DNA of 64,000 nucleotides from Candidatus Haiyanarchaeum thermophilum (GCA_025920425.1 JAPDLS010000001.1:158435-222434), one strand, 5' to 3'. Positions 1 to 64,000 are shown, counted from the stretch's first letter. Program-made: numbers and translations. Notes: generated by a model not told the origin, from the sequence alone.

Positions 1-539
1 GGAAAAGTTATAGGATTACTGGTGGTATGATAAATGAACAGACATCCCATCTATTTGACTTAATTCGTTTCGTAGTCGGAGAAGTTAATGAAGTTTTCTG
101 CGAGAGGAAGAGATTATTTTATAAGTTAAATAATTTCACTAATGAGGATACAATTATTGCTATCCTTAAGCTTCAGGATGGTAGCTATGGAAGTATTGTA
201 GCTAGCTGTGGTGCTCACTTTACACGAAGCTTGGGATTCGCAGAGTATATCCCATTCTGGCATACTCAATATATAGGTTGTGTATTCTTAACCAAAGAAC
301 TGACATTTGAACTTCTTGGCACTTCAAAGCTTATTTTAAATGATGGAAGGAGAAGAATAGAGTATGAGAACTTCAGGAGCACCTACTTAGAGGAAGATAG
401 GGCTTTCTTGAACAGCATCTTGAAAAACAAAGAGTCTCCCGTTCCATTCAGGGAGGGTTTAAAGACTCTCTATGTGATCGATGCTGCTAAAAAGTCCTCA
501 AAAGTTAGGAAGTTCGTCAAAGTGAGAAAAAGTGACTGA
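1..539 (+). CDS. Gfo/Idh/MocA-family oxidoreductase, C-terminal part (5' truncated by window edge)
   Basis: Frame is open from the window start (KSYRITGGMINEQTSHLFDLIRF, matching GG...H..D), ending in 'F...I......P...EG...L.VIDAA..S'. Its stop overlaps the next start codon. Confidence 0.75.
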   Translation, partial: KSYRITGGMINEQTSHLFDLIRFVVGEVNEVFCERKRLFYKLNNFTNEDTIIAILKLQDGSYGSIVASCGAHFTRSLGFAEYIPFWHTQYIGCVFLTKELTFELLGTSKLILNDGRRRIEYENFRSTYLEEDRAFLNSILKNKESPVPFREGLKTLYVIDAAKKSSKVRKFVKVRKSD

Positions 540-1596
540 AATCACTAAGAAGAATATAAGACATGCATTTATTTATCTTACCAACGCATGTAACTACAAT
601 TGTATCCATTGCTATCTGGATTGCGGCCCGAGGAGAAAAAATGAACTATCTACGAAAGAGGTTCTGAATGTAATAGAACAGCTTCATAATTATGGGGTTA
701 ATCAGATAAATCTCGATGGCGGAGAACCTTTCCTCAGAAGAGATATATTCAAAATTTTAGAGAGAATTAATTCATTGGGAATTCAAACTTCAATAGTAAC
801 TAATGCTTCCTTGTTAAATGAGGAAATCATGCAGAGGATTCGCAGGTTTGATGTTAAACTGAGTTTCAGTTTAGATGGTGCTACTTCTAAAACGAATGCC
901 AAGATCAGAAGAAATCCACAGGCATTTCTTAATACTATTAATTTTATTAAGAGAGCTCTAGAACTTGGTTTAGAAGTAAAGATTTGGTATGTAGTTAATG
1001 CTCTTAATATAGATGAAGTACCATTTTTAATTGAAAGTTTGATTAAGGAAGGAATCGAAGTGGAGAAAATAAAGTTGTTGTGTTTCTTTAAATGTTCCAA
1101 GATGGGAAGGGCTGAGAGATTTTGGGATTTATTGAAAGTTGATAAGCAAAGGTGGATTAAGCATCTAGAGGAAGTTAAGAAGATTCAAAGGAGATATAGC
1201 TTTGTTAGCTTCGAACCATGGGTAGTGCCAGAGAAAGATGCAAATTTCTACTTTAAGAATTATGGATGGTGTAATCTTAGGAGAAGAGAATTATGTTACA
1301 TTTCATGTACCGGAGATGTAACTTTTTGTTCTCTCTTATTTAATTACGAACCACTCGGAAACATAAGAGAAAAAACCTTTAGGGATATTTGGGATTCTTC
1401 AGAAATTTGGGATCTATGGGAGGAGAGGAGTAAAGAGATGCAAAAGAAATGTCAGGGATGCAGATATTTGCCGATGTGTAGAGGAGGGTGTTTTGCTAAT
1501 GCATTCAAACATGGAAGGTTTTGTGGAAGGGATCTAGAATGTTCAGAGGGCTTTATCCCATTATGTACTTGCTTCTTTTTTAGGAGGGAAGTATGA
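532..1596 (+). CDS. Radical SAM protein with SPASM domain
   Basis: CNYNCIHC (CX3CX2C), GGEP, TNA and SLDG motifs. C-terminal C..G.V..C...GNI..W...CQGCRYLPMCRGGC SPASM Cys pattern, plus extra terminal Cys residues. Confidence 0.9.
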   Translation: MTEITKKNIRHAFIYLTNACNYNCIHCYLDCGPRRKNELSTKEVLNVIEQLHNYGVNQINLDGGEPFLRRDIFKILERINSLGIQTSIVTNASLLNEEIMQRIRRFDVKLSFSLDGATSKTNAKIRRNPQAFLNTINFIKRALELGLEVKIWYVVNALNIDEVPFLIESLIKEGIEVEKIKLLCFFKCSKMGRAERFWDLLKVDKQRWIKHLEEVKKIQRRYSFVSFEPWVVPEKDANFYFKNYGWCNLRRRELCYISCTGDVTFCSLLFNYEPLGNIREKTFRDIWDSSEIWDLWEERSKEMQKKCQGCRYLPMCRGGCFANAFKHGRFCGRDLECSEGFIPLCTCFFFRREV

Positions 1597-3176
1597 GCTT
1601 AACGGCAATTTGTGGAGTTCTTGGAACTGAGGATAAGAATTTGGTTAGGAAAATGTTGAAAAGGATGCGGAATCGTGGGAAAAGGTGGAAGATAATTGCA
1701 GATGGGAGGATTTGCTTAGGTGCTAGTGCAGAGGATAAACCTCTGACTCTTGAATCTGGGGAGAAAATTTACATCTTAGACGGATACTTCTATACCAAAA
1801 ATTTTCTGGGTAAACTAAGTAATTCGTTAGATCTTCAGAAAGTAGGTACCTTTTCATTTGCTTCATGGGATGGTGAGAATTTAATCCTTGGAAGAGATAG
1901 TTTAGGAATAAAACAACTTTTCTATACAATTGTAAAGGGGAATATACTTTTGTTCGCTTCAGAAATAAAACCTCTTCTGGAGTATCCAGAATTAAAAATT
2001 GAAGTGAATCCTAATTCCCTCATTCAGCTTAATTGCCTGGGGCATATAAGAAGTGCTACTACATTTATCAAGAATATTTTCCAAGTAAGGCCTTCATCCA
2101 TCTACAGATTTTATCTCAAAGGTGAATATCTGCATTTCACTAGCGTTTCATCATGGAAACACATTTCCTCTAAACAAATGGGTGAAAAAGTAGCAATTGA
2201 TAGGATTCAAAAGACATTGATGGAAGTACTATCTGATTACTCAACTGAGAGGGAAGAAATTGGGTTATGGTTATCCGGAGGTTTGGATTCTACAACTCTC
2301 CTAAAATTTGCAAGAGGATTTTTTGACAAAATTTATACATTTACTATCTCAGATGATCCAAGTCACCCAGATGTAAAAGCGGCAAGAAAAGTTTCATCCT
2401 ATTGTGGAACCATCCATAAAGAGATAATTATCGATTTTGAAGATTTTCTGAAGAGACTTCCTGAGTTCACATATACGTTTGAGATGCCGCGTAGGGGAGC
2501 TCCTACCTATTTAATTTCAGAAATAGCTAGGAAAGGAGTAAAATATGTTCTCTCGAGCGAAGGAGGAGATGAATTGTTTGGATACCCTTTCTATAAGAAT
2601 CTTGGGAGACTTGAGAAGAAAATTCTCACCCGCCTTCAAAAATTGAACCCCTCGGAGGAAGAAGTAAAAGAGCTGAAGAAATATTTAGACGAATTGTTCT
2701 ACAAAAACTCATGTGGTCGGATAAGTTTCGATAATTTCCTAAATACATATTTGCGAGATGGGCCAATAAGCATGCATCTCCAATTTCATGATAAGGGATC
2801 TATTGGGGTAGAGATGTTATTCCCATTTTTAGATATAAGGTTCGTGAGGTTGGGATTGGAAATCCCAAAAAATCTGAAGCTCAAGGGAAATACATGTAAA
2901 TACATATGGAGAAAGGCTTCCTCCCTCCAGTTTACTGAATTAAAATTTGTCCTTCAACGTAAAAAATACACTTTAAGCTCTAATTTAGCTAAAATAAACA
3001 CTAGGATAGCTTCCTTTGCCGAGAAGCTCATCCCAGAGAAGTACTTCCGCACGCATCCATTTAGGAAGTACTTCCTAAGCAAAGAACAGGCTTTGATGTT
3101 CGATATTTTCAATTACATTTTCATTGAAAATCGGGGAAGACTTCCGAGGAGATTTTCTATAGAAGACCTCTATTAG
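1593..3176 (+). CDS. Asparagine synthetase-like ATP pyrophosphatase lacking the N-terminal catalytic Cys (lasso cyclase / beta-lactam synthetase-like)
   Basis: RDSLGIKQLFY, FASEIKPL, LSGGLDS PP-loop, SSEGGDELFGY, PFLD. Starts MSLTAICG rather than MCG. ATGA overlap with the radical SAM gene. Confidence 0.8.
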   Translation: MSLTAICGVLGTEDKNLVRKMLKRMRNRGKRWKIIADGRICLGASAEDKPLTLESGEKIYILDGYFYTKNFLGKLSNSLDLQKVGTFSFASWDGENLILGRDSLGIKQLFYTIVKGNILLFASEIKPLLEYPELKIEVNPNSLIQLNCLGHIRSATTFIKNIFQVRPSSIYRFYLKGEYLHFTSVSSWKHISSKQMGEKVAIDRIQKTLMEVLSDYSTEREEIGLWLSGGLDSTTLLKFARGFFDKIYTFTISDDPSHPDVKAARKVSSYCGTIHKEIIIDFEDFLKRLPEFTYTFEMPRRGAPTYLISEIARKGVKYVLSSEGGDELFGYPFYKNLGRLEKKILTRLQKLNPSEEEVKELKKYLDELFYKNSCGRISFDNFLNTYLRDGPISMHLQFHDKGSIGVEMLFPFLDIRFVRLGLEIPKNLKLKGNTCKYIWRKASSLQFTELKFVLQRKKYTLSSNLAKINTRIASFAEKLIPEKYFRTHPFRKYFLSKEQALMFDIFNYIFIENRGRLPRRFSIEDLY

Positions 3177-3233
3177 CCTCTCAGATGACCTACCATAGGA
3201 TTCGTCTCTTCCAGAAAATCCATATTAAACTAC

Positions 3234-3866
3234 TTAATCGGACTTTAATGCCAGTACTCTTTCTAGTTCTCTCAGATCGAAGCTAGTATTACTGCAGCCA
3301 TTCTTAGTCAAAATTACTGCCTGCCCAGCTACATTATTGAGATTTCTGAGAGTTTCTCCAGCAAGTTTGATCTCCATAGGACATGCTACTCCAACTACTC
3401 CATTATATGCTCCACTTTGGAGAATTTTCTTAACACATGCGCTTCCAGGAATCACGTATATATCATATCCATACTTGACCCCAAGTGAACTGCCTTGATT
3501 TACAAGACAATCTTCAGAGCAATGGGAGCAATAGTAGGTAGGAATGTTTTCATCAAATTTCGCCTTACATCTATTGTCCATATATTTCCTAGCGCAATGA
3601 GGGAGGAGAAGTGCCCTCCTATCACTTTGAGCAAAATTTCTCTTGTAATAGGAATTGAGATAGGCTATGTCCATTAGATCTACTATTAATTGAGCTGCAT
3701 CCTCCAGTTGAATTTCTAAGATTTCGTCCAGTTTAAGCTTCCTAGCGAGTTTTAGGGCTATTTCCTTACTCCTATGATGTAGTCCTTTTTGCATAATCGA
3801 ATTGTAGAATTTCTTAAGTATCTTACTAGGAAGTTTTGAAAGATCGAAGTTGAATTGATATGGCAT
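3234..3866 (-). CDS. DUF116-family Cys-rich protein
   Basis: LLLPHC...C...CSHC..C, YVIPGS, GVAC..E and L.KNGC.NT pattern typical of DUF116. Confidence 0.75.
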   Translation of the reverse strand: MPYQFNFDLSKLPSKILKKFYNSIMQKGLHHRSKEIALKLARKLKLDEILEIQLEDAAQLIVDLMDIAYLNSYYKRNFAQSDRRALLLPHCARKYMDNRCKAKFDENIPTYYCSHCSEDCLVNQGSSLGVKYGYDIYVIPGSACVKKILQSGAYNGVVGVACPMEIKLAGETLRNLNNVAGQAVILTKNGCSNTSFDLRELERVLALKSD

Positions 3867-3929
3867 AACCTCTTTTATGGAAGCAAGATTTAAAATCTTT
3901 TTTGCTGCAGTCTACTATTCTAGCTCCAA

Positions 3930-4002
3930 TGCGGCTGCCGGGATTTGAACCCGGGTCTGTACCGTGGCAGGGTACTGTCCTACCAGGCTAGACTACAGCC
4001 GC
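3930..4002 (-). tRNA. tRNA-Gly(GCC)
   Basis: Reverse complement: acceptor GCGGCTG/CAGCCGC-A, anticodon arm GTACC-CT GCC AC-GGTAC, T-arm CCGGG-TTCAAAT-CCCGG. No CCA encoded. Confidence 0.97.
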
Positions 4003-4032
4003 TATACTTATAAAATAAAGAGCTCTAGATTT

Positions 4033-4314
4033 TTAAATCCCTAAGAAACCTATCCCTTCAGCTTTTTTCTCCTCCAACTCCTTGAATTTTTTAATTATCT
4101 CTTCTTTTTGTCTTCCAGTGATCTCTTTCCCTTCTTGCTTAAGTACCTCACATTTTTCTAAAAGTTCTCTATCAGCTGTAATCATGAGAAAGAAACCATC
4201 CTCATTCACTCCTAAGCTCTTAGCATTTTCTATTGAAAAGCCTACAGCTTTTAACATAGGATCTTCACTCACCTTCTTGTAATTCTTCACCAAAAAAACT
4301 TTCATTTCTTTCAT
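4033..4314 (-). CDS. Small hypothetical protein
   Basis: 93-aa ORF with host-like codon usage and a TATA-like element upstream. No family recognised. Confidence 0.6.
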   Translation of the reverse strand: MKEMKVFLVKNYKKVSEDPMLKAVGFSIENAKSLGVNEDGFFLMITADRELLEKCEVLKQEGKEITGRQKEEIIKKFKELEEKKAEGIGFLGI

Positions 4315-4419
4315 TGGAAAATATTTGAGTTTCAGGTCTTAAAAATTTTTCCAAGCCTTGCTAAGCTACGGAAGATTTATTAAGGAGAATTGAGGAAAGT
4401 ACATGGATAAGAGTTTGGA

Positions 4420-4917
4420 ATGAGGATAAACTCGCTAGAAGAACTAATTTCTTGTTCTCCCAGGAGAATCTATATAGAAGAGAATCTCTTCAAAAAAATT
4501 CCAGATGTTCTTAGATGGAGCTTCGAGATCGTAAAACGCTGTCCTCCCACAAGCGGGCCATATCTTTCATTGGACTATTCAGGCAGATCCCATTGCAAAT
4601 TTATGTTAGTAGATGGAGAGAAGAGGCAGAGGTGGAGTGGAAATTACATGTTGAAAGATATCACTTGGAGAGCAATTATAGCTGCCATAAGAACCTATCT
4701 TACATCTTACAAATTTGGGGAATATGCTGACGTATATGAGTTGAAGATAAAGACAGCTGAGCTGCATTCAGGAGTTTCTCCAAGCAGGGCAAATGAAATT
4801 CTGAAGAATAAGAGGATATTTGATAGGACAGACGACCGAGTAAGGCTCAGGTTTCCCATCAATGAACTGAAACTTACTGATGACTGTATTTTTAGGAGTA
4901 GTCAGCACATAGATTAA
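4420..4917 (+). CDS. Hypothetical protein
   Basis: 165-aa ORF, TTTATTAA upstream. No family recognised. Confidence 0.55.
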   Translation: MRINSLEELISCSPRRIYIEENLFKKIPDVLRWSFEIVKRCPPTSGPYLSLDYSGRSHCKFMLVDGEKRQRWSGNYMLKDITWRAIIAAIRTYLTSYKFGEYADVYELKIKTAELHSGVSPSRANEILKNKRIFDRTDDRVRLRFPINELKLTDDCIFRSSQHID

Positions 4918-4965
4918 TTTCTCAGTAGTAAATTTTTTAAGTTAAGATCCCTTTACCTAATTTCG

Positions 4966-5883
4966 GTGGTAAAATTGGAAAACCTTCAGCGTTATCTAGA
5001 AAAGCAAAGAAGCAAATTGGAGCTTCAGGAACGTATGGAGGCCCTACGCATCCTCCAGCAGAGGAAAGAAAATGCTACCCCTCTTGAGAAAATCGTCATC
5101 CCTCACCTAGAGCAGGCTATCCAATCGGATCAGGAGTTAGCAATGAAGTTGATAGAGGATCTAGTGAAGATAGATCCAAGTTACTCCCAAATCAAAGAAA
5201 GGTTAAAGACAACTCCTGATGAATTTGAAATTACCTCTGAGATAAGGGAAGCCGCTGCCTCATTAGTGGAAAAAATGAGGTTAGGTGACAGGATCGCTGA
5301 GGAAGTTCTGGATGAATTACAACTTAATCCCTCTCCACTTTCTAGGGAAAATCTCGAGAAAGTTCTCCAGAAAGTGATAACTGGAATGGAGAAGAAAATA
5401 GAAGATGCAGGGCTATCTTATTATCCAATGAGTCTTGACTTTTCATTCACAGGCGAGAGACCTTCACTTAAGGTTGAGAACCACTTGCTTCGCCTCCTCA
5501 TCAGTCCAACAAATACTAAGGAGCTCTCAAATACACTCCAGCTGAGCAAGAGCCAGTTGGAAGATTATTTACGTCTCCTCTCTCGATATAGGATGATAGA
5601 GGAGAATCTCTGTGAGAACAGGAAGGAATTAAGACTCACTCCAAAGGGTGCTGCCTTTATCGTGGGAATGGCTCTTAAGCCACATATAGCGAGACAAATC
5701 CTGGAGCTTTGTGAGGAAGGCATCGCTAGGGAAGACCTTGTTACCTCTCTATTGGCCTCTGGAGTTCCTCCTACAGAAATAGAAAAAATAGTGGCAGTCA
5801 GTGAAAATATCCAGCTGATAAAGAAAGTTGGGGACTGCTATACAGTTGGGCCGCTGGGCGAACTCTACAGACAAAACTTTTAA
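4966..5883 (+). CDS. Hypothetical protein, coiled N-terminus and probable C-terminal winged-helix repeats
   Basis: ELSNTLQLSKSQLEDYLRLL...LRLTPKG and YTVGPLG resemble wHTH helix/wing segments. TTTTTAAG ~25 nt upstream. Confidence 0.55.
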   Translation: MVKLENLQRYLEKQRSKLELQERMEALRILQQRKENATPLEKIVIPHLEQAIQSDQELAMKLIEDLVKIDPSYSQIKERLKTTPDEFEITSEIREAAASLVEKMRLGDRIAEEVLDELQLNPSPLSRENLEKVLQKVITGMEKKIEDAGLSYYPMSLDFSFTGERPSLKVENHLLRLLISPTNTKELSNTLQLSKSQLEDYLRLLSRYRMIEENLCENRKELRLTPKGAAFIVGMALKPHIARQILELCEEGIAREDLVTSLLASGVPPTEIEKIVAVSENIQLIKKVGDCYTVGPLGELYRQNF

Positions 5884-5904
5884 TTTGTTCTCTTCTTTTG
5901 TTTA

Positions 5905-7182
5905 TTATTCATAGCGCAGAGCCTCTACAGGGTTGAGCTTAGCAGCCTTTCTAGCTGGATAGAGGCCAAAAATGAGGGAGATCGTTATAGAAAAGGAAAA
6001 GGCTATTATCATCCAGAGAGGCGAAAAGTTTGGAATGATCCTAATTTCTTGAACCTCAGGAGTGCGTATCCCACTGATAGTGGGGCGATGGATGAAAGTG
6101 CTGAGGAGGTTAGCTAGCCCATAGGAGAAAAAATACCCAGTAAAAAGCCCTAAAACCCCTCCAATTACTCCCATGAGGAGAGCTTCGGCCAAGAACATCA
6201 ACAGGATAGTGGAGTTTTTAGCCCCTATGGCTTTCAAAATACCTATTTCCCTAGTTCTTTCAATTACGCTGATCATCATAATATTCATAATTCCAATACC
6301 AGCTACCAATAGGGAGATCGATCCTATTCCTATTAGGAACATTTCCACTAGAGTCAAAATTATATCTACCTGTCTAGCAAAGCTCGTAGGAACAAAAACA
6401 CTTACCGAATATGGGGGGAAATGCCGCTCTATTTGCTTAGCTACTTCTTCTGCGAGACTTACATTCGATACCTTTACTATCAAAAGTTGGTAGGGTTTAT
6501 CCTTGTTTCTGATTAGCTCTATGGCTTCATCCAGAGATATAAATGCCCAATAGTCAAAATTTGTAATTCCTAATGTACCTTGTCTTGTTAATATCCCAGC
6601 CACGCTGAAATTGATACGTAGGAAAGGAGGAGTAGCATTTGGTTGGAGAATGGTAAGGAAAATTTTATCCCCAATTTCAGCTACTTGGCTTCCGTTTATA
6701 AACGCAGCCTTATATCCAAGCAGTATGGCACTAGTTTCACCTTCAGCTGGTAAGTTTCCTGAAAGGAGAGTAAACCTATTTGGAAACATCACAACCATTT
6801 CTCCGAAATTTATCCCTCCGATGGTGAATGCTCCTAGCTTTGTTCCATTCTCAGTGGTGAGATTAATTGTCTCTGTAATTGGAATGGTAATGAGTGGGGT
6901 AACCAGACTCACCCCCGACAGATTTCTAATGTACTCCATATCTGTACTGGAAAAGCCATCCCTTAAGCCTGCGGTAAAGCTTCCAGGAAATACGAGCAAC
7001 ACATCTAGCTCAAACCCGTGTTCCATCCTTTCCCTGACCCTCCCCCTGAAGCCCTCTCCCAGCGAAGCTACAGCTACTATGGTGGTAATTCCGATACTTA
7101 TACTCAGGATGGTGAGGAATGTCCTTAACTTCCTCTGCTTCAAGTTCTTCCAAGCCAGTCCAGCTAATTTCTTGGCCTTCAT
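5905..7182 (-). CDS. MacB/FtsX-family ABC transporter permease
   Basis: RKLRTFLTILSISIG, GIGIMNIMMISVIERTREIGILKAIGA, GLYPARKAAKLNPVEALRYE. Confidence 0.92.
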   Translation of the reverse strand: MKAKKLAGLAWKNLKQRKLRTFLTILSISIGITTIVAVASLGEGFRGRVRERMEHGFELDVLLVFPGSFTAGLRDGFSSTDMEYIRNLSGVSLVTPLITIPITETINLTTENGTKLGAFTIGGINFGEMVVMFPNRFTLLSGNLPAEGETSAILLGYKAAFINGSQVAEIGDKIFLTILQPNATPPFLRINFSVAGILTRQGTLGITNFDYWAFISLDEAIELIRNKDKPYQLLIVKVSNVSLAEEVAKQIERHFPPYSVSVFVPTSFARQVDIILTLVEMFLIGIGSISLLVAGIGIMNIMMISVIERTREIGILKAIGAKNSTILLMFLAEALLMGVIGGVLGLFTGYFFSYGLANLLSTFIHRPTISGIRTPEVQEIRIIPNFSPLWMIIAFSFSITISLIFGLYPARKAAKLNPVEALRYE

Positions 7183-7868
7183 CTCCTATATTTCTCTCCC
7201 ACGATCATACCATCCCTAAGGTAAATTATTCTATTGGCTATGCTTGCTATCTTGCGATCATGCGTAACTACAATGAATGTTTGTTTCAGTTTGGAGTTCA
7301 GTTTTTTCATGAGCTGGATTATTTCCTCCCCAGATCTCGTGTCCAAATTGCCTGTAGGCTCATCGGCTAATACAATTTTCGGATTATTTACCAGAGCTCT
7401 AGCAATAGCTACTCTCTGCTGTTCCCCGCCACTTAGCTCGAAGGGTCTATGATTAACTCTCGATTCCAATCCAACAAGCTCAAGCAAGTGCTTAGCCCTC
7501 TCCCTAGCTCTTTTCTCATCAACTCCAGCTAAGAGCAAAGGCAATTCTACGTTCTCGAGGGCAGTAAGCCTAGGTAAAAGATTGAAGAACTGAAATATGA
7601 AGCCCACTTGCTTCAACCGAATCTCAGCCAACTTTTCATCTCTGAGCTTCAGAACGTTTATTCCATCAATTATTACCTCTCCTTCATCAGGTCTATCCAA
7701 GCATCCAATTATATTAAGAAGGGTTGATTTTCCGCTCCCAGATGGTCCAAGAATTGCTAGGAATTCCCCACGGGTTACCTGTAGGCTAACATCCCTGAGA
7801 GCTGGAACAATTACTTTACCCATCCTATAGCTCTTTCTTACATTCTTCAACTCCACTAATTTCATCAT
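7179..7868 (-). CDS. LolD/MacB-type ABC transporter ATP-binding protein
   Basis: Walker [10 protein letters not shown], signature [15 protein letters not shown], Walker [15 protein letters not shown]. Confidence 0.95.
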
Positions 7869-7916
7869 TCCGAGTAGACAAACTTTAAAACTTTATATTC
7901 CTTTCTGAGATGCATA

Positions 7917-7991
7917 GCCCCCGTAGTCTAGCCCGGTTAAGGATGACGGCCTCTCGAGCCGTAGACCCGGGTTCAAATCCCGGCGGGGGCA
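7917..7991 (+). tRNA. tRNA-Glu(CTC)
   Basis: Acceptor GCCCCCG/CGGGGGC-A, anticodon arm ACGGC-CT CTC GA-GCCGT, T-loop TTCAAAT. TTTATA ~20 nt upstream. Confidence 0.97.
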
Positions 7992-8222
7992 TTAAATCTA
8001 TGCTTCAATTTTTTTCCTTAGACCTAATCAAAAACCAGGAATGGTCAACGAATTTGCGCCGCTATTATGGACTTGACTATATAGGTCTTTTCAGTGGTGC
8101 TAAGCTCCAAATGCCAACAATATAGTAAACAACTATCAAAATATCTAGTTAAGCACAAAACTGTAGCTCTCTCAGTCCTTCTAGGGATGAGACAGCGTTT
8201 AAATAATTTGTTAAACGACTGG

Positions 8223-9173
8223 TTACCTCGTCAAATATTTCCACGCCAAGACAGTGCCGATTGTGGCTAAGACTGCTGCAAATAGGCCTAGATATGTGAA
8301 GTCCTTTATTAGGGTAGCTGTATCCATGGGCAGTATGGTTAAATGTCTCATGGCGTCTGTTAGGTATGTGAGCGGGTTGATTGTGGCTAGGGCTTGCATC
8401 CAGTCCGGCATAAGCCTTGTAGGAAAGAAAGTGTTGCTTGCAAACATTAGTGGCATGGTGATGAGGCTTACAAACTGCATGGGGCGTTCCATCCGTGTGG
8501 ATCTTATGGAGAAGGCTATGAAGACTGAAGAGAGCCCCACAGCAAGCAAGAATATAGCGGCGTAAACGCCCAGAAGGTTCAACGGCGTAAACGTGGGACT
8601 CAACTTTAATCCTAATAGGTAGGCAAGCGCCAAAATCACTGTTGCTTGGAACATAGCTCGGAAAGTGGCATTCAAAATTTTCGAGAATATTATGGCTGCC
8701 CGTGAAACTGGTGTGCTAATCACTTTATCTAAGAAGCCTAAACGGCGATCCCAGACGATAGACATGCCGCTGAACATAGTGGTGGTCACGACGATCATGG
8801 AAATCATGCCCACAGCCATAAAACTGAAGTAGTCTGTAACCCCAAATATATCCTCCATTATTTTTGAACCCATTTGGGCAATCATTTGTGAAAGCGCAGC
8901 GCCCTTAAGCACCACTTCCGGAAGATTAGGCGGATAAAGAATGGCAGTTCCTGGAATTGGTATCTGTTGTGGCAGGTTTATGTTATTGGGTGAAAACAAG
9001 CCGCCTATGTTCATAGACTTGCCAAGCAAACCCATCCATATTAAGGGTTGAAGCACAAACATGACTAGCATGACGGGGTCATTGAGCCACTTTTTGAGTT
9101 CTCTATGGGTTAAAGCCCATAAGCCTCTAACGAAGCTTGGGTGACATTCATTTACACTTTCAGCGCTGCTCAT
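8223..9173 (-). CDS. ABC-2 type exporter permease (DrrB-like)
   Basis: GMSIVWDRRLGFL, PLMFASNTFFP, NPLTY; six predicted TM segments. Confidence 0.9.
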   Translation of the reverse strand: MSSAESVNECHPSFVRGLWALTHRELKKWLNDPVMLVMFVLQPLIWMGLLGKSMNIGGLFSPNNINLPQQIPIPGTAILYPPNLPEVVLKGAALSQMIAQMGSKIMEDIFGVTDYFSFMAVGMISMIVVTTTMFSGMSIVWDRRLGFLDKVISTPVSRAAIIFSKILNATFRAMFQATVILALAYLLGLKLSPTFTPLNLLGVYAAIFLLAVGLSSVFIAFSIRSTRMERPMQFVSLITMPLMFASNTFFPTRLMPDWMQALATINPLTYLTDAMRHLTILPMDTATLIKDFTYLGLFAAVLATIGTVLAWKYLTR

Positions 9174-10174
9174 CTTTGTCTAGCCCTCCTTAAGTGAATT
9201 CTCCGAGTCATGAACTCAGCCCGGGATTCTTCCGTGTCGCGAATGGCTCTACCTGTGTATTCTAGGTAAACCTCGTTTAAGGTCGGCTCTGTAAGCGAAA
9301 GCCTCGTCACGGTGAAGCCCTTCTTCAGTAAAGCCTCAATTATAAGCGGAGCTGTTATTTCGCCTTTCACGGCTTTAATTCGGTAAGAGCCATCTTCCTT
9401 TCTAACTTCCTTCACGTTTTCAACGCTTTGAATTATGCCGGTTACATCGGCGTTTTCTTTGATGGCTAGAGTGATTATGTCTCCTCCTAGGCTGTCTTTA
9501 AGCTCGCTTGGTGTGCCAGTAACGACTATTTTTCCGTGGTCTATGATAGCTATACGGTCACAGAGGGCATCAGCCTCCTCCAAATAATGCGTAGTCATGA
9601 AAAGCGTCATGCCATACTCCTTCTTTAAACGCCGAATATACTCCCATGTGGCAGCCCTGGTTTGCACATCCAAACCCAAAGTAGGCTCGTCTAGAAAAAG
9701 CACTTTTGGACGGTTTATCAAGCCGCATGCAAGCTCAAGCCTTCGCCGCATCCCACCTGAATAGGTCTCAACTCGCCTATCCTTGAAATCTATCAGCTCC
9801 ACGAGTTCCAACAGCTCCAAAGCGCGTTTTTTGGCAACATCTCTGGGAATCCCATATAGGTCTGCACAAAGCATGATGTTCTCATAGCCAGTTAAGTCTT
9901 CGTCTGCTGTGTACTCTTGAGGAACAACGCCAATCACCTTTCGGACATTGTCGGCTTGTTTAACAACGTCAAAGCCCAACACAGACGCGGTGCCTTCGGT
10001 TGGTTTCAGCACAGTTATTAGCATGTTTATAGTTGTTGTTTTGCCTGCGCCGTTTGGTCCCAGAAAACCGAAGACTTCGCCTTCACGGACACTGAGGGTT
10101 ATATGATCTACTGCCACCAAGCTTCGATTAAAAACCTTCGTTAAATTTTCAGCTTTGATCACCTCGTCCACCAT
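9170..10174 (-). CDS. ABC exporter ATP-binding subunit (DrrA-like)
   Basis: GPNGAGKTT, YSGGMRRRLE, LFLDEPTLGLD, TTHYLEEAD, C-terminal PTLNEVYL. Confidence 0.93.
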   Translation of the reverse strand: MVDEVIKAENLTKVFNRSLVAVDHITLSVREGEVFGFLGPNGAGKTTTINMLITVLKPTEGTASVLGFDVVKQADNVRKVIGVVPQEYTADEDLTGYENIMLCADLYGIPRDVAKKRALELLELVELIDFKDRRVETYSGGMRRRLELACGLINRPKVLFLDEPTLGLDVQTRAATWEYIRRLKKEYGMTLFMTTHYLEEADALCDRIAIIDHGKIVVTGTPSELKDSLGGDIITLAIKENADVTGIIQSVENVKEVRKEDGSYRIKAVKGEITAPLIIEALLKKGFTVTRLSLTEPTLNEVYLEYTGRAIRDTEESRAEFMTRRIHLRRARQR

Positions 10175-10180
10175 GCTTTT

Positions 10181-10753
10181 TCACCCCTTCAGCTTTTTAT
10201 CTATTTCCTCAAGCCGTTGTGTTGTTTCATTCAAAACCGCTAACACCTCTTTCAAAGCTTGTTCGCTGAAACGCTCCTCAAGAGTTAAGCCCAAACTAAA
10301 CAAAGCCTTGAACAACCGCCTAAAAGATTCACGGATTTCTTCGGCTTTTTCTGGTGGTATGCGAAGCCAAAGCCCACCCATGAGGGGCAAAGTGAAAAAC
10401 TTTCTGCCCATGCGAAAATGACAGCGTACTTTCCGCTGCTCTTCCAAAAGCTGTTTTCCCTTATCCGTCAACGTATAACGCCTCACACCAGCTTCTTCCG
10501 ACGGCACCTCACGAACATAGCCGTTGTCCTGAAGCCAAGCTAAAAGTGGATAAACCGAACCAGGACTAGGCTTCCACCAGCCACCAGTGCGCCTTTCAAT
10601 CTCACTGATAATCTCTGAACCGGACATGGGATTCTCACTCAAAAGCTCAAGCACTTGGAAACGCAAGAACCCCTTTGGCACAGCAGCTACATGCCTCAAC
10701 CAATACCTAAACGGTGAAAGATGTGAAGGTGAAAACTCTTCATCGTTAAACAT
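10181..10753 (-). CDS. PadR-family transcriptional regulator
   Basis: PMSGSEII..IE.RTGG.WKPSPGSVYPLL..L...G, RRYTLTDKG. SD GGTGA upstream. Confidence 0.9.
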   Translation of the reverse strand: MFNDEEFSPSHLSPFRYWLRHVAAVPKGFLRFQVLELLSENPMSGSEIISEIERRTGGWWKPSPGSVYPLLAWLQDNGYVREVPSEEAGVRRYTLTDKGKQLLEEQRKVRCHFRMGRKFFTLPLMGGLWLRIPPEKAEEIRESFRRLFKALFSLGLTLEERFSEQALKEVLAVLNETTQRLEEIDKKLKG

Positions 10754-10756
10754 TTT

Positions 10757-10783
10757 ATATCACCATTGATATCAAATTCGATA
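10757..10783. promoter_or_regulatory. Putative PadR operator: two overlapping TATC-N6-GATA palindromes
   Basis: ATATCA-CCAT-TGATAT (10757-10772) and TATC-AAATTC-GATA (10770-10783), covering the RBS/TSS region of padR. Confidence 0.5.
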
Positions 10784-10917
10784 ATAAGAAGCTTAGTATT
10801 AAGGAATATTTAAGAATTGCGGCACTATTTGAACATAATAAAAAGAGGATGGATGTTGTGCTGGAGGAGTGGACATCGTAAGTACAGCCAGAATCCCTTA
10901 CTCTTTCTCATAGATCA

Positions 10918-13587
10918 TCAAGACTCAGGAAGCTGCTCAAATTTTTTGGATTTATCCTCTCTCTGCATTCTGCGTTTCTTCGTGAGAGCGGCTCTGCACA
11001 GCTTTTTTGCCTCCATCCAGAAAGTTGCTGCGATGGTTATTCCCAAGATTAGCGCCCAGCTTTCCTCAGGCAGGAAAGTGGTTTTCAAGGATTCTTGAAG
11101 AGGGGTAACATTAATACCTAAGAGCAGGACGAGAATTACAGTAATAGCCCAGATCAGCATCGGTTTATTCGAAAGAAAGCCTATCTGATAAAGCGGTTCC
11201 TTTTCAGACCTCAGGTTGAAAGCTAAGAAAATGTGCCCAAGCATCCAAGCTGCAAACGCAGCGGTTTGGGCTTGGATAAGACTGTAACCCTTATACCAGT
11301 GGAAAAGATAGCTTATTGAGACTGCTATGAAGAGTCCTAGAGCACTTACAAATATGCTATTCCGCATTGCCCTAGTTATGAATTTTTCTTTGGGATTATG
11401 AGGTGGTCTGACCATTACATCGGATTCCGCAGGCTCAGCCACAAATGTTGCAGAGGCGGCGAGGTCCATGAAGAGTTCCAACATGATGATCTGAATAGGA
11501 GCAAAAGGTGGGGGAACACCTAGAAGGAGTGGAAGGAGAAAGCTGGATACTAATGCTACTTTGCAGGCAAGGTAATAGCGCACTCCTTTCTTGAGATTGT
11601 CATACATTTTCCTCCCTTCCCTCACTGCCGTTGCAATAGTGGCAAAGTTGTCATCTGTCAGAATCATGTCGGCGGTTTCCTTGGCGATATCTGTGCCCCG
11701 TATACCCATTGCTATGCCTATCTCTGCCTCCTTGAGTGCTAGAGCATCATTAATACCATCGCCAGTCACGGCTACAATTTCTCCCAGTTCCCTGAGAAGA
11801 CGCACAATGCGCAGCTTGTGTTCAGGGGTAGTCCTAGCGAAAATGAAAGTTGTCTTCAGTGCCTCTTTCAGTTCTTCGTCACTCATCTTAGAAATATCGA
11901 CTCCAGAGAGAATCCTGGTGGTGTTTATGCCTACCTCCGCAGCAATTGCTTTGGCTGTCTCTGGATGGTCACCAGTAACCATCATAACTCTTATTCCTGC
12001 TTCCTGACATAAACGTATAGCTTCTCTAACTTCAGGTCTGGGTGGATCAATAAAACCAACTATGCCAATGAAGACTAAGTTCCTCTCCGCATCTTCTGCT
12101 AATAATCTCTCTTTTTCTGAAATTTTCCGATAGCCAATGCCTAGAAGCCTCCAGCCCCTGCTAGCCATTTCAGAGATGATTTCTCTAACTTTTTCCCTAT
12201 CTTTGGCATTTAAATCTAGCTCTCCATCACCTTTCCATATTTTGACAGATCTTTCGAGGACTGCCTCTGGGGCACCACTCGAGAAGACGTAGAGATTATT
12301 GTCATGTTCATAGATATAGGAAGCCATCTTCCGGATGTTGTCAAAGCTAAATTCATTTCGAAGAATATAGCTGCCTTGTATTTCCTTAACATTGATATTC
12401 ATGTTTTGAGCCACCTCGAGGATGGCAGTTTCAAACGGGTTTGCCAGTGATGTTTTCTCCTCCTCGACTTCTGTTAAGATGCCTACTGCCAAGAGAGCTG
12501 TTTCCAACAGTTTTCTAGGAATCTTTCTGGAATTACTGATTTGCGAAATCTCATCGTTGAAGTAGAAGCCGACCATACTCAATCTGTTTTGCGTGATGGT
12601 TCCAGTCTTGTCCGTGACTATAATTGTTACACTCCCCAATGTCTCTGCGGCGCGCAAACGCTTTACCAGAGCATGTTTTTTAGAGAGAGCATAGGCTCCA
12701 AGTCCAAGCACCATGGTAATGATTATTGGCATCTCCTCAGGTATTGTCGCGAAAGCTAAGGAAAGACTAATAAGCACCATTTGTTCCCACGGCACTCCTC
12801 GGATAATTCCAAGCACCAGAACAAGTCCACTGAAGAAAAGAGCAATCCAGATGAGCGAGCCTGAAAGTTGTTTCATGGCAGCTTGCAAAGGCGTTTTTGG
12901 TTCTTTGATCTCTTGGGCAAGCCTGCCTATCTTTCCCAGTTCTGTCTTAGGTCCGGTTGCTACAACGATAGCTTTGCCTCGGCCTCTGGTCACAACCGTT
13001 CCTGCGAAGACCATGTTTTTCCGATCTGCGATTTCTGTATCCTTAGGTAAAATCACATTGGCATCTTTAAGGATTGGGAACGATTCCCCTGTAAGAGAGG
13101 ACTCATCGACTTGAAGGCCATAAGATTCGACGAGCCTTGCGTCTGCAGGTATCCTTTGACCGGCCTTCAAGAGTATTAAGTCACCTGGGACGAGTTCAGA
13201 GGTAGGTACCTCTTTTGGCCGTCCCTCTCTTATCACAACGGTTGAAGGAGAAGCTAATCTTTTTAACGCTGCAATGGATCGTTTTGCTCGAAACTCATTC
13301 CAAACTTCGACTGAAATTATTATAAGTATAACACCAAGGATTGTTAGGACGTCTCGCAACTCGCCCCAAAAGCTGTAGAGTACGCCCACAGCCAAGAGAA
13401 GGAGGATCATGGGCTCAGTAAGTGCTTCTCGAGCTATTCCAAAGAAACTGACTTCTCTTTCCTCAACGAGCAGGTTCGCTCCAAACTTCTCTAGTCTTTG
13501 TTTAGCTTCAGCGTCATCTAATCCTTGCTTTAGGTCAGTTTTCAGTTGTTGAACTATCTTCTGTAGCTCAAGCGAATGCCACTCCAT
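10918..13587 (-). CDS. P-type cation-transporting ATPase (P2A Ca2+/Mn2+-like)
   Basis: DESSLTGES, IPEEMP, DKTGT phosphorylation motif, DPPR, TGD, TGDGIND. Start placed at MEWH after SD GGAGGT (ORF track starts at 13605). Confidence 0.93.
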   Translation of the reverse strand: MEWHSLELQKIVQQLKTDLKQGLDDAEAKQRLEKFGANLLVEEREVSFFGIAREALTEPMILLLLAVGVLYSFWGELRDVLTILGVILIIISVEVWNEFRAKRSIAALKRLASPSTVVIREGRPKEVPTSELVPGDLILLKAGQRIPADARLVESYGLQVDESSLTGESFPILKDANVILPKDTEIADRKNMVFAGTVVTRGRGKAIVVATGPKTELGKIGRLAQEIKEPKTPLQAAMKQLSGSLIWIALFFSGLVLVLGIIRGVPWEQMVLISLSLAFATIPEEMPIIITMVLGLGAYALSKKHALVKRLRAAETLGSVTIIVTDKTGTITQNRLSMVGFYFNDEISQISNSRKIPRKLLETALLAVGILTEVEEEKTSLANPFETAILEVAQNMNINVKEIQGSYILRNEFSFDNIRKMASYIYEHDNNLYVFSSGAPEAVLERSVKIWKGDGELDLNAKDREKVREIISEMASRGWRLLGIGYRKISEKERLLAEDAERNLVFIGIVGFIDPPRPEVREAIRLCQEAGIRVMMVTGDHPETAKAIAAEVGINTTRILSGVDISKMSDEELKEALKTTFIFARTTPEHKLRIVRLLRELGEIVAVTGDGINDALALKEAEIGIAMGIRGTDIAKETADMILTDDNFATIATAVREGRKMYDNLKKGVRYYLACKVALVSSFLLPLLLGVPPPFAPIQIIMLELFMDLAASATFVAEPAESDVMVRPPHNPKEKFITRAMRNSIFVSALGLFIAVSISYLFHWYKGYSLIQAQTAAFAAWMLGHIFLAFNLRSEKEPLYQIGFLSNKPMLIWAITVILVLLLGINVTPLQESLKTTFLPEESWALILGITIAATFWMEAKKLCRAALTKKRRMQREDKSKKFEQLPES

Positions 13588-13647
13588 GAAAAGACCTCCC
13601 ATCACTTCGCTAAGAAATGCAGTGAAAATGACTTCGCACCTCCATCG

Positions 13648-13671
13648 GTATGTTTAGCATACTAAACATAC
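13648..13671. promoter_or_regulatory. Perfect inverted repeat, putative repressor operator of the P-type ATPase
   Basis: GTATGTTTAG-CATA-CTAAACATAC (10-bp arms), directly downstream of a minus-strand TTTAAG TATA-like box at 13671-13676. Confidence 0.6.
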
Positions 13672-13728
13672 TTAAACATTTCGATTCCAAGCGTTTAAAA
13701 ACGCAAGGCTTCAAAAAGCTAGCAAAAA

Positions 13729-13908
13729 TTAAAGTTTTAAGATTTCCTCAATAACACCTATGTATACGAATGACAAATAAAAAATTCCGGCAAATGGTAA
13801 ATAGTAAAAAATGCTTGGAAATAACAAATTAACATCGATTCCCAGTAAAGGTAAAATTATGTACAAAATTAGTAATCCCACCCATTGCAGAATTTCATGA
13901 AATGCATC
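13729..13908 (-). pseudogene. Fragment of a PrsW-like intramembrane glutamic protease
   Basis: Stop-bounded frame DAFHEILQWVGLLILYIILPLLGIDVNLLFPSIFYYLPFAGIFYLSFVYIGVIEEILKL*. Hydrophobic helices end in the EExxK motif, followed directly by a stop. Confidence 0.45.
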
Positions 13909-13984
13909 TTACTTTCTCAGATACTCTGTTAAAGAATTTCACCGAAACTGGCCGAGACTTAAAAAGACAGGGAAAGCTGATCCC

Positions 13985-15352
13985 TTAAGTTAAGAATTGC
14001 TTCTCATACTCTTTTAAGTATTCTACAGATTTCTTCACATCCACGAACAGCTTCTCAGCCTTCATTATATGCTCTTTCTTTATCACCTCACATCTCTCTT
14101 CCTTAGCTATTTCGAAAGATGGAGCCATCAACTGGATCACATATCTCAAACTGGTTCTAGTGCCCAATTGAGTTAAGTAATCTAAAGCTTCATCATCTAG
14201 CTTTATCTTTTCTGCCTGAGCTCTAATCTCTAGTATTTTCCTTATCTCTTTCTCGGTGTAGGGTTTAGTATTGATGATCAAAAGCCTATCCACCAAGTCT
14301 AGAGGCATTCCATGCACAGACTTTATATCAGTACCTCGAATTGTCGTAATTCCCCTGTTTGTGGCAAAAATTATAATTGGAGCAAGTTCTTGTTCTAGAG
14401 CTCGATTTAGGAAAGCAAAAGTCTCTATATCTAACATGCTGCACTCATCTATGAATACTACTCCAGGCAACAGCTCACATCTCCCTTCTTGGACTAATGA
14501 TTTAATGTACTCATCTACCTCTTTTCTCACTTCAGGTTCAATCTCCTTAGATTCCCTCCCTCCAAAGAAGAGGCTGAAAAAATCACTTCCACTTTGCTTA
14601 GCCAGAGAGACATCAAGGGTGTGTAAGGTAACCGGATATACGAACTCTTTTTCCTTCAAAATCTTTCCCTTTGGCACTGGAACTGGTTGGACGCTCGTTA
14701 GATCTAATTTTTTATCCTTCACCGCCTCTTCGCTTGGACCAAGTTTAACTATTCTCCCACCATCCACATCGATTTGAATCACATCCCCAGTCTCCACTCC
14801 TTGTTGGATGAGTTGAATTGCAAAAGTTTGATCCATAGTTAATCTCTTACTCTCATCTGTAGTGGAGATTTTTATCGTAGCTCCTACCGGAATTTGTTGA
14901 TATGGATTGTAAGGATGAGGAGCTTTCTCTATTGAGATCTCCTCCACCTTTCCCTCGTAAATCTTCCTCACTTCATGAATCCTAGCTCCAATTGCCTTTC
15001 TAAGTACTTGAGTAAGGAACTCAGTTTTCTTCATCTCAGTAGAGAAGATCTCACTGGCTGTTAATGGCACAAATGGTACGTCCTTTCCTAACTCTTTAGC
15101 TATCGCCATCGCTAGAGCACTCTTCCCTGTACCTGGAGGGCCAGCGAAGAGGATAGCTCTCCCAGCAAATTTTCCTTGCTTGATCAGTCTTACCACTATA
15201 CCACAAGCCTCCCTTGCCTCAATTTGCCCAACCATCCCATCTCCCACAAACTTGGCTCTAAGCCCATCTAGGCCTAGCCCAGTAATGTGAGAATGAGCTG
15301 CTATTCTTTCCCACTCTCGGAGAGATGGAGCAACTTCCCTTACCTCTGGCAT
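13985..15352 (-). CDS. TIP49 / RuvB-like (Pontin/Reptin) AAA+ ATPase
   Basis: RIAAHSHITGLGL, GMVGQ.EAREA.G, GPPGTGKS, FIDE..MLDIE.F.FLNRALE, TSLRY. Confidence 0.95.
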   Translation of the reverse strand: MPEVREVAPSLREWERIAAHSHITGLGLDGLRAKFVGDGMVGQIEAREACGIVVRLIKQGKFAGRAILFAGPPGTGKSALAMAIAKELGKDVPFVPLTASEIFSTEMKKTEFLTQVLRKAIGARIHEVRKIYEGKVEEISIEKAPHPYNPYQQIPVGATIKISTTDESKRLTMDQTFAIQLIQQGVETGDVIQIDVDGGRIVKLGPSEEAVKDKKLDLTSVQPVPVPKGKILKEKEFVYPVTLHTLDVSLAKQSGSDFFSLFFGGRESKEIEPEVRKEVDEYIKSLVQEGRCELLPGVVFIDECSMLDIETFAFLNRALEQELAPIIIFATNRGITTIRGTDIKSVHGMPLDLVDRLLIINTKPYTEKEIRKILEIRAQAEKIKLDDEALDYLTQLGTRTSLRYVIQLMAPSFEIAKEERCEVIKKEHIMKAEKLFVDVKKSVEYLKEYEKQFLT

Positions 15353-15430
15353 ATTCCCCCACTATTTAAAAGCTGTAGTTATCTCCTTACTTTAATATTC
15401 TAATTATTCCTAAAATTTTAAAAGTTTGTT

Positions 15431-16681
15431 CTAAGGGACATCAAATTCCTGAGATGAGACTCTTAACTTTTCTACTACTTGTTTACGCTCTCTATATCTC
15501 CACGGCTCTCTAGCGAGTGGACATCTGCTAGTTTGGGGTTCCCAACATTCGCCAATCACCATACATCTGGGACCAACGTTTTCTTCTTCCTTCAGCTTTT
15601 CGTAGAGAGGTATACCCAACTTACTTCTAATCTCCCATTGTGCAGCCCCACATGCTCTCTGCATGACGATGTACGGAGCATGGGCTGCATTCACGTAGAA
15701 TTTGCCCCTAGCTTTCTGTCCTAACAAAAGACTATACACATAAGTGGCATCTAATTCTTCAAGCTTAGCTTCCTGTATATCACATGCCTCTTTTGCAATT
15801 CTATAATATTCTTTTCTCTCTCCCTCCCCAAATGAGGGAGGGACTTCGAATTTTCTTCTTCTAGCAATTGAGGTCACTGGTTCGATCATCACTAGTCCCT
15901 GTCTCAATCTTACAGCCTGAGCATACATGGAGAGGCTTCCATCGAGGTCTAAATCAAGCATGCATGAAAAGAGGGGAGAACTTATCTGCTTGTTCCCCTT
16001 ACCATATTTCACCTTTTTCTTCCACCACTCAAACGACATCTCAAAGGGCCATTCCGATAGACTTCTTTCATTTGGAACAAACCCTATCTCCTCTATAACC
16101 CTCTCTAGCAGTGAGGATTTAAGCTCATCCTCCTCTTTTAGCGGAAAATCTCCCAAACTATTTGCCAGCTTGGCCAAGTCTCTAACTCTGTTGGCAGAGG
16201 CATCTAGGATGATTGTAGTCTTTACTCCTTCTGGAAGGAGAAATCTCGCATCTTCTTCAGCTATCCCTTTCTTCACAAATTCTTCATATACAGGTAATGC
16301 TAGGTCATGCAAATATTTGCTTTCTCTATCGATACATTCAAATGGAGGCTTTTGGATCCTCAAAGATCTCTCAAGTCCAGAGATTCTGATTCCATTCAGA
16401 GCATTTGCCTCCCTCCAGATCCTCAATGCCTCAAATCTGCTAGGATTGATTATTAGCAAAGTATCTCCAAACTCTATGCCAATTCTATGGCCGAAACCCT
16501 TTCCAGGAGGATTATCTGCAGGAGCTCTCACAATCCTCTGCACATACTTCTTGCATTCCTCAACTCCAGCCATTTCACATTCCTTTATAATTTCCTCGAT
16601 CGGCTTCTTTTTTCTCGTAACTGAAAGTGCTATGGCTCTATTGATCCATGGATCATTTTTATACACTAAAATTTTAGTCAT
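15431..16681 (-). CDS. Tandem-domain ThyX-like (flavin-dependent thymidylate synthase family) protein, divergent
   Basis: GH...EF, SR, ERSLR, GIAEEDARFLLP..KT.I and QRACGAAQWEIR are ThyX hallmarks spread over two repeats. Start placed at MTKILV. Confidence 0.65.
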   Translation of the reverse strand: MTKILVYKNDPWINRAIALSVTRKKKPIEEIIKECEMAGVEECKKYVQRIVRAPADNPPGKGFGHRIGIEFGDTLLIINPSRFEALRIWREANALNGIRISGLERSLRIQKPPFECIDRESKYLHDLALPVYEEFVKKGIAEEDARFLLPEGVKTTIILDASANRVRDLAKLANSLGDFPLKEEDELKSSLLERVIEEIGFVPNERSLSEWPFEMSFEWWKKKVKYGKGNKQISSPLFSCMLDLDLDGSLSMYAQAVRLRQGLVMIEPVTSIARRRKFEVPPSFGEGERKEYYRIAKEACDIQEAKLEELDATYVYSLLLGQKARGKFYVNAAHAPYIVMQRACGAAQWEIRSKLGIPLYEKLKEEENVGPRCMVIGECWEPQTSRCPLAREPWRYRERKQVVEKLRVSSQEFDVP

Positions 16682-16795
16682 AAGGGAGTAGTTAATCTTT
16701 AAACTTTTAAGTTTTGTGGGATATAGATGATTATCTTTTTTTCTCAGATTGCCTCTTAGCAAATAATTTTAAGTTTTCTCCCCATAATCACCATA

Positions 16796-17917
16796 ATGGA
16801 TTGGGATTTCCTAAAAGGAGTAGCGGCCATTCTTGGCACAGTGATAGGAGCAGGTATCCTAGCTATTCCTTACGTTTTCTGGAAGGCAGGGTTCCTCAGC
16901 GGTCTCATTTGCCTCATCATAGTGGGCTTAATTAGTATACTCATCCTACTCTACGTTGGAGAAATATCTCTAAGGACGAAGGAAACTCTTCAGATAGTTG
17001 GGCTAGTAGGCAAATATCTTGGAAGGAAGAGCAAGAGCTTAATGTTGATCCTACAGGTGCTTGGAATATATGGAGCATTGATAGCATATATGATAGGAGT
17101 AGCAGAGATATTCAATAGTATACTTGGAATTGAGCCTCCAGTTACCATCACGATTTTCTTTCTCCTTACATTCCCAGTAGTCTATCTTGGATTAAAGGTG
17201 GTAGAAAAGGTTGAATTTTATCTTTCCTACCTTAAAATTTTACTAATTATTACTCTCTCATTCCTCCTATTCCCTTACCTAAATCTGGAAAATCTGCTGA
17301 AATTTAATCCATCTAAGTTATTACTCCCCTATGGAGTACTTACCTTTGCATGTACTGGGTATTCAGTAATTCCTAATCTAGAAAGGATACTGGAAAAGAA
17401 AAAGGGACTTATGAAACCATGTATCCTCTCAGGTATGCTCCTCTCCATCTTCATATATCTTCTCTTCGCCATAGCTTTCGTAGGTTATCTAGATGGGAGG
17501 GTGGAAGAAATAGCCACTAATAGTTTCGGTGATTTTAGCTTAAAGATATTTGCATCTATAACTACTTTGCTCCTCCTAACTACTCCATATATCATCCTAG
17601 CCTGGGTTCTCAAGGATACCTTCATCTTCGACTACCAGCTGAGGAAACCAATCCCAGCCATCTTAGCTTGTGTAGTTCCCTTTCTCGTAGCATTTATAGC
17701 CACTCCAAGTTTCATGAGAATGTTGGAAATAAGTGGGGCTTATGCTGGTAGTCTTACCTATATAATTTTTTGCTTTTTGGTAATTAGGGCGAGAAAGAAT
17801 GGGGACTGTAAACCTCCCTATGTAGTACCATTCGGAAATAAGCCCCTTTACTTCATCTCCATTCTCGGAATATTTGGGATTCTCTACACCACTCTTTCAT
17901 TGTTATCTATGATTTAG
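16796..17917 (+). CDS. Aromatic amino acid / HAAAP-family permease
   Basis: GTVIGAGILAIPY.F..AG, YGALIAY, ~11 TM helices. Confidence 0.85.
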   Translation: MDWDFLKGVAAILGTVIGAGILAIPYVFWKAGFLSGLICLIIVGLISILILLYVGEISLRTKETLQIVGLVGKYLGRKSKSLMLILQVLGIYGALIAYMIGVAEIFNSILGIEPPVTITIFFLLTFPVVYLGLKVVEKVEFYLSYLKILLIITLSFLLFPYLNLENLLKFNPSKLLLPYGVLTFACTGYSVIPNLERILEKKKGLMKPCILSGMLLSIFIYLLFAIAFVGYLDGRVEEIATNSFGDFSLKIFASITTLLLLTTPYIILAWVLKDTFIFDYQLRKPIPAILACVVPFLVAFIATPSFMRMLEISGAYAGSLTYIIFCFLVIRARKNGDCKPPYVVPFGNKPLYFISILGIFGILYTTLSLLSMI

Positions 17918-18619
<702 letters not shown>

Positions 18620-18726
18620 TTACTTTATGATCTCTCACAACTACTCGCTCCACAACTATGCATAATGCTCTCTCAAACTTCAAATTCACGAAATTTATTT
18701 ATTTCGTAAGACACAAAATCCTCTAT

Positions 18727-19554
18727 ATGATGGAAGTTAGGCTGATTGGTACCAGATATGCGACAGGCATTATCATGGTATACTTACTTATCTCTCTCAT
18801 CTTCCTTATTCTGTTTACTCAGTTGATCCTTCATCCTCTCTTTTTAGCTTTTTTCATTGGCTGCATTCTCTTTTGCTTCTATAGAGGGGTCAAGGATCTG
18901 AAATATTATTATCTCATAACTGGTATACCTACATCCAAAGTGAGATCTCTTGCCATCGGTCTCTCAGAAGTGAAGGGGATAATACACCCATTTACCCAGA
19001 AGCTCATATCTCCTTTCTCAAAACAAGAATGTGTGCTCTACAAATATATAGTAGAGGAGTATAGAAGAAGCCATAGAAGTAGTTATTGGGTCCCTGTTAA
19101 AGTAGAGTTGAAGAGCGTTCCATTTTACCTAGTAGATGATACTGGAAGAGTTTTAGTAGACCCTCGGGGGGCTGAATTAGATTTGGATCCGAGTTATAGG
19201 GCTACTTCCCCATTTACCTATGAGATTGAAGACTTTCTCCGCTCGATTGGTGTCTCAACTACCTTCCTATTTTTTCCCAAAAAATTGAGAGTCACTGAGT
19301 ACTGTATTCCAATCAACTCAGAACTCTACGTGCTAGGATATGTGGGAGATAATCCATATATAGAGGAGGCTACTACAGTACTTGGGCATGAAGATCTTAT
19401 GGTACAGAAAATGGAGAAAGAACCATTTTATCTTTCTACTAAGAGTGAAAAAGACCTCGTTAAGAAGCTTAAGAGGAGAGCCATCCTCACTCTAAGTATG
19501 GGTACTGCTGCTTTAAGTGGTCTCCTCTACGCTGTGTTGATTTTCTTCATTTGA
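18727..19554 (+). CDS. GIDE-domain membrane protein
   Basis: PTSKVRSLAIGLSEVKG, SPFS..ECV.Y, PFYLVDDTGRVLVDPRGAE, LYVLG, with flanking TM helices. Confidence 0.7.
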   Translation: MMEVRLIGTRYATGIIMVYLLISLIFLILFTQLILHPLFLAFFIGCILFCFYRGVKDLKYYYLITGIPTSKVRSLAIGLSEVKGIIHPFTQKLISPFSKQECVLYKYIVEEYRRSHRSSYWVPVKVELKSVPFYLVDDTGRVLVDPRGAELDLDPSYRATSPFTYEIEDFLRSIGVSTTFLFFPKKLRVTEYCIPINSELYVLGYVGDNPYIEEATTVLGHEDLMVQKMEKEPFYLSTKSEKDLVKKLKRRAILTLSMGTAALSGLLYAVLIFFI

Positions 19555-19637
19555 ATTGGGATCAGTAGTTGTGTTCAAGTTTTGTAGCGTGAAAATGGTG
19601 AGAAAGTTTTTTTAATCCTTACTTATTTCCCAGAAGA

Positions 19638-20204
19638 ATGGGGTTGGAACTGCTCCTCTGGATCTTGATAGGAATAGTAGCTCTAATTTGCATCCTCCTC
19701 TTCATCTTCATCTACAACAACTTCGTGAGGTTAAAGAAAAATATAGAGAAGGCTTGGGCAAACATAGATGTGATCCTAAAACAAAGACATGACGAACTTC
19801 CCAAATTAATTGAAGTATGCAAAGGATATATGCAATATGAGAAAAGTGTACTCGAGGAACTCACCAAGCTGAGAACACAATGGATGAGTGCTACTACTAC
19901 CAGTGAAAGAGCCAGAATCTCAGACCAAATCTCAAAAGCTCTCAAGGAGTTATTTGCGGTTGCTGAAAATTATCCCCAGCTTAAGGCTGATGAAACCTTC
20001 AAGCACTTACAGGTAAGAATCTCTGGACTGGAAAATGAATTAGCTGATAGGAGGGAATTCTACAACGATTGTGTTGCTACATTTAACACTAGGCTGGAGA
20101 GTATTCCCGATAAATGGGTAGGAAAGCTCATGAAGCTTAAACCATTTGAGTTCTTCAAAGTAAGTGAGGAAGAGAAGAGGGACGTGGAGATTAAGCTCAC
20201 TTGA
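19638..20204 (+). CDS. lemA: LemA family protein
   Basis: YNNFV.L...IEKAWANIDV.LKQRHD.LP.L, AVAENYPQLKA, RREFYND.V..FN. Confidence 0.92.
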   Translation: MGLELLLWILIGIVALICILLFIFIYNNFVRLKKNIEKAWANIDVILKQRHDELPKLIEVCKGYMQYEKSVLEELTKLRTQWMSATTTSERARISDQISKALKELFAVAENYPQLKADETFKHLQVRISGLENELADRREFYNDCVATFNTRLESIPDKWVGKLMKLKPFEFFKVSEEEKRDVEIKLT

Positions 20205-20241
20205 TCCTACTTTTTAAAAATTTCATCTCCTTCTTTATTTT

Positions 20242-21273
20242 GTGCAAATAGCTTTCCTCAGTAAGAAGAAGGGAATAGCTAAACTCAAGATAAGTAGACC
20301 TGAGGATTTGTTGACCTTAAAGAGAATTATAAAGGCCGGAGATGTAGTAGAGGCCCTTACTCTAAGAAAAGTAAAGAAAACTCCTGAGCAACAGGAAAAA
20401 TTTAAAAAATTGGTGTTGAGGATAAGGGTCTCAAAAGTGAAATTGTATAGCAATAGGCTTCGTCTTCTAGGTGAGATCTTATGGAGCTCTAAGGAGGATG
20501 CTGTGCCTTTGAAAAGCTATCACTCCATCGATCTCAAGCTTGGAAGTCAGCTCAAGATTTTCAAGACATGGAAGGAATATGAAATCCAACAAATTATGAA
20601 AGCTAGAGAACGTTGTCCAAATATCCTTCTCTGTGCTTTCGATTTTGGAGAGGCAAGTTTTGCTATGTTGGGTCCATCTGGAATTCAACCTATTGGAGAA
20701 ATTTCTGTCCACAAACCTCCAAAAGATAGTAAGGAGTATGAAAGCCTCAGAAAAAAATTCTTCAAGGGATTGGCTGAGAAGCTTATAGAAATGTTCGAAA
20801 GAAAAAAACCAGATGCTATAATCTGTGGAAGCCAGAAGGTGTTCTTAGAAGTACTTAAGGAATATTTACCCCCCGAATTCACCAGCAAGGTTTTGCTTGG
20901 GGAGATCTCCACAAGTGGAATTGCTGGAATCAATGAAATAATTAAACGGGGTTATGTAGAACTGCTCGTTGGAAAGAGTAGGATTGCTGAGGAGGTTAAG
21001 TTGGTCCAAGATTTCATGGTTCACCTAGCCAGAGGTGAGAAATGTGCGAAGGGTTTTGAAGAAGTGAAGAGGGCTCTAGAATACGGGGCTGTACAGTATC
21101 TCCTGATTTCAGAGAAACTCCTGGATGAGAAATTAGAGGAAGTTGAGCCAATCTTGGAGAATGCTGAAAGAACTGGAGCTAAAGTTTACCTAATAAGCCT
21201 CAAACATGAAGCTGGAGAAATGCTCTATTCCATTGGAGGAATAGGAGCAATCTTGAGGTTCGATGTAAAATGA
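20242..21273 (+). CDS. pelA: mRNA surveillance protein Pelota (Dom34)
   Basis: EDL..L..II..GD.V...T.RK, RLRLLG, YHSI, ALEYGAV..LLIS, HEAGEML..IGGIGAILRF. Confidence 0.88.
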   Translation: MQIAFLSKKKGIAKLKISRPEDLLTLKRIIKAGDVVEALTLRKVKKTPEQQEKFKKLVLRIRVSKVKLYSNRLRLLGEILWSSKEDAVPLKSYHSIDLKLGSQLKIFKTWKEYEIQQIMKARERCPNILLCAFDFGEASFAMLGPSGIQPIGEISVHKPPKDSKEYESLRKKFFKGLAEKLIEMFERKKPDAIICGSQKVFLEVLKEYLPPEFTSKVLLGEISTSGIAGINEIIKRGYVELLVGKSRIAEEVKLVQDFMVHLARGEKCAKGFEEVKRALEYGAVQYLLISEKLLDEKLEEVEPILENAERTGAKVYLISLKHEAGEMLYSIGGIGAILRFDVK

Positions 21274-21641
21274 TAAAGTATGGGAGGGAAGCTCTAAGCA
21301 TACTTCTATTAGTTTCCTTTTTCAATGGGCTATGTGCTAAGGCAGGAATTAATCCAGCCCAATCCATTATCCTAACTATCTTTCCCCAGTTAGGAATTTT
21401 AGATCCATGGATCCTACTCTTCATTTCATCACTTCTCTCAGCATTATCCATTGCTGCCCCAATACTAGAAATCATCAGAGGGGCATCCATAAATGGAATC
21501 ATGGGAGTGGTGGCTGTAATTTCCGCATTTACTGCTGGTTATTTGCTTCCAGATAGGAGGTGCATTCTTGCTCTGCTCTCAGCCTTCCTCTTTTTGATGC
21601 TTACTCCGTCTTCCAAAAAGAATCAAAGCACTACCCCATAA
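21270..21641 (+). CDS. Small membrane protein
   Basis: Four hydrophobic segments; ATGA overlap with pelota. Confidence 0.55.
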   Translation: MIKYGREALSILLLVSFFNGLCAKAGINPAQSIILTIFPQLGILDPWILLFISSLLSALSIAAPILEIIRGASINGIMGVVAVISAFTAGYLLPDRRCILALLSAFLFLMLTPSSKKNQSTTP

Positions 21642-22846
21642 CCAATTAATCTCCAGCGATTTTCTATTCTTCTCGAGATCGCTACTTTCTCACCAGGCAA
21701 AATGCAGACAGGGATCTTCAGGGCCACTCGCATTCTATCTCCACTTATACTGTGAATTGTTCCTATACTTTTCATCGTCCAAGCATTAATGGCAAGGATC
21801 TCATTTACCTTAAGGGGCTCTACTTTCATCTCCTCCTTAGTTCCTACTATCCTCTCTAGCTTATGAAACTCGAGATCAAGTTCATAGTATACTGGAAGTT
21901 CGTCTTTGGCTAAACATACTACATTACCACTCAATTTATCTGCTTTGGTAAGATATGGGTCCAATTCGGTTTCTATCCCTATATTTCCCCCAGGTTTAGC
22001 TACTTCCACGAAACCCATGCCGGTATGAATATTTCTTATCTTAGTAAATAGTGGTGTGTATTCATTGCTCTCCTCACTCCTAATCCCTGGAATAATCTTG
22101 ATTTCATCATTTACTCTAAGTACTCCTTGCTTGAGAGCTCCCCCAATTACTCCCCCTCTCAACTCTAGGGGATTAGTTCCAGGCTTATTAACGTCGAAGC
22201 TCCTAGCTATAAGCATGAGTGGCTTCTTGTTCTCATCCCTTTTTGGAGTTTTGATATGTTCCTCTATCTCCTGTATGAGGAGATCTACATTTACTCCTTG
22301 GAGAGCACATACTGGAACAATTGGGGAGTCAGCAGCTATAGTATTGCTTATGAATTTCCTGATCTCCTCATAGTTCTTCATTGCTTCCTCCTTAGTTACT
22401 ACATCTAACTTATTTTGCACGATAACTATCTGGTTCACTCCAATTATTTGTAAAGCTGCTAAGTGCTCTTTGGTTTGAGGCTGAATAGGCTCATTTGCTG
22501 CTATTAGTAGAAGAGCTCCATCCATGAGGGCAGCCCCACTTAACATCGTTGCCATGAGAGTCTCATGGCCAGGAGAATCTACAAAGCTTATGATCCTTAG
22601 GAGCTGGGTAGGTGAACCACACCGTTTACAAATTCTACTTGTGGTATAAGCTTCAGGAGGCTCACACTTAGGACATTTCCTGAACTCAGAGTTAGCATAA
22701 CCCAATCTTATCGTGATTCCTCGCTTCAGTTCTTCGGTATGGCTTAGGGTGAGTTTACCTGTGAGAGTATAAAGTAAAGTAGTTTTACCTGAGCCTGTGT
22801 GACCACATGTGCCAATCGTGATTTCAGCCTGTTTTGGCTCCTCCAC
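21623..22846 (-). CDS. eif2g: Translation initiation factor aIF2 gamma subunit
   Basis: EELKRGITIRLGYA, Zn knuckle CPKC...CKRC, FVDSPGHETLMATMLSGAALMDGA, RSFDVNKPG, WRLIGYG. P-loop is atypical (GHTGSGKT). Confidence 0.95.
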   Translation of the reverse strand: MEEPKQAEITIGTCGHTGSGKTTLLYTLTGKLTLSHTEELKRGITIRLGYANSEFRKCPKCEPPEAYTTSRICKRCGSPTQLLRIISFVDSPGHETLMATMLSGAALMDGALLLIAANEPIQPQTKEHLAALQIIGVNQIVIVQNKLDVVTKEEAMKNYEEIRKFISNTIAADSPIVPVCALQGVNVDLLIQEIEEHIKTPKRDENKKPLMLIARSFDVNKPGTNPLELRGGVIGGALKQGVLRVNDEIKIIPGIRSEESNEYTPLFTKIRNIHTGMGFVEVAKPGGNIGIETELDPYLTKADKLSGNVVCLAKDELPVYYELDLEFHKLERIVGTKEEMKVEPLKVNEILAINAWTMKSIGTIHSISGDRMRVALKIPVCILPGEKVAISRRIENRWRLIGYGVVL

Positions 22847-23222
22847 TACCCTCCCCTTTGAACAACTCCTCTAGACTCACATCTCCGTATTTTATTACCT
22901 TAAGATTTACTTGGGCTATATCACTACTTATTGTATTTCCCCTTACCGTCTTCCTCCTCCTTTCCCCCTTCCTCCTCGGATGAAATCCTGGAGGACCTGA
23001 GAGAAGTACCCTTGCCCTTCTTACTCCCTCTACGCTCTTTAGCATTGGAAAGCCATCTTTGTCAGTTCCTCCCCTTATCTCCAATTCATAGCCTGGAAGT
23101 TTAATTATGTCTCCGATGATCTTTTCACCAATTTTTCTCCCATACAATGCTGCTTCCTCCTCCGGAGTAAGCTCACGCTGATAGTTTTTTCCTGTCTTTG
23201 GATCATTTACTACGATTTTCAT
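22824..23222 (-). CDS. rps6e: 30S ribosomal protein S6e
   Basis: GYELEIRGGTDKDGFPM, GERRRKTVRGN.I..DIAQVN. Confidence 0.96.
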   Translation of the reverse strand: MKIVVNDPKTGKNYQRELTPEEEAALYGRKIGEKIIGDIIKLPGYELEIRGGTDKDGFPMLKSVEGVRRARVLLSGPPGFHPRRKGERRRKTVRGNTISSDIAQVNLKVIKYGDVSLEELFKGEGSGGAKTG

Positions 23223-23240
23223 CCATAATAGGAATGAGAA

Positions 23241-25031
23241 TTAACTTTTTAACTTTACCCCCCACAAAGGATCTTTACTTCTCTTCAACTCAACCACTTT
23301 CTCCAGTACAGCTCTTTCATTCTCGGTTAAAAGATCTTGGAGTTTTGTGAGGATGGAATATTCTTCCTCGCTTATATCTGAAATGAGAACTGATCCCTCC
23401 TTCACATTCCTCCCTATCACGGCTCCATCGATTGAAACTGCAACTCTCTCTCCCTCCCTAGCTTCAGGTAGTTCTTGACCCATTTGCTCCACTCTCTGAA
23501 TTATACCGATTGGCTTTCCATCTTCCCTCATTACTTTATAATTGCTCCTTATCTTCCCAGCAAGTACTTCAATTCCAACTATTGCTGGTTTGCTCTGTCT
23601 AAATATAAATCCAGGTAATACTCTGATCTTAAATGGAGTCGTCACTTTCTCTAGCTGTCTCCTCTTCTCCTCCTCCACAGCTCTCTTTACCCACTCCTCA
23701 TATTCCTCTGCCAATTTGTAGATTACATTGCTCCTCAACAATTTTATTCCATGAGAGACTGCCATATTCTCAACTTCTCTACTTACCTTCACATTGAACA
23801 ACATGATCACTCCATAGAATAAGTTCTTCCTCCTCATTTCTATTGCCTCTATCAGATCGTTCCTATTTGGTTCACCTATCTCTGCCTTCCTCACCTTGAT
23901 TCCATTTCTTCTAAGGATACTTACAATTGCCTCAAGCGTTCCAAGTGTATCAGCTTTTACGATAACTCCTTCCTCATCCACTTCAATTGATGATCCACTC
24001 ACTTCCCTCTCTATTCTCTTCTTCGCCTCCCCTATTTCATTTTCAGCACACCCTATAAATGGCATTCCTGCTATTACATCTTCTACATTGCTCGCTATGA
24101 GCTTTATTCCACATGCAGATAGAGCCTCATCTACTTCGTAGAATCTGCACTTTTCCCTCATATCCTGTAACGGCATTGGCTTTAGAATGGCTTTTACTCT
24201 TGAGACTATGGCTCCTTTACTGCTTCCGATTACTATCCAATCTCCCACACGAAGCTTTCCTCTATATAAGATCACATTCAAAGTTTTACCGACTCCTTTC
24301 TCCTCCTTCACTTCCAGTACGTTACCTTCAGCCCTAGCATCTAACTCTAGTTTCAATTTCTCTGGAAGGAATTTCTGGGCATACCCTATAATAAGAAGGA
24401 GCAATTCTCCTATCCCCTCTCCACTCACTCCAGAACATGGAACAATTGGAATGGTCTGAGCATAATCTCTTACTCGACTGAAGAGATCTGCATTCAACTG
24501 AAGTTTAGCCAATTGGTCAGTTATTAGGGCTATCTTCTTCTCCAACTCAAATTTCACCTCATCTGTTTGCTGCTCCAAGCTCTTGGAGAAGCAGAATGTA
24601 CTTCTCGTTCTCCAACCAGGCAGGGTATCGATCTTCGTAAGGGCAATGAAGAATGGTACCTGAAATGCTCTGCTTATTTCTATTGCCTCTCTCGTCTGTT
24701 CCTGAACTCCCTCATTTATATCCACTACCACTATAGCTATGTCAGCAATACTTCCCCCTCTCCTCCTCAAATTGGTAAAGGCTTCATGTCCTGGAGTATC
24801 TATAAAGAGAATGCTTCTTATCTTGATTTCTACCCTGAAGCCCTTAATTATCTCTCCGCAGATCCTCTCTACGAATTCTATTGGAATCTCAGTAGCTCCA
24901 ATATGTTGGGTAATCCCACCAATCTCTTTTTGAGCAATGGCAGTACCCCTAATTTTATCCAAAAGCGTAGTTTTCCCAGCATCTATGTGTCCAAGTACAG
25001 TAACTATCGGTGCCCTGAGCATAAGTTTCAT
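23241..25031 (-). CDS. infB: Translation initiation factor aIF5B (IF-2)
   Basis: LRAPIVTVLGHIDAGKTTLLDKIR, GGITQHIGAT, DTPGHEAFTNLRRRGG, KADTLGTLEA, FRQSKPAIVG. Confidence 0.96.
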   Translation of the reverse strand: MKLMLRAPIVTVLGHIDAGKTTLLDKIRGTAIAQKEIGGITQHIGATEIPIEFVERICGEIIKGFRVEIKIRSILFIDTPGHEAFTNLRRRGGSIADIAIVVVDINEGVQEQTREAIEISRAFQVPFFIALTKIDTLPGWRTRSTFCFSKSLEQQTDEVKFELEKKIALITDQLAKLQLNADLFSRVRDYAQTIPIVPCSGVSGEGIGELLLLIIGYAQKFLPEKLKLELDARAEGNVLEVKEEKGVGKTLNVILYRGKLRVGDWIVIGSSKGAIVSRVKAILKPMPLQDMREKCRFYEVDEALSACGIKLIASNVEDVIAGMPFIGCAENEIGEAKKRIEREVSGSSIEVDEEGVIVKADTLGTLEAIVSILRRNGIKVRKAEIGEPNRNDLIEAIEMRRKNLFYGVIMLFNVKVSREVENMAVSHGIKLLRSNVIYKLAEEYEEWVKRAVEEEKRRQLEKVTTPFKIRVLPGFIFRQSKPAIVGIEVLAGKIRSNYKVMREDGKPIGIIQRVEQMGQELPEAREGERVAVSIDGAVIGRNVKEGSVLISDISEEEYSILTKLQDLLTENERAVLEKVVELKRSKDPLWGVKLKS

Positions 25032-25078
25032 AAGAATGAGGAGATAAAAAAGTTTTTAGTGGAAAGCTTAGTTCATTT

Positions 25079-25375
25079 ATGCTGGCAGAAAAAATATTCT
25101 CATTAGTAAAGCAGATTCCTAAGGGAAAAGTAACCACTTATGCTGAACTCGCTAAAGCGATAGGAAACAAAAAGCTGGCAAGAGTGGTGGGAAGAATTCT
25201 TTCTAAAAATCCAAAACCAATTGAGATTCCATGCCACCGGGTGGTAAGAAGTGATGGAGGAGTTGGGGGATATAAGTGGGGGGTAATTAAGAAGATTGAG
25301 CTCCTGAGGAATGAAGGAATAGAAGTAAAAAATGGAAAAATTGTTAAGCTGGAAAAGTATTTCTACAGGTTCTAA
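25079..25375 (+). CDS. ogt: Methylated-DNA--protein-cysteine methyltransferase (C-terminal domain only)
   Basis: IPKGKVTTY..LA, ARVVG, IPCHRVV active site, GGY.WG...K..LL.NEG. Confidence 0.88.
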   Translation: MLAEKIFSLVKQIPKGKVTTYAELAKAIGNKKLARVVGRILSKNPKPIEIPCHRVVRSDGGVGGYKWGVIKKIELLRNEGIEVKNGKIVKLEKYFYRF

Positions 25376-25376
25376 T

Positions 25377-26150
25377 TTACCTCGCTAACCCAAGAAATCT
25401 AAGGATCCTAGAAATTGCACTTTCCTTCCGTACTTTTACCCTTCTTATTCCTAAGAGCTTTTCGGCAAGCTTCATGAACGCTGAAGCTGCTTTAGATTCT
25501 GGATAGGCCTCGACCACAGGGATACGTTTCACTATGGCTTTCTTTACATTCTCATCTTCTGGGATTATAGAGATGATTGGGGCCTCCAAGAAGCTTTCTA
25601 TATGTTTTGGTCTAAGCTCCCAACTCTTTCCAGAATATCTGTTAAGTATTACATTTATATTCTTCGCCCAATTTCTTCTAGTAAATTCTATTACCCTTAG
25701 TGCCTCTACAGTGGCTGGAAGCTCTGGATTTGTAACCACCAACAACTCATTTCCAGCATCTAGTGCATCTATCGTATCCTCATTTAGGCCTGGAGGGGCA
25801 TCTATTAGGATAAAATCAGATGTACCAATAAGATCCACTATCAAATTTGTTAAATTTTTCTTCTCCTTGAACTTCAGATCTCTTAGGGAAATGCTTGCGG
25901 GGATTACCTTAACTCCAAGATAATGGAGATATACTGCTTCCTTTATCGAGATCTTTCCCTTCATAGCATCATGTAATGTGGTAGGAGTGATTGGAATGTT
26001 CATGTGAAGATAAATGTTAGGAGAAGTAAGGTTTGCATCGATAATCGTCACATCTTTATTGAGCTTATAGAGGGCATGAGAAAGATTTACTGTGACAGTG
26101 GTTTTACCCACTCCCCCTTTACCACTCGCTATTGTAATTATCCTCGTCAC
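25377..26150 (-). CDS. minD: MinD/ParA-family ATPase (archaeal MinD)
   Basis: SGKGGVGKTT, DAPPG, VTNPE, IPEDENV. Start moved to GTG 26150 because the ORF-track start lies inside tRNA-Phe. Confidence 0.88.
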   Translation of the reverse strand: MTRIITIASGKGGVGKTTVTVNLSHALYKLNKDVTIIDANLTSPNIYLHMNIPITPTTLHDAMKGKISIKEAVYLHYLGVKVIPASISLRDLKFKEKKNLTNLIVDLIGTSDFILIDAPPGLNEDTIDALDAGNELLVVTNPELPATVEALRVIEFTRRNWAKNINVILNRYSGKSWELRPKHIESFLEAPIISIIPEDENVKKAIVKRIPVVEAYPESKAASAFMKLAEKLLGIRRVKVRKESAISRILRFLGLAR

Positions 26151-26189
26151 AATCTTCTTGAACCCAACTTCATAAATAAACTTTACTAT

Positions 26190-26263
26190 TGGGACCGCGG
26201 GGATTTGAACCCCGGACACAGCGGTCTTCAGCCGCTCGCGCTCCCGGGCTGCGCTACGGTCCC
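26190..26263 (-). tRNA. tRNA-Phe(GAA)
   Basis: Reverse complement: acceptor GGGACCG/CGGTCCC-A, anticodon arm AGCGG-CT GAA GA-CCGCT, T-arm CGGGG-TTCAAAT-CCCCG. Confidence 0.95.
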
Positions 26264-26301
26264 AAGTAATTATTAAAAGCCGTACCTTACTTTAAAAATT
26301 T

Positions 26302-26925
26302 ATGTACTACGATTTTTTCGTAAAGCTCAGGGGAGATGATCTACTGAGAGGAATTAATTTTCTTAGAACTCATGGGTTCGTTGGAGCATGCTTCTTTGAA
26401 GAATTTCCAGAGAATGTCGAGAAATTTCAGGTACTTAAAGGAGTGGAGCTGGAGGCCAATTCTGTGAGAGAACTCAAATCTTTACTTAAATCGAAGAATG
26501 GAAACTTCACAGTGCTTACTACTAATAACTATAATCTGTTAAAAATAGCATGTCAAAAGGGACTAGTAGATGCCATTCACACAGATGAAATCAATGAGGT
26601 AATAGCTAAATTCGCTGCTCAGACGAAAGTATCTTTGCTCATAGATTTCCGTCGCCTCCTCACAGCAAAAGATAGGAGTGTAAGATTCTACCAAATGGAA
26701 AGAAGTTGCAGTATAGCTCAGAAAAAGAAGATGCCTATCATTATAGGAAGTGGTGCTACTAATTACTTTGAACTTAGAGCTCTGAGCAATCTTCTCTCTT
26801 TTTCGCGTCTGCTTGGAATAAAAAGATATAAGGAACCATTTTACTTACCTCAGCTAGAGATAATTAAGAGGGAGAAAGCTAGGGTAGAGGGAAAATATGT
26901 TATGCCGGGAGTGGTAATAGAATGA
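26302..26925 (+). CDS. rnp3: RNase P protein Rpp30
   Basis: PIIIGSGA...FELR, ends YVMPGV; first gene of the RNase P/proteasome/exosome superoperon. Confidence 0.8.
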   Translation: MYYDFFVKLRGDDLLRGINFLRTHGFVGACFFEEFPENVEKFQVLKGVELEANSVRELKSLLKSKNGNFTVLTTNNYNLLKIACQKGLVDAIHTDEINEVIAKFAAQTKVSLLIDFRRLLTAKDRSVRFYQMERSCSIAQKKKMPIIIGSGATNYFELRALSNLLSFSRLLGIKRYKEPFYLPQLEIIKREKARVEGKYVMPGVVIE

Positions 26926-27233
26926 GGGAGAAGAAGAGGTATGTATTAGTTGAAATCTATACGGAAGGAGATGTAGATATTTTATCTGTTTTTAACCTCA
27001 TAAGATCCCAGCTCAAAAGTTTTATAGGGGAACAAAGATTCGGAGCTGCTAAGCTTCAGTTCATAGAGAGGAGTGGAAATTTCATGATAATGAAAGTAGG
27101 TCATAGGTTTGTAGATGAACTCAAGCTCTCTCTAAGCCTAGTTTCTCAAGCTAACAATAAATTTATTAATTTAGCTGTTCTTTATGTAAGTGGGAGTTTA
27201 AGGAAGATAAGGGAAATTATGAGAGGTGCATAA
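26922..27233 (+). CDS. rnp2: RNase P protein Pop5/Rpp14
   Basis: MREKKRY, VLYVSGSLRK; conserved position before psmA. Confidence 0.85.
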   Translation: MREKKRYVLVEIYTEGDVDILSVFNLIRSQLKSFIGEQRFGAAKLQFIERSGNFMIMKVGHRFVDELKLSLSLVSQANNKFINLAVLYVSGSLRKIREIMRGA

Positions 27234-27235
27234 AT

Positions 27236-27949
27236 ATGCCTGCATTGCCTTCAGAGATCTTAGGATATGATAGAGCAATTACCATTTTTTCCCCAGATGG
27301 AAGACTGCTCCAAGTAGAATATGCTAGGAAAACAGTAGAGCAAGGTGCCCTTACCATAGGAATAGTCACAAAAGAGGGAGTAGTACTAATTGCAGACAAG
27401 AGAATCTTCGAAAAATTAGTAGTTCCGGAAAGTGTTGAGAAAATCTTTCAGATAGATGAGCATATAGGGGCTACAATGAGTGGCCTCATCTCGGACGGAA
27501 GGGTGTTAATAGAGAGGTCTCAAGAAGAGGCGCAAAGACATAGATTGATCTATGATGAACCAATCAGGGTGATAGATGTAGTTAAAGATATATGTGATAT
27601 TAAACAATACTATACTCAGTTCTCGGGTGCTAGACCTTTCGGAGTAAGTCTAGTAATAGGGGGTGTGGATAGTGAACCTAGACTTTTCCTCACCGAGCCC
27701 AGCGGAATTTTTTATGAATATAAGGCTACTGCTGTAGGAGAGAATGCTGAAACAGCTAATAAAGTGTTGGAGGAAAACTACGATGAGAATGCAACACTTG
27801 AGGATGGAATTAAACTAGGCATCAAGGCACTGAAAAGTGCACTTGGAAACAAATTTAAAAAGGAGAGAATTGAAATAGCCGTAATACCTACTTCCACTAA
27901 GAAGTTCAGAAAGCTGAGTAAGGAAGAGATAAATAGATTAGTGAAATAA
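27236..27949 (+). CDS. psmA: Proteasome alpha subunit
   Basis: GYDRAITIFSPDGRLLQVEYA, YTQ..GARPFGVSL. Confidence 0.97.
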   Translation: MPALPSEILGYDRAITIFSPDGRLLQVEYARKTVEQGALTIGIVTKEGVVLIADKRIFEKLVVPESVEKIFQIDEHIGATMSGLISDGRVLIERSQEEAQRHRLIYDEPIRVIDVVKDICDIKQYYTQFSGARPFGVSLVIGGVDSEPRLFLTEPSGIFYEYKATAVGENAETANKVLEENYDENATLEDGIKLGIKALKSALGNKFKKERIEIAVIPTSTKKFRKLSKEEINRLVK

Positions 27950-27951
27950 GT

Positions 27952-28641
27952 ATGGGAGGAGAGAAGGCTGTAATTGCTAGATTGAGAAAGGGTAGTAAAA
28001 ATTTTGAGATCCTAGTTGAATGTGATAAGGCTATGGAATTTAGAAAGGATCCAAGTAAAGTGGATATAAGGGAAATACTTGTGGTTCCTGAGATTTTCAA
28101 AGATGCTAGGAAGGGGGATAGGGCTGGAGGACTTAAAGAAGAGTTTGGCACCGATGATGTCTTTGAGATAGCTAAACGAATCGTACTGGAAGGGGAAGTT
28201 CAGCTTACAGCTGAGTATAAGAAAAAATTGGAAGAGGAGAAGAGAAGAAGGATAATTTCACTTATAGCAATGAATGCAATTGATGCTCGTACTGAAAAGC
28301 CCATTCCCGAGAAGAGGATAGAAATAGCTCTGCAGGAGGCAAAAGTACATATAGATCCATTTAAGGAGCCAGAGGAGCAAGTAAAGGAAGTGGTGGAGAA
28401 GCTTAGGCAGATAATTCCACTAAAGTTCGAAGAAGTTAGGATAAAAAGCATAATTCCTCCCCAATATGCAGGGAAAGCATATGGTCAAATCCAAAAACTC
28501 GGAGAGGTGGAGAAGATGGAATGGTTGAATGATGGATCACTGCTCTCCATAATTAAGGTCCCTGCAGGAATGCAAGTAGAAGTGATCAATAAGCTCAATA
28601 AACTCTCATCGAATAATGCCCATGTAGAGGTGATTAGATGA
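27952..28641 (+). CDS. Ribosome maturation factor SBDS/Sdo1
   Basis: ARL.KG..NFEILV, IFKDA.KG, GEVQLTAE, HIDPFK..EEQ. Confidence 0.94.
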   Translation: MGGEKAVIARLRKGSKNFEILVECDKAMEFRKDPSKVDIREILVVPEIFKDARKGDRAGGLKEEFGTDDVFEIAKRIVLEGEVQLTAEYKKKLEEEKRRRIISLIAMNAIDARTEKPIPEKRIEIALQEAKVHIDPFKEPEEQVKEVVEKLRQIIPLKFEEVRIKSIIPPQYAGKAYGQIQKLGEVEKMEWLNDGSLLSIIKVPAGMQVEVINKLNKLSSNNAHVEVIR

Positions 28642-29315
28642 GGATATACTTCAAGAACAAGGATATAGTAATTCCTGGAGAATTGATCGCTGAAGGGGAA
28701 ATAGAAGCTTCAGGAGGAGTCTATCGTGAAGGGAATAGGGTCTATGCAAGTAAGATAGGCCTACTCGAGGTGGAGGGAGATTCTATTAAAGTAGTTCCTT
28801 TAGCCGGCAAATATGTACCTAATAAGAATGACTTAGTAATAGGAAAAATAGTGGATATAGGTTTCTCTGGATGGAGTGTAGATATAGGAGCCCCTTATTT
28901 AGCTAACCTTCCTATTGGGGAAGTGTCAAGTGAATTTGTAGATCTTCTCAAAGTTGACCTCAGCAAGTTCTTCGATATAAATGACATTATCCTAGCTAGA
29001 GTAATCAATGTACCAAAATCTAAGATCATCCAACTTAGCACGAAGAATGTCTTCCCCAAAAAGTTGGAAGGGGGAAAAATAATAAAGATCACTCCATGTA
29101 AAATTCCTAGGGTGATAGGAAGGAAGGGAAGCATGATTAATATGATCAAAGAATATACTAAGTGTGAAATTATTCCAGGTCAAAACGGCTGGATCTGGAT
29201 CAAGGGAACGTTAGCTGGAGAAATTAAGGCGACGAAAGCCATATTAACTATAGAGAAGGAATCCCACATTTCAGGATTGACTAAGAAGATCAAAGAGATG
29301 CTGGAGGGCGAATAA
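28638..29315 (+). CDS. rrp4: Exosome RNA-binding subunit Rrp4
   Basis: VIPGE, PL.GKYVP...D.VIG, KH domain PRVIGRKGSMI, GQNGWIW, ESH.SGLT. Confidence 0.95.
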   Translation: MRIYFKNKDIVIPGELIAEGEIEASGGVYREGNRVYASKIGLLEVEGDSIKVVPLAGKYVPNKNDLVIGKIVDIGFSGWSVDIGAPYLANLPIGEVSSEFVDLLKVDLSKFFDINDIILARVINVPKSKIIQLSTKNVFPKKLEGGKIIKITPCKIPRVIGRKGSMINMIKEYTKCEIIPGQNGWIWIKGTLAGEIKATKAILTIEKESHISGLTKKIKEMLEGE

Positions 29316-29316
29316 A

Positions 29317-30000
29317 ATGAGAAGTGATGGTAGGAGAAATGATGAATTGAGGAAGATCGAAGCTGAGGTAGGAGTAATTAGTAGTGCCGACGGTTCAGCC
29401 TACTTCAAGATAGGAAATACAGCAGTACTGGCTGCAGTTCATGGGCCGCGGGAACTTCATCCTAAACATCTCCAAGATCCTGAGAAGAGCATTGTAAGAT
29501 GCTATTATAATATGACCACATTTTCTGTACCTGAGAGGAAACCTCCCAGTCCTGGGAGGAGGGAGATCGAGCTGAGTTCTATGATAAAGAGGGCTCTCAC
29601 CCCAGCTATCTTCGTAGAGGAATTTCCAAGGACTGCAATCGATATCTATACTTATGTGATCGAAGCTGATGCAGGGACCAGATGTGCAAGCATCTGTGCA
29701 GCCTCTCTGGCTCTTGCAGATGCGGGAGTGCCTATGCGAGATCTAGTAGCTGCAGTAGCTGCAGGAAAAGTGGGAAGTGAGATCGTACTTGACCTCACTA
29801 AGGAAGAGGAAGATAGCGAGCAATGCACAGATGTCCCTATCGCATACATGCCCAACAAAGATTATATTACTCTTATTCAATTAGATGGGGAAGTGAGCCT
29901 AGAGGAGTTGAGGGAGATCATAAAACTGGGGATTAAGGGATGTTTAGAGATCTATGAGATCCAAAAGAAAGCTCTTAGGAGGAAATATGTGGAAATATGA
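29317..30000 (+). CDS. rrp41: Exosome catalytic subunit Rrp41
   Basis: R.DGRR.DELR, ADGSAY, GPRELHP, ADAGTRCA, LALADAGVPMRDLV, DL..EED. Confidence 0.96.
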   Translation: MRSDGRRNDELRKIEAEVGVISSADGSAYFKIGNTAVLAAVHGPRELHPKHLQDPEKSIVRCYYNMTTFSVPERKPPSPGRREIELSSMIKRALTPAIFVEEFPRTAIDIYTYVIEADAGTRCASICAASLALADAGVPMRDLVAAVAAGKVGSEIVLDLTKEEEDSEQCTDVPIAYMPNKDYITLIQLDGEVSLEELREIIKLGIKGCLEIYEIQKKALRRKYVEI

Positions 30001-31373
30001 AAGTAAGAATTAGAGGAATATATTCCACAGCACTTACCCAGTTACTCTTAGAGCATAATTTCGAAATCGTAGATCAATCTCCCATAGCTAATGAAAGGTT
30101 CAAGCTAGAAAACGAGGAAAAGGGAGCAGATATCCTTATCTATGATAAGGAAGACCTTAACGGGATTACTATCCATGGAGAAGGAAGTGAGCAGGTGGTT
30201 GAACTCTTAAGAAAGTACTTTAAAGAGATCTTCATAAGGAAAATGGAAATAGGTACCATCTATTGTGGGATAATTAGAAAATTTGATCAGAGAAATAAGA
30301 ACATACTCATCGACCTAGGAGGTTCTCAGGGAATTCTTCCCCTTCACCACTATTGGGGTTATTTAAAGGAGGGAGAAAAAGTATTGGTACAGACAAAAGG
30401 TTACCATAGGGATCTTTATTTACTCTCCACCCAGTTGAGAATCTTTGGTAATAATTTGATCCTGATAAAAAATGGATTTACAAAGGTAAGCAAACATATT
30501 AAAGACGAAGAAGAGAATAGAAGGCTCCTGAGTCTTAGTCATGAAGCTAAAATTAGAGGATATGGAGTGCTCTGGAAGGCACTAGCGCAAGGAAAGAGTG
30601 ATGAAGAACTGCTGAAGGAAATGATGGAGCTCTTCAAGAAGGAGGAACAGATCAAACAATTCTTTCAAGAATGCAATGGTCCCCAACTGCTGGAGAAGGG
30701 ATTGCTAACATACTTCATAGATTTTGGTCCGGAAGCTAAGGCTAAATTGGATGAATTACGTAAAAAGGTAACCCCCACTATTTGCAAGCATCATGAACTT
30801 AAATCATTTAACTATATGGAACTTGTAGATTTGGCCGAATCTTTGGCTGAGAAATTTGGGGAAGATGTCGTGGAGAATTGCGTTAATTCCATACTGCAGA
30901 AAAGTTTTCCTCCAGTAGGATCTCTATACACAGTGGTCTGCAAGAAGTTAAATGGGAAAAGTATAGTGATAAAGGGTAAAATTGAGGAAATCACTCCAGA
31001 TATAATTAAGCTCAAGAGGACAATAAGATACAGAGGAAGCTATGATGGGCTAAACCTAAAAACCGAGCTTGGAGATTATGCCATCACTAAAGTGAGGAGG
31101 GGGGCTGAGTTCCTCCTCCATGAATATTACAATTCTAAGGGAGAATTGAAGGGAAAATACTATTCGATTTGTACTCCAATTGAGATATCCCCAAGGTTTG
31201 CGAGATGCATAGATCTTGAGGTAGATGTGGTGGAGGACCAAGAGGGAAGAAGAATCATAGATGTAGATAAGCTAGAGGATAAATTCAAAGATGGGATCAT
31301 CAGCGAGGAAATTTACAAAAAAGCCAAAGAAAGAGCCGAAAGTATCTACATGGGTGAAGGAGATGGTATATGA
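29997..31373 (+). CDS. fau-1: FAU-1 family AU-rich RNA-binding ribonuclease (RNase E/G-like N-terminus, DUF402 C-terminus)
   Basis: KVRIRGIYSTALT.LL N-terminus, S1-like segment, LDELR.KV.PT...HH..K, G.YDGL....E.GDYAIT, G.LKG.YY.I.TPIE...DLEVDVV. Confidence 0.85.
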   Translation: MKVRIRGIYSTALTQLLLEHNFEIVDQSPIANERFKLENEEKGADILIYDKEDLNGITIHGEGSEQVVELLRKYFKEIFIRKMEIGTIYCGIIRKFDQRNKNILIDLGGSQGILPLHHYWGYLKEGEKVLVQTKGYHRDLYLLSTQLRIFGNNLILIKNGFTKVSKHIKDEEENRRLLSLSHEAKIRGYGVLWKALAQGKSDEELLKEMMELFKKEEQIKQFFQECNGPQLLEKGLLTYFIDFGPEAKAKLDELRKKVTPTICKHHELKSFNYMELVDLAESLAEKFGEDVVENCVNSILQKSFPPVGSLYTVVCKKLNGKSIVIKGKIEEITPDIIKLKRTIRYRGSYDGLNLKTELGDYAITKVRRGAEFLLHEYYNSKGELKGKYYSICTPIEISPRFARCIDLEVDVVEDQEGRRIIDVDKLEDKFKDGIISEEIYKKAKERAESIYMGEGDGI

Positions 31374-32139
31374 ATATATTATAGATATGGTAAACAGGGG
31401 ATTGAGAATAGATGGAAGGAAATTCTTCGAGTACAGGCCTATCCAGATCCGCGTGAATGTCTCTAAAAATGCTGAAGGATCAGCTCTCGTATCACTGGGA
31501 GAAACTAAAGTACTCGCTGGAGTAAAGATGGATATAGTTGAGCCATTTGAAGATAGGCCAGATGAGGGGGTACTAATAGTAAATGCTGAATTTGCTCCAT
31601 TGGCCTCTCCTATGTTCGAACCAGGCCCTCCTAATGAAGATGCTATAGAGCTTGCAAGGGTGGTAGACCGGGGAATCAGAGAGAGCAATGCTATAGATCT
31701 AAAATCCCTTTGCATCGAAGCTGGCTCAAAGGTATGGGGAATATTCGTAGATATTTACATACTAAATCATGATGGAAATTTAATTGATGCAAGCGCTCTA
31801 GCGGCAATTGTTTCTCTCCTCACTGCTAGATTTCCAATCGTAGAGGGTGATAAGGTAGTCTATGGAAAATGGTGTGAGAAAAAATTGAAAGTAAATAAAA
31901 TTCCAGTATGCTGCACATTTGTGAAAATTGGCAATCATTTCCTCCTGGACCCAAACTTGAGGGAGGAAAGTGCCTTAGAAGCTGGCCTTAGTGTAATAGT
32001 AACTGATGAAAAAACCAATGCTCTTCAGAAAAGAGGAGAAATAGGAGGTCTCAAGTTTGCCGAGGTGATGAAGTGTATTGAGATAGCTCTGGAGAAAGGA
32101 AAAGAACTCAAACAGATGGTGGAGAGGGCTGTAAGTTGA
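31363..32139 (+). CDS. rrp42: Exosome subunit Rrp42
   Basis: RIDGR...EYR, AEGSA.V.LGET.V, PF.DRPDEG, FEPGPPNE.AIELARVVDRGIRES, HDGNL.DA. Start at ATG 31363 after SD GGTGAAGGAG. Confidence 0.95.
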   Translation: MVYEYIIDMVNRGLRIDGRKFFEYRPIQIRVNVSKNAEGSALVSLGETKVLAGVKMDIVEPFEDRPDEGVLIVNAEFAPLASPMFEPGPPNEDAIELARVVDRGIRESNAIDLKSLCIEAGSKVWGIFVDIYILNHDGNLIDASALAAIVSLLTARFPIVEGDKVVYGKWCEKKLKVNKIPVCCTFVKIGNHFLLDPNLREESALEAGLSVIVTDEKTNALQKRGEIGGLKFAEVMKCIEIALEKGKELKQMVERAVS

Positions 32140-33287
32140 TATTTCTTAGGGCAATCCCTTCTATAAAGAAAAACTCTGCAGGGAAGGATTTCTTAGAGGT
32201 GCACGTAGATAGCGATGTAGGCAAGCTTAGAGTGTCTGTTCCAGTCGGAACTAGCAGGAGTGCTTTTGAGTATCCTTTCCTCCTAGGAAGAGAGATACGC
32301 AAAATTCAGAGACTTTCTACTAAATGTAGAGGTATGGAGTTCAGAAACGTAAATGATGTTCTCAAATTCGAGAAAAGATGTAAATGCCTTCCTATTTCCT
32401 TGGCTATCATAAAAGGACTAAGTTTGGAAAGACATCTCCCTGTATGGAAGCTCCTATTCAAGAAAGCTAGGCCCCCTCTCATCATCTCCAAGATCTTTGG
32501 AGGGGGAAAACATACATCTCTCCTAGGAGCTCCAGAATTCCAAGAATTCTTAGTTTTCCCTACTTCCGACGTGGGGCTGCAGAAAAATATTTTTCTCAAC
32601 AAATTAGTGTATAAAAGAGCTTTAAAGTTCTTGAAAAGGGAAAAAATAACATTCACTACAGATATTGAAGGAGGAATAGTAGCTAAACTTACCAATGAGC
32701 AAGTACTCAATCTGCTGGCAAATATAGTACAATCGGTAAGTTACGAAAGTGAAACCGAGCTCGCGATCGGTATCGATGTAGCCGCCTCCTCGTTTTTTAT
32801 TAGGGGAAGATACAAGTATCTTGATAGGAGGATAGATGAAGATTCCCAGCTCAAGTATATCAAATTTCTCACCGAGGAATATAATTTGAGATATGTTGAA
32901 GATCCATTCCATCAGAATGCGTTCGATAGCTTTCGTAAATTCAAAAGATACTTTAGAAGAAAGGTAATTATATGTGGAGATGACTTGGTAGCAACTAGAT
33001 TAAAGAGGCTAAGAGTCGCAAATTCCCATCACGCCATAAATGCTTGTATAATTAAACCAAATCAATGCTATTCTCTTTCAGAAACTTTGGCTGTGATGAA
33101 ACTTGCAAAAAAGTTTAAATATTTAAGAGTTTTTTCGCATAGATCTGTAGAAACTCCAGAAAGAATCTTCGCGGATTTGGCTATGGGATGTGAAATGTAC
33201 AAGATCTCTGTGGTAACGAGGGAAAGGATGTTAAAACTTAGAAGACTTATCGAAATCTTGAACGAAAATGGAGTTGTTAGTTCCTAG
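32136..33287 (+). CDS. eno: Enolase, divergent and Lys/Arg-rich
   Basis: GGGKH, FQEF, IEGG, DVAASSF, EDPF, GDDL, IKPNQ, SHRS.ET...ADLA, ER..K. Shorter than typical enolases (383 aa). Confidence 0.78.
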   Translation: MIFLRAIPSIKKNSAGKDFLEVHVDSDVGKLRVSVPVGTSRSAFEYPFLLGREIRKIQRLSTKCRGMEFRNVNDVLKFEKRCKCLPISLAIIKGLSLERHLPVWKLLFKKARPPLIISKIFGGGKHTSLLGAPEFQEFLVFPTSDVGLQKNIFLNKLVYKRALKFLKREKITFTTDIEGGIVAKLTNEQVLNLLANIVQSVSYESETELAIGIDVAASSFFIRGRYKYLDRRIDEDSQLKYIKFLTEEYNLRYVEDPFHQNAFDSFRKFKRYFRRKVIICGDDLVATRLKRLRVANSHHAINACIIKPNQCYSLSETLAVMKLAKKFKYLRVFSHRSVETPERIFADLAMGCEMYKISVVTRERMLKLRRLIEILNENGVVSS

Positions 33288-33855
33288 GGAAAAATACTTG
33301 GCTAGCGGGATCCACATATGCAGCAAAAGTAGGACTAAATTCATGAAGGAATTTGTCTTCCGCATTCGGAGTGATGGTACCAACATTCTAGATGTGAGAA
33401 AGATCGATGAGAGATTGAGGATAGTTGCCAATTTCTTGAGCCAATTTGAGCCCAATGAGATCCTGGTGGTAGGGAGAAGGGATGTCTGCCGTAATCCAAT
33501 CCAAAAATTCTCCGAAGTGGTTGGAGCTGTTGCAATTGTGGGTCGCTATTTGCCAGGAACCCTCACCAATCCGACATATTCTCAAAACTTTCCCACACCG
33601 AAGGTGGTGATAATCTGTGATCCTTGGATAGATAGGGTAGCTTTCCAAGATGCTCTCAAGATCAATGTTCCTATCATAGTGCTGGCTGATGTAAACGTAA
33701 CTCCTACAAATGTAGATTTGATCCTTCCTTGCAATAACAAGTCTGGAAAGGCTCTTGCTCTCATCTTCTGGATTTTAGCACGAGAGTACCTAAAGAGAAA
33801 GGGAATTATCAGCAAAGATGAGGAATTCAAATATAAGTTGAGTGACTTCACATGA
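33268..33855 (+). CDS. rps2: 30S ribosomal protein S2
   Basis: LLVP..KYLASGIH, R.DG...LDV.KIDERL, GRYLPGTLTNP, PCNNK...ALAL..W.LARE. Confidence 0.95.
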   Translation: MELLVPREKYLASGIHICSKSRTKFMKEFVFRIRSDGTNILDVRKIDERLRIVANFLSQFEPNEILVVGRRDVCRNPIQKFSEVVGAVAIVGRYLPGTLTNPTYSQNFPTPKVVIICDPWIDRVAFQDALKINVPIIVLADVNVTPTNVDLILPCNNKSGKALALIFWILAREYLKRKGIISKDEEFKYKLSDFT

Positions 33856-34721
33856 ATAGGAAAATTAGGAAAGCTACCTTCGCCGGTCAATTCTATAGTG
33901 CTAAGCGAGATTCTCTCATCAAGGAACTTAACTCATGTTTTCTCTCGGAGCTTGGAGTTGGTAAACTTCCCGAGCTTCGGGAGGAACACAAGATAGTTGG
34001 TGCTATTTCCCCGCATGCTGGCTATGCCTTCTCAGGAGCATGCGCATCTTTTGTATACTTCGAACTTGCTAAGGCAAAAAAGCCAGATTATTTCCTAATC
34101 TTAGGAGTAAATCATCATGGAATGGGGAAGAAGATCTCTATCTCGGAGATGGATGTAGAGACACCATTGGGAATATGTGAAGTAAATAGGGAAATAGTCC
34201 TTGAGATCATTAGGAGAAAACTAGCCCAATTAGATGAAACAGCTCATGCCTATGAGCATAGTATTGAAGTTCAACTACCATTTATGCAATTTTCACTCAA
34301 GAAATTTAAATTCGTCCCCATACTCTTCAGGGAAATTGAATTGGATGAATGTCTAGAGTTTGCTGAAGGAATTTGTGAGATCCTCAGGGAAAAGCCTGGA
34401 GTAGTACTAGCAAGCTCAGACTTCACTCATTATGGCTCCATGTATGGATATCTCCCATTCATTTCCCAGATAAAGGAAAATATGTATAAGCTGGATAGAG
34501 AAATCATCGATGAAATCTTGCGCTTAAATTTTGAGAAGTTCTTCAAGAGGGTGAGGGTGGAGGGTCTTACTGTATGTGGTTACATCCCTATCACCATTCT
34601 GCTCATCCTGATGAAACGAATTGGGGCCAAAGGTAGGCTTCTCAAATATTACACGAGTGGTGATGTGACAGGAGATTATGAAAATTCTGTAGGGTATGCA
34701 TCCATTATCTTTGAAGTTTGA
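33852..34721 (+). CDS. MEMO1 / AmmeMemoRadiSam protein B
   Basis: R...AGQFY, PHAGY.FSG, H.YEHSIEVQLPF.Q, ASSDFTHYG, CG..PI, Y.TSGDV...VGYAS. Confidence 0.93.
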   Translation: MNRKIRKATFAGQFYSAKRDSLIKELNSCFLSELGVGKLPELREEHKIVGAISPHAGYAFSGACASFVYFELAKAKKPDYFLILGVNHHGMGKKISISEMDVETPLGICEVNREIVLEIIRRKLAQLDETAHAYEHSIEVQLPFMQFSLKKFKFVPILFREIELDECLEFAEGICEILREKPGVVLASSDFTHYGSMYGYLPFISQIKENMYKLDREIIDEILRLNFEKFFKRVRVEGLTVCGYIPITILLILMKRIGAKGRLLKYYTSGDVTGDYENSVGYASIIFEV

Positions 34722-36438
34722 GCCCCTCCCTAGTTTTCACAGCAACTCCTCTCTGCATTACTTTCATTTCTTCACTACTCAGCACAGCTTCCCCCACTCC
34801 AAGCAACTCGTTCTTAGAGTTCAAGATCAATACTTCATCTCTTGGTAGAATATTTGGGTCTGCCCTTTCAACAAACTTCACGAAGAGATTTCTACCACTC
34901 CTTACCAATTCCTCAACCTCAGGTTTTCCTTCCACAAAGACTCGATTATTCTTGAGTTTATCCTTAATCCTCAAAGCTCCAGCTATCCTCAAGCATAGGA
35001 AACCATCTCTTGGCCTAAGTGTAGCTAAAAGTTCAGAGTCAGAGTATATTCTTCTTATCTTTCCTGTAGTGGGGCTTTTGAAGATCTTAACATTACCGGG
35101 AAATAGAACTCTACCTATCCCTCTTCCAAATTGATAATCTGCTATCTTTCTTATCCTCTCGAGATCCTTAACTATTCCTTTACTAAATTTAAATAGAGGC
35201 TTTCCTTCGATCGAGAGAGATTGGAAGAAAGGATAGGTCTGATCTAGGGCAGCTGGAATAAGTTTAGTTCCAAAGATCCTTCTTACCCTCATCTTGGCCC
35301 TCCTTATTTCTGGTCTAAGTTTAGTTTCTTCTCCAGTGTAGAAGAGGCCACTTCTCTTTCTCATGGGATCATACTTATCGAAAAGTTTGGAGAATATTCT
35401 CAAAGCCTTGAGATACGCTTCAAACAATCTAGGATGGCTTCTGCACCTGACAGCACAAAGCTCGAAGAGCCTATTCTCAATTATAGCCTCTCTTATTTCC
35501 TTAATCACTTTAAAGAGCACATACAGATTGTGGAGGGCTAGCAATCTTTCCCTCTCACCTTTAAGCATTTCCTTCAACTCTTTTATATCGTATCGAGAAC
35601 AAATCTCACAATTGCATGGTAATTCCTGCATTTCCTCAAGCCTTAGAGTTCCTATGTCTGTCATATATCTATCATCACTTGCGAAGAGAGCATAAGAAGC
35701 GCTATCGAAGATATCACACCCAAGAAGAGTGGCTAAGGGCATAAATGAAGGTAGTCCAACTCCAAAGAGGTGAAATGCTCTGCTGATTGGCAGCTTAGAT
35801 TTTGCTGCATGGACCATGTAACACACTTGGGTGAACTCATAATTATTTAGAAACTGTACAGGTTCTCCAAGCGAATGCATAGCATATGGCAGTCTACTGA
35901 GCTCTTTAGCACATTTCGAGATCAGGTCTAAAAACTTTCCTCCTTGTATCGGTGCCGACCACAACATATTCTTTCTCCTCATCAGCTTAAGGCTTTCCCT
36001 AGCATTCTGGAGGGTGATCTCAACACTCCTCTTAGCTTCCCTCCTCCCTGCTGAGGCAGGAGTTGGGAGATCTAAAGTTATGCCTATATCTGCGCCTATT
36101 TCCTCTTGAAACTTAAGGATCTCTGCAAAATCTATTTCCACTCCTCTGTATCTATGAATTTGATATCCTCCATTATCTACCATAATTGCTCCTTTAAATT
36201 TGAGCAAACGATGAATCCTGTACCTCAGAGCAGCTTCCCTCAGATCTGGATGTTTGAAGATGATGTAACTGTTAGCCATTATCATCTTAGCCTTGAACCT
36301 TCTAGCCATTTCCTTTGGCTCTACGATGAGTTTATTTGGATTTATCACTGGACAAAATACTGGAAGCTCTATTTTCCCATGCTCAGTATGCAATATCCCT
36401 ATTCTGGCCAACCCATCATGATATTTTATCTCCAGCAT
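34705..36438 (-). CDS. tgtA: Archaeosine tRNA-guanine(15) transglycosylase with PUA domain
   Basis: DGLARIG, PVINP, DNGGYQ, LD.PT, P.QGG, HLFG, D.FDSASYA, C.CEIC Zn site, HNL, C-terminal PUA (GVAVKTR). Confidence 0.93.
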   Translation of the reverse strand: MLEIKYHDGLARIGILHTEHGKIELPVFCPVINPNKLIVEPKEMARRFKAKMIMANSYIIFKHPDLREAALRYRIHRLLKFKGAIMVDNGGYQIHRYRGVEIDFAEILKFQEEIGADIGITLDLPTPASAGRREAKRSVEITLQNARESLKLMRRKNMLWSAPIQGGKFLDLISKCAKELSRLPYAMHSLGEPVQFLNNYEFTQVCYMVHAAKSKLPISRAFHLFGVGLPSFMPLATLLGCDIFDSASYALFASDDRYMTDIGTLRLEEMQELPCNCEICSRYDIKELKEMLKGERERLLALHNLYVLFKVIKEIREAIIENRLFELCAVRCRSHPRLFEAYLKALRIFSKLFDKYDPMRKRSGLFYTGEETKLRPEIRRAKMRVRRIFGTKLIPAALDQTYPFFQSLSIEGKPLFKFSKGIVKDLERIRKIADYQFGRGIGRVLFPGNVKIFKSPTTGKIRRIYSDSELLATLRPRDGFLCLRIAGALRIKDKLKNNRVFVEGKPEVEELVRSGRNLFVKFVERADPNILPRDEVLILNSKNELLGVGEAVLSSEEMKVMQRGVAVKTREGLKLQR

Positions 36439-36447
36439 ATATAGAAA

Positions 36448-37095
36448 GTGTTAAATAAGGCTATAAAGCTTTTAAGATTTATGAGAACTTGGCAATATCT
36501 GCTCCTTTTGTTGGGAGCATTTGGAATTGCTGGGGTATTCATTTCCTACGTTTCTAGGATTCCAACTCCACTTCCCCAAAATTTCACCACCCCTGAAAGG
36601 ATAGGGGAAAATAGGATTACTTTAACTCAGGAAGCCATGGACGTGAAAATGCTAAGGAAAGATGGTTATGTAAAACTGGAGGCCATTTTACCAGTGAGTC
36701 GAAATTTGACTACTCTCAGACTAGAGCTCTCCTCCCCCTCAGGAGATTGGTCGTTCTCAATGGAAATGTGGAGACCAGTGATTACTCCTCAATTTGAGGA
36801 TGCGTTGAGGCTTAAGTTTAGCGAGGAAGATATTGGTGTAGTCTCTCAATTGGAGAGGGAGCTAAACACCAAAAATGTCAAAGTTGAGATCTACTTTAAG
36901 CTGGTGGAAAGGAGCGAATCTGCTACCTCCATCAATGTGAAGACTTTCCCGCTCTTCGAGGCTCTTCTTGAAACGATGAAGTATGGGAATTTTTCAGGCT
37001 TCCAAGAATTCACCATCTACGAGGGAAGGTGGAGAGGAAGAGCTATCATACAGGAAGGAGAGGTTGAGCTGTTGAGAAAGGAGATAGTGGTATGA
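36448..37095 (+). CDS. Hypothetical membrane-anchored protein
   Basis: One N-terminal TM helix; coupled to RNase J by ATGA overlap. Real start may be ATG 36481. Confidence 0.55.
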   Translation: MLNKAIKLLRFMRTWQYLLLLLGAFGIAGVFISYVSRIPTPLPQNFTTPERIGENRITLTQEAMDVKMLRKDGYVKLEAILPVSRNLTTLRLELSSPSGDWSFSMEMWRPVITPQFEDALRLKFSEEDIGVVSQLERELNTKNVKVEIYFKLVERSESATSINVKTFPLFEALLETMKYGNFSGFQEFTIYEGRWRGRAIIQEGEVELLRKEIVV

Positions 37096-38405
37096 ACATC
37101 TTTGCAATTGGAGGATATTCTGAAATAGGTAGAAACATGACTGCCATCAAAGTAGGGGATGATACCCTTCTATTGGATTGTGGCCTTTGGATCGAGAAGG
37201 TAGTAGAAATAGAGGATGGAAATATCTCCCAAATGAATGTAATTGAACTCATGGAGAGAGAAGCAGTTCCTAATGATTTAGATTTCTTCGAGAAACATGG
37301 AAGATCGGTTAAGGCTATCGTATGTACTCATGCTCATTTAGATCACTGTGGGGCAATTCCAATCTTAGCAAATAAGTACAAGGCCCCAATAATTGCTACC
37401 CCATTTACGATCGAAGTAATTCAGAGTCTTTATGAAGAGCGAGGAACGGAGATTCCAAGATTCATAAGACTTAATCCAGGCTCCAGTTACAGAATTGCAA
37501 GCTTTCTCATCCGATTTCTGCATGTTACTCATTCCACCCCTCAAACTGTGATGGCTTCTATTGAAAGTAAGGAAGGGGAAATACTCTATGCTAACGACTT
37601 CAAATTCGATGATCATCCTCTACTTGGAAAGAAAACAGATTACTCCGGAATTTCTGAAAGGAAGGGAGCAAAGCTCCTCATCTCAGACTCAACCAGAATA
37701 GAGAGGGAGGGAAGGTGCTATAGTGAGAGTCTAGTAAAGGAAATGCTTTCCGATATTCTAGAGTGGGTCGGTTCTGAGGAGAAACTCCTTATCCTCACAA
37801 CCTTTTCCAGTCATCTGGCTAGGATTAGGATGATGGTAGAAATGCTGAGGAAAGTAAAGAGGGAACCCCTCCTTCTAGGAAGAAGTCTCGCTACTTACAT
37901 CGAATGCGCCGAAAGGATAAATCTGATCAATTTTCCAAAATACTGCAAAGTGCTTGGGGAAAAAGAGAAGATAGATAAGGCCCTAAAGCAGGTATCCCAC
38001 GACCCTGGAAAGTATGCAATTATCTGCACTGGGAATCAAGGAGAGCCGAGATCGGTTCTCTTCAGAATAGCTAGGGATGAAACTCCACTTAAGTTGAGCA
38101 ACGAAGATGTGGTGATCTTTTGCTCTGAAGTGATACCTTCCCCGATTAATAGGGCTCATCGGGCAGATCTAGAGAGGAGATTGAGGAATAAGGGCGTAAG
38201 GATCTTTAAGGATGTCCATGTATCTGGTCATGCATTCAGAGAGGATCATCGTTGGCTCCTGAAAACGATTGGTCCTAAATATTACTTGCCTACACATGGA
38301 GGGTTAGACAAAATAGTGCATGCTGTGGAGTTGGCTCATGAGCTAGGATATGAATTGAATAAAGATGTATTTGTCCTCCAAAATTTCCAAGAGCTTAAGA
38401 TATGA
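37092..38405 (+). CDS. rnj: Archaeal RNase J (beta-CASP ribonuclease)
   Basis: IGGYSEIGRNMTA, THAHLDHCGA, HSTPQ, YANDFKFD, TTFSSH.AR, TG.QGEP, HVSGHA.RED, P.HG. Confidence 0.93.
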   Translation: MNIFAIGGYSEIGRNMTAIKVGDDTLLLDCGLWIEKVVEIEDGNISQMNVIELMEREAVPNDLDFFEKHGRSVKAIVCTHAHLDHCGAIPILANKYKAPIIATPFTIEVIQSLYEERGTEIPRFIRLNPGSSYRIASFLIRFLHVTHSTPQTVMASIESKEGEILYANDFKFDDHPLLGKKTDYSGISERKGAKLLISDSTRIEREGRCYSESLVKEMLSDILEWVGSEEKLLILTTFSSHLARIRMMVEMLRKVKREPLLLGRSLATYIECAERINLINFPKYCKVLGEKEKIDKALKQVSHDPGKYAIICTGNQGEPRSVLFRIARDETPLKLSNEDVVIFCSEVIPSPINRAHRADLERRLRNKGVRIFKDVHVSGHAFREDHRWLLKTIGPKYYLPTHGGLDKIVHAVELAHELGYELNKDVFVLQNFQELKI

Positions 38406-39313
38406 AACTAATTGAGCTTCATGCTCATACTTATTATTCGAGAGGTACATACTTAAGTTACGATGCCTGCGACTCTCCGGAGGAGATGGTAGATGAAGCA
38501 TACCGTAAGGGATTTTCTGGAATAGCAATCACTGATCACAATACTACTAAGGGTTTCTCAAGAGCTTTTCAAAGATCCAAGAAATATAGAGATTTTATTG
38601 TAATTCCTGGGATGGAGTTGGATGTGAAATTGGGAAAGAGATATGCCCACCTCCTCCTGCTTTCTGACAGTCCAAAGTTTCCACACTTTAATCCTGGAGA
38701 GAACCTTGAAGTTGTCTTGGACAGGGCCAGAGATGAGAATCTCTTGAGTGTGGCTGCCCATCCATGTGGTACTCTCTGGAATTATATGGAGATGGATCCA
38801 AGGAATTTGAGGACAGATCTCGTAGAGGCCTATAATCCATTTTCGATTTATTCAATTAATGATTCATTGAAATTTGCTAGGAGTGGAAACAAATTTTATG
38901 TAGCTGGAAGTGATGCTCATACTAAGGAAATGGTAGGCCTTACTTATAACTTGGTTTATGCAGATGACGAAAATGATCTACTTGAGAAATTGAGGAAGGA
39001 ACAATTAAAATGTGGTTTCACCAAGAGCCTTCCCTCACTCCTCAACTCCCTCATCAGTTCTTACAGGAGAAAACTTATTTTAAATCAGCAGAATCTTCAA
39101 AATTTGAAGTTTCATGAAGATGATGCCCTATTTACTCTCCTCAAGATAAGCGGTAATATGAAGAAGATAATGAACCCATTACTTCAGACATTCTTGAAAA
39201 GTGGAAGGAATACGCCCTATCTGCCGCTCGCTGCTGCTTTAGCTTTCGAATGCAACCTTTACCTAAAATTTGAAAGGGTAAAGCAGCTTGTACTGGATAG
39301 AAATATTAAATAA
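38402..39313 (+). CDS. PHP-domain phosphoesterase
   Basis: ELHAHT, IAITDHN, PGME, AHP, GSDAH. Confidence 0.85.
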   Translation: MKLIELHAHTYYSRGTYLSYDACDSPEEMVDEAYRKGFSGIAITDHNTTKGFSRAFQRSKKYRDFIVIPGMELDVKLGKRYAHLLLLSDSPKFPHFNPGENLEVVLDRARDENLLSVAAHPCGTLWNYMEMDPRNLRTDLVEAYNPFSIYSINDSLKFARSGNKFYVAGSDAHTKEMVGLTYNLVYADDENDLLEKLRKEQLKCGFTKSLPSLLNSLISSYRRKLILNQQNLQNLKFHEDDALFTLLKISGNMKKIMNPLLQTFLKSGRNTPYLPLAAALAFECNLYLKFERVKQLVLDRNIK

Positions 39314-39331
39314 TAAAGTCTCATATTTTTC

Positions 39332-41059
39332 ATGGAAATGAATGAAGAACTCGAGTCTTTGATCAGAAAATTCGCCCTCAAAAATGCTGTAGAGCATGAG
39401 GGAAAAGCCTTGGCAAGTGCTATACTCTCCAAACTTCTCGGAGAGAGGCCAGAATTTAGGGAAAAAATCAGGGAAGTAATGAAGATCGTAGAGAAAGTCG
39501 TGAGGGAGGTAAATTCTTTAAGCCTTGAGGAGCAGGAGAAGGAGTTAGAACGATGTGCTCCCGAATTACTTGTAATACGGAAAGTGAAAGAGGAGAAGGA
39601 ACTTCCAGAGTTGCCCCAAGCTGAGATGGGAAAAGTGGTTACTAGACTACCCCCAGAGCCTAGCGGGTATATGCATATCGGTCATGCTATGAGTGGAATA
39701 ATCAATTACCTCTACGCTAAGAAATATGAAGGAAAGATCTGGCTTAGATTTGAAGATACTGACCCTAGGAAAGTGAGAAGAGAATATTATGAGAGTTTCA
39801 TTCGTGGTTATAAATGGCTTGGCATTAAGTGGGATTTTGAAAAATATGAGTCTCAACATCTGGAGAATTATTATAAGTATGCTGAAAAACTAATCCTCAA
39901 ACATAGCGCATATGTATGTAATTGCCCTAAGGAAAAAATAAGCGAGCTAAGGAAATTAGGTAAGCCATGTGAGCATACTAAAAGAAGTGTTGAGGAAAAC
40001 CTAGAGGAATGGAATAGAATGTTCTCCACATATAGGGAGGGAGAAGCAGTTCTTAGGTTGAAAGGAGACATGGAAAGCAAGAATTATTGCATGAGAGATC
40101 CTGTGATCTTTCGAATAGTGGAGGCGGAACATCCATTAGTGGGAAAGAAGTACAGGATCTGGCCTACATATGATTTCGCTGTCTCACTTGAAGATAGTTT
40201 CTGTGGTGTGACTCATGTATTGAGAAGTGCTGAATTTGGGTCTATGAGAGTAGAACTCCAAAATTACATCAGGAATCTCTTCGGAATGAAGAATCCAATA
40301 ATTATCCAGTACTCTAGGTTCAATTTCAGAGGGACTCCGATTCAGAAGAGGAAGATTAGAGAGCTCATCAAGCAAGGTATCATTCATAGCTGGGATGACC
40401 CTAGGCTTGCTACTGTAGATGCTATAAGGAGAAGGGGAATCGTCCCTGAAGCTTTAAGAAGGTTCACCATAGAAGTTGGAATCACCCAAGCCTATCATGA
40501 ATATGAATGGGAAATGTTATATGCTGTAAATAGAAAAGTACTCGATCCTATTACCAAGCGATACTTCTTCGTACCTAATCCAATAGAGCTTGAAGTAATA
40601 AATGCTCCAAGAAAGGAAGCAATACTTCGTAACCATCCCAATCGGGAACTGGGGGTCAGAAAAATTGAGACAAGCGGCCATTTCTTTATCAGTAAAGATG
40701 ATCTAGATCTGCTGAGGAAGCAGAAGGTAGTTAGATTAAAGTATCTCTATAATATAAAAGTGGAGGAAATAAATGGGAATAAAATAACAGCCACTTTCGT
40801 AGGGGAGCAATTGAAGAGGGAAATGCTCAAAATTCAGTGGGTAACAGATGAAAATGTGCCAGCACTTGTACTCATACCTGGACCCCTCTTCATAAACCAT
40901 GAGATAAATAAAGAAAGCCTGCAGCAAGTACGCGGTCTCTGTGAGAAAGCATGTTTAGAACTTCAAGAAGGGGATATAATCCAAGCTGAGAGATTCGGTT
41001 TCCTTAGATTAGATAAGAAAGAAAATGCCTCCCTTACTTTCATTTTTACTCACAGATGA
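39332..41059 (+). CDS. gltX: Glutamyl-tRNA synthetase (archaeal type)
   Basis: ALKNA..H.GKA, PPEPSGYMHIGH, RFEDTDP, RDPV.FR, WPTYDFA, WDDPRL.T, Q.ERFGF. Confidence 0.95.
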   Translation: MEMNEELESLIRKFALKNAVEHEGKALASAILSKLLGERPEFREKIREVMKIVEKVVREVNSLSLEEQEKELERCAPELLVIRKVKEEKELPELPQAEMGKVVTRLPPEPSGYMHIGHAMSGIINYLYAKKYEGKIWLRFEDTDPRKVRREYYESFIRGYKWLGIKWDFEKYESQHLENYYKYAEKLILKHSAYVCNCPKEKISELRKLGKPCEHTKRSVEENLEEWNRMFSTYREGEAVLRLKGDMESKNYCMRDPVIFRIVEAEHPLVGKKYRIWPTYDFAVSLEDSFCGVTHVLRSAEFGSMRVELQNYIRNLFGMKNPIIIQYSRFNFRGTPIQKRKIRELIKQGIIHSWDDPRLATVDAIRRRGIVPEALRRFTIEVGITQAYHEYEWEMLYAVNRKVLDPITKRYFFVPNPIELEVINAPRKEAILRNHPNRELGVRKIETSGHFFISKDDLDLLRKQKVVRLKYLYNIKVEEINGNKITATFVGEQLKREMLKIQWVTDENVPALVLIPGPLFINHEINKESLQQVRGLCEKACLELQEGDIIQAERFGFLRLDKKENASLTFIFTHR

Positions 41060-41667
41060 CGCTCAAGGTCTTAGCTGCTTCTGACATCCATGGAGACTTA
41101 GGATTAGTAAAAAAGCTTGCCAAAAAGGCTAGGAAGGAAAAGGTAGATGTAATTATATTATGTGGTGATATCACTTTAGCTGAGACTAATTTAGAGGGAT
41201 TAGTAGGTCCGCTTAAGCAGAACTGCAAAAAGCTGATCCTTGTACCAGGCAATCATGAAAGTGTGGCAACTGCTAATTTTTTAGCTACCCTCTATTCTCC
41301 AGGTGTATACAATCTACATGGATATGCTATCCGAATAGGAGATGTTGGTTTCTTTGGAGTAGGATTAAGCAATATTGGCATTTTCCAGTTCGATGAGTCT
41401 GAGGTGGAACAGCTCTTGGAGAGCTCATTTGAGAAGATTAGGGACGCCAGGAAGAAAATAATGGTAACCCATACTCCTCCTTACGGTACAAAGCTAGATA
41501 ATTTAGGATTTTTTGTAGGAAGCATAGGAATAAGAAGGGCTGTGAAGAAACTTCAACCAGACCTCGTGCTTTGTGGCCATATTCATGAAACATTTGGGAA
41601 AGTAGATCGAATTGGAAAGAGCAGGATAATCAATGTGGGGAGGAAGGGGAAGGTCCTCAGAATTTAG
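41056..41667 (+). CDS. Calcineurin-like metallophosphoesterase
   Basis: SDIHG, CGD, PGNHE, H.PP, CGHIHE. Confidence 0.88.
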   Translation: MTLKVLAASDIHGDLGLVKKLAKKARKEKVDVIILCGDITLAETNLEGLVGPLKQNCKKLILVPGNHESVATANFLATLYSPGVYNLHGYAIRIGDVGFFGVGLSNIGIFQFDESEVEQLLESSFEKIRDARKKIMVTHTPPYGTKLDNLGFFVGSIGIRRAVKKLQPDLVLCGHIHETFGKVDRIGKSRIINVGRKGKVLRI

Positions 41668-41739
41668 ATAGGTTTTTAAGCTATTAGCTTCTTCATCATT
41701 AATACCAATGAATAATGAGTTTGAAGGAGGTGTTTTGAA

Positions 41740-42114
41740 ATGCAGGCCCCATATGTAAAGTTTAAGGTACCTAAGGAACTTGTGGAGAGAACTTATCAGT
41801 TACTAGAAATAAGTAGGAATACTGGAAAAATCAAGAAGGGTACAAATGAAACAACGAAGGCTGTGGAGAAAGGCCAAGCGAAGCTTGTGATAATAGCAGA
41901 GGATGTATCCCCTCCAGAAATCGTAATGCATTTGCCTCCACTCTGCGAGGAAAAGAACATTCCATACACTTATGTGCCAAGTAAAGCAGACCTTGGGGCA
42001 GCAGCTGGAATAGAAGTAGCAGCTGCAAGTGCTTGCATAATAGATCCAGGAGATGGAAAGGCGTTACTCGACGAATTGATAGCTAAGGTCAATGCTCTAA
42101 AAGGTAAAAAGTAA
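41740..42114 (+). CDS. rpl7ae: 50S ribosomal protein L7Ae (K-turn binding; box C/D RNP core)
   Basis: [53 protein letters not shown]. Confidence 0.97.
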
Positions 42115-42402
42115 ATGGGAGGTAAAAAGAAGCAGAGAGCTAAGGAGGCTGCTGCTGAAGAACAGCTTAAGGTTAGTGATAGTTCTCTCTTAGCTGAAGC
42201 TACTCCTGCAGAAGTGGTTGAGATCATCGGAAGGACAGGAGTACGCGGGGAAGTTACCCAAGTAAGATGTAAAATCCTAGTAGGACCTGATGAAGGCAAG
42301 GTGATCAGGAGAAATGTAAAGGGGCCAGTAAGACTCAAAGATATCTTGATGTTGAAAGACACGGAGCTTGAAGCTCAACCTCTAACTGGAGGGAGGAAAT
42401 GA
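42115..42402 (+). CDS. rps28e: 30S ribosomal protein S28e (N-terminally extended)
   Basis: [23 protein letters not shown]...[20 protein letters not shown]. Confidence 0.95.
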
Positions 42403-42557
42403 AATGTTCTTTCTGTAATCAGGAGCTTAAACCAGGTACTGGTGTAATGTTCGTGAGGAATGATGGGAAGATTTTCTACTTTTGCTCCTCAAAATGTGAA
42501 AAAAATATGCTTAAACTTGGAAGGAAGGGAAGCAAGGTAAAGTGGACTAAAAAGTAA
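42399..42557 (+). CDS. rpl24e: 50S ribosomal protein L24e (absent from ORF track)
   Basis: Own translation: [56 protein letters not shown] overlap with rps28e; canonical rpl7ae-rps28e-rpl24e order. Confidence 0.96.
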
Positions 42558-42609
42558 TTTCTGCTCAGTGAGTTCAAAAAATATAAAATAGTTTCAATTT
42601 TTCTGAGAA

Positions 42610-43800
42610 ATGTTTAAGATGAGGACGTTGATGCTAGCTTGGGAATTCCCTCCGATGAAAAGCGGGGGGTTGGGGGTGGTGTGTTATCATCTCACGAAGG
42701 AACTGGGTGAGCTAGGAGTAGATATAATTTATCTTCTCCCAAAAATTCCTGAAAATCTAAGGCATGAATTTGAGAAACTAATTTCAGCCAATTATCCGAG
42801 GAATAAAGTGAAATTCTATGAGCTGGATATAAAGCTTTATCCATATCTTAGACTTGAGGACTCAGAACTTAAAGTGTATTTCTCATACACCTCTGAAAAT
42901 TTGGAGAAATACAAGAGACTAGCATGCAAAATAGCTGAATTAGAGCACTTCGATGTGATCCACTGTCATGATTGGATGACCTTTCCAGCAGGGGTAGAGC
43001 TCAAGTACAAATTCGGTAAACCCCTAGTGCTCCATGTGCACTCCACTTCCTACGACAGGTGTGGAGGAAACCTAAATAGGGAACTCTTGGACTACAAAAT
43101 AGAGAAATATGGTTTTGCACATGCTGACAAGATAATAGCCGTGAGCAGACGGATTAAGAACATAATTGTAAATTTCTATGATGTACCCCCCGAGAAGGTG
43201 GAAGTAGTATACAACGCGGCTATCTTAAGGGAGAGAATTAGGGAGCTCCACTTGGAGAAGCTTAAGAGGTATAAGATAGTACTTTTCTTGGGAAGGCTTA
43301 CCTTACATAAAGGTCCTGATTGGTTCCTCAGAGCAGCCCATAAAGTGCTACAATTTGAACCCAATGTTCTCTTCATAGTTGGAGGCTCTGGTGAGATGAT
43401 GCCCCAGCTTATCAAGCTAAGCGCTGATTTAGGAATTGGAGATAAAGTGATTTTTACTGGAGCACTTTCCGATAGAGAAGTAGATGCCCTCTATGAATTA
43501 GCAGATGTATATGTGATGCCTTCCCTCTCCGAGCCATTTGGAATTACTCCTCTTGAGGCCCTTTATCATGATAAGCCAGTAATAATTTCCAAGCAAGCTG
43601 GAGTTTCTGAGGTTCTTAGGAATGTATTTCAAGTGGATTTTTGGGACGTGGACGAAATGGTAAACAAAATAGTGGCTCTGTTGAGATATCCCAAACTTGC
43701 TGAAGAACTCGTGAGGGTGGGAAAGGAGGAAGCTAGTTACCTAAGCTGGAGGAAGAGTGCAGAACAGGTACTTGAAGTATATCGTCTCCTAACTGCTTAA
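42610..43800 (+). CDS. GT4 glycosyltransferase (glycogen synthase-like)
   Basis: WEFPP..SGGLG, HCHDWMT, GRLT.HKGP, MPS.SEPFGI.PLEA. Confidence 0.9.
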   Translation: MFKMRTLMLAWEFPPMKSGGLGVVCYHLTKELGELGVDIIYLLPKIPENLRHEFEKLISANYPRNKVKFYELDIKLYPYLRLEDSELKVYFSYTSENLEKYKRLACKIAELEHFDVIHCHDWMTFPAGVELKYKFGKPLVLHVHSTSYDRCGGNLNRELLDYKIEKYGFAHADKIIAVSRRIKNIIVNFYDVPPEKVEVVYNAAILRERIRELHLEKLKRYKIVLFLGRLTLHKGPDWFLRAAHKVLQFEPNVLFIVGGSGEMMPQLIKLSADLGIGDKVIFTGALSDREVDALYELADVYVMPSLSEPFGITPLEALYHDKPVIISKQAGVSEVLRNVFQVDFWDVDEMVNKIVALLRYPKLAEELVRVGKEEASYLSWRKSAEQVLEVYRLLTA

Positions 43801-44993
43801 TTCTCCCCCTCTATCCTCAATCTCATATCTTGAATTACGTTCATGAAAGCCACAAAAGCATCGAATGGAGTGGGAAATGCTTGATCTCTGAAGTACTTAT
43901 GAATATCTCCATCAGCATCATACTTTAGACTCATAAAATAGAGGTGATCGGCAGTAGTTAGCTTCCTCCAAGCCTCAAGCAGCTTTTCATCTTTTTTTTG
44001 TATAGAATATTGTTTTATTGATTTTTCTAAGAGATACAAAGCTCTAGCGGCTTGATTTTGAAGTGAATCTCCCAACCAAGCACTCAGATCTCTCTCTATA
44101 TCTGCCCAAGAGATCACGTTCGGAACATCAAGTTCGTCTACGGCCTCATATAATCTAGCTGCCTCACTTACTGTAGCAAAATTATTATCAGGATGTTTGA
44201 GGATCTCGGCAGGCAAGTGCCTGAAGAATTCAAATATTCCGGTTTCAGGCCAGTGATGTTCTCCAAACGTTTCGTAATCCATGAAAATGTTGACTACATA
44301 ACCATTACCATTGTGGGCACTGATCCAGCTAGCATATTTTTCAGCTGTGAGGGGGAAGCCTTCCCAGTGAGGATTAGAAAACCTAAAGGCTATATCATCC
44401 GAAAGCTTGTAATGTCTTAGTAGCAGCTTTAGATTCACTCCCTTTGCCTTGTATATGTAAGTAGGGCTCCTCCATCCTAAGATTTTTTCCGTGCCCTCAC
44501 ACAACATTACTTTAAAACCCATTTGGCTCACAAGCTTTGCTATATAATTGGAGTAAATAAGTTCTGTATTCCTGAATGCTGTGGGAACGAAATTAAAGAC
44601 TTCTTTCAGTTTTCTCACATGTTTATTCACTTGAAATTTGAACTCCTCCTCTGAAAACAGGGAAGTAAGGGAATGATAATATGTCTCTGCTAAAAGCTCA
44701 ACGTTTCCAGTATCTACTAGCTCGGCAAAAGAATTGAGAACATCTGGAAAATCGCTTTCTAGCTGTTCTATTAAAGTTCCTGAGATTGAGAATGAAACCT
44801 TTAGATTATACTTCTTTATGAGTTCGAGTAAAAGCCTGTTCATCGGCCTGTAGCATTTTCTTACCACTCTCTCTAGAATTCTGAAATTGAGCTCTCTATC
44901 AAAATACTCGTCTGTCTTCCCCACATCAAAGATTCTAAACTTCTTGAGCCTAATTGGCTGGTGCGCGTGAAAGTAAAATACTACAGATACCAT
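43797..44993 (-). CDS. GH57 alpha-amylase
   Basis: YFHAHQP, ETYYHSL, FRNTELIY (nucleophile), LSDDIAFRFS, FMDYETFGEH (acid/base), SWAD.ERDLSAWLG. Confidence 0.92.
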   Translation of the reverse strand: MVSVVFYFHAHQPIRLKKFRIFDVGKTDEYFDRELNFRILERVVRKCYRPMNRLLLELIKKYNLKVSFSISGTLIEQLESDFPDVLNSFAELVDTGNVELLAETYYHSLTSLFSEEEFKFQVNKHVRKLKEVFNFVPTAFRNTELIYSNYIAKLVSQMGFKVMLCEGTEKILGWRSPTYIYKAKGVNLKLLLRHYKLSDDIAFRFSNPHWEGFPLTAEKYASWISAHNGNGYVVNIFMDYETFGEHHWPETGIFEFFRHLPAEILKHPDNNFATVSEAARLYEAVDELDVPNVISWADIERDLSAWLGDSLQNQAARALYLLEKSIKQYSIQKKDEKLLEAWRKLTTADHLYFMSLKYDADGDIHKYFRDQAFPTPFDAFVAFMNVIQDMRLRIEGEN

Positions 44994-45044
44994 ACTTATT
45001 TGTGAACTTGAGAATTTCATTAAAAAATTTTTCGGTAAAAATAA

Positions 45045-45992
45045 ATGTGGAGAGCACTTTGCCTAGTTATGGAACTCGTATTGAAGGATGAATTCCTTAA
45101 CAGAATTAGGCTGTTAATGGGAGAAGAGATGGATGTATTTATTGAATACTGTAGGAAGCCTCTACCCACAACTATTAGGGTAAATACTATTAAGATCTCA
45201 AAAAATGAATTACTGCGTAAATTAGGTGCCCGCTATACGCTTGAACCAATTCCTTGGTATGCTGATGCTTTCATCGTGAGAGATGGTTTTTCTCTAGGTA
45301 ACACCTTAGAACACGTGCTCGGCTATTTTTATATTCAGGAAGCTGCAAGCATGATTCCTCCCCTCATCCTAGCTCCGAAGGAGAATGAGTGGGTACTTGA
45401 TCTCTGCGCCGCTCCAGGAAGCAAAGCCACGCAAATAGCCCAGCTCATGAGAAATACTGGGCTCCTTATAGCCAATGACGTAAGAATTGATAGAATCAAA
45501 CCGCTTGTAGCTAATCTCCAGCGATGTGGGGTAACCAATTGTATAGTTACAATGATGGATGGAAATCTATTTCGTGAGGTTAGACTCTCTTTCGACAAGG
45601 TTTTAGTAGATGCTCCATGTTCTTCCGAAGGAGCGATAAGAAAGGATTTCAAGATAGCTAAGATGTGGAATCCTAAGATGATTCTCAAGCTCTCGAGGCT
45701 ACAGAAGAAACTTATAGCTACTGGATTTATGAGATTGAAAGAGGGGGGTAGGTTGGTCTACTCTACATGTACCCTAGCTCCAGAGGAGAACGAGGAGGTA
45801 GTGGATTTTCTTCTCAAGAAATATGAAAATGCTGAGATTGAGAAGATAGGGCTTAAAGGACTCAAGTTCAGAGAAGGGATAGTAGAATGGAAAGGAAAGC
45901 GTTATGATGATGAGGTGAGGCATTGTATGCGGATTTATCCCCAAGATAATGATACTGAAGGCTTTTTCGTTGCTAGTATCATAAAAAAATGA
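45045..45992 (+). CDS. RsmB/NOL1/NOP2-family RNA (cytosine-5) methyltransferase
   Basis: YIQEAASM.P, DLCAAPGSK.TQ, DAPCS.EG, VYSTCT..PEENE, EGFF. Real start may be ATG 45069. Confidence 0.93.
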   Translation: MWRALCLVMELVLKDEFLNRIRLLMGEEMDVFIEYCRKPLPTTIRVNTIKISKNELLRKLGARYTLEPIPWYADAFIVRDGFSLGNTLEHVLGYFYIQEAASMIPPLILAPKENEWVLDLCAAPGSKATQIAQLMRNTGLLIANDVRIDRIKPLVANLQRCGVTNCIVTMMDGNLFREVRLSFDKVLVDAPCSSEGAIRKDFKIAKMWNPKMILKLSRLQKKLIATGFMRLKEGGRLVYSTCTLAPEENEEVVDFLLKKYENAEIEKIGLKGLKFREGIVEWKGKRYDDEVRHCMRIYPQDNDTEGFFVASIIKK

Positions 45993-46480
45993 AGGAAGTA
46001 AGAATCATGGGTCATGAAGAAGTAAGAAGGGTTCTAGAAATCATCTCCCAACGTTTCTCAATTGAACCGAAGTTAAATTATGTTTTTCTCATCGATAATC
46101 GTGGAAAAGTATTTATCTGCTCTCCCGACATAGTCAAGCTTGATCTCAAACCTCTATGGAGGCGAATTCAAAGGATAGGACTATATTTTGGTTTCTTTGA
46201 GAGCTCAACTAAGTTTAGACTCTCAGTAGAGGCCTCTCAGCTCTTAGGAAAGATTGCTAAGAAAAATGTAGTTGAGCTCACAGAGGAAGAAGCCCTAAAG
46301 TGGCTAAACGGCTTAGATTTGGAGAGGAAAATGGAAAGAGGAATAGTAATTCTCAAGTATGGAGATGATTTCTTAGGCTCAGGACTCTCCATGGGAGGTA
46401 AGATTAAAAACCTATTACCTAAGGAAAGGAGAGTAAAGAGGGAGCTTAAGTTAGGGTCTTCTGAAGAGCCTGCCCTCTAG
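45989..46480 (+). CDS. NIP7/RsmF-C-terminal-like PUA RNA-binding protein
   Basis: RIGLYFG...FRLSVE..QL......KNVVEL..EEA.KW..G.DL, IKN.LPK.RR; coupled to the m5C methyltransferase. Confidence 0.7.
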   Translation: MKEVRIMGHEEVRRVLEIISQRFSIEPKLNYVFLIDNRGKVFICSPDIVKLDLKPLWRRIQRIGLYFGFFESSTKFRLSVEASQLLGKIAKKNVVELTEEEALKWLNGLDLERKMERGIVILKYGDDFLGSGLSMGGKIKNLLPKERRVKRELKLGSSEEPAL

Positions 46481-46918
46481 CTCAATCTTCCTTCTTACTA
46501 TTTCTTCGAAAACCTTTTCTGGATTCGATAAACCCTCCAACCTGTAATCCCCTCTTGGAGTAACGATTATTATGTTGCCTACTTTAAGAATGCCAGCTAT
46601 TGGGGGAGCTTCTATTTTAACATCTTCTATCTCCTCATATGGTATCCTCTTCCATCCCAAGAAATGCTTGAGATGAATGTAAGAATTTAGGATGTAATAT
46701 TTCATCAGCTTTTTCCTCAATGAAAGTAAAATTAGGGTAATTCCAACCAGCATTACTGAGCCGTACTTCATGATAATCCCCACTTCCATGCCTATATTCC
46801 CTGCCCATAGTAGGAGATCTGAGATGACATATGCTGAAAAAGCGGTAAGGAAAATGGGCAAGAAATTCTTCTCATAGATCCATATGAGAATGGCTCTCCA
46901 ACTCGGTTGAATCTCCAT
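46451..46918 (-). CDS. Membrane protein with bacterial PH (bPH_2)-like domain
   Basis: Two TM helices then IPYEEIEDV......IL.VGNI.I.T......L.GL.NPE.V. Confidence 0.65.
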   Translation of the reverse strand: MEIQPSWRAILIWIYEKNFLPIFLTAFSAYVISDLLLWAGNIGMEVGIIMKYGSVMLVGITLILLSLRKKLMKYYILNSYIHLKHFLGWKRIPYEEIEDVKIEAPPIAGILKVGNIIIVTPRGDYRLEGLSNPEKVFEEIVRRKIELEGRLFRRP

Positions 46919-46965
46919 TCATAATGGGAAGAATTTTAATTTTATAAATTTCTCCTAGAGATGAG

Positions 46966-47038
46966 GCCCCGGTAGCTCAGGTGGAAGAGCGACTGCCTCG
47001 TAAGCAGTAGGTCGTGGGTTCAAATCCCACCCGGGGCT
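46966..47038 (+). tRNA. tRNA-Thr(CGT)
   Basis: Acceptor GCCCCGG/CCGGGGC with T discriminator, anticodon arm ACTGC-CT CGT AA-GCAGT, T-arm GTGGG-TTCAAAT-CCCAC. Confidence 0.97.
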
Positions 47039-47153
47039 TTAAACCTTTTTCCAATAGCGAAATCTTTCAAAATTGTCCGAGATTCTAGAAAGATCACCTA
47101 TCAGTATTAGCAAACGAAATTTCTAAAAAGGCGAAGTTCTCCAACTTCTTAAG

Positions 47154-47603
47154 ATGGATAAAGATGCTTCTCTGAGAGATGGGGGTTATTATGCCTTGAA
47201 AATTTTGCAAGGAAGGGGAATAGTTGGGGGAAAATGTATAGGGGAGGCTCTCGTATCCAATAAGCCAATTAGCTTTTTGGGTGATATAGATCCTACCTCT
47301 GGAAAGGTAATCGGAAAACATCTCGATATCTATGGAAAATATGTGAAGGACAAGATCTTCTGCTTTCCCCATGGGAGTGGCTCCACAGTAGGCAGTTATG
47401 TATTATATTCTCTAGCAAAGAATGGATATGCTCCCAAGGCCATAGTGAATCGGCAGGCAGATCCTGTAGTAGTGGTTGGAGCAGTCATAGCGAATATCCC
47501 TATGGTAGATCAGGTAGATATAAGTAAGCTAAGGACTGGTGATTTAATAGAGGTGGATGCTGATAGAGGATTAGTTACAATTCTAAAATCAGTAGAAAGT
47601 TAA
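47154..47603 (+). CDS. Aconitase X swivel subunit (DUF126; phosphomevalonate dehydratase small subunit-like)
   Basis: GEALVS..PISFLG.IDP.SG, FP.G.GSTVGSYVLY.L..NG.APKAI, GAVIA.IP.VD. Real start may be TTG 47196. Confidence 0.88.
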   Translation: MDKDASLRDGGYYALKILQGRGIVGGKCIGEALVSNKPISFLGDIDPTSGKVIGKHLDIYGKYVKDKIFCFPHGSGSTVGSYVLYSLAKNGYAPKAIVNRQADPVVVVGAVIANIPMVDQVDISKLRTGDLIEVDADRGLVTILKSVES

Positions 47604-48943
47604 GCTTCATAGATTAAAGATGAATTTTCGATTTCATAAATCCATACATTACTACATATTCCCTCAATTACTTTCTCATTCACGATACCTATTACCTCTG
47701 GCCTTGGCATTCTCTCATCTTCCCTAAATACCAAAAAGCTAGGATGGTGATAGCGAATTAAGTTCCCGAGTTCATCATAGTTGGAAAAAACCTTGGATTT
47801 GGTAAAAAATCCAAAGTAGGGCCAAAAGTTGCTTATGATGGTGTCATTTTCAGTGGCTCTATCAGAGATGTACACAATGGCTTCCCAAGTACTCTGCCAA
47901 CATTTTCCTTCATTCTCTAAGGCCCTTATAATTTGAAACGTTGAAAAGGCAATAAATAAACCAATAAATGGTACCGCAACTTTTCTCTGCTCTAGTGAGG
48001 AAATTCCCTGAGAGGAAAGAAGATAGAGGAATGGCAAAATCATAAGCAAGTATCTCGGATCTTTGAGGTTCATTATAAGCATGAAGATTATGGAAAGTAA
48101 CAAATAACTCAAGATACAGAAATTTTCCTCCTTGTTGAGCTGAGGAATGGACAATAGCAAGAATGGAAGCATAAAGTTCATAGCATTCATTAAATTCTCA
48201 ACTACTTTAATTTCAGGTTCCCTATAAGGTGCTGACCAACTGGAGGAGAGCACATAGTCCATATAAAAATCATAAATCGGGTTGCCATACATTATTAAAT
48301 TGTAAGTTAACCATGGTACCAGTATAATAAAACCTGCCAAGAAGGATCTCAGCTCCCTAAACTTTCTGTAAAATATGAAGTAGAGAAACATCGAGAAGCC
48401 AAAAATAGCTGCAGTAAATCTAGTGAGAAAACCTAGACAGATAGCAATTCCTGAGAGGAAGTATTTCTTCCTTCTGAATAGGTAGAAAGAAAAGAGGATG
48501 AAGAATAGGTGGGGAATATCTGTATAAACTCTAAAAGCCCAATAGAGAAAGAGATGAGATGAGGCTAATAGAAAGGTGGAGAGAATTGCATACTGTCTTC
48601 TTAGGTAAAGTTTAGCAATTAAGTAAAACATATAGAGGGAAAATAGAGAAAATGAGGCTACTAGAAGCTTTGCTATAATTATATCCTTACCTGTAATCCT
48701 CCAAACGCTCCCTATGAGAAGAGGTAAAAGAGGGGGCCTAAAGTTCTCCACATAATTTGACTCCCCAATTACTGCCTTAGCATTGCTGAGGAAGACTACT
48801 TCATCCCAAAGAAGAGGGGGATGGAACAAGGTAAATAGGAGTAAGATGATGCCAAAACCAGTTAATAGGTAAATTATACCTTTTTCCACTACTTTTAAAC
48901 TATTCTCAAACTTAATCAACTTTTTCCTGCATGTTTCAGACAA
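47600..48943 (-). CDS. GT-C fold (PMT/ArnT-like) membrane glycosyltransferase
   Basis: WDE..F, RPPLLP, YTD.P, TRF, K.PRYLL..LP; polytopic membrane protein. Confidence 0.8.
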   Translation of the reverse strand: MSETCRKKLIKFENSLKVVEKGIIYLLTGFGIILLLFTLFHPPLLWDEVVFLSNAKAVIGESNYVENFRPPLLPLLIGSVWRITGKDIIIAKLLVASFSLFSLYMFYLIAKLYLRRQYAILSTFLLASSHLFLYWAFRVYTDIPHLFFILFSFYLFRRKKYFLSGIAICLGFLTRFTAAIFGFSMFLYFIFYRKFRELRSFLAGFIILVPWLTYNLIMYGNPIYDFYMDYVLSSSWSAPYREPEIKVVENLMNAMNFMLPFLLLSIPQLNKEENFCILSYLLLSIIFMLIMNLKDPRYLLMILPFLYLLSSQGISSLEQRKVAVPFIGLFIAFSTFQIIRALENEGKCWQSTWEAIVYISDRATENDTIISNFWPYFGFFTKSKVFSNYDELGNLIRYHHPSFLVFREDERMPRPEVIGIVNEKVIEGICSNVWIYEIENSSLIYEA

Positions 48944-48976
48944 AAAATAAAAATCTAGAGCATCTTGTGGATTTAA

Positions 48977-49060
48977 GCGGGGGTACCCAAGCGGTCAAAG
49001 GGGCAGGTCTCAGAAACCTGTGGCTTAGTGCCTTCCTGGGTTCGAATCCCAGCCCCCGCA
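48977..49060 (+). tRNA. tRNA-Leu(CAG)
   Basis: Acceptor GCGGGGG/CCCCCGC-A, anticodon arm CAGGT-CT CAG AA-ACCTG, long variable arm GGC-TTAGT-GCC, T-loop TTCGAAT. Confidence 0.97.
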
Positions 49061-49108
49061 TTTCTGAGTTTCACAACTTTTTTAAAGCATGTTTTTCTTT
49101 GAATTGGA

Positions 49109-49378
49109 ATGCTGGAAGATATAATAATTGAATTGTGGGGAATTGAGGAGAAACTCAGAAAGGGAATAGACCAGCTTTCCATAGGCTTACTCCTAGATTT
49201 GAGGAGAATCAACTACAATCTGAATTCCCCCTCAAAACATAAGGTAACTTTATTACTGGAAAAACTTAGAGATGACTTTCAGAGAAGGAAATGTCGAAAC
49301 TCATTTGAAGAAGGGATACTTAGTGAGATAAATTATGCACTTGAAAAGCTAAGTTCTCCTTCACAATATATAATTTGA
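49109..49378 (+). CDS. Hypothetical protein
   Basis: 89-aa helical ORF, TTTTAAA ~25 nt upstream. Confidence 0.45.
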   Translation: MLEDIIIELWGIEEKLRKGIDQLSIGLLLDLRRINYNLNSPSKHKVTLLLEKLRDDFQRRKCRNSFEEGILSEINYALEKLSSPSQYII

Positions 49379-49379
49379 G

Positions 49380-49919
49380 ATGGGTGAAGTAAAACTGCTG
49401 AAAAATTTCAAGCCCAATAAAGAGGGGGGAAAGCTGATAGGACTCATCTCAGATACCCATATCCCAACTAGAGCATCATTCATTCCACAGAAAGTGTTTG
49501 AAATCTTCAGCTCAGTAGACTTAATAATTCATGCTGGAGATTTAGTGGAACTTTCAGTTATCGATGAACTTAGAAAAAATGCTGCAGTAATTGCAGTATG
49601 TGGGAATATGGATCTAGAGGAGGTAGTAGAAACTCTTCCGAAGATAAATTCGATAGAGGTAGAAGGATATAAAATAGGAGTAGTCCACGATGCTGGCATT
49701 ATGGGTACTGAAAAGATGAAAAATATAGCTGAAACTCACGAATTCGATATATTGGTATTTGGCCATACTCACAGACAATTCCTCCTAAAGGAAGGAAAGA
49801 GGCTCTTCATCAATCCCGGAAGTGCTACAAATCCCTTACCTCCGTTGATAACTAAACCCTCTATCGCTCTATTGCGAATAAGTGAGAAAAGAGTTGAACC
49901 ATTCTTCATCCAAGTTTAA
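49380..49919 (+). CDS. YfcE/MJ0936/Vps29-like phosphodiesterase
   Basis: ISDTH, IHAGD, GNMD, H, FGHTH, INPGS. Confidence 0.9.
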   Translation: MGEVKLLKNFKPNKEGGKLIGLISDTHIPTRASFIPQKVFEIFSSVDLIIHAGDLVELSVIDELRKNAAVIAVCGNMDLEEVVETLPKINSIEVEGYKIGVVHDAGIMGTEKMKNIAETHEFDILVFGHTHRQFLLKEGKRLFINPGSATNPLPPLITKPSIALLRISEKRVEPFFIQV

Positions 49920-50554
49920 AATTTCACAAGTTCCTTCACTTTCTTGAAGTTTTTCTGAACCTCCTTCTCTCCACTTACAATCTCCCCATGACCAGGTAGG
50001 AGATATGCTATCTTAAGTTTAGAGATAGTGGCTAGGGAATTCCTAAGATCAGAGCTACTCCCTCCAGGTAGATCAGTTCTCCCCACTGCTCCTCTGAAGA
50101 TCAAATCTCCCGTGATGATGGTCTTAGAATGGGGAAGATAGATAGAAATACTTCCTGCAGTATGTCCGGGAGTATGAAGGATCTGAATCCCCTCTTCCTT
50201 TGGTGTTTCTGAGCTACTTTTGAAGTCTGAAAATTCTATATTCAAGAATCTTGCTATTATTTTGTTGAATTCAAAGGACCTAAGCTCCAAGGGATGTACG
50301 AAAATCTTAGCCCCACTCAGTTTCACAATGAAATTATTTGCAGCAGAATGGTCTGGATGAGCATGAGTATTTATCACTAGTCTCACCTGCTTTATATCTA
50401 CTCCTTCCCTCTCCATTTCCTCTATCTTCGATTGAATGAACTTAGGATTTCCTGGATCAACTAAAATGTTGTATTTTCCTCCTAGATAATAAGTATTGCA
50501 ATCTCCAATTCTGCTTCTCTCTCGATAGAGATAAATGTGTTTAAGTATTCTCAT
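49916..50554 (-). CDS. Metallo-beta-lactamase fold hydrolase (glyoxalase II-like)
   Basis: THAHPDH, HTPGHT.GS, TGDLIF...VGRTDLPGG, PGHG. Confidence 0.9.
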   Translation of the reverse strand: MRILKHIYLYRERSRIGDCNTYYLGGKYNILVDPGNPKFIQSKIEEMEREGVDIKQVRLVINTHAHPDHSAANNFIVKLSGAKIFVHPLELRSFEFNKIIARFLNIEFSDFKSSSETPKEEGIQILHTPGHTAGSISIYLPHSKTIITGDLIFRGAVGRTDLPGGSSSDLRNSLATISKLKIAYLLPGHGEIVSGEKEVQKNFKKVKELVKF

Positions 50555-51201
50555 AGCTTTCTCCTTTTAGATTTTGACCGAGAATTTATGAGAAAAGCGG
50601 CCAGTATTCCGAAGATGAAGCCACCTATATGGGCCCAGAATGCTATATTACTCCCCATGAATCCCAAAAGGCTTATAGCTCCAAAAATGAACTGAATCAA
50701 AAACCAACATGAAAGCATGACATATGTTGGAAGATAGATGAAATTAAAACCTATCCTCACTAGCACCTTCTCTCTCGGAAAAAATACTAAATAAGCTCCT
50801 AGAATTCCTGAAATTGCTCCTGACGCTCCTATTATCGGGATCTCGGAAAATGGATCTGTAATATATTGAATAAATGCTGCGCAAATTCCAGAGGTGAAGT
50901 AAAGCCACAGGAAGCTTATCCTCCCAAGCTTCTCCTCTACATTATCTCCAAACACCAGCAAGTACCACATGTTCCCAAAAAGATGATCCACCCCACCATG
51001 GAGGAACATGGATGTAAACAAGGTAACTAGATCAAATTTGGCAGGTATAAAGCCAAAGGTCATGATAATTTTCTCAAAATCAAAAAGACTGATCAAGAAT
51101 ATAATTACATTTAGAAACACAAGGGTAATCGTGATCACCGGAATTTTCCTTAGGAAACGGTCTGCTGTATCATAGAAGGGTAGAAACAACTGAGCTTTCA
51201 T
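50551..51201 (-). CDS. Rhomboid intramembrane serine protease
   Basis: TSMFLHGG..HL.GNM.YL..FG.NVE, GASGA (catalytic Ser), AHIGG (catalytic His). Confidence 0.93.
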   Translation of the reverse strand: MKAQLFLPFYDTADRFLRKIPVITITLVFLNVIIFLISLFDFEKIIMTFGFIPAKFDLVTLFTSMFLHGGVDHLFGNMWYLLVFGDNVEEKLGRISFLWLYFTSGICAAFIQYITDPFSEIPIIGASGAISGILGAYLVFFPREKVLVRIGFNFIYLPTYVMLSCWFLIQFIFGAISLLGFMGSNIAFWAHIGGFIFGILAAFLINSRSKSKRRKL

Positions 51202-51659
51202 CCGATCCCAAGCTCACTCATCTTCTTCTTGATCAAAATAGCTAGTAAAAGCACTATTACACTTAAGAGCAATGTGGGTGCTTTTTCCCTTACTTGTACA
51301 AGTAGGACCGCAAACCCTGTAGCCTGAATCTTAGACACACATACCCTCTCTGAGCAGGAGAAGCCAATGGGGCATTTACAATCTTGGGGACAATTGTCGC
51401 AGTTTTCAGAAGATTCACAGATATAATTTCCACACCTGCCTCTTGGAACGCATGTACCATTTATACAGGTCTCATTAATTGGGCATTTACAATCTTGGGG
51501 ACAATTGTCGCAGTTTTCACCCTCAGCACATATGCGATCCCCACATATGGCTTTTATCTCCACAGTTGGTAGAGGGTTGAATTGATCTGACTGAGAATAT
51601 GCAAAGCTAAAAAAGGGTGTCAAAAGGATTGGAATCACCACTAGTTGGAAATATCTCAT
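51198..51659 (-). CDS. Secreted Cys-rich repeat surface protein with C-terminal TM anchor
   Basis: Signal-peptide-like N-terminus, two 37-aa repeats CG..IC...ENCDNCPQDCKCP....C....C, TGFAV motif, TM helix and KKK tail. Confidence 0.75.
   Translation of the reverse strand: MRYFQLVVIPILLTPFFSFAYSQSDQFNPLPTVEIKAICGDRICAEGENCDNCPQDCKCPINETCINGTCVPRGRCGNYICESSENCDNCPQDCKCPIGFSCSERVCVSKIQATGFAVLLVQVREKAPTLLLSVIVLLLAILIKKKMSELGIG
51370..51519. repeat. Exact 39-nt direct repeat, period 111 nt, inside the Cys-rich gene
   Basis: GGGCATTTACAATCTTGGGGACAATTGTCGCAGTTTTCA at 51370-51408 and 51481-51519. Confidence 0.9.
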
Positions 51660-51712
51660 CGAGAAAGAATAGTAATTCTAAGTTTTAAAAAGTTGTCATC
51701 TAGTAAAGTTAC

Positions 51713-52099
51713 TCATTTCTCTCTTCGCAGTCTTTCTCTCACTTCGATTGGATAATATTTTCCTCTACTTACTAACCTCTTTTCCATCCGCTCGGGCTCA
51801 AAGATTTTCTGAACTTCCTGAATGGCTATTTTCTCGTCAAAGGGTTTGCAGGAGAAGATATCTACAGCTGCATACCTTTCATAAATGAAAGTATGAATGG
51901 TTATATGGCTCTCGCTGATCAATATGAATCCTGAAATTCCTGGAGTAGGTGTACTATAAAAATTCACTATCGCCTCAGAGATCTTCCTCAGAGAGAGTTT
52001 GGCTGGAAGATCCTCTAGGAATTTTTTAACTAACTGTATATCCCCAAGTCTTCTCTCATCACATCCATATAAATCCAGCATTAAATGTGGTCCAAACAT
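51713..52099 (-). CDS. speD: S-adenosylmethionine decarboxylase proenzyme
   Basis: G.HL.LDLYGC, GISG..LISESHI.IHT (pyruvoyl cleavage site), DIFSC. Confidence 0.88.
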   Translation of the reverse strand: MFGPHLMLDLYGCDERRLGDIQLVKKFLEDLPAKLSLRKISEAIVNFYSTPTPGISGFILISESHITIHTFIYERYAAVDIFSCKPFDEKIAIQEVQKIFEPERMEKRLVSRGKYYPIEVRERLRREK

Positions 52100-52154
52100 T
52101 CCCCACTTTATAATATAATTACGTGGAGTTTACTTTTTTAAAAATATCTTTCCC

Positions 52155-52661
52155 TCAAGCAATATATTTCTCTAAACTTCCTTGCCTTAGCTGTTCCTCA
52201 ATTAATTTCTTAGCTTTTTCAGGTTTTCTGCTTACATTATCTAGAACTATTTGGATTGCACTCGCACTAGTTTTCAACCCCATTTCCATGTATTTCTGTG
52301 CAGTTTTCTTAGCTATTCCCTTCTTCTCCAATATAGCCCAAAGTGATATCTCAGGTGGCTTCGAAAAGCCTCCATCATATACTTTCACCAGACCATCTCT
52401 ATCTTCCTTTCCTATTAACTCTATTTCTACCTGTTTTAGGATTCTCTCTAGCGGGATGGCATCATCTGGAGTATGATTTTCATCTATCAAGCAGAAGAGC
52501 GTTAGCTTTCCACATAGTTGAGAGATTACCTCTGCATCTCCTACCACTCTAGGATCGAACATGTAGATTTTGGCTGGATAATTGTCTCCTAGCTTCTGTT
52601 TAAGCCATTCCTTTATCGCTCTCACTTTTCCCCCATATTCTTCCTGTAACGTCTCCTCCAT
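52155..52661 (-). CDS. Hypothetical protein
   Basis: 168-aa ORF with host-like codon usage and a TATA-like element upstream. Confidence 0.5.
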   Translation of the reverse strand: MEETLQEEYGGKVRAIKEWLKQKLGDNYPAKIYMFDPRVVGDAEVISQLCGKLTLFCLIDENHTPDDAIPLERILKQVEIELIGKEDRDGLVKVYDGGFSKPPEISLWAILEKKGIAKKTAQKYMEMGLKTSASAIQIVLDNVSRKPEKAKKLIEEQLRQGSLEKYIA

Positions 52662-52693
52662 TTTCTTTACTTATAAGTAGTAATTTAAATAAC

Positions 52694-53140
52694 TTACTTC
52701 AAATGAAGTAAGTGCCAAGCCACTTTCTTCTCCTTTACTGCTTTCATAATAGCCTCCTCCTCTCTAGTGAGTTGGGCTTTCTCTCCTTTTTTCACATCTA
52801 GGAAAATTATCCTTACTTCCCCACCTCCCGAATCCTTCACTTGAGTATAGCCATCGAAGATCACATAATCCACAGGGTTGCCAATGAATCTTGCATCTGC
52901 TGGATTGTAGGGAAACTCTGGGAGGAGTGCTACCATTTGTTCTGCTATTTTCCCTTTAAGCACAGCTCTACTCCTCTTTAAGGTCTCCTCTCTTATCTCC
53001 TCGATGTGTTGTTGGATGTATTCCTCTACCCTAATTTTTGCCTCCAGTGAGAGCTTAGCCTTCAGAAAGAAATAACAAACCAATGCCCCTATTACCACTC
53101 CTATAATGAAAACAAGTAGGTCCATCAATACTTTAATCAT
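52694..53140 (-). CDS. Holliday junction resolvase-like endonuclease (Endonuc_Holl) with N-terminal TM
   Basis: RSRAVLKG...EQ...LP.FPY.P.D.RFIG.PVDYVIFDG, F.DVK.G...L...E..I..AV. Confidence 0.85.
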   Translation of the reverse strand: MIKVLMDLLVFIIGVVIGALVCYFFLKAKLSLEAKIRVEEYIQQHIEEIREETLKRSRAVLKGKIAEQMVALLPEFPYNPADARFIGNPVDYVIFDGYTQVKDSGGGEVRIIFLDVKKGEKAQLTREEEAIMKAVKEKKVAWHLLHLK

Positions 53141-53903
53141 TGAGCTTATTTATCTTTTTCCCAAGCTGAAATAATTTTATTGCATTCTTCGTGGTAATTT
53201 CATCTACTTCTTTCACTTCCATCCGTTTTATCCTACCGATCTCTTCAACTATTAGTTTTATGCTTAGAGGAGTATTCCTCCCTCCCTTTGGATCCAGCCA
53301 GGGACAATCTGTTTCGGTCAATATATTCTCGATTGGCATGTCCCTCACAATCTTCCTAATCTTCTTACTTCTTAACAATGATGTGTTAACTGAAATGTAC
53401 CAGCCATTTTCTATTACCTTTCCCAATAATTCCCTCGCAGTGAAAAAATGAATTACTACATCTTTAACACCATATTGCTGAAGGATCTCTAAAGCATCTT
53501 TAAACGCATTACGGGCGTGCACGATGAGCGGCTTCCTAAGCTTTATAGCTAGTTGGATGTGTTTTAAGAAGAGATCCTTTTGCCTTCTCTTCACATTCTC
53601 CTCAACAGGATAATCCAATCCCGTCTCCCCAATCCCATAAATTTCATGCTCATTTTCCTCCACTAATCTAAAAAAATTATCCTCCGCTTCTTCACTCAAT
53701 TCAGGAACATAGATAGGATGTATCGAAGCAGTAGTGAATATGAAATTGCTGAACCTCCTAGAGAGTGTCAGGCTTCTCACCAGTTCCTGCCAGTGGGCTG
53801 AACAATTAATCACTGCTACCAACTCTTTCATACAGGCTTTTATTACTTCATCTCTATCTGAATCAAACTCTGGTTCCATCAAATGGGCATGTACATCTAT
53901 CAT
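53133..53903 (-). CDS. TatD-family deoxyribonuclease
   Basis: IDVHAH, IHP, GIGETGLD, VHAR, ILTETDCP. Confidence 0.92.
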   Translation of the reverse strand: MIDVHAHLMEPEFDSDRDEVIKACMKELVAVINCSAHWQELVRSLTLSRRFSNFIFTTASIHPIYVPELSEEAEDNFFRLVEENEHEIYGIGETGLDYPVEENVKRRQKDLFLKHIQLAIKLRKPLIVHARNAFKDALEILQQYGVKDVVIHFFTARELLGKVIENGWYISVNTSLLRSKKIRKIVRDMPIENILTETDCPWLDPKGGRNTPLSIKLIVEEIGRIKRMEVKEVDEITTKNAIKLFQLGKKINKLND

Positions 53904-53976
53904 AACTTATTTATGTTATCCTTACTTAAGCTTTTTTGGTAAAATTTATATTTGGTTGGAGCCAATTCTTTCAAGG

Positions 53977-54525
53977 ATGGGGGAAGTTTTAGTAAGAGTT
54001 GATAAGAGGGATGCTGTTCTTGGTAAGGTGGATAGAATAAAAGCCCACAAAGAAGGTATCTTGCACCGCGGGTTCCTTATTGTAGTGAAGAATCATGAAA
54101 ATAATTTCTATCTTACTCAAAGGAATCCTAAGAGGATTATATGCCATGGTATAAGGGCTCCTTTCCCTTCTTATTGGGACTGCAGTGTAGCAGGCCACCC
54201 CCGCTGGGGACAAAGAGGATATGTGACTCAAGCTATGAAGGAAGTGGAAGAGGAGTTGAACATGAAGATCAGTAGGAAGGAATTGAAATGGCTTGGAAAG
54301 TTTTACTATGAGCAATCCGATGAAATAACGAAGCTTGTGGAGCATGAGATCTGTGCTCTCTTCTTACTAGTAGTTGACAATAAGATATCTCCAAACAGAA
54401 CTGAAATTTCAAAAGCTAAATGGCTAACCCCAAGGCAGTTGAGGGAATTTATGAAGAAGAATAAGATCACTCCTTGGTTTCTGAAAGCTTGTGAGCTCTT
54501 CCCCGAGATCTTTAAGTTAAGATGA
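53977..54525 (+). CDS. Type 1 isopentenyl-diphosphate isomerase-like Nudix protein
   Basis: AH..G.LHR.F, QR, WDCSVAGHP, EV.EEL, F.Y......VEHEIC, N..EI, TPWF. Start at ATG 53977. Confidence 0.75.
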   Translation: MGEVLVRVDKRDAVLGKVDRIKAHKEGILHRGFLIVVKNHENNFYLTQRNPKRIICHGIRAPFPSYWDCSVAGHPRWGQRGYVTQAMKEVEEELNMKISRKELKWLGKFYYEQSDEITKLVEHEICALFLLVVDNKISPNRTEISKAKWLTPRQLREFMKKNKITPWFLKACELFPEIFKLR

Positions 54526-54680
54526 GCAATTTACTGTAAAAACTAAATTTACGTGACCTTTTCTCATTATCCCCATTCATAGCTCAAAATTCTGGAGTCT
54601 AAGAGTTGAAAGAATGTTTCTGCTTCAAATGATTCAACATCGACAAATATTAAATAGAAGTTGGGTTTTCTGCAAAGAAT

Positions 54681-55877
54681 ATGGGAGTGATAGAATATTT
54701 TAATTCGCTAAATAAGAGGAAGGAGTTTGAGAAAGTGCTAGCGCTCACATTACCTACTTTCTTCATCTCATTAAGCTGGGCTATAGTCTCACCTGTGTTC
54801 TCAATCAAAATTAATCAGATCACTCAAGATTTGTTCCTGAGTGGAATCGTCTTTTCCATCTTTTCTATCTCAGCCATCTTCACCAATATTTTATTTGGAG
54901 TAATTGGAGACAAGGTGGATATAAGTAAGCTAATTAAATTATCCACTCTCATGTATGTTCCCCTTCCCCTCTTTTACTTAGCAAGTGAGCATTTTCTCCA
55001 TCTAGTGATAGTGAGAATTTATCAAGCATTCATCTCTGCCCTATTCTGGTCGTCTTCCTGGATATATTTGAGAAAAACTTCAAGAAAGCACTTGGGAGAG
55101 TATATAGGTATTTATTTTGTGTCCATAGATCTAGCCTATCTCCTAGCCCTCCTCTTCGGAGGGTATTTAGGGGACCTAGGCATAAATTTGCCATTCTACT
55201 TTTTCAGCATATTTGCAGCCCTCTCTTTCCTTACCTCATTGAAATTGAAGGGTTTTAAAGTAACTGAAAAGGTAGGAATTTGGGCCGAAATTAGAGGATC
55301 TTTCTCTGAGTTGAAGAGGAAAATTAAATTTTCCATTTCAATCATCTGCATTACCATAATTACTTTCGCATCTTCATCCATTTATGGCAATTTTATGCCG
55401 ATTATTCTATGGGAAGCTAATTTTTCTATACTTATGATAAGCATCTTTCTTCTGGCACAAACAGTTCCTGCCTTACTCCTAGAAATTCCAATGGGAATCT
55501 ACATTGACAAATTTGGATGGAAACGTGGGCTAATGATAGGGTGTGCCCTCGCAGCCTCTGCCATTCTCATTCCTTCACTTACCCTTGATTTCCTCCCTAT
55601 CATCATCTCTTCTATCTTCTTCTACTTGGGAATTACGCTTACTTCTCTTGTAATCAATCACACCTTCCCACTACATTTCTCTCCAAGTAGATTGGGCTTC
55701 TTCAGCGGAGTGTTGGAGAGTATAAAACATTTAGGTTTTGGATTGGGAGCTTTGCTAGGAGGAGCTCTTCTAAGTGAATTCAGTATGAAAATTACATTCT
55801 CTCTATTTTCTCTCTGCTTGGGAAGTATGGCACTTCTCCTCTTCCTCTGGGAGAAAAAATATAAAGTCAAAAGTTAA
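54681..55877 (+). CDS. MFS transporter
   Basis: About 12 TM helices, motif-A-like G.IGDK and G..IDKFG.KR. Confidence 0.88.
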   Translation: MGVIEYFNSLNKRKEFEKVLALTLPTFFISLSWAIVSPVFSIKINQITQDLFLSGIVFSIFSISAIFTNILFGVIGDKVDISKLIKLSTLMYVPLPLFYLASEHFLHLVIVRIYQAFISALFWSSSWIYLRKTSRKHLGEYIGIYFVSIDLAYLLALLFGGYLGDLGINLPFYFFSIFAALSFLTSLKLKGFKVTEKVGIWAEIRGSFSELKRKIKFSISIICITIITFASSSIYGNFMPIILWEANFSILMISIFLLAQTVPALLLEIPMGIYIDKFGWKRGLMIGCALAASAILIPSLTLDFLPIIISSIFFYLGITLTSLVINHTFPLHFSPSRLGFFSGVLESIKHLGFGLGALLGGALLSEFSMKITFSLFSLCLGSMALLLFLWEKKYKVKS

Positions 55878-55888
55878 AATCTAAGTAA

Positions 55889-55988
55889 GGGGCTGTAGTT
55901 CAGCTGGTCAGAACAACGGGCTCCAGTAATGGAGCGCTGAAGCAGATGAGGAAACCCGTAGACCTGGGTTCGAATCCCAGCAGCCCCA
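55889..55988 (+). tRNA. tRNA-Trp(CCA) with 27-nt intron at 37/38 (55927-55953)
   Basis: Acceptor GGGGCTG/CAGCCCC-A, anticodon arm ACGGG-CT CCA G[intron]A-CCCGT, T-arm CTGGG-TTCGAAT-CCCAG. Confidence 0.93.
55927..55953 (+). ncRNA. tRNA-Trp intron carrying a minimal box D/C guide for C34
   Basis: TAA-TGGAGC-G-CTGA-AGCAG-ATGAGGA-A. TGGAGC is complementary to G31-A36 and the D+5 base pairs with C34. Confidence 0.6.
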
Positions 55989-56050
55989 TTTCAATTCTAT
56001 GGAGCCTTTATCAAAAGCTTTAAATATTACCACTTTTTAGTTAAATAAAA

Positions 56051-57157
56051 ATGAAAATAAAATCCCTGCTCCCAGCTTTAATAGCTCTTCTATTTATTCA
56101 TACTGTTCAAGCTCATACTTTTGAAATCACAAACATAGTTTTCGACAGATTTGTATTCTATCCCAATGATGTGGGAAGAGCCTTCATCACCATTAATAAT
56201 TCTGGAAATTACGACGAATTTGTATATTTCAGGTACTCTCACAGTGGGCAAATTTTTGAGGTGGGACTCTTCTATCTACCAAAGCATACTACCTCTCAAT
56301 TTACCATTTTCTTCATAGCTCCAACGAAGATGGGGATGCACAATGTTAGCTTTGAGGCGTACAATATTTATAATAAATCACTTCGCTATGAAGTGGTTAC
56401 TGTAAATTCTAAAAATTATGCCTTTGAAACAAGGCCTTCATCCAGAAACTTAAGTGTGGCCAGAGGATTTTCAGCCAGACTCTTCCTTACCATTTACAAT
56501 CTGGGGAATATGGAAGATGATTATGTAGTGAAGGTGGAAGGATGGGAAAAATATAGGGTGGAGGAAAACCTCCTCTATTTACCACCTTCTCAGGAGAAGA
56601 CCTTATGGATAGAATTTTTGACTGATAGTGCCTCAGCAGGAGAGTACAAGATAAAATTGATCATATGTTCTCTACGATCATTTACTTGCAAGGAGAATGT
56701 AGTAAATTTCCAAGTAGTGAAGCCTGAATATGAGCAAACTTTAATGGAGATCTCTCCCCAAGAATTGGATCTCCTTCCTCTTCAAAATTCATCCTTAAAT
56801 TTTACTGTAAAAAATGTGGGATTCGGGAAGAGAAATTACAATATTGAGATCGAAAGTGAACTCAATTATACCATTTCTGAAACTTCCTTTTCTTTATCCC
56901 CCCAAGAGGAGAAAGTCATCTCCATAAATCTAGTTCAAGTACCAGAGGGTTCCCACATTCTCAACTATACTTTATATGTGGATGATATCCCCATAAGGAG
57001 TGGAAGCATCAAAGTGAATGCTTTTTCCCCTACCTTTGCCCCATTTGCCATCCTCATTGGAGCCTATTCCTTCTGGCTCGGGCTAGCAGCTATCATCCTC
57101 ATCTTGGGGTTAGTGATCTACTTTCTCCGAAAAAGAAGCATCGTAGAAGAGATCTAA
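56051..57157 (+). CDS. Cell-surface protein with Ig-like (CARDB/NEW3-like) repeats and C-terminal TM
   Basis: Signal peptide, repeated I.N.G...D/E.Y and L.P.E.K beta-sandwich motifs, TM helix with RKR tail. Confidence 0.7.
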   Translation: MKIKSLLPALIALLFIHTVQAHTFEITNIVFDRFVFYPNDVGRAFITINNSGNYDEFVYFRYSHSGQIFEVGLFYLPKHTTSQFTIFFIAPTKMGMHNVSFEAYNIYNKSLRYEVVTVNSKNYAFETRPSSRNLSVARGFSARLFLTIYNLGNMEDDYVVKVEGWEKYRVEENLLYLPPSQEKTLWIEFLTDSASAGEYKIKLIICSLRSFTCKENVVNFQVVKPEYEQTLMEISPQELDLLPLQNSSLNFTVKNVGFGKRNYNIEIESELNYTISETSFSLSPQEEKVISINLVQVPEGSHILNYTLYVDDIPIRSGSIKVNAFSPTFAPFAILIGAYSFWLGLAAIILILGLVIYFLRKRSIVEEI

Positions 57158-57190
57158 AGCTTTTAAAAATTTTTTCAACTAATAATTCTT

Positions 57191-57718
57191 ATGCAGGAAA
57201 AGAAAATTAAAGGTATAATTCTAGGAAATAAAGTTATCGTGGAGGAAAAGGAAGATGCCTCTGCTCTCTACAATAAAGGATGTTATGGGAAAATAATAAA
57301 TGATAGGAATGAGTTATCATTCGTGGAAGCTCTTTATTTGATGGAGAAGGGCTTCTTGGAAGTATACCACGATTCTAAGAAGTTAGATTTCAAGCAGTTC
57401 GTGAGCATAGCTCAATCATTTGATCCCCGCTTCTGGATAAAGTTCTGCGGATATAGGGAGATAAGATCTAGAGGCTATATTGTTAAAACTGCTCTCAAAT
57501 TTGGGGCAGATTTCCTAGTCTATGATAGGGGAATTAGACCAGGAGAAGGCCATAGTAAGTGGGCTGCCTTCTTCGTTAGCGAAGAGGAAAGCTTTGATTG
57601 GAAGAGATTTGCCGCTATGATGAGAGTAGCCCACGGTGCTAGGAAGAAGTTGCTTGTCGGCATCGTAGATGATGAGGGAGATGTGACTTATTATGAGATT
57701 TCATGGTTAAGGCCTTAG
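57191..57718 (+). CDS. endA: tRNA-splicing endonuclease catalytic subunit
   Basis: LS.VEALYL, Y..IR.RGY.VKTALKFGADF.VY (Tyr), GHS (His), RVAH..RKK (Lys), D.EGDVTYY...W.RP. Confidence 0.95.
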   Translation: MQEKKIKGIILGNKVIVEEKEDASALYNKGCYGKIINDRNELSFVEALYLMEKGFLEVYHDSKKLDFKQFVSIAQSFDPRFWIKFCGYREIRSRGYIVKTALKFGADFLVYDRGIRPGEGHSKWAAFFVSEEESFDWKRFAAMMRVAHGARKKLLVGIVDDEGDVTYYEISWLRP

Positions 57719-58743
57719 CTAAAGTTACTTGGGAAAAAGGGTTGAGAATACTCCTTGGGGGACAGAAGATAGGGATAGATGTGAGAGATGTAAGAGACGA
57801 AGATTTCCTCCTCATCTCCCATGCCCATGCAGATCATATACCTAAAAGCTGTAAGGGATTTGTAGTATGCTCAAATGCTACCAAGCATCTCATCAACATC
57901 TCAGCTAGGAGAAAACTCAGGGAAAACCTATCATATGTTTTTTCCAGAGGTCTTGAGATCTGCATGTTTCCCTCGGGCCACATTTTTGGCTCTGCCTCCT
58001 TTCTCATAAAGTATGGAGATTTCTCACTCCTCTATACAGGAGATTTCTGTGATAAAAGAAGGTTCTTCATGGATCCAATCGATGTGGACGAAATCTTGAA
58101 GTATGCTGACGGTAGGATCGATCAACTAGTAATGGAAAGTACATATGGGGACCCCTATTTCACCTTCCCTGACTTCGAAACTACTGTGAACTGGTGTAAA
58201 GACTGGATAGAGGATAATTTGGGTAAGGGATACAGCACGATTCTGATTGGAAATAAAATAGGTAAATCCCAAATCCTAACTAAGCTAGCTGAGGAATTTG
58301 AGAATGTAATCCTCTCTCCTGAAGTGGAGCGAATAAATAATATCTATGCCACAAAATTCAATCTCCAGAGATTTCCTACCATTAACGAAGTGTGTAGTGT
58401 AGGAAAGCTTAAGGTACCATTCATTTTGATCTGCCCCCCAACCTCGAAGAGATGGATGAGGATATTCTCCAGAAAATATAAAGTAAAAAAAGCTATCTTC
58501 AGCGGATTTGCAGTGGATAAAAGCTTTAAGATTCTCCAAGATGTGGATGAGGCCTTTCCTATCAGTGACCATCCGGATTTCCACAGCCTAGTGAATTTCG
58601 TCTCAAAAGTAAATCCAGAACTTACGATCCTCGTTCATGGTTCAAGCAAGCGCTTAGCTAGTCACTTGAATGAAATGGGCTTCAATGCCACATTCTTTGA
58701 GGATGGTCAGAGAGGATTGAATGAATTCTTAGAATCCACTTAG
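57703..58743 (+). CDS. MBL/beta-CASP-type nuclease (YSH1-like, short form)
   Basis: SHAHADH, SGHI.GS, YTGD, ESTYG.P...FP, GK.Q, SDHPDF, VHG. Confidence 0.8.
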   Translation: MVKALAKVTWEKGLRILLGGQKIGIDVRDVRDEDFLLISHAHADHIPKSCKGFVVCSNATKHLINISARRKLRENLSYVFSRGLEICMFPSGHIFGSASFLIKYGDFSLLYTGDFCDKRRFFMDPIDVDEILKYADGRIDQLVMESTYGDPYFTFPDFETTVNWCKDWIEDNLGKGYSTILIGNKIGKSQILTKLAEEFENVILSPEVERINNIYATKFNLQRFPTINEVCSVGKLKVPFILICPPTSKRWMRIFSRKYKVKKAIFSGFAVDKSFKILQDVDEAFPISDHPDFHSLVNFVSKVNPELTILVHGSSKRLASHLNEMGFNATFFEDGQRGLNEFLEST

Positions 58744-58844
58744 TGAGAAAAACTTTAAATCCTTTGCCGTTATTTAATCTATATTAATTATCCTCGAGTT
58801 TGGAAAAAAAGCTTATTAAAAGAGATTATATTATGTAAAAGGGG

Positions 58845-60491
58845 GTGAGAAATTTGGAAGAGCAAGCTAGGACTCAACCTATTTTGATCTTGCCAGCAGG
58901 ATATACACGCACTGTAGGCAGGGATGCTCAGAGAATGAACATCATGGCAGCTAGAATTGTGGCTGAAACCATAAGAACAACACTTGGCCCCAAGGGGATG
59001 GATAAGATGTTAGTGGACTCTCTAGGAGATATCACCATTACCAATGATGGGGCTACGATTTTGAAAGAGATGGAAGTGGAACATCCTGCTGCCAAGATGA
59101 TAGTAGAAGTAGCTAAGACACAGGAAGAAGAGGTAGGGGATGGTACTACCACTGCTGTAGTGCTTGCAGGAGAACTCCTGAAAAATGCAGAGGTTCTTTT
59201 GGATCAGGAAGTACATCCCACAATAATAGCTAACGGTTACAAAATTGCTGCAGAAAAAGCTGAGGAGATTTTAAGCAGAATTGCCATCAAAGTAGATGAG
59301 AAGAACGAGGAAAAATATCTGAGAAAAGTCGTTGAGACTGCTATCCGTGGAAAGGCCAGTGAACTTGTAAGCCAGAAGTTAACTGATATATTAGTAAAAG
59401 CTGCGCTGCAAGTAAAAGAGGAAAGGGATGGAAAATTTACCATCGACAAAGACAATATCAAGATTCAAAAAAGGATGGGTGGAGGTACCGAGGATACAGA
59501 ACTCATAGATGGTATAGTAATTGATAAAGAAAGGGTACATGAAGGGATGCCAAAAATAGTCTACAATGCGAAGATCGCTCTCCTCGACGTACCTCTAGAA
59601 ATAGAGAAGACTGAAATTGATGCCCAGATAAGGATAGAAACTCCAGAGCAGATGCAGCTTTTCCTAAAGCAGGAGGAAAATATGCTTCGAGAGATGGTAG
59701 AAAAGATCAAGAAGAGCGGAGCAAACGTGGTATTTTGTCAGAAGGGAATCGATGATGTGGCCCAGCACTTCTTAGCAAAGGAAGGAATCTTTGCAGTGAG
59801 AAGGGTATCCGAAAGCGATATGAAGAGGCTTGCAAGAGCTACTGGCGCTAAAATAGTCTCTAGCCTAGATGATCTAAGTGAGAAAGATCTGGGGTTTGCA
59901 CAGATAGTAGAGGAGAGAAAAATTGCTGGGGAGGCCTATACTTTTGTAATGAAGTGCAAGAATCCAAAAGCAGTCACTATTTTCATCAGAGGAGGTACAG
60001 AACACGTAGTAGATGAAATAGAAAGAGCTGTGGATGATGCAATAGGAAACATGAAGGCAGTAATCGAAACCAGACAAGTAGTCGCGGGAGGAGGAGCTCC
60101 TGAAAGTGAAGTAGCTAAGGAACTGAGGAAATATGCAGAAAAATTGAGTGGAAGAGAGCAACTAGCAGTGAGGGCATTTGCCGACGCTCTAGAGATCATT
60201 CCAAGAACTCTAGCTGAAAATGCTGGCCTCGACCCAATAGACATAATGGCTGAACTTCGAGCTCAACATGAACAGGGAAAGATCTGGAGCGGAGTTAATG
60301 TAAACGAGGGAAAAGTAAGTGACATGTTGAAGCAAGAAGTAATAGAACCGCTGAAGATAAAGGTGCAAGCCATCAAAAGTGCTGCAGAGGCTGCTATTAT
60401 GATCTTGAGGATAGATGATGTGATCGCAGCTGGAAAGGTAAAGGAAACGAAGCCATCCAAGCCTGAAACTTCAGAGGAAAGTTACGAATAG
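58845..60491 (+). CDS. ths: Thermosome (group II chaperonin) subunit
   Basis: [50 protein letters not shown]. Confidence 0.97.
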
Positions 60492-60492
60492 A

Positions 60493-60498
60493 TTTAAA
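60493..60498 (+). promoter_or_regulatory. TATA box of the C/D sRNA
   Basis: TTTAAA ~25 nt upstream of the sRNA 5' stem at 60523. Confidence 0.5.
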
Positions 60499-60522
60499 TT
60501 TCTTCATTTTTTATTTAATTTT

Positions 60523-60580
60523 GCAGATGATGCGAACCTCTTACTGAGCCTCATGAAGAGAAGGAGGTGATCGCTGATGC
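60523..60580 (+). ncRNA. Box C/D guide sRNA; D guide complementary to the 16S rRNA 3' end
   Basis: GCA-G-[C ATGATGC]-GAACCTCTTA-[D' CTGA]-GCCTC-[C' ATGAAGA]-GAAGGAGGTGATCG-[D CTGA]-TGC. 58 nt, terminal GCA/TGC stem, intergenic. Confidence 0.8.
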
Positions 60581-60583
60581 TAA

Positions 60584-60590
60584 TTTTTTT
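60584..60590 (+). terminator. T7 tract after the sRNA (also overlaps the TATA-like element of the next gene)
   Basis: TTTTTTT immediately 3' of the terminal stem. Confidence 0.4.
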
Positions 60591-60617
60591 AAATTTGAAA
60601 TGTGTCTTCCAGTTCTG

Positions 60618-62456
60618 ATGAGGGGAAAATTTTCATGCTTATTGACGATCCTCCTCCTTTGTACTCCTGTTTGGGCCCTTACAGTAAATACAAAAATTGT
60701 GGGAGTCAAGGAGACAGAGAACGGTACATTGGTTGGGGTAGTTGGAGATCTATATGTTGAGGTAACAAACGGTACTGGCAAAGTATTTGTAGAGACTATA
60801 CCTCTCACTAAGATAGATACACAAGCCTCAGCACGCTTAGCTAAAGAAGTAAGTTGTGAAATTCTAGCCGTAAACTGCAGCAACTTCAATTTCTACTATA
60901 CAATTAGAACTGAAAGCATTATAATTGGAGGTCCTTCTGCAGGAGCAGCTATGACTATAGCTACTTTAGCTGCTCTCTCTGAAACTCCTCTGCGTGGAGA
61001 TATAATTATTACTGGTACTATAAATCCTGATGGGAGTATAGGTCCAGTAGGAGGAGTCTTCGAAAAGGCTAAGGCTGCATTTGAATATGGTGCAAAAAAA
61101 TTCCTCATTCCAAAAGGAGAAAGGATAGTATACATGCAGGAGAGGAGTGTTGTGAGTTTACCTGGCTATTACTATGAGGAGATAAAGAGTACTCCAGTAG
61201 ATATAGTAGAATATGCTAGGCAAAATTGGGGGTTAGAAGTAATAGAAGTAATGGATATAAGGGAAGCATTTGAGGTTTTTACGAACAGGAAAATAATAAG
61301 GAGGGAATTAGAAAGCGTGGAGGAAGTCACCCAAGCCTTCAATGAGGCTATGCTTAATATAAGTAATCATCTCTTGAATCTTACCTATGCTAGCATCCAA
61401 GAAGTGCAACGCCTTGTAACTACCTCTAGATTGAACTACAGGGAACGCAATGAATATTTGAACACTCTCTCTAATATAAATCAAACTCTTGGAGCGCCTT
61501 CACTCATTCAATCTGGAAAATATTATTCTGCCTCTAGCCAGTGCATAGATGCTCTTAGGAGGATAGAAATAATAAATCTCAGTGTAAGATACAAAAATAA
61601 TTCCCTCTACTTACGAGAAGTACAATCTGAACTGAATAAGGAGATAGAGGAATTTAAGCAAAGCATTTACTCAAGCAATTTGAGTCATCACTGGGCTCTC
61701 GAGGCCGCACTCATTGCTCTTAGTAGATTAAGCGAAGCTAAACAATTGGTAAGTACCAATTATTCCACAGTTAGTGAGCTGATCAGTGGACTAGCACTAG
61801 CACGGGCAAAATTGATCGCTTCCAAATCCTGGTATTCCCTCATCAATAGATTTATGGGAAATGAAAGTATTGTTCTTGAAGAAGATAAGTTAAAGGAAGT
61901 AGCTACAAGAAAGTTAGAGGAAGCCTACAATGCATTTGCTTATGCTTCTACTTTGGAAACAGATTCTTTCCTCAGCAGTGCCTACCAACTCTTGCGTCTA
62001 GCCCAAGCTGCTTTGGATGGGAGAGATTACGTATACGCACTTTTCAAAGCTGCTGAGGCTAAAGCTAGAGCTAATTTGGTAATGGAAATTAGGGGGTTGG
62101 GATCCGACTCTCTTGCTGAGAAAGTGAAGTTGAAGAATGAAATTGCCTCCCAAACTATAAATGAGGCTGAGGCTCTTGGAGTCCTCCCCTTCTTGGGATT
62201 AAGTTATAAGGAATTTGCATCTACTACAGATGACCCCACAGAACAGTTAATTTATCTGAGTTATGCCAAGGAATTTGCTAAGATCTCGATAGAAGTACTA
62301 AGGGCATCAACTCCCCTCCCGTATACGGGAGGAGCTTGGCTCATAAGTAAGGAAGAATCTTCACAACTTGAGGAACTTTACATTCGAATATGTCTTATCA
62401 TTGCTTCATTCACCTTTGGATTTCTCATTTCAATTCTCATCGTTAGGAAAGCATAA
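60618..62456 (+). CDS. ATPase-less Lon-family (S16) serine protease, exported and membrane-anchored
   Basis: Signal peptide, G.G.VFV...PLT..DTQASAR.A, GGPSAGAA (Ser), TGTINPDG.IGPVGGV.EK (Lys), long helical region, C-terminal TM. Start at MRGKFS. Confidence 0.85.
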   Translation: MRGKFSCLLTILLLCTPVWALTVNTKIVGVKETENGTLVGVVGDLYVEVTNGTGKVFVETIPLTKIDTQASARLAKEVSCEILAVNCSNFNFYYTIRTESIIIGGPSAGAAMTIATLAALSETPLRGDIIITGTINPDGSIGPVGGVFEKAKAAFEYGAKKFLIPKGERIVYMQERSVVSLPGYYYEEIKSTPVDIVEYARQNWGLEVIEVMDIREAFEVFTNRKIIRRELESVEEVTQAFNEAMLNISNHLLNLTYASIQEVQRLVTTSRLNYRERNEYLNTLSNINQTLGAPSLIQSGKYYSASSQCIDALRRIEIINLSVRYKNNSLYLREVQSELNKEIEEFKQSIYSSNLSHHWALEAALIALSRLSEAKQLVSTNYSTVSELISGLALARAKLIASKSWYSLINRFMGNESIVLEEDKLKEVATRKLEEAYNAFAYASTLETDSFLSSAYQLLRLAQAALDGRDYVYALFKAAEAKARANLVMEIRGLGSDSLAEKVKLKNEIASQTINEAEALGVLPFLGLSYKEFASTTDDPTEQLIYLSYAKEFAKISIEVLRASTPLPYTGGAWLISKEESSQLEELYIRICLIIASFTFGFLISILIVRKA

Positions 62457-62468
62457 ACATTAAAAAAT

Positions 62469-63965
62469 TTGGAGAACTTAAGTACTCTCATGAGTTATGA
62501 TGATGTGCTTAAGGTAGCCTTGAGAAGAGGTATCTTCTTCAAAACTTCCGAGATTTATCCGAATTCCCCAGCCGGCTTCTGGGAATATGGACCCTATGGA
62601 CATACTATTAAGCAAAAATTCATCGAAGCATTAAGAAAGAAGCTCAAGCTTCTCAATTGTGTAGAAATAGATGGCTCTATCATCTTGCCTAGAGAAGTAT
62701 TTGAGGCTAGTTCCCATCTAAAGAGTTTCGTTGACCCTGTGGTGGAGTGTACTCAATGTAAGCAGGCTGTGAGGGCAAATACTATAATTGAGGAGAAAAC
62801 TGGAGAAAGGATTCCGGAGAAGGACGTAGATAAGATTAATGTTTTACTGGAGAAACTTAAGCTCAGATGTCCAAGATGTGGAGGAAAGCTCTCTAAGGCC
62901 TTCCTCTTCAATTTAATGTTGAAAGTCGATGTGGGAATGAAGGAGCATGAGTGTTATCTGAGACCAGAAACTTGTCAGGCCATCTTTTTGGACTTCAAGA
63001 GAGTGTTCAAAGCAATGAGGGGAAAGCTTCCATTTGCCATATTTCAGGTTGGAAAAAGTTTCAGAAATGAAATTTCCCCCAGACAATCTCTAGTAAGGAT
63101 GAGGGAATTTACTCAAGCTGAAATTGAAGTATTCTTCAATCCAAAGAAGGAAGATGAGTTAGAATTTGATTGGCTCAAGTCATTCAGACTAAATTTGTAT
63201 GTGAATGGAAGATCTATTGAAACCACTCCTGAAATGGCAGTTGAGAACGGAATTATAAGTAGTAAGCTAGTAGCCTTCCATTTAGCTTTCATCCATGAAT
63301 TTTATGAGAGTATAGGCGTCCCTCATGAAAACCTGAGGATTAGAAAACTATCTGAGGATGAGAAGGCATTTTATGCTAAGGAAGCGTGGGATCTGGAGGT
63401 ACTTACTAGTTTGGGCTATCTCGAACTCGTAGCTTGTAATCATAGGGGAGATTATGACCTAGGAGCCCATTCCAAGCATAGCGGAATTGACCTAAAAGTG
63501 CTAGATGGAGGCGAAAGGGTATTGCCAAATGTGTTTGAACTTTCGATTGGAGTGGATAGAAGTATCTTGGCTATACTTGACTTGACATATAGGAAAACCA
63601 AAGATAGGATATTCTTTTCCCTCTCTCCTAAACTCGCACCAATTCAAGTTTGTGTTTTTCCCCTTGTAGCAAAGGATGGTCTTCCTGAAAAAGCCCAAGA
63701 AGTGTGTAAGCTTCTATCTGACTTCGAGTATGTATATGAAGAAAAAGGTTCTATAGGGAAGAGATATTATAGGTACGATGAAATAGGAGTGCCATTTGCG
63801 ATAACTATAGATTACAGAAGCATAAAGGACGATACCATAACTATAAGAGATAGGGATACTTCCCAACAAGTGAGGATCAATTTAAATGAATTAAGAGAAG
63901 TTTTAGAAAAACTGTTAAGAGGTGAACTGAAATTTGAAGATGTCAAAGGAGAAAGAGTTAGCTGA
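62469..63965 (+). CDS. glyS: Glycyl-tRNA synthetase (archaeal/eukaryotic alpha2 type)
   Basis: A.RRG, YGP.G, YLRPETCQ.IF..F, GKSFRNEISPRQ.L.R.REF.Q.E.E, E.S.G.DR, GSIGKRY.R.DEIG.PF..TID. Confidence 0.95.
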   Translation: MENLSTLMSYDDVLKVALRRGIFFKTSEIYPNSPAGFWEYGPYGHTIKQKFIEALRKKLKLLNCVEIDGSIILPREVFEASSHLKSFVDPVVECTQCKQAVRANTIIEEKTGERIPEKDVDKINVLLEKLKLRCPRCGGKLSKAFLFNLMLKVDVGMKEHECYLRPETCQAIFLDFKRVFKAMRGKLPFAIFQVGKSFRNEISPRQSLVRMREFTQAEIEVFFNPKKEDELEFDWLKSFRLNLYVNGRSIETTPEMAVENGIISSKLVAFHLAFIHEFYESIGVPHENLRIRKLSEDEKAFYAKEAWDLEVLTSLGYLELVACNHRGDYDLGAHSKHSGIDLKVLDGGERVLPNVFELSIGVDRSILAILDLTYRKTKDRIFFSLSPKLAPIQVCVFPLVAKDGLPEKAQEVCKLLSDFEYVYEEKGSIGKRYYRYDEIGVPFAITIDYRSIKDDTITIRDRDTSQQVRINLNELREVLEKLLRGELKFEDVKGERVS

Positions 63966-64000
63966 AAAGCTGCACGCACTTGAGAGGAAAGTGCTTAAAG
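63940..64000 (+). CDS. Start of next gene, possibly phenylalanyl-tRNA synthetase alpha subunit (3' truncated)
   Basis: ATG 63940 after GAGGTGA; MSKEKELAEKLHALERKVLK resembles the LH..E.KVL N-terminus of archaeal PheS. Only 20 codons visible. Confidence 0.4.
   Translation, partial: MSKEKELAEKLHALERKVLK

Follow-up and report, generated by a model that had tools for sequence, protein, structure and literature searches.

A probable box C/D sRNA of the Neq sR13 type, predicted to guide methylation of the 16S rRNA 3′ tail, beside a Lon-like gene of Candidatus Haiyanarchaeum thermophilum

INTRODUCTION

The closest described counterpart of the locus reported here is Neq sR13 of Nanoarchaeum equitans, whose 5′ region is complementary to positions 1405–1415 of 16S rRNA and whose D′ guide directs formation of Am1408 (Seistrup et al., Nucleic Acids Res 2017, PMC5389701). 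According to the sections of that paper on which we draw, sR13 directs both Am1408 and Am1534, as confirmed by MALDI-MS and RiboMeth-seq, and Am1534 lies in the anti-Shine–Dalgarno (anti-SD) sequence. Its authors proposed that sR13 holds helices 44 and 45 and replaces the RsmA/Dim1 checkpoint that is absent from N. equitans, its cover delaying or ordering the late folding of the 16S 3′ end; the idea of an sRNA that holds the 16S 3′ end during subunit maturation is thus already to be found there (PMC5389701). The same source lists Cm1533 in the 16S rRNA of Ignicoccus hospitalis, with ‘a presently unknown sRNA’ as its guide, and an inferred sRNA of N. acidilobi with a D′ guide to A1408 and a D guide to G1508 of 16S rRNA (PMC5389701). 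Neq sRNA13 is described as having its own promoter and a T-stretch terminator, nanoarchaeal promoters having the form TTTAAA about 26 nt upstream of the start (Randau 2012, PMC3491384), and sequences of Neq sR13 are given by Dennis et al. 2015 (PMC4644070). Archaeal mRNA 5′ leaders with L7Ae-bound kink-turns have also been described (Daume et al. 2017, PMC5539422).

We have analysed a stretch of 64,000 nt from Candidatus Haiyanarchaeum thermophilum (GCA_025920425.1, JAPDLS010000001.1:158435-222434), referred to below as the window, in which a short intergenic unit at 60523–60580 (+) is probably a stand-alone archaeal box C/D sRNA of the Neq sR13 family and a predicted guide for methylation of the 16S rRNA tail. 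The comparison with Neq sR13 was made through the published text description together with a related element from another genome of the class, G011.

RESULTS

Organization of the locus

The genome that contains the window (G000; 723 kb in 14 contigs, 40.7 % G+C, 92 % complete) carries the 58-nt unit at 60523–60580 (+) in the intergenic space between a thermosome subunit gene (58845–60491, +; PF00118, E 5.6e-193) and a gene (60618–62456, +; likely start ATG 60618) whose product has a Lon_C (S16) domain (PF05362, E 2e-11) and is hydrophobic in an N-terminal segment. An initial annotation of this DNA had placed the unit between thermosome and Lon-like genes, and the PF00118 and PF05362 matches to the flanking ORFs bear this out. 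The unit reads GCA / G / AUGAUGC / GAACCUCUUA / CUGA / GCCUC / AUGAAGA / GAAGGAGGUGAUCG / CUGA / UGC, that is, a terminal stem formed by GCA (60523–60525, +) and TGC (60578–60580, +); one spacer G; a C box, AUGAUGC (60527–60533, +), with six of seven positions of RUGAUGA; a 10-nt D′ spacer, GAACCUCUUA (60534–60543, +); a D′ box, CUGA (60544–60547, +); a loop; a C′ box, AUGAAGA (60553–60559, +), again six of seven; a 14-nt D guide, GAAGGAGGUGAUCG (60560–60573, +); and a D box, CUGA (60574–60577, +), which is invariant in all eight aligned members. The final C of the C box is able to pair with G60573, the nucleotide before the D box. A kink-turn-capable C box near the 5′ end, a D box near the 3′ end and the terminal stem are thus all present, and they are kept in a second genome of the genus, G001, in which the C box is identical. 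Both internal boxes are present as well, the C′ box being weaker in G001 (AUGUAGA, which lacks the GA dinucleotide). The canonical spacer of archaeal box C/D sRNAs is 12 nt, and archaeal sRNPs are reported to be most effective with two intact motifs; here the spacers depart from about 12 nt, at 10 nt from C to D′ and 14 nt from C′ to D.

A box A or TATA-like TTTAAA lies at 60493–60498 (+; TTTAAAT through 60499), 30 nt before G60523 and at the identical distance in G001, and a T7 tract at 60584–60590 (+), whose last Ts open a second TTTAAA, is the likely sRNA terminator. A box A and a T-stretch of the unit's own are thus present as sequence motifs, the promoter-like signal upstream and the terminator-like signal after the 3′ stem, much as had been annotated; indeed, the boxes, stem, TATA-like motif and T7 tract were all recovered, on the + strand, where the initial annotation had put them. 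The proteins of an sRNP are encoded in the genome, namely fibrillarin (E 3.2e-82), Nop5 (E 2.5e-53) and L7Ae (E 9.6e-31), and the gene for the last of these (PF01248) is situated in the same window at ~41791–42063 (+), ~18.5 kb upstream of the sRNA.

Complementarity of the D guide to the 16S rRNA tail

The single 16S rRNA gene of the genome ends ...GGATCACCTCCTTTTTC. The comparison of the guide with the real 16S 3′ end, which had been suggested as a check, showed that guide GAAGGAGGTGATC forms 12 Watson–Crick pairs and one G.U pair with the genome's own tail, GAUCACCUCCUUU, through nucleotides 60560–60572; the pairing extends 2–3 nt beyond CCUCC, in line with the annotation. This tail was the best target of the D guide in a scan of 16S rRNA, 23S rRNA and 38 tRNAs, with 13 bp compared with 9 for the next best. 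The complementarity lies next to the D box, is longer than the 9–10 nt taken as the least for a guide, and covers 16S positions 1531–1540 (the anti-SD) as in an sR13-type guide. The N+5 nucleotide is G60569, opposite the C of GAUC, which is the equivalent of Escherichia coli C1533 when the numbering is checked against the fragments given in PMC5389701; both the target and the predicted position of modification had thus been correctly called. The 10-mer GGAGGTGATC occurs twice in the genome, at the sRNA locus and in the 16S gene.

Chance, Rfam and profile searches

A permissive pattern of the box skeleton matched once in the 723-kb genome, compared with a mean of 0.23 matches in 30 simulated first-order Markov genomes, 7 of which had one. 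Because the skeleton arises in simulated genomes, the boxes by themselves are not beyond chance, and one could suppose a fortuitous array of short motifs beside an ordinary Shine–Dalgarno (SD) sequence. We regard this as extremely improbable: immediately in front of its D box the skeleton carries 13 nt complementary to the 16S tail, and the whole unit is kept in seven genomes of four families and in G011. This cross-family conservation is the decisive evidence that the predicted sRNA is not a product of chance.

At the gathering threshold, Rfam returned six tRNAs and no C/D family for the window. Ten Rfam C/D families matched 60521–60584 at 10–18 bits, all below gathering, these models being guide-specific. 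A whole-genome scan with RF00095 was uninformative, as nothing passed the cut-off and the control matched in all 14 genomes. Two Rfam matches elsewhere in the window may be recorded here. One, to the C/D box family sR22 (60411–60468, +; 17.5 bits, E 0.32, sub-gathering), falls inside the 3′ end of the thermosome gene and, with its GAUGAUG in coding sequence, is likely due to chance. The other, a tRNA match at 55889–55988 (+), covers 100 nt against a 71-position model, which suggests an intron-containing tRNA gene.

When the genus of G000 was included in MAFFT alignments, its C box was set against the helix-44 guide of the other members (see below), and for this reason the sequence profile R1 was built from six relatives with that genus left out. 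Its best match, in the window and in the whole genome alike, was 60553–60578 (17.5 bits; E 1e-4 for 68 kb, 9e-4 for the genome). The match spans model positions 33–58 of 61, i.e. only the 3′ half, from the C′ box through the D guide to the D box; the difference in the D′ spacer leaves the 5′ half without a match. When run on 151 class genomes, R1 detected 12 at E <= 0.01, comprising the six training genomes, G000, G001 and the new G052, G110, G134 (f22) and G122 (f50). The four new elements share the 5′ half with the profile members. Those of G052 and G110 carry a helix-45 guide. In G134 (L091, G134:C22:1137-1182, +) and G122 (L090, G122:C35:6-52, −) the helix-44 guide is followed by AGGAGGUGAGUG before CAGA and then directly by a second C box; a helix-45-type guide follows in G134, and the G122 contig ends at the second C box. 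Either a single RNA with three guides or a fusion of two sRNAs, directed at the 3′ minor domain of 16S rRNA, may account for the G134 and G122 elements.

Relatives and covariation

The pattern GGAGGTGATC-N0-2-CTGA was found in 10 of 401 class genomes, with one match for a reversed-pattern control. On reading, seven of the ten have the full C/D architecture: G000 and G001 (f1), G005 and G024 (f5), G008 and G025 (f8), and G013 (f13). The matches in G242 and G338 lack boxes and were judged to be chance, and that in G080, which lacks a C box, is unclear. A dual-guide pattern matched 9 of the 401 genomes (control, one), six of them real on reading, including G011; those in G032, G045 and G285 were judged to be chance. 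The search for homologues and conserved boxes that had been called for therefore gives C/D architecture kept in seven genomes of four families, and boxes, guide and cross-family conservation together support the annotated identity as a box C/D sRNA.

When C and C′ boxes were added to the pattern and all species were scanned (one genome each, 185,579 species), 26 stretches were obtained, 5 archaeal and 21 bacterial. The archaeal ones are the same elements as in G005, G008, G013, G024 and G025, in records labelled Candidatus Parvarchaeota, Woesearchaeota or Nanoarchaeia; of the bacterial ones, five were read and none of these has GATC-N-CTGA. A metagenome scan yielded two contigs with an element identical to that of G001 and hence no added diversity.

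Within the genus, G001 keeps the stem, lengthened from GCA/UGC to GGCA/UGCC, GAUGAUGCGAAC, the D′ box CUGA, 13 of the 14 D-guide positions and the D box. In the other families the D spacer is 14–15 nt and the D′ spacer 12–13 nt (12 and 13 nt, respectively, in G011), and N+5 falls at C1533 with a 14-nt D spacer in f5, f8 and f13 also. The f5 members G024 and G005 (L029 / L030, ~locus 1500–1585, −) have a 30–31-nt insertion between D′ and C′ that is able to form a 7-bp hairpin, UAGGACU/AGUCCUA, and their D′ box is degenerate (CCUA).

The D′ spacer of the f5, f8 and f13 members is (G/A)(U/A)UGGCGUGA(U), the complement of helix 44, GUCACGCCA... (E. coli 1405–1415), with N+5 at 1408/1409; such a helix-44 D′ guide is present in G005, G008, G011, G013, G024 and G025. 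Compared across these relatives, the putative D′ guide and helix 44 covary: helix 44 CACGCCAUC is accompanied by D′ guide GAUGGCGUG in G013, CACGCCAAC by GUUGGCGUG in G025 and CAAGCCACC by GGUGGCUUG in G011, and there is one mismatch in G024. One of the rRNA genes concerned, the 16S gene of G025 (L039 / L040, G025:C1:245926-250280, −), is matched by two long model pieces spanning ~4.3 kb, which suggests large insertions or introns. The D guide, for its part, tracks the 16S nucleotides that follow CCUCC, with tail CCUCCUUA and guide UAAGGAGG in G025, tail CCUCCUUU and guide AAAGGAGG in G013, the same tail CCUCCUUU and guide GAAGGAGG (with a G.U pair) in G000, and a mismatch at the second nucleotide after CCUCC in G024. 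Covariation with the tail cannot distinguish a guide from an SD sequence, because both pair with the same tail, but covariation with helix 44 can, and so can missing start codons. In G005, G008, G024 and G025 the D box is not followed by a start codon, and G013 has its first ATG at a distance of 15 nt; the D guide is therefore not an SD site in f5, f8 and f13.

The D′ spacer and loss of the helix-44 guide

Helix 44 of G000 is GUCAAGCCAACC, to which the D′ spacer GAACCUCUUA is not complementary at 1405–1415. The initial annotation had seen in the D′ guide a resemblance to a tRNA T-arm. This did not hold: no target of at least 8 bp was found in 16S rRNA, 23S rRNA or 38 tRNAs for the D′ spacer of either G000 or G001, and the best pairing is 7 bp including one G.U, at the C-box end of the spacer and away from N+5, so that a T-arm target can be dismissed. 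The complement of the spacer has four exact ten-mer matches elsewhere in the genome, none in rRNA genes, and these look like chance. No separate helix-44 guide with box context was found elsewhere in the G000 genome; a second profile match, on contig C10, is in coding-like sequence and is not such a guide. The predicted helix-44 guide, then, is lost in the genus of G000, and because of this loss the sRNA there is probably single-guide. Positions 1408/1409 would accordingly be modified in G008, G013, G024 and G025 but not in G000.

Loss of one guide raises the question of whether the element is a decaying relic of an sR13-type sRNA, perhaps still transcribed but no longer guiding, whose C′/D′ half and helix-44 guide have degenerated. 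Such a reading could draw on the D′ spacer, which differs between the two species (GAACCUCUUA in G000, GAACUUCCAUUU in G001) and has no target; on a C′ box that is imperfect in G000 and without GA in G001; on spacers of 10 and 14 nt; and on the 1409 equivalent of 16S rRNA, which is A in G000 and C in the relatives. However, between G000 and G001, whose flanking genes are ~70 % identical and the remainder of whose intergenic spacer has diverged, conservation extends to the C box and the five nucleotides after it, to all but one of the 14 D-guide positions, to both the D′ and the D box, to the distance from the promoter and to the stem, which is even longer in G001. We therefore consider decay to be distinctly unlikely and continue to favour a guide RNA.

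The D′ spacer and D guide are complementary to each other, with a run of 7 bp in G000 and one of 6 bp in G001, and together with GCGA/UCGC this would make a long hairpin. The predicted folds have energies of −14.9 kcal/mol (z −1.3) for G000 and −20.5 kcal/mol (z −3.2; 1 of 200 shuffles as good) for G001. Random spacers reach such run lengths with P ~0.06 (G000) and ~0.2 (G001), and the self-complementarity is therefore a hint only.

Relationship to the Lon-like gene

Because the RNA abuts the Lon-like gene, its guide and D box can also be read as an SD sequence and an ATG. The ATG at 60577, formed from D box and stem, lies 6 nt after GGAGGUGA, which is the spacing of real SD-led genes in the genome, and it opens a 13-codon ORF, MLIFLNLKCVFQF (60577–60618, +), whose stop TGA (60616–60618) overlaps the ATG at 60618 of the Lon-like gene (TGATG). 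In the genus of G000, the element could accordingly be mainly or additionally a 5′ leader of the Lon-like gene, the D guide serving as an SD sequence hidden in a kink-turn hairpin that heat might open or L7Ae might close, with initiation at the D-box ATG; translation would run on into the Lon-like ORF in G001, and in G000 it would stop overlapping the Lon-like ATG, with reinitiation possible.

Several observations fit such a leader. The arrangement of GGAGGTGA, 6 nt and ATG has the spacing seen at long ORFs of the genome; in G001 and the two metagenome contigs the Lon-like ORF is in the frame of this ATG without an intervening T tract, and in G000 the stop of the short ORF overlaps ATG 60618. 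Between D′ spacer and SD there are 7 pairs in G000 and 6 in G001; the paired stretch differs at two sites, in both cases by a C/U change opposite G that leaves pairing intact, and only 1 of 200 shuffles gives as good a fold as that of G001 (z −3.2). L7Ae-bound kink-turns in 5′ leaders are, moreover, discussed in the part of PMC5539422 that we consulted. Against this, the same RNA occurs in other families without a start codon after the D box, and for that reason we treat the leader as a minor rival; the ATG is a by-product of CUGA and the UGC stem; the pairing does not go beyond chance (P ~0.06 and 0.2), G000 and G001 are kin, and the G000 fold has a z of only −1.3; and only two species-level variants can be compared. 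In addition, the T7 tract and second TTTAAA of G000 are placed for a leaderless Lon-like mRNA beginning at 60618. That second TTTAAA (60588–60593), which begins with the last Ts of the T7 tract, is 30 nt before A60618 and, together with a signal-peptide-like N-terminus, makes ATG 60618 the likely Lon-like start. The layout suggests that the Lon-like mRNA may be leaderless at 60618 and that the T7 tract doubles as terminator and promoter start. On balance we judge a leader role to be unlikely, though not negligibly so.

The neighbourhood of sRNA and Lon-like gene is old, as it is also found in G005 and G024, where the sRNA is ~90 nt upstream of the Lon-like gene on the same strand, and in G013, where it adjoins the Lon-like gene on the opposite strand. 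The overlap with the Lon-like gene in the genus of G000 may reflect a shrunken spacer.

RsmA/Dim1 in carrier genomes

No PF00398 match, and none to the G001 homologue (G001 locus L078:192-1064, −), was found in the G000 genome, whereas G001 and all 14 control genomes have an RsmA/Dim1 (PF00398) match. As the G000 genome is 92 % complete, absence of the gene is not proven: it may truly have been lost, or the assembly may have a gap there. In G001, G005, G008, G013, G024 and G025 the matches are strong (E 2e-38 to 2e-55); the weak ones (E 4e-6 to 3e-8) in G011, G052, G110, G122 and G134 may be other methyltransferases. The strong matches in six carrier genomes rule out a link between the sRNA and RsmA/Dim1 loss. 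Since carriers in four families keep RsmA/Dim1, the guide is not tied to its loss, and the occurrence of both together in four families weakens the idea of the guide as an RsmA/Dim1 replacement.

Environmental sequence data

The stretch is present in runs labelled hot springs metagenome, and a 479-nt contig of run X9, which comes from a study not marked as a possible source, is identical over 60270–60748. In metatranscriptome run X13, contigs of a related strain cover 60294–60478 and 60622–60890 and nothing covers 60488–60607, such contigs being unable to reveal the absence, start or end of a small RNA.

DISCUSSION

The best explanation of the unit at 60523–60580 is probably a stand-alone box C/D sRNA of the Neq sR13 family that is predicted to guide methylation of the 16S tail. 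Weighing against it are spacers that depart from 12 nt, a weak C′/D′ motif, the untargeted D′ spacer, a possible fold in which that spacer occupies the D guide, sub-gathering Rfam scores and the SD-plus-ATG reading. In the proposed mechanism, the transcript would start near G60523 and end at the T7 tract, and its C/D boxes would fold into a kink-turn on which L7Ae, Nop5 and fibrillarin assemble. The 14-nt D guide would then pair with the last ~13 nt of (pre-)16S rRNA, GAUCACCUCCUUU, which form the anti-SD tail, fibrillarin would 2′-O-methylate the nucleotide opposite N+5, i.e. the C1533 equivalent, and the bound RNP would cover the anti-SD tail. Methylation of C1533 and transient cover of the anti-SD in late 30S maturation are suggested by homology with the published system.

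Several consequences follow if this is correct. The sR13-type guide would not be confined to the Nanoarchaeum lineage, since at least five families of the class possess it, and in the class it would mostly target C1533, the position that is methylated in Ignicoccus without a known guide. The spread of the guide speaks for a general role in thermophilic archaea with small genomes, either in the late maturation of 16S rRNA or in stabilizing the 3′ tail. The local oddities, namely the disappearance of the helix-44 guide, the complementarity between spacer and guide and the SD and ATG beside the protease gene, rest on two related genomes. It is conceivable, if doubtful, that an sR13-type guide was recruited for gene control in this genus, its transcript doubling as a kink-turn hairpin leader whose guide is the SD sequence of the Lon-like protease gene and whose start codon derives from D box and stem. 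Were this the case, synthesis of the protease would depend on packing of the RNA by L7Ae, Nop5 and fibrillarin versus its melting at high temperature.

The initial annotation supposed that the RNA might gate 3′-end maturation or shift the balance between SD-led and leaderless initiation. It knew of no described guide for this site, and in this respect it needs revision, because Neq sR13, which directs Am1534 in the anti-SD, and Cm1533 of I. hospitalis are both in the published account (PMC5389701). The guide type has been in print since 2017, and the window RNA is a further member of it, not an undescribed guide site. The bridge between the two is the element of G011, a 0.5-Mb single-contig genome of the class, which reads GGAUGAUGU-AGGUGGCUUGACU-CUGA-UUAG-UGAUGAG-AGGAGGUGAUA-CUGA: its guide ranges, base for base, and its N+5 positions fit what the paper, so far as we could compare it, says of Neq sR13, and it aligns box for box with the members found in the class. 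As described for Neq sR13, the window RNA is a C/D sRNA of compact form, flanked by TTTAAA promoter and T-stretch terminator motifs, with a D guide that matches the complement of the 16S anti-SD tail (1531–1540); the D′ guide to helix 44 (1405–1415) is shared by its relatives but not by the window RNA itself. The differences are equally clear. The N+5 nucleotide is C1533 in the window and A1534 in Neq sR13; the D spacer is 14 nt, compared with 12 nt in G011; the complementarity is 12–13 nt, compared with 10 nt as published for Neq sR13; and, unlike what is described for the latter, the window genome has no helix-44 guide and its RNA abuts a Lon-like ORF. Furthermore, the paper ties Neq sR13 to the absence of RsmA/Dim1, whereas six of the seven C/D carriers here have strong RsmA/Dim1 matches.

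Three other systems may be set beside this one, in each case as far as the published text consulted allows. I. hospitalis, which belongs to another phylum, has Cm1533 at exactly the position predicted by the window D guide. The N. acidilobi sRNA has its 5′ half, i.e. C box, helix-44 guide, D′ and C′, in common with the G052 and G110 elements, yet a D guide of the N. acidilobi type has the helix-45 strand GUAGCCGU as its partner instead of the anti-SD tail; the window RNA keeps the opposite half. Finally, the leaders described by Daume et al. (PMC5539422) have a C/D-type kink-turn just upstream of the start codon, as in the window, but they are without guide function, whereas the kink-turn of the window belongs to a conserved guide RNA for which a leader role is putative.
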